NCBI GenBank assembly: GCA_016840425.1
Contig: JAEOSI010000014.1
Span: forward strand, 1-20,924
Source: Candidatus Wukongarchaeum yapensis
Lineage (GTDB): Archaea > Asgardarchaeota > Wukongarchaeia > Wukongarchaeales > Wukongarchaeaceae
Direction: 5' to 3'
DNA: 20,924 nucleotides
Made by a program: the position numbers and the translations under genes. This document shows positions 1-20,924 of the stretch, one piece after another (position 1 is the stretch's first letter; each line of letters begins with the position of its first letter). The notes beneath the pieces are model-generated. The model saw only the letters and a list, made by a program, of their open reading frames with translations, was not told where the DNA came from and searched no databases.

Positions 1-145
1 TAGGATAAGAACAAATGAAAGAGGACAAGACGCAATATGATCGATCAAAACATTAACAAATAATGATTGTAGCGGTTTGGATTATGCCCTCCCAAAAAAA
101 GAAGAAAATTAAAATGAGAAAACTATCTCGAGATAATTTTAGATT

Positions 146-1222
146 TTAGAGGTCTAGGAGTCTTACGAGGAGGGACATTATCGATACATCGCCCGCGCCT
201 ACACTACTTTTTACTTGATCTGCTATAAAACAGGGGATTTGGACTATAGTGAGATCGTTTTCTTTTTTTCTTATGAAGGGATAATCGGTTCTTTTCCCGT
301 CCCTTATCTTTTTAAGTATCAAGTCGGGAGTTGGAGGTTTTGCCATTTCAACGCGTACACATCCTGCTGCAGCTGAGAATGTCATCGATTCCACTAATTT
401 TTCAGGAGAAAATTTTTGCTTTGTTGCTGCTATTTGCCTCCCAGCTTCATGATAAAAGAAAGTTTGAATTTCTGAATTTACCATAATCTTTTTTATCATG
501 TCTTCTACGTTGCCACTTGAAAAGTCGATGGTTTTTGCGAGGTCTACTAGTTCGTATTCATTGGCGCTTAAAACGCTTACTTGAAAGTATATTGTTTCGA
601 CAAGTCCTTTAATCTCTTCTTTGGTGAAAACATTAAAGCCTCCTGTATCCGTTACTGTAAGAACTTTTTCTTTCATTTTTTCTAAAACTTTTTTCACGCG
701 CGGTAAATAGTCCCAGTCTTTGTCATAGAAAAGTACATGCCATCCAACTGGCACAATAACTTCAACACTCTCATCAGTGGATTCAGACAGATTTTCTAAA
801 AACTCGATGTTTTTTGTTATCCTTCTTGCCTCGCCAACATTTAGAATGAAACGTTCTCCAACCTCTTTTGGCTGGATTATTAAAGACATGCCTTCTTCTA
901 GGGCAACTACCCATCCTTTGAAGCCTACGTGTTTACTGTTAAGACGACCAACTTCGTATTCGTTAGCAGCATTACCACCAGTTATTATGGTTATCTCTGT
1001 GCCAGGAATTCGCTTGAGAGTATCCATGAAATAGGGAGGTAATATTTTTACTGGAAGTTCTCCACCAATTCCTTCCTTGAGGGAATTGTAAGCGCTTTTT
1101 AGTGGTTCAAATTCGGGATATTTTTCACTAGCCATTTTTAAGCTTTTGAGGGGTAGTTTTATAACTACGTCTTTTACCTTTTCTCCGACGCACCATAGTT
1201 TTTCTTGGTTTATTGGAATCAC
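146..1222 (-). CDS. ADP-dependent glucokinase/phosphofructokinase (ribokinase superfamily)-like sugar kinase, short divergent form
   Basis: 358-aa ORF with family motifs in the expected order: SLKEGIGGEL, GGNAA, SANEYEL (NxxE), FFYH, and C-terminal KSSVGAGD (anion hole and catalytic Asp). Substrate cannot be determined. Confidence 0.72.
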   Translation of the reverse strand: MIPINQEKLWCVGEKVKDVVIKLPLKSLKMASEKYPEFEPLKSAYNSLKEGIGGELPVKILPPYFMDTLKRIPGTEITIITGGNAANEYEVGRLNSKHVGFKGWVVALEEGMSLIIQPKEVGERFILNVGEARRITKNIEFLENLSESTDESVEVIVPVGWHVLFYDKDWDYLPRVKKVLEKMKEKVLTVTDTGGFNVFTKEEIKGLVETIYFQVSVLSANEYELVDLAKTIDFSSGNVEDMIKKIMVNSEIQTFFYHEAGRQIAATKQKFSPEKLVESMTFSAAAGCVRVEMAKPPTPDLILKKIRDGKRTDYPFIRKKENDLTIVQIPCFIADQVKSSVGAGDVSIMSLLVRLLDL

Positions 1223-1386
1223 ACTCCTTCATAAATGGAGGATGGCTTAAAAGTTGTTTTTTTTTCTTTTTGTTTTTTTTGCTTGTTTTTAGTTTTTTAT
1301 TGATATGATTGTTAGAGAGATTTTGGAGCGGGATTATTTTTTGTTGTTTTACTGTTTTTGATCAGAAAAGTTTTTTAACATGTACT

Positions 1387-1415
1387 AAAAATATATATTT
1401 TTAGGTTATCCTAAA
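1387..1415 (+). promoter_or_regulatory. TATA-like box followed immediately by a DtxR/SirR/MntR-type operator palindrome TTTAGG-TTAT-CCTAAA (1400-1415)
   Basis: Perfect 6-bp inverted repeat whose core TTAGGTTATCCTAA resembles known DtxR/SirR-family boxes (TTAGGTTA-CCTAA type). It abuts AAAAATATATA (1387-1397) and lies 67 nt upstream of the DtxR-family gene. Confidence 0.7.
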
Positions 1416-1482
1416 TTTTTAAAAATCTGAAAACCCTTTATTCTTGAAACTTTCGGGGGGTAAAAAAAGCGGAGGGTAAAAA

Positions 1483-2247
1483 GTGAAGTCAAAACAAAAG
1501 AGTGAAGAAAGAATATGTCTCAGTGCGACGGAAGAAGACTACCTGGCGATGCTCTTGAGATCTCTTGAGAGGGGGGTTAAGAGAGTTAGAACCACAGAGA
1601 TTGCCAAGGTACTTAAGGTGAGTCCTGCCACCGTAACCAACATGCTTGATAGGCTAAAGAGAAGGAAGCTTGTCTATTATCGTAAGTATCATGGTGCTCA
1701 GCTGACAGAAAAGGGCAAGATTTTAGCGGCTAAAATTATTAGAAAACACAGGATAGCCGAGAGATTTCTCGTAGATGTTTTAGGAATGGATTGGACGGAA
1801 ACACATAAGGAAGCCCACGAGCTTGAACATGCCTTAAGTGATGAATTATTAGAGCGTTTTGAGAGGCTTATATCATCGACCACATGCCCGCACGGGCACC
1901 CTATACCATCAAAGAAAGGGGAGATATTTCATGATTGTTCGCAACCGTTAACCGAGTTTGTGGAGGGGGAAGAGGTAAGGATCGCAAAGGTAGCTCATCA
2001 TCTTGAAAAAGATGTTAAAACGCTTAAAAAATTGGAAAAATTAGGATTAGTTCCTGGAATTGAAGTGAAAATTAAACAAAAACAGCCTGTAAATGGTCCC
2101 ATAATGCTTCAAGTAGGCAACAAAAAGCATACGAGAACTATCGCGATCGCTAAAAAGATAGCGGCAAACATTTTCGCAATACCTGCAACAATAAAAGATC
2201 TTTGCTTGGAGAAAGAGGCTTCAAAAGATGAGAAAAGATCACAATAA
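1483..2247 (+). CDS. DtxR/MntR-family metal-dependent transcriptional repressor with C-terminal FeoA/SH3-like domain
   Basis: EDYL...IAKVLKVSPATVTNMLDRL wHTH, LTEKG wing, HRIAERFL and HKEAHELEH metal-site motifs, CPHGHPIP linker, and LGLVPG FeoA-like domain. Confidence 0.95.
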   Translation: MKSKQKSEERICLSATEEDYLAMLLRSLERGVKRVRTTEIAKVLKVSPATVTNMLDRLKRRKLVYYRKYHGAQLTEKGKILAAKIIRKHRIAERFLVDVLGMDWTETHKEAHELEHALSDELLERFERLISSTTCPHGHPIPSKKGEIFHDCSQPLTEFVEGEEVRIAKVAHHLEKDVKTLKKLEKLGLVPGIEVKIKQKQPVNGPIMLQVGNKKHTRTIAIAKKIAANIFAIPATIKDLCLEKEASKDEKRSQ

Positions 2248-4270
2248 TCAAAACAAGAAAAAGAAAGGAGAAATGAAGAGAAAAAGGTGGAGGCGGAGAG
2301 GAAAAGGAAAGGAAAAAAAGGATAAGAAAAAGATCTCTTTAAAAGTCTTTTTAGCAGGACAGCCTAATGTAGGAAAGTCTGCGCTTTTTAACAGGTTAAC
2401 AGGTCTTGGCGTTGATATCAGTAATTACCCCGGGACAACTGTTGAAGTTATGAGAGGAAAAACTTCCTTTCATAGAGAGATCTTGGAAATAGTGGATCTT
2501 CCGGGGGTATATGCCTTTGGTGCTACTTCTGAGGATGAGAGAGTTGCAATAAAAGCTATTTTAGAAGAAAAACCAGATGTTATAGTAAACGTTGTAGATG
2601 CATGCACCCTTGACCGTGACCTTTTCTTCACCATGCAACTTCTTTTATTAAAGATACCCGTAGTTATCGCTTTAAACCAAGTCGATCGAGCGGAAAAATT
2701 GGGTTTATATGTAGATAGTGAAAAGTTGAGTAGAAGTTTGGGTGTTTCAGTGATTCCCATCATAGCCACAAAGGGTCTTGGGATAGATTCGCTTTTCCGC
2801 GTGGTATTAAGGGAAGGGAAAAATGGTGAAGAAAGGCCTATAAAATTAAGACTTGGATATGATATTGATAAAAGAATTAATAGTTTAGAAAAAGAAGTTA
2901 AAGGGAGAGTTTCAAACAATATAATAAGTGATAAGTTGATTGCTCTCTGGTTGCTTGCTAGTGAAGATTATGCATTAAAAGAGGTAATAGATCAAAAAAC
3001 TTGGAAGGAACTAAACTTTTTAGCTAAAGGTTATCAGGATGAGATAGAGAAAATTCATGGGGAAAAAGCTTTTTTTAGATTGGCAAAGGAGATTCATGCC
3101 TATGGGTGGGTAATAGCTGATGCGGTTACTATGCGATTTAAAGAGATTAGGAGAGGGTTAAAAGAAAGATTGGATGAATTAACGACAAGTTTTTCTGTGG
3201 GCATACCTCTTTTAATCGCTATTTTTCTTGCTTCTTTTGCCTTTATAGTTTTTGTGGGAGGGATGCTTGAAGAGTTGATTGTTTGGATGTTTGAGGATAA
3301 TATATCGCCCGTTGTGGAGAGTTTCTTAAACAATTTTATTTCCCCTGAAGGAATTCTTCACGACATAATAATGGATGGAGTTATTTTGGGGATAGAAGCA
3401 GGGATGGCCATAGCAGTACCTTACATCCTCACGTTTTACATTATTTTAGCCCTTTTAGAAGACTCAGGTTATCTCCCCAGGATAGCTTATCTTCTAGATA
3501 ACCTAGCGCATAAGGTGGGGCTTCATGGTAGAGCAGTTATTCCCGCCCTTGGAGGGTTTGGGTGTAGTGTTCCAGCCATTATGGGAACACGGATTTTGGA
3601 AACACGGCGTGAAAGAATAATAGCGGCTTACTTAATAGTGTTAATCCCTTGTTCTGCGAGAAGCGCGGTTATTTTTGGGGCAGTAGGTTATTACGCCGGA
3701 TTCCTTTATGCGTTAGCTGTTTATCTTATAGACTTTCTAATAGTGTTTCTTGCGGGAATAATTCTTAATAGGATACTACCAGGCACCTCTACAGGGTTTC
3801 TCCTTGAAATACCGCCTTTCCGAACTCCAGACGCGCTTAGCGTGATGAAAAAAACATGGTTCAGGATGAAAGACTTCGTCATTATAGCTTTTCCCATATT
3901 GATTGCTGGGAGCGTTTTATTAGCATGGCTTAGCAGTGCAGGATATTTGGATGTGATTACGGATCCGTTAGAACCTGTGACTGTGGGCTTGTTAGGGCTT
4001 CCATCAGAAACTTCCGTACCGCTGATTTATGGCATATTAAGGAAGGAGATGGCCTTAGAAACCCTCGTAATTTTACAAGGAGTAAGCCTTTCAGGTATGA
4101 CGGCTAAACAACTCTTTATTTTCAGCACAGTGATTACGTTGTGGTTTCCTTGCATAGCATCTCTCGGTGTATTGTCCCACGAATTGGGGAAAAGAGTAGC
4201 GGTCCTCATAGCGATTTCAACAATGATGACGGCTTTGGCCGTTGGAGCGCTTTTAAATTTCATCCTATAA
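2228..4270 (+). CDS. feoB: Ferrous iron transporter FeoB
   Basis: G1 GQPNVGKS, G2 NYPGTTV, G3 DLPG, G4 NQVD; gate motifs LEDSGYLPR, GFGCSVPA and IPCSAR; multi-TM C-terminal half. The start may instead be ATG 2273. Confidence 0.96.
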   Translation: MRKDHNNQNKKKKGEMKRKRWRRRGKGKEKKDKKKISLKVFLAGQPNVGKSALFNRLTGLGVDISNYPGTTVEVMRGKTSFHREILEIVDLPGVYAFGATSEDERVAIKAILEEKPDVIVNVVDACTLDRDLFFTMQLLLLKIPVVIALNQVDRAEKLGLYVDSEKLSRSLGVSVIPIIATKGLGIDSLFRVVLREGKNGEERPIKLRLGYDIDKRINSLEKEVKGRVSNNIISDKLIALWLLASEDYALKEVIDQKTWKELNFLAKGYQDEIEKIHGEKAFFRLAKEIHAYGWVIADAVTMRFKEIRRGLKERLDELTTSFSVGIPLLIAIFLASFAFIVFVGGMLEELIVWMFEDNISPVVESFLNNFISPEGILHDIIMDGVILGIEAGMAIAVPYILTFYIILALLEDSGYLPRIAYLLDNLAHKVGLHGRAVIPALGGFGCSVPAIMGTRILETRRERIIAAYLIVLIPCSARSAVIFGAVGYYAGFLYALAVYLIDFLIVFLAGIILNRILPGTSTGFLLEIPPFRTPDALSVMKKTWFRMKDFVIIAFPILIAGSVLLAWLSSAGYLDVITDPLEPVTVGLLGLPSETSVPLIYGILRKEMALETLVILQGVSLSGMTAKQLFIFSTVITLWFPCIASLGVLSHELGKRVAVLIAISTMMTALAVGALLNFIL

Positions 4271-4371
4271 AATAAATAAGTAAGGGCTTAACAAAAGAAA
4301 TATAAAACGTTTTTAAATGAGGTTAAAACGGGAAAAATGCCACACAATACTATTATAAAAGAGCTTATTAG

Positions 4372-5754
4372 ATGGGGGTTCAACTGAATAATAAACAAGA
4401 AAACAAGGTTTTGGTTTTAATTGATGGAGATCACACTGCTCCTGTCATTTCAAAAGGTTTAGAAAAGCTTCGAAAAAAGGGAAAAAAGATAGTCGCAGGT
4501 TTATTTGTGGGAGGGGTTGAAAAAATAGGGGACATTAAAACGTTAGAGAATAGGTTAGGGATCCCTGTAGAAATATTAAAAATGGATTTTCCTAAAGTGC
4601 TTCAATTTTTACATGAAAAACATGGGTCTTTTAACACTATTTTTGACCTTTCAGATCATCCGATATTAAGCCCAAAAGATAGGATGAAGATCGGTGTTGA
4701 AAGCCTTATTAGAGGTTATAAGTATGAGGGAGCAGATTTTTCCTTCGGTCCTTTGGAGCTGAAAGAAAACGTTTTGGATAAATTTTCTTTGGGAGTGATA
4801 GGTACAGGGAAAAGGACGGGAAAAACAGCGATCAGTGCCCATATCGCAAAGATCTTAAAGGAAAGGGGGGTTGAGGTGTGTATAGTGACCATGGGACGTG
4901 GAGGCCCAAAAAAACCAGAACTAATCAAGGGAGAAGAGATTGAAATCACGCCAAAATTCCTCGTAGATTTGGTAAAAAAGGGTTATCATGCAGCAAGTGA
5001 TTGCTGGGAGGATGCTTTAATCGCAAAAGTTGCGATTATTGCTTGTACGAGGTGTGGAGGGGGCTTGGCTGGCAAAACTTTCTATGATAACGTTTTAGAA
5101 GGGGCGAAAATGGCTAACTCGCTTCCTGTAGACGTTGTTATACTTGAAGGAAGCGGTACCGCGATGCCCCCAGTAAAAGCAGATAAATATGTGGTGGTAG
5201 TCTCCGCATGGCAACCTGAGTATCTAATTTCAGAGCATCTTTCCCCGATACATATAAAAATTTCGAGTTTAGCGATAATAACAGGGTGCGAGCCACCAAT
5301 TGCAAGTAGTAAGAAATTGGAAAAAATCGTGAAGAAGATAAAAGCCATTAAACCGGAAATAGAAGTAGTAAAGACTGTTTTCAGACCTGTACCATTAAGC
5401 GATATAACAGGTAAAAAAGTGTTTTACGCCTTTACAGCCCCTCCAGAAATCACAAAAAAGAACATAGATTACCTAGAAAAAACATTTAATTGTTCTGTTC
5501 CATACTATACCAATCAGCTTGCTAATCGGTTAAAGTTAAAAAATGAAATTGAGAAAAATATCGAGAAAGTAGATGTTCTCCTCACAGAGCTTAAGGCGGC
5601 AGCTGTCAATATTGCTACAACTACGGCGCTTTCTTTTGGAAAAGAGACGGTTTACGCCCATAATGCTCCTGTTTTTATAGACGGAACAGTGGAATCTTTG
5701 GATGAAGCGATTCTTAGCCTTATACCGAAAAATAGAGGGATAAAAGATTGGTGA
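4372..5754 (+). CDS. cpgS: Cyclic 2,3-diphosphoglycerate synthetase
   Basis: LIDGDH, GGVEKI, DLSDHP, GTGKRTGKTAIS P-loop, MGRGGP, HAASD, RCGGGLAG, LEGSG and TELKAAA motifs; 460 aa; adjacent to 2-phosphoglycerate kinase. Confidence 0.95.
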   Translation: MGVQLNNKQENKVLVLIDGDHTAPVISKGLEKLRKKGKKIVAGLFVGGVEKIGDIKTLENRLGIPVEILKMDFPKVLQFLHEKHGSFNTIFDLSDHPILSPKDRMKIGVESLIRGYKYEGADFSFGPLELKENVLDKFSLGVIGTGKRTGKTAISAHIAKILKERGVEVCIVTMGRGGPKKPELIKGEEIEITPKFLVDLVKKGYHAASDCWEDALIAKVAIIACTRCGGGLAGKTFYDNVLEGAKMANSLPVDVVILEGSGTAMPPVKADKYVVVVSAWQPEYLISEHLSPIHIKISSLAIITGCEPPIASSKKLEKIVKKIKAIKPEIEVVKTVFRPVPLSDITGKKVFYAFTAPPEITKKNIDYLEKTFNCSVPYYTNQLANRLKLKNEIEKNIEKVDVLLTELKAAAVNIATTTALSFGKETVYAHNAPVFIDGTVESLDEAILSLIPKNRGIKDW

Positions 5755-6698
5755 TTAAAGTTTTGGGGAAGGGTTTCTCAACACCCTTTTCTAGAGGTAT
5801 TTTAGCTCAAAGGCTTTCAGCTACAGGCTTGGACCCGAAAAAGGCTTATTCCATAGCGGAAAGATTGCTTTTAGAACTTCAAAATAAACAAGTCCAAGAG
5901 ATTTCCACAGAAGAGTTGGATGAAAGGATAATTGAGATTCTTTTGGGCGAAGTGGGAGAAACTACTGCGAAAAGATTTTTAATGTATAGGAAGCTCAGAC
6001 AACTCGAAGAACCCATCATAATTTTAATATCTGGGACGACGGGGGTGGGAAAATCAACCATAGCTTCCATGTTGGCAAGCAGGCTTAACATCCACTACGT
6101 CATAGGAACAGACATAATAAGGGAAATTTTTAGGAAAGTGCTTTCAAAGGAGTTGTTTCCAAGCCTCCACACCTCCACATATATGGCCTGGAAGGAGTTA
6201 AAACGTTACATACCTCCCACATATTCAAGGGAGATTTTAGGGTATGAGGAACAGGCAAAACTTGTCACTGTGGGTATAGAGGCAATCAGTCAAAGAGCAT
6301 TCGTAGAAGGAATTTCTATGGTTATAGAGGGGGTGCACATATCCCCAAACTTGATAGCAAAAGAGTTCCTTGGAAATCTTAACACGATTTTCATGTTCTT
6401 GAATCTTAAGGATGAGAAAGTACACAGAGAAAGATTCCATTCTAGAGCGACAAACGTGGTTATAAAGCGTCCTATAGAAAAATACTTAGAAAATTTTGAT
6501 AGTATTAGAAAGATCCAAGATTATCTTCGGGAACAGGCAAGGATTACAGATATTCCAATAATTGAGAATCAGAACATTGATGACACCTTAAAAACGATGC
6601 TCGATTTTGTATATCATGCCATTGAGTGTATCGTAACCTCAAAGCTATCCCCAGAAGAAATCGAACTCTTAAAAATAACTAAAAAATCTAATTTTTGA
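5751..6698 (+). CDS. pgk2: 2-phosphoglycerate kinase (ATP-cone + P-loop)
   Basis: PFSRGILAQRL ATP-cone, ISGTTGVGKST, IGTDIIRE, LHTSTY and VIEGVHISP. GTG 5751 overlaps the cpgS TGA stop (GTGA), with GAGGG upstream; TTG 5748 is an alternative start. Confidence 0.93.
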   Translation: MIKVLGKGFSTPFSRGILAQRLSATGLDPKKAYSIAERLLLELQNKQVQEISTEELDERIIEILLGEVGETTAKRFLMYRKLRQLEEPIIILISGTTGVGKSTIASMLASRLNIHYVIGTDIIREIFRKVLSKELFPSLHTSTYMAWKELKRYIPPTYSREILGYEEQAKLVTVGIEAISQRAFVEGISMVIEGVHISPNLIAKEFLGNLNTIFMFLNLKDEKVHRERFHSRATNVVIKRPIEKYLENFDSIRKIQDYLREQARITDIPIIENQNIDDTLKTMLDFVYHAIECIVTSKLSPEEIELLKITKKSNF

Positions 6699-6844
6699 CT
6701 ACTTTTACGCATAAAACTTCTTAATTTTCAGGGTACCACATCGTGAAAGTTTAAAATGATTGAAGGGGAAGGCGCAAATATTTAAAGAGACAAAAACTTA
6801 AAATATTTAAGTAAATCGTCCCCTTATATTAAAGTTAAAACATT

Positions 6845-6948
6845 GGGTCGGTAGTCCAGATTGGTTAAGATGCCAGCTTGGGGTTTTATGAAAAACTTTT
6901 CTTGGAACAATGAGTTGGTGATCGCGGGTTCAAATCCCGTCCGACCCA
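6845..6948 (+). tRNA. tRNA-Pro(GGG) with ~29-nt intron at canonical 37/38 (6884-6912); CCA not encoded
   Basis: Acceptor stem GGGTCGG/CCGACCC plus discriminator A; D-loop with TGG; anticodon stem CCAGC/GTTGG with loop TT-GGG-G|intron|A; T-arm GCGGG-TTCAAAT-CCCGT. Confidence 0.92.
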
Positions 6949-7122
6949 CTTACAAACACCCTCTTTTAAACCTCTTAGAGATGTTATTTTGATTATCGGG
7001 GGATTTTTAAGAGAGTTATGATTACCGGTCATAATTAGTATCACTTTTGTAACTGAACTAGTGCGGTGCTTATAAACGGTTTTTTGTAATGTTATATAGA
7101 AAAAGTTGTTAGTGGGAGGGAG

Positions 7123-7196
7123 GGTGGCGCGGTTTTTATAAAAAGACGTATGGCACAAAAATGGCGTTCTGTATAAAAAACGTTACCGCGTCACCA
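7123..7196 (+). ncRNA. Candidate tRNA-sized structured non-coding element
   Basis: 11-bp GC-rich terminal stem GGTGGCGCGGT (7123-7133) / ACCGCGTCACC (7185-7195) with one G-U pair and additional internal pairing. TTATATA at 7092-7098 lies 25 nt upstream and a T-tract follows at 7204-7215. Confidence 0.4.
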
Positions 7197-7431
7197 TGTA
7201 GAATTTTTCTTTTCTAGGGTTTATAAGGGTTTTTATTACACGCTTTTTATTTATTTGAGGGTCCTTGAGATCCTTGAAAAATCGGGATCTACATAGACGA
7301 ATAAACTCAATCGTTTTCGAGAATAATTTGCGATATCTGCGGATCGTTTTGAGAGAACATTTTATTAGAATTAGTCCCTATAATTAATTGTAGAAGTAAG
7401 TTTTCCCTCGATGGGTTTTGGAGGGAGAAAA

Positions 7432-7689
7432 TTGGTTGATAATGAGTATAAAGATAAAAGTGAAATCTACAAAGGTGAGAAAACGATCATACACTTTACC
7501 TTTGTAATGGCTTGCAACGATCCTCAATTTGCAGCCGACTTCCTCTACAAAGCCCTAAAAAAGGAGAGAAAGGAGAACCTCTTCCCGATTTTCAAGGAAA
7601 GAGTCGCAAATCTCTTGGAACAAGAACGATATAATTATGAAGCCAGCTGTCTGAGAACAATAAACAAAATAAAAATGGAAGAAAAATAA
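7432..7689 (+). CDS. Hypothetical small protein, paralog A (85 aa from TTG)
   Basis: GGAGGG at 7420-7425 precedes TTG 7432. 49/78 aligned positions are identical to paralog B. ATG 7411 is in frame here, but the equivalent ATG in copy B (8023) is out of frame, which favours the TTG start. Confidence 0.8.
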   Translation: MVDNEYKDKSEIYKGEKTIIHFTFVMACNDPQFAADFLYKALKKERKENLFPIFKERVANLLEQERYNYEASCLRTINKIKMEEK

Positions 7690-7700
7690 ACACTTCTTAA

Positions 7701-7778
7701 TTATTCTTTTTCTTTTTTTAGTTTTTCTAGGTTTTCTAGTAGGCTGCCTTCTTTTTTCTTGGTGATGGCGAGGGGCAT
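7701..7778 (-). CDS. Conserved basic micro-ORF MPLAITKKKEGSLLENLEKLKKEKE (or the 3' end of an eroded gene)
   Basis: The homolog in copy B differs at many synonymous third positions (CCC/CCT, CTC/CTT, AAG/AAA, AAA/AAG, CTA/CTT, CTA/CTG, GAA/GAG). Confidence 0.5.
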   Translation of the reverse strand: MPLAITKKKEGSLLENLEKLKKEKE

Positions 7779-7816
7779 TTCTTCTAGATTCTAAAAAACA
7801 TGTTAACTTTTGCCGG

Positions 7817-7890
7817 CAAAATCTTCTCTATTTCTGCTAATTTTTCCACGATTTTTCTCCTTTTTCTGTAAGTGAAATCTTCCTAAAGGA
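7817..7890 (-). pseudogene. Remnant of the C-terminus of a winged helix-turn-helix regulator
   Basis: The minus strand reads FRKISLTEKGEK, then IVEKLAEIEKIL after a 1-nt frameshift in an A5 run. This is the wing plus final helix pattern of MarR-like/archaeal wHTH proteins. No intact N-terminus is present. Confidence 0.45.
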
Positions 7891-8042
7891 TTAGGAAAAA
7901 TAATATGGCAAAGCTTGAAGCTTTTGCGGTATCTGCGGATTATTTTGTGAGATCATTTTATTATAGTTAAATCTAATAATTAATTGAAGAAGTAAACTTT
8001 TGTAGAAATAGGGCTTCCCTCGATGAGTTTGGAGGGAAAAAA

Positions 8043-8288
8043 TTGGTTGATAACGAGTATGAGGATAATTATGAAATCTATAAAAATGAGAAAGCGCTCA
8101 TAAACTTCACCTTCTTTGTGGCGTGTAAGAATCCGCAGTCTGCAGCCACTTTCCTTTACAGCGTTCTAAAAGGGGAGGAGAAAAAGAAACTATTCCCGAT
8201 CCTCAGGGAACGGATCGCAAAGCTTTTGGAACAAAACTATTGCCACTACGAAGCCGCCGTCCTAAGAACAATAAACATAGAAGAATAA
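8043..8288 (+). CDS. Hypothetical small protein, paralog B (81 aa)
   Basis: GGAGGG at 8031-8036 precedes TTG 8043; gap-free protein alignment with paralog A. Confidence 0.8.
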   Translation: MVDNEYEDNYEIYKNEKALINFTFFVACKNPQSAATFLYSVLKGEEKKKLFPILRERIAKLLEQNYCHYEAAVLRTINIEE

Positions 8289-8307
8289 GCTTTTTATTTC
8301 TCTTTTT

Positions 8308-8364
8308 TCAGTTTTTTAGCTCTTCAAGTAGGGGTTTCTTTTTTTTACTGATGGTAAGAGGCAT
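8308..8364 (-). pseudogene. Copy-B micro-ORF MPLTISKKKKPLLEELKN, apparently shortened by a 1-nt deletion in an A-run
   Basis: Adding one A after CTA AAA restores ...LKKLKKEK*, which matches the copy A end LEKLKKEKE*. Confidence 0.4.
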
Positions 8365-8574
8365 TTCTTCCAAGATCAGTAAGATTATTAGCCATTTTAA
8401 ATGATGAAATTTTTGGTTTTTTCTAGGTTTAGGAGGGTGAAGAAGAGTGTTGTTTCATGTTTTTTGTGGGGAATGGAAACTTATGTTTTTATATGGGTGG
8501 CGCTTTTAGGATATATTGTTTTTTCATGTTTTTTAGGGGGTGTATAGACTGTTTGTGATGGGGGTTATTGGCTG

Positions 8575-9495
8575 ATGGTGGAGTGGCAGAAGAGGATAGT
8601 TGAGAATCTTGAGGGTATTACTGTGTCTCTTGATGAGGAGGTACCTTTTGATGGAGATAAGTGTTTAAGTGAGTGTAGCGGGCTTTGTTGTTTTGATATT
8701 CAGGTTATGGTTGATCCTTTTGACGTTTTTCGTATTACGCGTTCAAAGCATGTGCATGAGAACCTTGGTATAACGGATACTACTAAGCTTTATGAGGGAG
8801 AGCAACCGCTTTTATTGTACTATGTGGGGAGGACTTCTAACATGCCTTTTGCCATAATTAATTTTCGACGTGTAAAAGTTCTTGGAAAAGATGTAAAGAT
8901 AAAGAAATGTCCTTTTCTCGTGCCAGCTTTTCCAAAATTATACGCAGAAAAGGAAGGTAATAAGGGAAATAAAGGGGGTAAGGGAAGGTATTTTGTCGTG
9001 GCGAGGGCGGGGGAACCTATGATTTGTGCCCTTGAAAAAGCTAAACCCACCATTTGTAGGAGTTCTCCCATAGGCAGGGCGTTAATATTTGGTGGGAAAG
9101 ATAGGAAAAAGGAGTACAGGTTTATTTATAAGCCCCCTGACCCTAATTGTCCTGCTTGTAAGACGGAGAAAAAGGTTAAAGTTGGGGATTATATAGAGGA
9201 ATGGCATCTGATAAACTCCTACAAATATAAGGATCTATTCTTTGATTTGATTTGCTGGCTTCAGGAGAAAAAATTTCAATTTCCAAAGGATTTAATCTAC
9301 AAGTTGGGGCAGATTCTATACAATTTTGATAACCCCCTCACAAAAAATATTATAGAAACTTATCGAAAGGCTAACGGCCGAACTAGCGGACTAGAATTTG
9401 CAGAACTTTACGAAGTTTTTAAAAAGATGGCAGAAATCGTTCACGAAGAACGGCAGAAAAGATCCTTAAAAAAGCAAGCAAACAGTAAAAAATAG
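8575..9495 (+). CDS. YkgJ/FliB-like (CxxCxxCC family) cysteine-cluster Zn/Fe-binding protein
   Basis: CLSECSGLCC, DPFDVFRI, CPFL, ICALEKAKPTICRSSP and CPAC motifs. Confidence 0.8.
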   Translation: MVEWQKRIVENLEGITVSLDEEVPFDGDKCLSECSGLCCFDIQVMVDPFDVFRITRSKHVHENLGITDTTKLYEGEQPLLLYYVGRTSNMPFAIINFRRVKVLGKDVKIKKCPFLVPAFPKLYAEKEGNKGNKGGKGRYFVVARAGEPMICALEKAKPTICRSSPIGRALIFGGKDRKKEYRFIYKPPDPNCPACKTEKKVKVGDYIEEWHLINSYKYKDLFFDLICWLQEKKFQFPKDLIYKLGQILYNFDNPLTKNIIETYRKANGRTSGLEFAELYEVFKKMAEIVHEERQKRSLKKQANSKK

Positions 9496-9615
9496 TAGAG
9501 CTTATAACTGTTAGAGGAAAAAAAGGGGAATTTTTCGAAATTTTTTATAGGAAAATTATTTATTCCTATTTCAGGTTTTAAGGTTTGTTTCGTTTTTGGT
9601 TTTTGGTGTTTTTTG

Positions 9616-10146
9616 ATGACGTTATTCGGAGATATTTTTGAAGCGCTTTATTTTATTCTGCCCGCATATTTTGCAAACAGTTCACCGACAGTTTTAGGTA
9701 AAGGATCACGGTATAACTTTCCCCTTGACCGGGGCAGGGTTTTTTTCGATGGCAGACGTATTATCGGTGATTCTAAGACTGTTCGAGGATTAATTGGCGG
9801 TATTTGTGCAGGATTGTTCATAGGGTTTATCCAATTCTTAATAAGGGATCCTGAACCTGTTTTAGGGTTTTTGGACACTATGAATCGAACGTTTCTTCTT
9901 GCTTTAGGAACCCATTTAGGGGACCTTTTCGGCTCTTTTATTAAGCGTAGATTAAATATTAATCCAGGAGGATCTTTTCCCATTATAGATCAATTGGGTT
10001 TTCTAGTTTTTGCTTTGGGCTTAACAGCGATATTTTATGAGGTACCTCTAAAATACGTGTTCATCTTATTACCGCTCACGTTAGGAGCCCATTTAGGGGC
10101 TAACATTTTAGCATATAAAGCAGGAATTAAAGACGTTTGGTGGTAA
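9616..10146 (+). CDS. carS: CDP-archaeol synthase (CDP-2,3-bis-O-geranylgeranyl-sn-glycerol synthase)
   Basis: PAYFANSSP, KTVRGLIGG, GDLFGSFIKRRL and PIIDQLGF motifs; hydrophobic protein of ~176 aa. TTG 9613 is an alternative start. Confidence 0.95.
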   Translation: MTLFGDIFEALYFILPAYFANSSPTVLGKGSRYNFPLDRGRVFFDGRRIIGDSKTVRGLIGGICAGLFIGFIQFLIRDPEPVLGFLDTMNRTFLLALGTHLGDLFGSFIKRRLNINPGGSFPIIDQLGFLVFALGLTAIFYEVPLKYVFILLPLTLGAHLGANILAYKAGIKDVWW

Positions 10147-10377
10147 TTGTAATCAATTTATTTTTTTAAGTTTTTTATCAAAATAAGTTTGAAGAGGGAT
10201 TTTTGGGAAAAACTGTGCTATTTTCACTTTTTATGAACCCTTTCCAAGTTTTTAAAAATTTTTAATGTTAGTTAACGTATCTTTTTATTGGGGTATTATT
10301 ATTGTATCAATTTTTTATAGGGAGTTTTTGTTGGCTTATGGTAGTAAGGGTTTGTTTGTTGGAGGTGTTAAGGGTTT

Positions 10378-12684
10378 TTGTTTGTTGAAGATCTTAATGT
10401 TCCTGATGTTGTTAAGAGGATTGTTTTGGATAGTGGGGTAAGTGAGCTTTATCCGCCGCAGATAGAGGCAGTTAAGACAGGGTTTTTGGAGGGAGAGAAT
10501 TTGGTTTTGTGTATACCTACGGCTTCTGGTAAGACTTTAGTTGCAGAGCTTGCTATGGCTAAGCGTATTATTGAGGGGGGTGGGAAGGCTTTGTATCTTG
10601 TGCCTTTGAGAGCTCTTGCTAGTGAGAAGTATGAGGAGTTTCAGAAGTGGGAAAGAGCGGGTTTTAAGGTGGGGATTACGAGTAGTGATTTTGATTCTTC
10701 TGATGCGTGGCTTGAGGGGTATGATATCATTGTTGGTACTAATGAAAAGCTTGATTCTTTGCTTAGGCATAGGGTTAGGTGGCTTAGTGATGTGAGTCTT
10801 GTTGTTGCTGATGAGGTTCACTTGATTAATGATGGTAGTAGGGGTCCTACCCTTGAGGTTATTTTGTCGAAGTTGAGACGGATAAATAAAAATGCTCAAT
10901 TTTTAGCTTTAAGCGCTACTGTAGCTAATGCTGATGAGGTTGCCGGTTGGCTAGGCGCTAAGCTTGTTGTTAGTGATTGGAGACCTGTTGTTTTAAAGGA
11001 GGGAGTTTATGAGGATGGGTTTATTGAGTTTGGTAGGGGGGAAAGTATGATGATTCCGAATCTTACGGGTGAAGATATTATCGATCTTGCTGCGGATACT
11101 GTTAAGGGAGGCGGTCAAGCTTTAGTATTTAGCACTTCAAGGAGGAGCGCGGTTAGTGCCGCTAAAAAGCTTTACACTCACATAAAATCGTTACTACCGA
11201 AAAAAGAAATAAGTCGATTATCAGATGTTTCAGAAGAGATTTTGAGTGTAGGGGAGAGAACAAGAATTTCTGAGCTTTTAGCCAAGCTTGCGAGTGGTGG
11301 GGTTGCCTTTCACCATGCAGGACTTAACTATAACCATAGAAGATTGGTAGAAGAGAGTTTTAGGGGTAATTTATTAAAGGTTATTACGGCTACTCCCACC
11401 CTTGCTGCTGGCGTGAATCTTCCGGCTCGCCGCGTAATCATTCAGGGTTATAGGCGTTATGATACTAAAATGGGTTTTTTGGAGGAGATCCCCGTGTTGG
11501 AGTATAAGCAGCAGGCGGGTAGAGCTGGAAGACCTAAATATGACAAGCTGGGGGAAGCTGTTCTTCTGTCGAGTTCTGAGGAGGAAAAGGAGTTTTTAAT
11601 GGAGAGGTATGTTTTAGGGGAGCCTGAGAGGATAAGGTCTAAGCTGGCATCAGAGCCTGCTTTAAGAACTCACGTACTTGCAACTATTGCTACAAATTAT
11701 GCGCGCACAGAGAAGGGGTTGTATGATTTTATAAGGGGTACGTTTTACGGTTATCAGTATGATCCTGAGAGCGTTTCTGGTATTTTGGATAGGATTTTGT
11801 CTTTTTTGTTCGAGGAGGGTTTTTTAGTAGAAGAGGGGGGTAAGTTGAAGGCTACAAATTTTGGAAAACGTGTTTCGGAGCTTTACATAGATCCTCTTTC
11901 TGCTAAAATTATTAAAGATGGCCTTATGGGGGCACCGGAGGATTTAGTGGGCAAGGAGGTAGGGTTTTTACATCTTGTCAGCGCTACACCGGATATGCCT
12001 AAGCTTGGTTGGAGGAGGAGAGATGAGGAGTTTGTATTAAGTTTTGTAGATCAGCATGAGGAAGAGTTTTTACATGAGCCACCTGATATAGGAAGCATAG
12101 ATTATGAGTTTTTCATGTTACAGGTAAAAGTGGCGATGTTGCTTTATTCATGGATTGAGGAGTATTCAGAAGATCAAATAATTTCTGCTTTTAAAATCGG
12201 GAGTGGTGACATATTAAGGATTGGGGAAACTGGGAAATGGCTGCTTTATTCAACGGAAGAAATTGCTAAACTACTTAAATCAAGTAAGGCTAAGAAGATA
12301 ATAAGGGAGTTAACTTTGAGGGTAACTCACGGGATCAAAAAAGAACTTGTAAAACTTGTTTCAATCCCTGGTATAGGGAGGATTCGGGCAAGGGCGTTAT
12401 ACAATTCAGGATATAAATCGCTTAAAAGCCTTCAAAAAGCGAAAATAGAAGATTTAATTAAGGTTCCCATGATAGGTAAAGAGATAGCTAAGAAAATAAA
12501 AGAGACAACAGGTGGAAAAGAGGTAACGATAGAAAGCAGTAAACCTGAAGATCTTGAATATAAGGGTAGTTCGATGTCTCAAAGATCTGTGAAACAAGCA
12601 AAACTTCCTCATTTCTCAGACAAAAATTCTAAAAAAACGAGGAAAAAAGAAAATGATCAAAGAAAGAGAAGAAAAAGATCTTAA
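10378..12684 (+). CDS. hel308: Ski2-like SF2 DNA helicase Hel308
   Basis: LYPPQ Q-motif, PTASGKT, DEVH, LSAT, AFHHAGL, TPTLAAGVNLPA, GRAGRP, and C-terminal HhH SIPGIGRIRARALY. Confidence 0.97.
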   Translation: MFVEDLNVPDVVKRIVLDSGVSELYPPQIEAVKTGFLEGENLVLCIPTASGKTLVAELAMAKRIIEGGGKALYLVPLRALASEKYEEFQKWERAGFKVGITSSDFDSSDAWLEGYDIIVGTNEKLDSLLRHRVRWLSDVSLVVADEVHLINDGSRGPTLEVILSKLRRINKNAQFLALSATVANADEVAGWLGAKLVVSDWRPVVLKEGVYEDGFIEFGRGESMMIPNLTGEDIIDLAADTVKGGGQALVFSTSRRSAVSAAKKLYTHIKSLLPKKEISRLSDVSEEILSVGERTRISELLAKLASGGVAFHHAGLNYNHRRLVEESFRGNLLKVITATPTLAAGVNLPARRVIIQGYRRYDTKMGFLEEIPVLEYKQQAGRAGRPKYDKLGEAVLLSSSEEEKEFLMERYVLGEPERIRSKLASEPALRTHVLATIATNYARTEKGLYDFIRGTFYGYQYDPESVSGILDRILSFLFEEGFLVEEGGKLKATNFGKRVSELYIDPLSAKIIKDGLMGAPEDLVGKEVGFLHLVSATPDMPKLGWRRRDEEFVLSFVDQHEEEFLHEPPDIGSIDYEFFMLQVKVAMLLYSWIEEYSEDQIISAFKIGSGDILRIGETGKWLLYSTEEIAKLLKSSKAKKIIRELTLRVTHGIKKELVKLVSIPGIGRIRARALYNSGYKSLKSLQKAKIEDLIKVPMIGKEIAKKIKETTGGKEVTIESSKPEDLEYKGSSMSQRSVKQAKLPHFSDKNSKKTRKKENDQRKRRKRS

Positions 12685-13252
12685 GGAACTTATTGATGGT
12701 TTTAAGGCAAAAAATCGTAATGCTGACGAAGGGTTGATAAGTAAGGCTTTTTTCTTCTCGAAAATGGCTCATGAAGGACAAAAAAGAAAGGGAGGAGAGG
12801 ATTTTTTTATTCATCCTCTTGAAGTTGCAAAAATGCTTTCAGGGCCTGGTGCAGATGAAGAAACGGTTTGTGCCGCTTTATTACATGATGTTGTGGAGGA
12901 TACTGAGGTTACTTTAGACAAAGTTCGGGAGGAGTTTGGAGAGAAAATCGCTTTTTTAGTTGAAGCACTAACAAAAACTTCGCTTGATTTTGAAAGTAAG
13001 GAGGAGCGGAGGGCAAGATATCGCGAACAGCTTAAAAAGGCTATAGAGGAAGATAGACGGGTTCTTCTAATTAAACTGGCAGACAGGCTTCACAACATAA
13101 AAACTTTACACGTTTTTGAAGAGAAAAAACGATTACGTATTGCAAAGGAAACCCTAGAGTTTTATGTTCCTCTTGCAAGAAAATATGGCCTAGAAAATTT
13201 TGCTAAACAATTAGAAGAAAAAAGCAAAAAATACCTAAACTTAAAAACTTAA
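12653..13252 (+). CDS. Stand-alone RelA/SpoT-type HD-domain hydrolase (small alarmone hydrolase/Mesh1-like)
   Basis: AHEGQKRKGGEDFFIHP, AALLHDVVED, IKLADRLHN and IAKETLEFYVPLARKYG. No synthetase domain; overlaps hel308 by 32 nt. Confidence 0.9.
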   Translation: MIKEREEKDLKELIDGFKAKNRNADEGLISKAFFFSKMAHEGQKRKGGEDFFIHPLEVAKMLSGPGADEETVCAALLHDVVEDTEVTLDKVREEFGEKIAFLVEALTKTSLDFESKEERRARYREQLKKAIEEDRRVLLIKLADRLHNIKTLHVFEEKKRLRIAKETLEFYVPLARKYGLENFAKQLEEKSKKYLNLKT

Positions 13253-13336
13253 AAAACTTCTTTGTTTTTGAATCTTGTCTTTCTTTAATTGTTTTGAAGG
13301 TTTAACTTGTATGTTAGGGTTTTTGGGGGTATTTTT

Positions 13337-14701
13337 GTGTCTTTTGTGCATCCTATTGATTTTCGTTATGGTAGTGAAGTGATGCGGGGAGTTTTTTCGC
13401 AGGAAAACAGGCTTGGATTGATGTTGAGGGTGGAGGGTGCTTTAGCTAAGGCTCAAGCAGGCTTGGGGGAAATTCCTGAATCTGCTATGAAAGTCATTGT
13501 TGAAAAAGCTTCAACAGAGTTTGTAAAGTTGGAAAGGGTTGAAGAGATAGAAAAAGAGATTCAGCACGACGTTATGGCGATGGTTAAAGCGCTTTCAGAG
13601 CAGTGTGATGAAGCAGGGAAATATGTTCACTTGGGAGCTACTAGTTATGATATAGTGGATACAGTGTTGGCTCTCCAGTTAAAAGAGGCTATAGCTGTCA
13701 TTCGGAAAGAGTTGATTTCACTTCTTCGCGTTGTAACAGATTTAGCAGATAGTCATAGGAGGTCTTTGTGTGTTGGGAGAACCCATGGGATGCATGCTGA
13801 GCCTTACGTTCTTGGTCATAAGTTTGCTGTTTGGACCGATGAAATCATACGGCATATAGAACGTTTGGATGGTTGTAAAGAACGGGGTTGTGTTGGTAAG
13901 ATGACTGGAGCTGTGGGAACCCAAGCTGCTTTGGGAAAAAACGCTGAAAAAATACAAGAAATAGTGATGAAGAACCTTGGAATAAAAAGTGCGGAGATAA
14001 GTACCCAAATCGTTTCACGAGATAGGATAGGGGAACTTATATGCCTTCTGGCCCTGATATCCTCTTCTTTGGATAAGTATGCCACAGAGATAAGAAACCT
14101 CCAAAGAACGGAGATAGGCGAGGTAGAGGAACCTTTCCGCGAGGAATCTCAAGTGGGAAGTTCTGCTATGCCACATAAACGTAATCCTTGGAAAAGCGAG
14201 AGGGTGAGCGGACTTGCAAGAATATTAAGAGGACTGGTAATCTCTGCCCTTGAAAACGTTATCAGTTGGCATGAAAGAGACCTCACTAACAGTTCAAGTG
14301 AACGTTGCATGATCCCGGAATCATTCATGCTCCTTGAAGAGCAACTTAGAACCTTTACGAAAGTCCTTGAAGGATTAAAAGTTTCAAAAGAGAAGATGAA
14401 AAAGAACTTAAAGTTCACGAAAGGACTGATAATGAGCGAATCTGTAATGATCCTCCTCACAAAAAAAGGTATGGGGCGCCAGAAAGCTCATGAACTTGTG
14501 AGAAAAATAGCTATAAAATCGGTTAAAGAAGGAAAATCTTTCGAAAAATCGGTTCTTGAAGAATCAGAAATTACGACGTTATGCACGCCTGAAGAGATAA
14601 AAAAAGCATTAAAGCCGAAAAATTTCATAGGAACGGCTCCAAAACAGGTTTTAAAAATAGTTAGAAAAGCGAGAAAAATCCTAAAAAAAGAAGAACAATG
14701 A
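13337..14701 (+). CDS. purB: Adenylosuccinate lyase
   Basis: HPIDFRYG, HDVMA, VHLGATSYD, GRTHG, SSAMPHKRNP signature and WHERDLTNSS. GTG 13337 was chosen because GGGGGT lies upstream; the ORF track starts at 13307. Confidence 0.97.
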   Translation: MSFVHPIDFRYGSEVMRGVFSQENRLGLMLRVEGALAKAQAGLGEIPESAMKVIVEKASTEFVKLERVEEIEKEIQHDVMAMVKALSEQCDEAGKYVHLGATSYDIVDTVLALQLKEAIAVIRKELISLLRVVTDLADSHRRSLCVGRTHGMHAEPYVLGHKFAVWTDEIIRHIERLDGCKERGCVGKMTGAVGTQAALGKNAEKIQEIVMKNLGIKSAEISTQIVSRDRIGELICLLALISSSLDKYATEIRNLQRTEIGEVEEPFREESQVGSSAMPHKRNPWKSERVSGLARILRGLVISALENVISWHERDLTNSSSERCMIPESFMLLEEQLRTFTKVLEGLKVSKEKMKKNLKFTKGLIMSESVMILLTKKGMGRQKAHELVRKIAIKSVKEGKSFEKSVLEESEITTLCTPEEIKKALKPKNFIGTAPKQVLKIVRKARKILKKEEQ

Positions 14702-14819
14702 GAGAGAAAAAGGATAGAAGAAGCTAAAAACATAAAATTCTTTGAAATAAAAAGAATGTCTTAAAGAAAAGAAAAAAAATGTTTTTATGGTAAAGTTTTG
14801 TTTTTTTCACTTTTTCCGG

Positions 14820-14984
14820 TTACCCTTCTAATGGTTCGAAATCTTCTTTTGCTGCGCCGCACTCTGGGCATTCCCAATCGTCTGGGAGGTCTTCAAAGGG
14901 GGTTCCTGGGGGAATTCCTGTGTCAGGATCTCCTTTTTCAGGGTCATATATATAGCCGCATACTGTACATTTCCATTTTTGCAA
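14820..14984 (-). CDS. Rubredoxin
   Basis: [16 protein letters not shown]...[20 protein letters not shown]; TTG start at 14984 follows GGAGGA. Confidence 0.97.
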
Positions 14985-15201
14985 TTTGCTTCCTCCAAGT
15001 AAAAACAAATATTATAATTGTTTCAGGTGAAATGCCTTACAAGTTATTTAAAAATTTTTATTCGAAATCGTTGAAAAGATAAAGAATACTTAAAGGAAAA
15101 AAGAAGGTAGATTATAAAAAAAACTAAAAAATGATTACTAGAATAAAAGTTAGTGAAAAAATTGGTTTTTTCCTTTTGATGGTTTTTTGGTTGGTGATTG
15201 T

Positions 15202-16293
15202 ATGGTTGTTAGTGATGTTGAAGGAGCGAAATTTGTTTTTGTTACAAGCCCTGTTTGTGAGAAACATGTTATGGGGTTTTCTCATCCTGAGTCTCCTGAA
15301 AGGATAAGGGAGATTATGGAGGCTGTTAATAAGCTTTTAGAAACAAGGAACGGGGAAGTTGCTGTTTTAGAGTGTAAAGAAGCTGATTTAGTTGATGTTG
15401 AACGGGTGCATGATTCTGACCATGTGGAGCTTGTGCGACGTATTTCTAAACAGGGTGGGGGGTCTTTGGGTCCGGATAATGATTTGAATAGTTTCACGTA
15501 TCAGGCAGCCCTTGTTGCGGCGGGGGGAGCAATTAGCGCAGCGCAATTGGTGTTAGAAAGGGAATGTGGAAAAGATGGGTTCGGTTCTTTTGCCATAATT
15601 CGACCTCCAGGGCATCATGCTTCAAGGGATATGGCGCGAGGATTCTGTTTTTTTAACAATATGGCTATAACGGCTACAAAGCTTCTCCAAGAGTATCTTG
15701 TAGGAAAAGTTGCTATTGTGGATATTGACAATCATTTTGGTGATGGAACTTCTGAAATTTTTTATGATAGTAGAAATGTTCTTTATGTTTCATTACATGC
15801 CCATCCAAGCTTCGCTTATCCAGGTAAAGGGTTCTTAGCAGAGATTGGGAAGGACGAGGGAGAAGGTTATAATGTTAATATTCCCCTATTTCCAGGGACT
15901 GGAGATCAGGAATATTTGGAGGCTTTTGATAGAGTAGTGATACCTATATTAGAAGCTTTTAAGCCAGATATCATTCTGGTTTCAGCAGGTTTTGATGGAA
16001 TGTATACTGATCCCATAGGTTCGTTGGCTTTAACGCCCACCGGATATGAAGAGGTAGCGAAAAAACTTTACGCTACAGCAAGAAAAGTGAGCAGCGGAAA
16101 ACTTTCCTCGATTTTAGAGGGGGGATATGACTTAGATAACATGCCAAAGTGTGTTATCTCTTTTGTAACACCTGTACTTGACCCCTCAGTTATTGAAGTA
16201 GAAAAACCCGTAAAAGCAGGCTCTAGACTCGAACAAACTCGAAAAACTATTGAAAATCTCAAAGATATTTTATCTCCGTTTTGGCCACTTTAA
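15202..16293 (+). CDS. Zn-dependent histone deacetylase-family (AcuC/acetylpolyamine amidohydrolase-like) deacetylase
   Basis: HPESPERI, RPPGHHA, GFCFFNN, DIDNHFGDGT, SLH, VNIP, SAGFD and LEGGY; catalytic and metal-binding residues are intact. TTG 15187 is an alternative start. Confidence 0.94.
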   Translation: MVVSDVEGAKFVFVTSPVCEKHVMGFSHPESPERIREIMEAVNKLLETRNGEVAVLECKEADLVDVERVHDSDHVELVRRISKQGGGSLGPDNDLNSFTYQAALVAAGGAISAAQLVLERECGKDGFGSFAIIRPPGHHASRDMARGFCFFNNMAITATKLLQEYLVGKVAIVDIDNHFGDGTSEIFYDSRNVLYVSLHAHPSFAYPGKGFLAEIGKDEGEGYNVNIPLFPGTGDQEYLEAFDRVVIPILEAFKPDIILVSAGFDGMYTDPIGSLALTPTGYEEVAKKLYATARKVSSGKLSSILEGGYDLDNMPKCVISFVTPVLDPSVIEVEKPVKAGSRLEQTRKTIENLKDILSPFWPL

Positions 16294-16361
16294 GGGAAAA
16301 ACATCCTTTTTTATGATAACATAACGTTATTTGATACAATGAAGGATATTGAGGCATAGAT

Positions 16362-16756
16362 ATGCGTAGAAGCGGGGATTGGCTACGGCAGGCAGAAGCT
16401 GCGCTAAAACAGGTTAAGGATCTCTTGAAAATGGAAATTATTGGGCTAGCTGGTTTTTTTCACAACAGGCTGCGGAATTTGCGGTTAAAGCTTTGCTTAC
16501 ATCGAGCGGTATAGAGCGATGGGGGCATTCAGCTTTTGCCCTGTTAAAAGCTGTTCAAAGTTTGGGGGTTCCCGTAGAGGAGGGTTTATTAAGAGAGGCA
16601 AGAGAGCTTGATAAGCACTATTTTCAAACGAGATACGTTAACACTTATCATGAGGGAGCTCCTGTTGATTACTACGAAGAAAATCATGCTAAGGAGAGTT
16701 TAAGGAGGGCTGAGATAATTGTTGAATTTTGCAGAAAAAGCATTAGAGGAAGTTAA
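16362..16756 (+). pseudogene. HEPN-domain protein (HEPN-MNT toxin) with a frameshift
   Basis: ATG 16362 gives MRRSGDWLRQAEAALKQVKDLLK. A -1 shift at the A4 run (16428-16431) then gives NGNYWASWFFSQQAAEFAVKALL...WGHS...LDKHYFQTRY, the typical HEPN pattern. The unshifted frame stops at TAG 16512. Confidence 0.85.
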
Positions 16757-17147
16757 AAGGTATATTGAATCGTTGAGGAGTAGGTTTAGTTTAAGGTTGG
16801 TCATTCTCTTCGGTTCTTTTGCTCAGGATAGTTGGACAGAGTATAGCGATATTGATGTTTTAGTGGTAGCAGATTAGCTTAGTGTGAATATAGGGGAGAA
16901 TTTTCCAGGCTTAGTTGAGGGAAGAATTGAACCGTTTGGCGTTAAATCTGACCACTTTTTTGATGAGATAAGATCGCTCAATTTTGTGGTTTTGGACGCT
17001 TTAGAAACGGGAAAGATTCTTTTTTCAGACGAAGACTTTAAAGAGAAGGCTTGGAAAGTTTTTGAGAAGACAAAGGAGGAGATGGAACTTGTGAGGGAGG
17101 CTGAAGGGTGGAGGTGGAACCCTGAAAAAGTCGAAAATATACGTTAA
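16719..17147 (+). pseudogene. Minimal nucleotidyltransferase (MNT antitoxin) with an in-frame TAG
   Basis: TTG 16719 follows GGAGGG and gives ...VILFGSFAQDSWTEYSDIDVLVVAD*LS...; TAG at 16875-16877. The same frame continues through LDALETGKILF to TAA 17147. Confidence 0.85.
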
Positions 17148-18055
17148 GCTCTATGTCGGCTTTTTTTCTTTTTCTGTTGGCGGTGATAGTGATATAGATA
17201 TTCTTGGGCATAGCCTGCATATTCTCCGAAATACTTTCTCCCACGATCACTGATGAGTTCATACTGCTTTTTTGTCATATTTTTATTCATAGGGATTTCG
17301 ACATCTTTGAAAAGGTTATCGTAATATTCTAGCATTAAACATCCGATGTGTACGTCTATAGGAAAGGCAGAAAGCTTTTCATAGGCAAATAAAGCAATAC
17401 AATCCGCCGCCTTTTGACCTACTCCTCGAGCTGTCATAAGGCGATTCTTCAAGGTTTTGTAAGGATGTTTTTTTAATTCTTCAAGATTAAAAATTCCCTC
17501 TGCAACCTTAAAGGCAGTATCAAGGATTGATTGAGCCCTGTACCCCACGCCACATTCAAGGATTTCGGTCATTGAAGCTTTTTTAATTGCTTCAGGATCC
17601 GGGAAAGAATAAAATGTGTGACCTTCGTATACGATTTTTTCTCCAAATTTTCTGCAAAGATTTTCAATCATTCCTTTAATTTGGGGAATGCCCTTATTGG
17701 TGGCTAGAATAAAGGAGATTAAACATTCCCAAGGTTGTTGTCTTAGTATCCTTAATCCGTGGTATTTATTGATAGCTCCTTTAATTAGTTTATCTTTATT
17801 GATTTGGGAAAGGATCTTTAAAAGGTCGTGATCTAGGGCGAAATAGTATTCTATTTCTTTTTTTCCCATGTAGGTTTCAGGGTAGTATTCGAAAGTGATG
17901 CTGTTTTTTTCTTTTTGTTGTGCTATTTTTATTATGGTTTTGTTAACTACCCCGTATAAAAAATTGTTAAATTTGCACCATCTAAAAGTTTGACCGCAAA
18001 GAACGGTTTCTTTAAGGTTAAAGGGGATTTTATTTGTTAGGATTAATTCTTCCAA
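17144..18055 (-). CDS. ogg1: 8-oxoguanine DNA glycosylase/AP lyase, Ogg1 type (OGG_N + HhH-GPD)
   Basis: LCGQTFRW, GLRILRQQPWECLISFI, GVGYRA, GVGQKAADCIALF (catalytic Lys), FPIDVH (catalytic Asp) and AGYAQEYLY. Confidence 0.92.
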   Translation of the reverse strand: MEELILTNKIPFNLKETVLCGQTFRWCKFNNFLYGVVNKTIIKIAQQKEKNSITFEYYPETYMGKKEIEYYFALDHDLLKILSQINKDKLIKGAINKYHGLRILRQQPWECLISFILATNKGIPQIKGMIENLCRKFGEKIVYEGHTFYSFPDPEAIKKASMTEILECGVGYRAQSILDTAFKVAEGIFNLEELKKHPYKTLKNRLMTARGVGQKAADCIALFAYEKLSAFPIDVHIGCLMLEYYDNLFKDVEIPMNKNMTKKQYELISDRGRKYFGEYAGYAQEYLYHYHRQQKKKKSRHRA

Positions 18056-18085
18056 GCTAGAATTTCTCCACTTTCGATTTCAAAT

Positions 18086-19318
18086 TTAGAGTTGTTTAAG
18101 TTTTTCTATGGCTTTTTTCTTGATGTTTTCTATTGATTCTTTGGCTTTTTCTTTTACTTCAAAGGTTTTAGAAACTATTTTTTCACCCGTAGATTTTATT
18201 AGAGAGGAGAAAAGGATTTTTGTTTCTTCTGCTGTGAGGAGGCTTAAGAATTTTTTAAAAGTCTCTTTATTACTTGGTATATAGGTCGTCCAATCCCTAA
18301 AATTTTGTGAAAAAGTGAATAGGAAAAGGGCTGTTAAAAGGATTACAGTTAAAGCTATGGCGGAAAATTTGTGAAATCTTACTGCAGGATCTTTGGAATC
18401 TAAGGCGAGGGCGATTCTTAAAGCAAAAACGTGAAAACCTAAAGCTGCACTAATTAGAGGAAGGATTATTCTTTCTTCACCAATTTTTTTCAAAATCTGA
18501 ACATTAGACTTTCTGATCTTTCTTGAGAGGGCTTGTATTGAGTAAAAACAACCAGTTAGAATTAGGAAATAGTCTATAGTTAAGAGTGGATCTATATTTT
18601 CTGATATTCTTAACATGAAAATTAGATGGTATAAAATAAAAAGGAAACTGAATCCGATTATTGCTGCAAAAACATTGCCATTATCCCACCTTCTAGGATA
18701 AATAAAAAAGCTTACAAAAAACAAGATCCATGCTATTAGCGCGGTTATGGCTATAAGCTGTTCCTCTGAAAAAAACAAGTATAATGGAACAAGACTACTA
18801 ATAGCTATTACGAATTTTAGGAGAGGAGAGAAGAGGACGCGCTTCTCAGGATTACCCATCCAAACAACTTTACCAACCCAACTTGTAAAGAAATTATGAA
18901 CAAGGGAAAAAATACCAATGCTGAGGATTACGATCCAAGCGTAGAAAGTAGTGATTGTAAAATCATAAAAATGATCTTCAGAAAAGAAGAAGTTTTCATG
19001 AAGAGAAATGATAAAAAATAGGGTTAAGCCAAACGTTAAGCCAAATACTGGATAAGTTTTTCCCTTTAAAACAAAAGAGGAAGAAATAAGGAGGGATACG
19101 AGGAAAATTGCTTCTAAAAGTAAAAAGGAATCATAATATTCATCAAAAAACTTAACATGATCTTTAAATCCTATAAAAACTGTTGTAAGAAAACCAAGAA
19201 TAAAAGCAGAGATGGAAAAAGGAAGAAATCTACGCTCCCTAAGAACTTTTAAACCACCAAAAACTACATTTCTAAAATACCAACCAAAAACCCTCTCAAA
19301 ATAAGACAAACTATTCAC
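18086..19318 (-). CDS. Polytopic membrane protein of unknown function
   Basis: 410-aa ORF with about 10 hydrophobic segments and a charged helical C-terminal tail; no motif recognised. Confidence 0.8.
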   Translation of the reverse strand: MNSLSYFERVFGWYFRNVVFGGLKVLRERRFLPFSISAFILGFLTTVFIGFKDHVKFFDEYYDSFLLLEAIFLVSLLISSSFVLKGKTYPVFGLTFGLTLFFIISLHENFFFSEDHFYDFTITTFYAWIVILSIGIFSLVHNFFTSWVGKVVWMGNPEKRVLFSPLLKFVIAISSLVPLYLFFSEEQLIAITALIAWILFFVSFFIYPRRWDNGNVFAAIIGFSFLFILYHLIFMLRISENIDPLLTIDYFLILTGCFYSIQALSRKIRKSNVQILKKIGEERIILPLISAALGFHVFALRIALALDSKDPAVRFHKFSAIALTVILLTALFLFTFSQNFRDWTTYIPSNKETFKKFLSLLTAEETKILFSSLIKSTGEKIVSKTFEVKEKAKESIENIKKKAIEKLKQL

Positions 19319-19513
19319 CCTAAAAGATATAAAAAGACATTAGAATATGTTAAAACCCAATTGCCATATTAAATTTATTCCTGAAGAAATAGATAAAAAA
19401 TGAAAAGTTAAGAAGAAAAAATATTAAAAGCCATTGAAAAGCTCAGAAGATGAAGGAAAAATTTTAAATTGATCAATAATTCAATAAAAGACTTACTGGA
19501 AGTGGTGTAAGTT

Positions 19514-19759
19514 ATGGATGTTAAAGAATTATTCGAAAAGAAAGTTTTTGATTCGGATATGGTTGAAATAGGTAAGATAGATACCGTGATATTGGATAAA
19601 TGGAACGTTTCTAATCTTTTGGTTAAGATCGATAAGAAGTTCAGAAAGGAAGGTGGTAAAGCACTAATACCAACTGAAAAAGTTGCCAAGATTGGTACAG
19701 TGATATCCCTTTCCGAGCCAGGTGATAGCGCTATCAAGTTAAAGCACGAAGAAGACTAA
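19514..19759 (+). CDS. PRC-barrel domain protein
   Basis: ELFEKKVFDSDMVEIGKIDTVILD...LIPTEKVAKIGTVI fits the single-PRC-barrel pattern. Confidence 0.85.
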   Translation: MDVKELFEKKVFDSDMVEIGKIDTVILDKWNVSNLLVKIDKKFRKEGGKALIPTEKVAKIGTVISLSEPGDSAIKLKHEED

Positions 19760-20107
19760 AAGCTGAATCATAAGAAGGGAATTTTTTCTTAGTTGGGATA
19801 GAGGATGTTACCCCTAAAATTAGTGGACTAAACCTCTCCTTTAGGCAAGATCATCAAAACCAAACTTCATATCTAAATAAAATAGTGGCTTATAGTGTCT
19901 ATCTCCCCCTTACTATTAACAATCACTACAACTTCCTCTGCAACTTTTTAACATCCTCAAACATCAAGAAACAAGAGTCTAGCTTATAAAACCTACTTAA
20001 AACACAAAGATAAAATCATCGAAAAAGAAAACTTCAATAAATTCCTTAAAGAAAAAAACAACTTTTAAGTTATTATAAGAATGAATTAGGATGATAGAGG
20101 ATTTCTA

Positions 20108-20924
20108 ATGGGATTCAGGATACCAGTTTCTGACGTTTTTATTACTGAAGAGGATGCCCAAGCAGTTTATGAGGCAGTTTTGTCAGGGTGGTTATCTCAA
20201 GGTCCTAGAGTAGCCGAGTTTGAGGAAGGATTTGCACATTATGTGGGTTGTCGGCATGCTATAGCTGTCAATAACGGTACTTCTGCTTTGCATCTTGTTC
20301 TGGCTGCTGCAGGTATTGGTGAAGGTGATGAAGTTATTGTACCCCCCTTAACTTTTATCTCTACAGCAAACGTTGTTCTTTTCCAGAATGCTCGGGTGGT
20401 TTTTGCAGATATCGACCCCCAAACTTTAAACGTTGATGTTGATGCTGTTAAAAAGAAGATAAATAGTAGGACTAAAGCTGTTATTCCTGTTCATCTTTTT
20501 GGACAGCCTGTAGATATGGATCCTTTAATGGAGATTTGTGAGGAGGAGAGCGTTTTAGTTATTGAGGATGCTGCTGAAGCCCATGGGTCTACTTATAAGA
20601 GTCGTATGGTAGGGACTTTAGGTCATGTAGCTTGTTTTAGCTTTTTCCCTAACAAGAATATGACAACAGGTGAGGGAGGGATGGTCACAACGAACAATGA
20701 TGAGCTAGCGGAAAAAATGAGAGTTTACCGTCATCAAGGACAGAAGGGAAGGTATAATCATGTGGTTTTAGGATTTAACTATCGTATGACTGAGATGCAA
20801 GCTGCTTTAGGTATAGTGCAACTTAAAAGATTAGAGTGGATTCTTGAAAGGAAAAATGAGATCGCAAAGGTTTATGATGAGTTTTTTGAAGAGGTTAATG
20901 AAGTAGAAACGCCTTTAGTGGCGC
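20108..20924 (+). CDS. DegT/DnrJ/EryC1/StrS-family PLP-dependent sugar aminotransferase (runs off the window end; absent from the ORF track)
   Basis: ATG 20108 gives MGFRIP...GPRVAEFE...NNGTSALHL...GDEVIVPPLTFISTAN...IPVHLFG...IEDAAEAHG...SFFPNKNMTTGEGG; the frame is open to the window edge. Confidence 0.95.
   Translation, partial: MGFRIPVSDVFITEEDAQAVYEAVLSGWLSQGPRVAEFEEGFAHYVGCRHAIAVNNGTSALHLVLAAAGIGEGDEVIVPPLTFISTANVVLFQNARVVFADIDPQTLNVDVDAVKKKINSRTKAVIPVHLFGQPVDMDPLMEICEEESVLVIEDAAEAHGSTYKSRMVGTLGHVACFSFFPNKNMTTGEGGMVTTNNDELAEKMRVYRHQGQKGRYNHVVLGFNYRMTEMQAALGIVQLKRLEWILERKNEIAKVYDEFFEEVNEVETPLVA

Follow-up and report, generated by a model that had tools for sequence, protein, structure and literature searches.

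The window, a 20,924-nucleotide stretch of a contig from the archaeon Candidatus Wukongarchaeum yapensis, contains two neighbouring copies (A and B) of a gene for a small protein. We consider it likely that both copies are genuine, selected genes of a lineage-restricted orphan family of soluble, all-helical proteins of ~82 amino acids. We also think that the two genes are probably monocistronic and separately transcribed, that A arrived later, and that the micro-ORFs on the opposite strand are by-products.

Unit A (7284-7787, + strand; clade A) includes a putative promoter region, 5' leader, ORF, and terminator. By syntenic identity and by its place in the tree, unit B (7923-8370, + strand; clade B) is the resident copy, orthologous to the only one that the related genomes have at this site. 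Each unit has a conserved upstream block, a TATA-like box, a predicted 5' hairpin in which the Shine-Dalgarno sequence is base-paired, a TTG-initiated ORF of ~82 codons, and T-tract terminators. BLASTN aligns 7327-7784 with 7923-8370 at 72% identity over 477 columns (E = 1.5e-62), and there are three sets of direct repeats: 7327-7404/7923-8000 (81%, spacing 596), 7417-7666/8028-8277 (74%, spacing 611), and 7753-7784/8339-8370 (81%, spacing 586). Two contigs from independent assemblies cover parts of this region: a 2,062-nt contig from a mangrove metagenome spans 6600-7460 and a 539-nt contig spans 7734-8274. All of the elements that the preliminary description gave for its two repeated units after tRNA-Pro are present. 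Its 18-nt non-coding block is indeed identical at 17 of 18 positions, by direct reading, and is only the start of a conserved upstream region of ~110 nt. Its view of a compact, self-contained cassette from an unrecognised family holds for each unit.

ORF A (7432-7689, + strand) encodes an all-helical orphan protein of 85 amino acids, as indicated by its substitution pattern and by an AlphaFold2 model with a pLDDT of 84.5. ORF B (8043-8288, + strand) encodes 81 amino acids. Both also start with TTG, both are open, and their products are identical at 48 of 77 positions (62%, E = 6e-34). dN/dS is 0.25 between A and B (Fisher p = 3e-5) and 0.14-0.18 between orthologues (Fisher p = 2e-5); for ORF B, it is 0.17 versus G001 and 0.18 versus L011. 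These ORFs are under purifying selection. The preliminary description had argued that selection keeps both long ORFs open and had proposed dN/dS as the check; the value is not near 1, and the argument stands. TTG is the sole start codon that all nine of the compared close copies keep in frame (L026, a divergent copy, has CTG instead), and GGAGG is kept 7 nt 5' of the TTG in these nine.

Could the repeats be a non-coding repeat or RNA element whose reading frames stay open fortuitously? In keeping with this, the genes are short, use TTG as their start codon, belong to no family in the databases, and are located in AT-rich DNA. But there is a strong excess of synonymous changes in every comparison (p about 1e-5), the nine close copies are all open with the same start and have no frame-breaking indel in the core, and the AlphaFold model is confident. 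Openness by chance is extremely unlikely.

We found the family only in one narrow group of Asgard archaea. The archaeon's own genome has six copies, and just two of the 41 Asgard genomes that were searched contain the family, both from one genus. (NCBI labels this archaeon's relatives as Ca. Wukongarchaeota or Ca. Hodarchaeota.) About 20 family proteins were found among 5.8 billion searched, and every one is at least 56% identical. When 1.84 billion representatives were searched exhaustively with an HMM, the only matches were family members and two low-complexity artefacts (P0023 and P0024), which are translated tandem repeats and not relatives. We also disregarded a match to L027/L029, which lies inside a 594-residue open frame that looks RecJ-like by eye. 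One true member is Q6362_010455 (P0004), a hypothetical protein in NCBI from a Ca. Wukongarchaeota MAG. It is 82% identical to copy A in the search (85% in the family alignment), and its gene has an upstream region, hairpin, and TTG start like those of copy A. However, its genomic setting is different: it follows a HEPN gene, converges with a gene for a Ras-like GTPase, and has ~170 extra nucleotides ahead of the terminator.

The AlphaFold2 model has five helices (pLDDT 84.5, pTM 0.73), and the 82-residue proteins are predicted to consist of charged, soluble helices. There was no credible match for the family in Pfam, PHROGs, PADLOC, or NCBIfam; a hit to the CARF_HEPN model, from L025 only (E = 0.0094), and a hit to L18e (E = 0.045) were noise. 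A profile search of PDB sequences gave a best E value of 1.3. Fold searches (Foldseek against PDB, BFVD, VIA-wide, and the ESM Atlas by fold) gave no significant neighbour, with nothing in BFVD at E = 0.001 or better; searching the ESM Atlas by features gave scores of 0.77 and 0.75. The best structural matches, all weak, were a designed TPR protein (5fzq), Fis1, and the N-terminal helical bundle of B12 photoreceptors (8j2w). Like helical bundles and TPR-like hairpins, the family protein is all-alpha, with five helices. None of these matches is significant: the Foldseek E values are at least 2.4 (the designed TPR being the top row, with E = 2.4) with probabilities of at most 0.16, the best VIA Z score of 6.8 is under the noise level that the tool states for helical proteins, and the family protein has no match to TPR in Pfam. 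The profile and structure searches that were proposed in the preliminary description thus gave no match to a housekeeping family. Our best guess, which is a weak one, is that the protein may serve as a small adaptor or regulator that binds other proteins, and that its level would be set both at transcription and at translation initiation.

The non-coding region upstream of unit A (7327-7397, + strand) is conserved in all 11 of the family loci that were aligned. It includes a GC-containing block (7327-7352, + strand), a TATA-like element TTTTATTA (7360-7367, + strand), and an AT-rich proximal element (7379-7397, + strand). Between orthologues, the upstream identity is 85-96%, versus 52-67% at synonymous sites (pS 0.33-0.48). 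We infer that this region may combine an archaeal promoter (BRE and TATA box) with an operator or other binding site for a regulator.

The putative leader of ~40 nt would fold into a hairpin that pairs the Shine-Dalgarno sequence with an anti-Shine-Dalgarno-like CCCUC arm. In unit A, the hairpin is at 7401-7429 (+ strand; minimum free energy of -13.2 kcal/mol) and the 3' arm is the Shine-Dalgarno sequence GGAGGG (7420-7425). In unit B, the hairpin is at 8015-8038 (+ strand; -12.1 kcal/mol) and GGAGGG is at 8031-8036. An equivalent stem is the predicted minimum-energy structure in nine of ten loci, with three kinds of arm pairs (CCCUC/GAGGG, CUCCC/GGGAG, and CUCCU/AGGGG). A stem that occludes the Shine-Dalgarno sequence just 5' of the start codon, and that is conserved among homologues, is therefore present as a prediction. 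The z-scores of the hairpins against shuffled sequences are weak (-0.2 to -2.1) because runs of C and G drive the fold. Since the Shine-Dalgarno sequence would be paired in the stem, translation from the TTG should require the stem to open. The promoter, the transcription start, and the function of the hairpin are predicted from conservation and folding only. At the other end, oligo-T terminators would close each unit. When we scanned 6940-8580 with Rfam, the only hit was IsrR, with an E value of 0.39, which is noise.

The copies are probably transcribed. In one metatranscriptome run, a 221-nt contig lies on the ORF of a paralogue and begins 33 nt 5' of the TTG, so that it includes the hairpin, and a 267-nt contig from the same run covers another stretch, the 3' end of a paralogue and its terminator. 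These are assembled, unstranded contigs from a single run of a related strain, and carry-over of DNA is possible. The preliminary description had looked to transcription as a check, and contigs from an RNA library do match the family, within those limits. In RNA run X20, no contigs fell on the end of the 2-phosphoglycerate kinase gene or on the gene for a 306-residue protein, but as this concerns contigs only, their absence proves nothing.

How did the two copies come to be adjacent? In L011/L012 and G001, a single family copy lies between tRNA-Pro and the gene for the 306-residue protein. At this syntenic site, 7931-8343 is 87.7% identical to L016 and 84.6% identical to L011, and in the phylogenetic tree, the B copy (W_B) groups with G001 and L011. 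The split between the A and B clades has support of 100/99, and pairs of A plus B recur at three loci (C136, C236/L032, and L025). A and B are two old paralogue clades, judging from their sequences, and the pair is not a young tandem duplication. The amplification that the preliminary description had proposed, if taken as a recent one of a single module, does not fit with these two old and well-supported clades.

Copy B thus appears to be the resident gene between tRNA-Pro and the conserved 306-residue gene. A is most likely a later addition, introduced by recombination or segmental copying. We view A as the later arrival because a segment of 978 nt (6953-7930, defined by BLASTN break points) is absent from two related genomes at this site and because near-identical copies are found elsewhere in the genome: over ~500 nt, unit A is 91-92% identical to copies that lie between unrelated flanks on contigs C43 and C236. 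The regions 6001-6952 and 7931-8343 are contiguous in L016 (1386|1387) and L011 (2474|2475). The 978-nt segment is made up of 335 nt that are unique within this genome, unit A, and a spacer of 135 nt. The 335-nt stretch (6949-7283) has no copy elsewhere in G000 and none in G001 or G002. The two related genomes are sisters, so the break points fit equally with insertion of A and with deletion in their common ancestor. The sole argument for insertion is that the A copies are younger (dS of 0.15) than the split of the B orthologues (dS of 0.43), and gene conversion could also explain the low dS of the A copies.

Because a member of one old clade adjoins a member of the other at three separate loci, found in two lineages or more, we speculate that the A and B paralogues might form an obligate two-protein unit, with A units possibly spreading by homology-guided insertion just upstream of B via the shared promoter block. 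We give this only a small chance of being correct. Prediction of an A+B complex gave a score of 0.02, which yields no verdict and is evidence neither way. If true, the A/B unit would be a new kind of small, self-propagating two-gene module in one Asgard lineage.

The site itself follows a tRNA gene (6845-6948, + strand; Rfam RF00005, 47 bits) with a 29-nt intron in the anticodon loop. We read its anticodon as GGG (Pro), which is our own reading of the loop and differs from ARAGORN: by default, ARAGORN reports no tRNA at 6845-6948, and its call of Ile(AAT) in intron mode is implausible. In L011, the homologous tRNA reaches 52.8 bits. Compared with its relatives, this genome has a different sequence in both strands of the anticodon stem, and the loop is kept.

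The preliminary description pointed to tRNA 3' flanks as common sites for integrated elements, and the units could be part of an element integrated at the tRNA. In that case, A would be mobile or viral cargo (an accessory or anti-defence gene), carried by a small element beside tRNA-Pro and spreading through the genome. The absence of the 978-nt segment, which directly follows the tRNA here, from two related genomes is consistent with this, as are the A-type copies with 91-96% identity at three loci with unrelated flanks. Also, a copy of the C192 type adjoins a tyrosine recombinase of 191 amino acids (Pfam, 2e-40), a pairing that recurs in another sample, and other copies are near a HEPN gene and what appears by eye to be a fragment of a type I restriction subunit. 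However, only the C192 copy was seen to have a tyrosine recombinase next to it. We scanned ten ORFs of the window and found no integrase, and the 978-nt segment consists only of unit A and non-coding sequence. The 3' end of the tRNA is not repeated: BLASTN of 6601-8900 against the genome showed no second tRNA 3' end in the window, and there is none among the direct repeats. Around unit A, neither terminal inverted repeats nor target duplications were seen, and the homology has nested 5' ends (500 versus 693 nt) instead of a fixed one, as would be expected from segmental copying. B is a stable syntenic gene in three lineages, and in the related genomes one conserved copy adjoins the tRNA at the syntenic position. 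Finally, searches of IMG/VR, PHROGs, and BFVD gave no family member, and PADLOC gave no sign of an anti-defence or viral cassette. Asgard viruses are poorly sampled. Overall, we consider it unlikely that A is mobile cargo, and we prefer a later arrival of A by recombination or segmental copying.

Each unit also has a convergent micro-ORF. Micro-ORF A (7701-7778, - strand; 25 amino acids, lysine-rich) lies on the strand opposite the T-tract terminator and is unlikely to be a gene. Micro-ORF B (8308-8364, - strand; 18 amino acids) starts in a 117-nt stretch (8344-8460) that is missing from related genomes. The preliminary description was correct that these ORFs exist, but its suggestion that they are partner genes was not borne out, as they are absent at orthologous loci. 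Some observations favour a functional pair of the ~82-residue protein and the basic micro-ORF (or its antisense RNA), as in a toxin-antitoxin or sense/antisense cassette. The micro-ORF is intact in four copies of this genome, and the differences between micro-ORFs A and B include an in-frame indel of 3 nt and five synonymous changes, which leaves some chance of a real micropeptide. The rate ratio is 0.3-0.6 (0.44 for A versus B, with p = 0.08), but this is not significantly different from 1 (p = 0.08 and 0.36). The start is absent at the orthologous loci in G001 (the sister genome) and L011 (a related metagenome contig) and downstream of the C192, C236_B, and L008 copies, and the relative L032 has ACG where the ATG stands. 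In unit A, only 6-9 nt separate the ATG from the 3' boundary of the repeat, so any promoter for the micro-ORF would fall in unrelated flanks.

A cassette that is compact and multi-copy, with one relative adjoining a HEPN gene, does recall toxin-antitoxin systems. Like type I and type II cassettes, the family is compact, has several copies per genome, and lies in variable neighbourhoods (HEPN, integrase). Unlike them, it has no conserved second gene and no match to a toxin or antitoxin domain. In type II systems, two neighbouring genes share one orientation, are transcribed together, and are conserved as a pair; here, the sole candidate partner is convergent. Type I systems have a short, hydrophobic, membrane-active peptide, which describes neither the 82-residue proteins nor the micro-ORF peptides; both of the latter are rich in lysine and glutamate and hydrophilic. 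Neither protein matches the toxin or antitoxin models of PADLOC or Pfam, and there is no such domain in NCBIfam and no fold match, which would still allow for a new family. A toxin-antitoxin pair, which the preliminary description had proposed among other roles, is thus very improbable. Instead, the micro-ORFs would be by-products of the A-rich sequence antisense to the terminators.

In L008, the family gene and a GTPase gene point towards each other, which led us to consider whether the micro-ORF might be a fossil of the C-terminus of a Ras-like GTPase. The stretch 8286-8345 is clearly homologous to the intergenic terminator of L008 together with about 20 nt from the end of the GTPase ORF (score of 88, versus a maximum of 45 for shuffled sequences). 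TBLASTN of GTPases against all of the downstream regions finds only the lysine-rich tail, and we dropped this idea.

These results add a well-delimited, selected, and probably expressed orphan family of small proteins to the poorly known pool of lineage-specific genes in Asgard archaea. They also correct the initial picture: a toxin-antitoxin, anti-defence, or tRNA-integration role is unsupported, and the antisense micro-ORF with its synonymous signature is most readily accounted for as a by-product of the terminator. The analysis revealed no tie to eukaryote-like biology or any known defence system, and the wider impact is modest unless the A/B pairing is functional. To our knowledge, gene regulation in Asgard archaea is almost unstudied experimentally. 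This family provides a clean example, in these archaea, of a conserved promoter/operator region combined with a leader hairpin that is predicted to hide the Shine-Dalgarno sequence.

The closest parallel that we can offer for the leader is the RNA thermosensor of Synechocystis hsp17, which is a simple 5' leader hairpin that occludes the Shine-Dalgarno sequence (PMC3074152). The likeness concerns the predicted leader structure alone: the host here is an archaeon, the start codon is TTG, and the downstream gene is not a heat-shock gene. The stem in this family is also different, with 6-9 GC-rich base pairs and predicted energies of -9 to -13 kcal/mol. As in hairpins of the hsp17 type, the short leader is approximately one hairpin, its 3' arm is the ribosome-binding site directly 5' of the start codon, and the arrangement is conserved across members of the family.

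Two repeat units in the window (A, 7284-7787, and B, 7923-8370) lie downstream of a tRNA gene and share three collinear blocks at spacings of 586-611 nt. BLASTN aligns 7327-7784 with 7923-8370 at 72% identity (E = 1.5e-62). Each unit contains an ORF that is open from a TTG start: ORF A (7432-7689, 85 amino acids) and ORF B (8043-8288, 81 amino acids), whose proteins are 62% identical (E = 6e-34). A minus-strand micro-ORF converges on each of them (7701-7778 and 8308-8364). Because the repeat blocks, both TTG frames, and both micro-ORFs are present in our repeat alignment and ORF calls, the preliminary description, which listed two units with an 18-nt block, TTG ORFs, and minus-strand micro-ORFs, was correct in every particular. 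The TTG, with GGAGG 7 nt before it, is retained in 9/9 close copies. An in-frame upstream ATG is present in copy A and is mutated or out of frame in most other copies.

The same description had proposed comparing dN/dS between the copies. For A versus B, it is 0.25 (Sd = 25.2 of 44.8 sites, Nd = 39.8 of 183.2 sites; Fisher p = 3e-5). For copy B, it is 0.17 against the orthologue from the related genome G001 (Fisher p = 2e-5) and 0.18 against the orthologue at the related locus L011. A 77-codon core is free of indels, and the frame is open in all nine of the close copies compared. Judging from these sequence comparisons, the family ORFs are real, selected genes. AlphaFold2 gave a confident model from a 25-row alignment (pLDDT 84.5, pTM 0.73), with predicted helices at residues 4-26, 30-43, 47-63, 67-75, and 78-83.

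It is improbable that the micro-ORFs are genes. Between A and B they differ by an in-frame indel and five synonymous changes, as a gene might, but their rate ratio (0.28-0.56) is not significantly different from 1 (p = 0.08 and 0.36), and their start region is missing at the orthologous locus of both related genomes. Also, there is no micro-ORF 3' of the paralogues on contigs C192 and C236 (copy C236_B) or of the copy at locus L008, and locus L032 has ACG in place of the ATG. The ATG lies 6-9 nt within the 3' edge of the repeat, so a conserved promoter cannot precede it, and the majority of the lysine codons are the antisense of terminator T-tracts.

A word-indexed search of 5.8 billion proteins gave 20 matches to the family (56-93% identity), none with a Pfam domain, and an exhaustive HMM search of 1.84 billion cluster representatives found two family clusters, two artefacts, and nothing else. 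Just 2/41 Asgard genomes have a match: the window's own genome (six copies) and a single congener (one copy; genome 87% complete), which is also the sole match among GTDB species representatives. No family member was found in IMG/VR. Metagenome contigs yielded one further, more distant lineage (L025/L026; 53-58% identity). The relatives that carry the family bear the NCBI labels Ca. Wukongarchaeota or Ca. Hodarchaeota. Searches by sequence family and by fold identified no known family and no significant structural neighbour, which bears out the earlier impression of an unrecognised family. The window's assembly is 2.16 Mb in 277 contigs (92% complete, 38% G+C), and DNA near-identical to the window occurs in marine-sediment, seawater-labelled, and mangrove metagenome runs.

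About 110 nt 5' of the TTG, including the 18-nt block, are conserved in 11/11 loci aligned. Among orthologues, this region is 85-96% identical, which is above synonymous sites. Within it are a TTTTATTA box, at 7360-7367 in A and 7956-7963 in B, and an AT-rich TAATTAATTG element. We infer the order to be a putative regulator site, BRE/TATA, and an initiator region; from the usual archaeal TATA-to-start distance, transcription would start near 7390. A leader hairpin (7401-7429 and 8015-8038) is predicted to pair with the Shine-Dalgarno (SD) site. An equivalent SD stem is the predicted optimum in 9/10 loci, with three differing, compatible arm pairs; hairpin z-scores against shuffles are weak, because the fold is driven by composition. 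T-tracts follow the stop codon of each family ORF. With a promoter-like region, a leader hairpin, an ORF, and T-tracts after the stop, each unit is a complete predicted transcription unit.

At L025 (2808-2978), the promoter/leader is tandemly repeated (77-nt period, 2.2 copies, 89% matches), and each repeat bears a GGAGGGAG arm. Some copies have ~170 nt extra between the stop and the terminator (L008 2936-3130, C236 about 1830-2002, and L032 574-727). One assembly annotates this extra sequence as a 39-aa ORF, and a contig from an RNA run spans it. In L008 it starts with ACG and has a 1-nt indel, so we argue that it is probably non-coding.

The RNA evidence is assembled contigs from one run recorded as RNA and labelled as a leaf-litter metatranscriptome; these show neither strand nor transcript ends, and might reflect DNA carry-over. 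One contig, of 221 nt, lies on the ORF of a paralogue, begins 33 nt before the TTG, and spans a variant of the hairpin; a second, of 267 nt, runs across a C236_B-type paralogue's 3' end and terminator. These contigs hint that the family is transcribed. Another contig, of 177 nt, corresponds exactly to window 7101-7277, which is a candidate small RNA; 5/5 of its differences from the window are outside 7120-7195. The region contains a ~74-nt hairpin (7123-7196) with a GC-rich closing stem of 11 bp; this hairpin falls within a 335-nt sequence specific to this genome. The hairpin region had no match in Rfam and no copy in related genomes G001 or G002.

The one tRNA gene identified by Rfam, at 6845-6948, has its anticodon loop interrupted by a 29-nt insert. 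As read by hand (U33, anticodon GGG, G37, and an intron after position 37), it is a tRNA-Pro. ARAGORN overlooks it in default mode and miscalls it in intron mode. In the homologous tRNAs of two relatives, including the congener, the loop is kept and the anticodon stem is altered on both sides. The congener's locus (L016) and a White Oak River-type contig (L011/L012) share the gene order 2-phosphoglycerate-kinase-like gene, tRNA-Pro, 306-aa gene, CarS, and Hel308, with just one family gene at that site, abutting the tRNA. Judging by BLASTN break points, both of these loci lack two stretches of the window: 6953-7930 (978 nt) and 8344-8460 (117 nt). The 978-nt difference probably reflects a later arrival of A, or possibly a loss from an ancestor shared by the two related genomes.

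In a maximum-likelihood tree, the family falls into two clades (support 100/99). Copy B clusters with the two syntenic single copies, while copy A clusters with the copies on contigs C43 and C236 and a Wukongarchaeota gene. Copy A is 91-92% identical to C43 and C236_A over ~500 nt, with unrelated flanks, and C43 and C236 are 96% identical across 693 nt; thus, the A-type homology has nested 5' limits and a common 3' limit (7784-7787). A copies have a much lower dS among themselves (0.15) than B orthologues have between them (0.43), which favours a later arrival of A. Gene conversion could possibly have produced the same contrast. A-type and B-type genes are adjacent at three loci: this contig (C136), C236 (also in the L032 assembly), and the L025 lineage, where the order is reversed and long branches make the clade placement less sure. 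This recurrent adjacency suggests that A and B might form a heteromer.

The family copies have differing neighbours: those in the window follow tRNA-Pro, those at L008-L010 lie by HEPN and a Ras-like GTPase, the C192 copy and probably the L033 copy lie by a tyrosine recombinase, and C236 has an ERCC4 fragment. The C192-type copy is divergent from an adjoining 191-aa tyrosine recombinase with the full catalytic domain (Pfam 2e-40; L004 279-1402). L033, from another sample, probably has the same pairing, with a 182-aa gene at the position matching the recombinase. Three Wukongarchaeota assemblies have a Ras-like small GTPase gene (L008 3131-3649) that converges on the family gene; the terminator region of this GTPase gene shows homology to the unit B terminator. 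Ras-like GTPase genes are numerous in the window's genome, but the orthologue of this one (C48 4756-5262; 76% identity) lacks a family gene in its vicinity. We found nothing linking the family protein to a known activity. Very tentatively, it may be a small protein-binding adaptor or regulator, the amount of which would be controlled at transcription, via the putative upstream regulator site, and at translation initiation, via the predicted SD hairpin.

The pair is flanked in the window by unremarkable archaeal genes: FeoB, an iron-dependent repressor, the 2-phosphoglycerate-kinase-like gene, CDP-archaeol synthase, and a Hel308-type helicase. The 2-phosphoglycerate-kinase-like gene scores 333.6 bits, slightly below the 343-bit cut-off. 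Directly upstream of it, and overlapping it, is a 460-aa CbiA-like P-loop gene (4372-6698 for the two), for which an NCBIfam search gave no match. This layout is reminiscent of the cyclic-2,3-diphosphoglycerate pathway in thermophilic methanogens; such a pathway would be surprising in a sediment Asgard archaeon.

Overall, the preliminary interpretation holds in part: this is a selected, small, previously unrecognised family, while a defence, toxin, or mobile-element mechanism is unsupported. The family is new, though its kind is familiar: real, well-defined, lineage-restricted small-protein genes with a conserved regulatory architecture.
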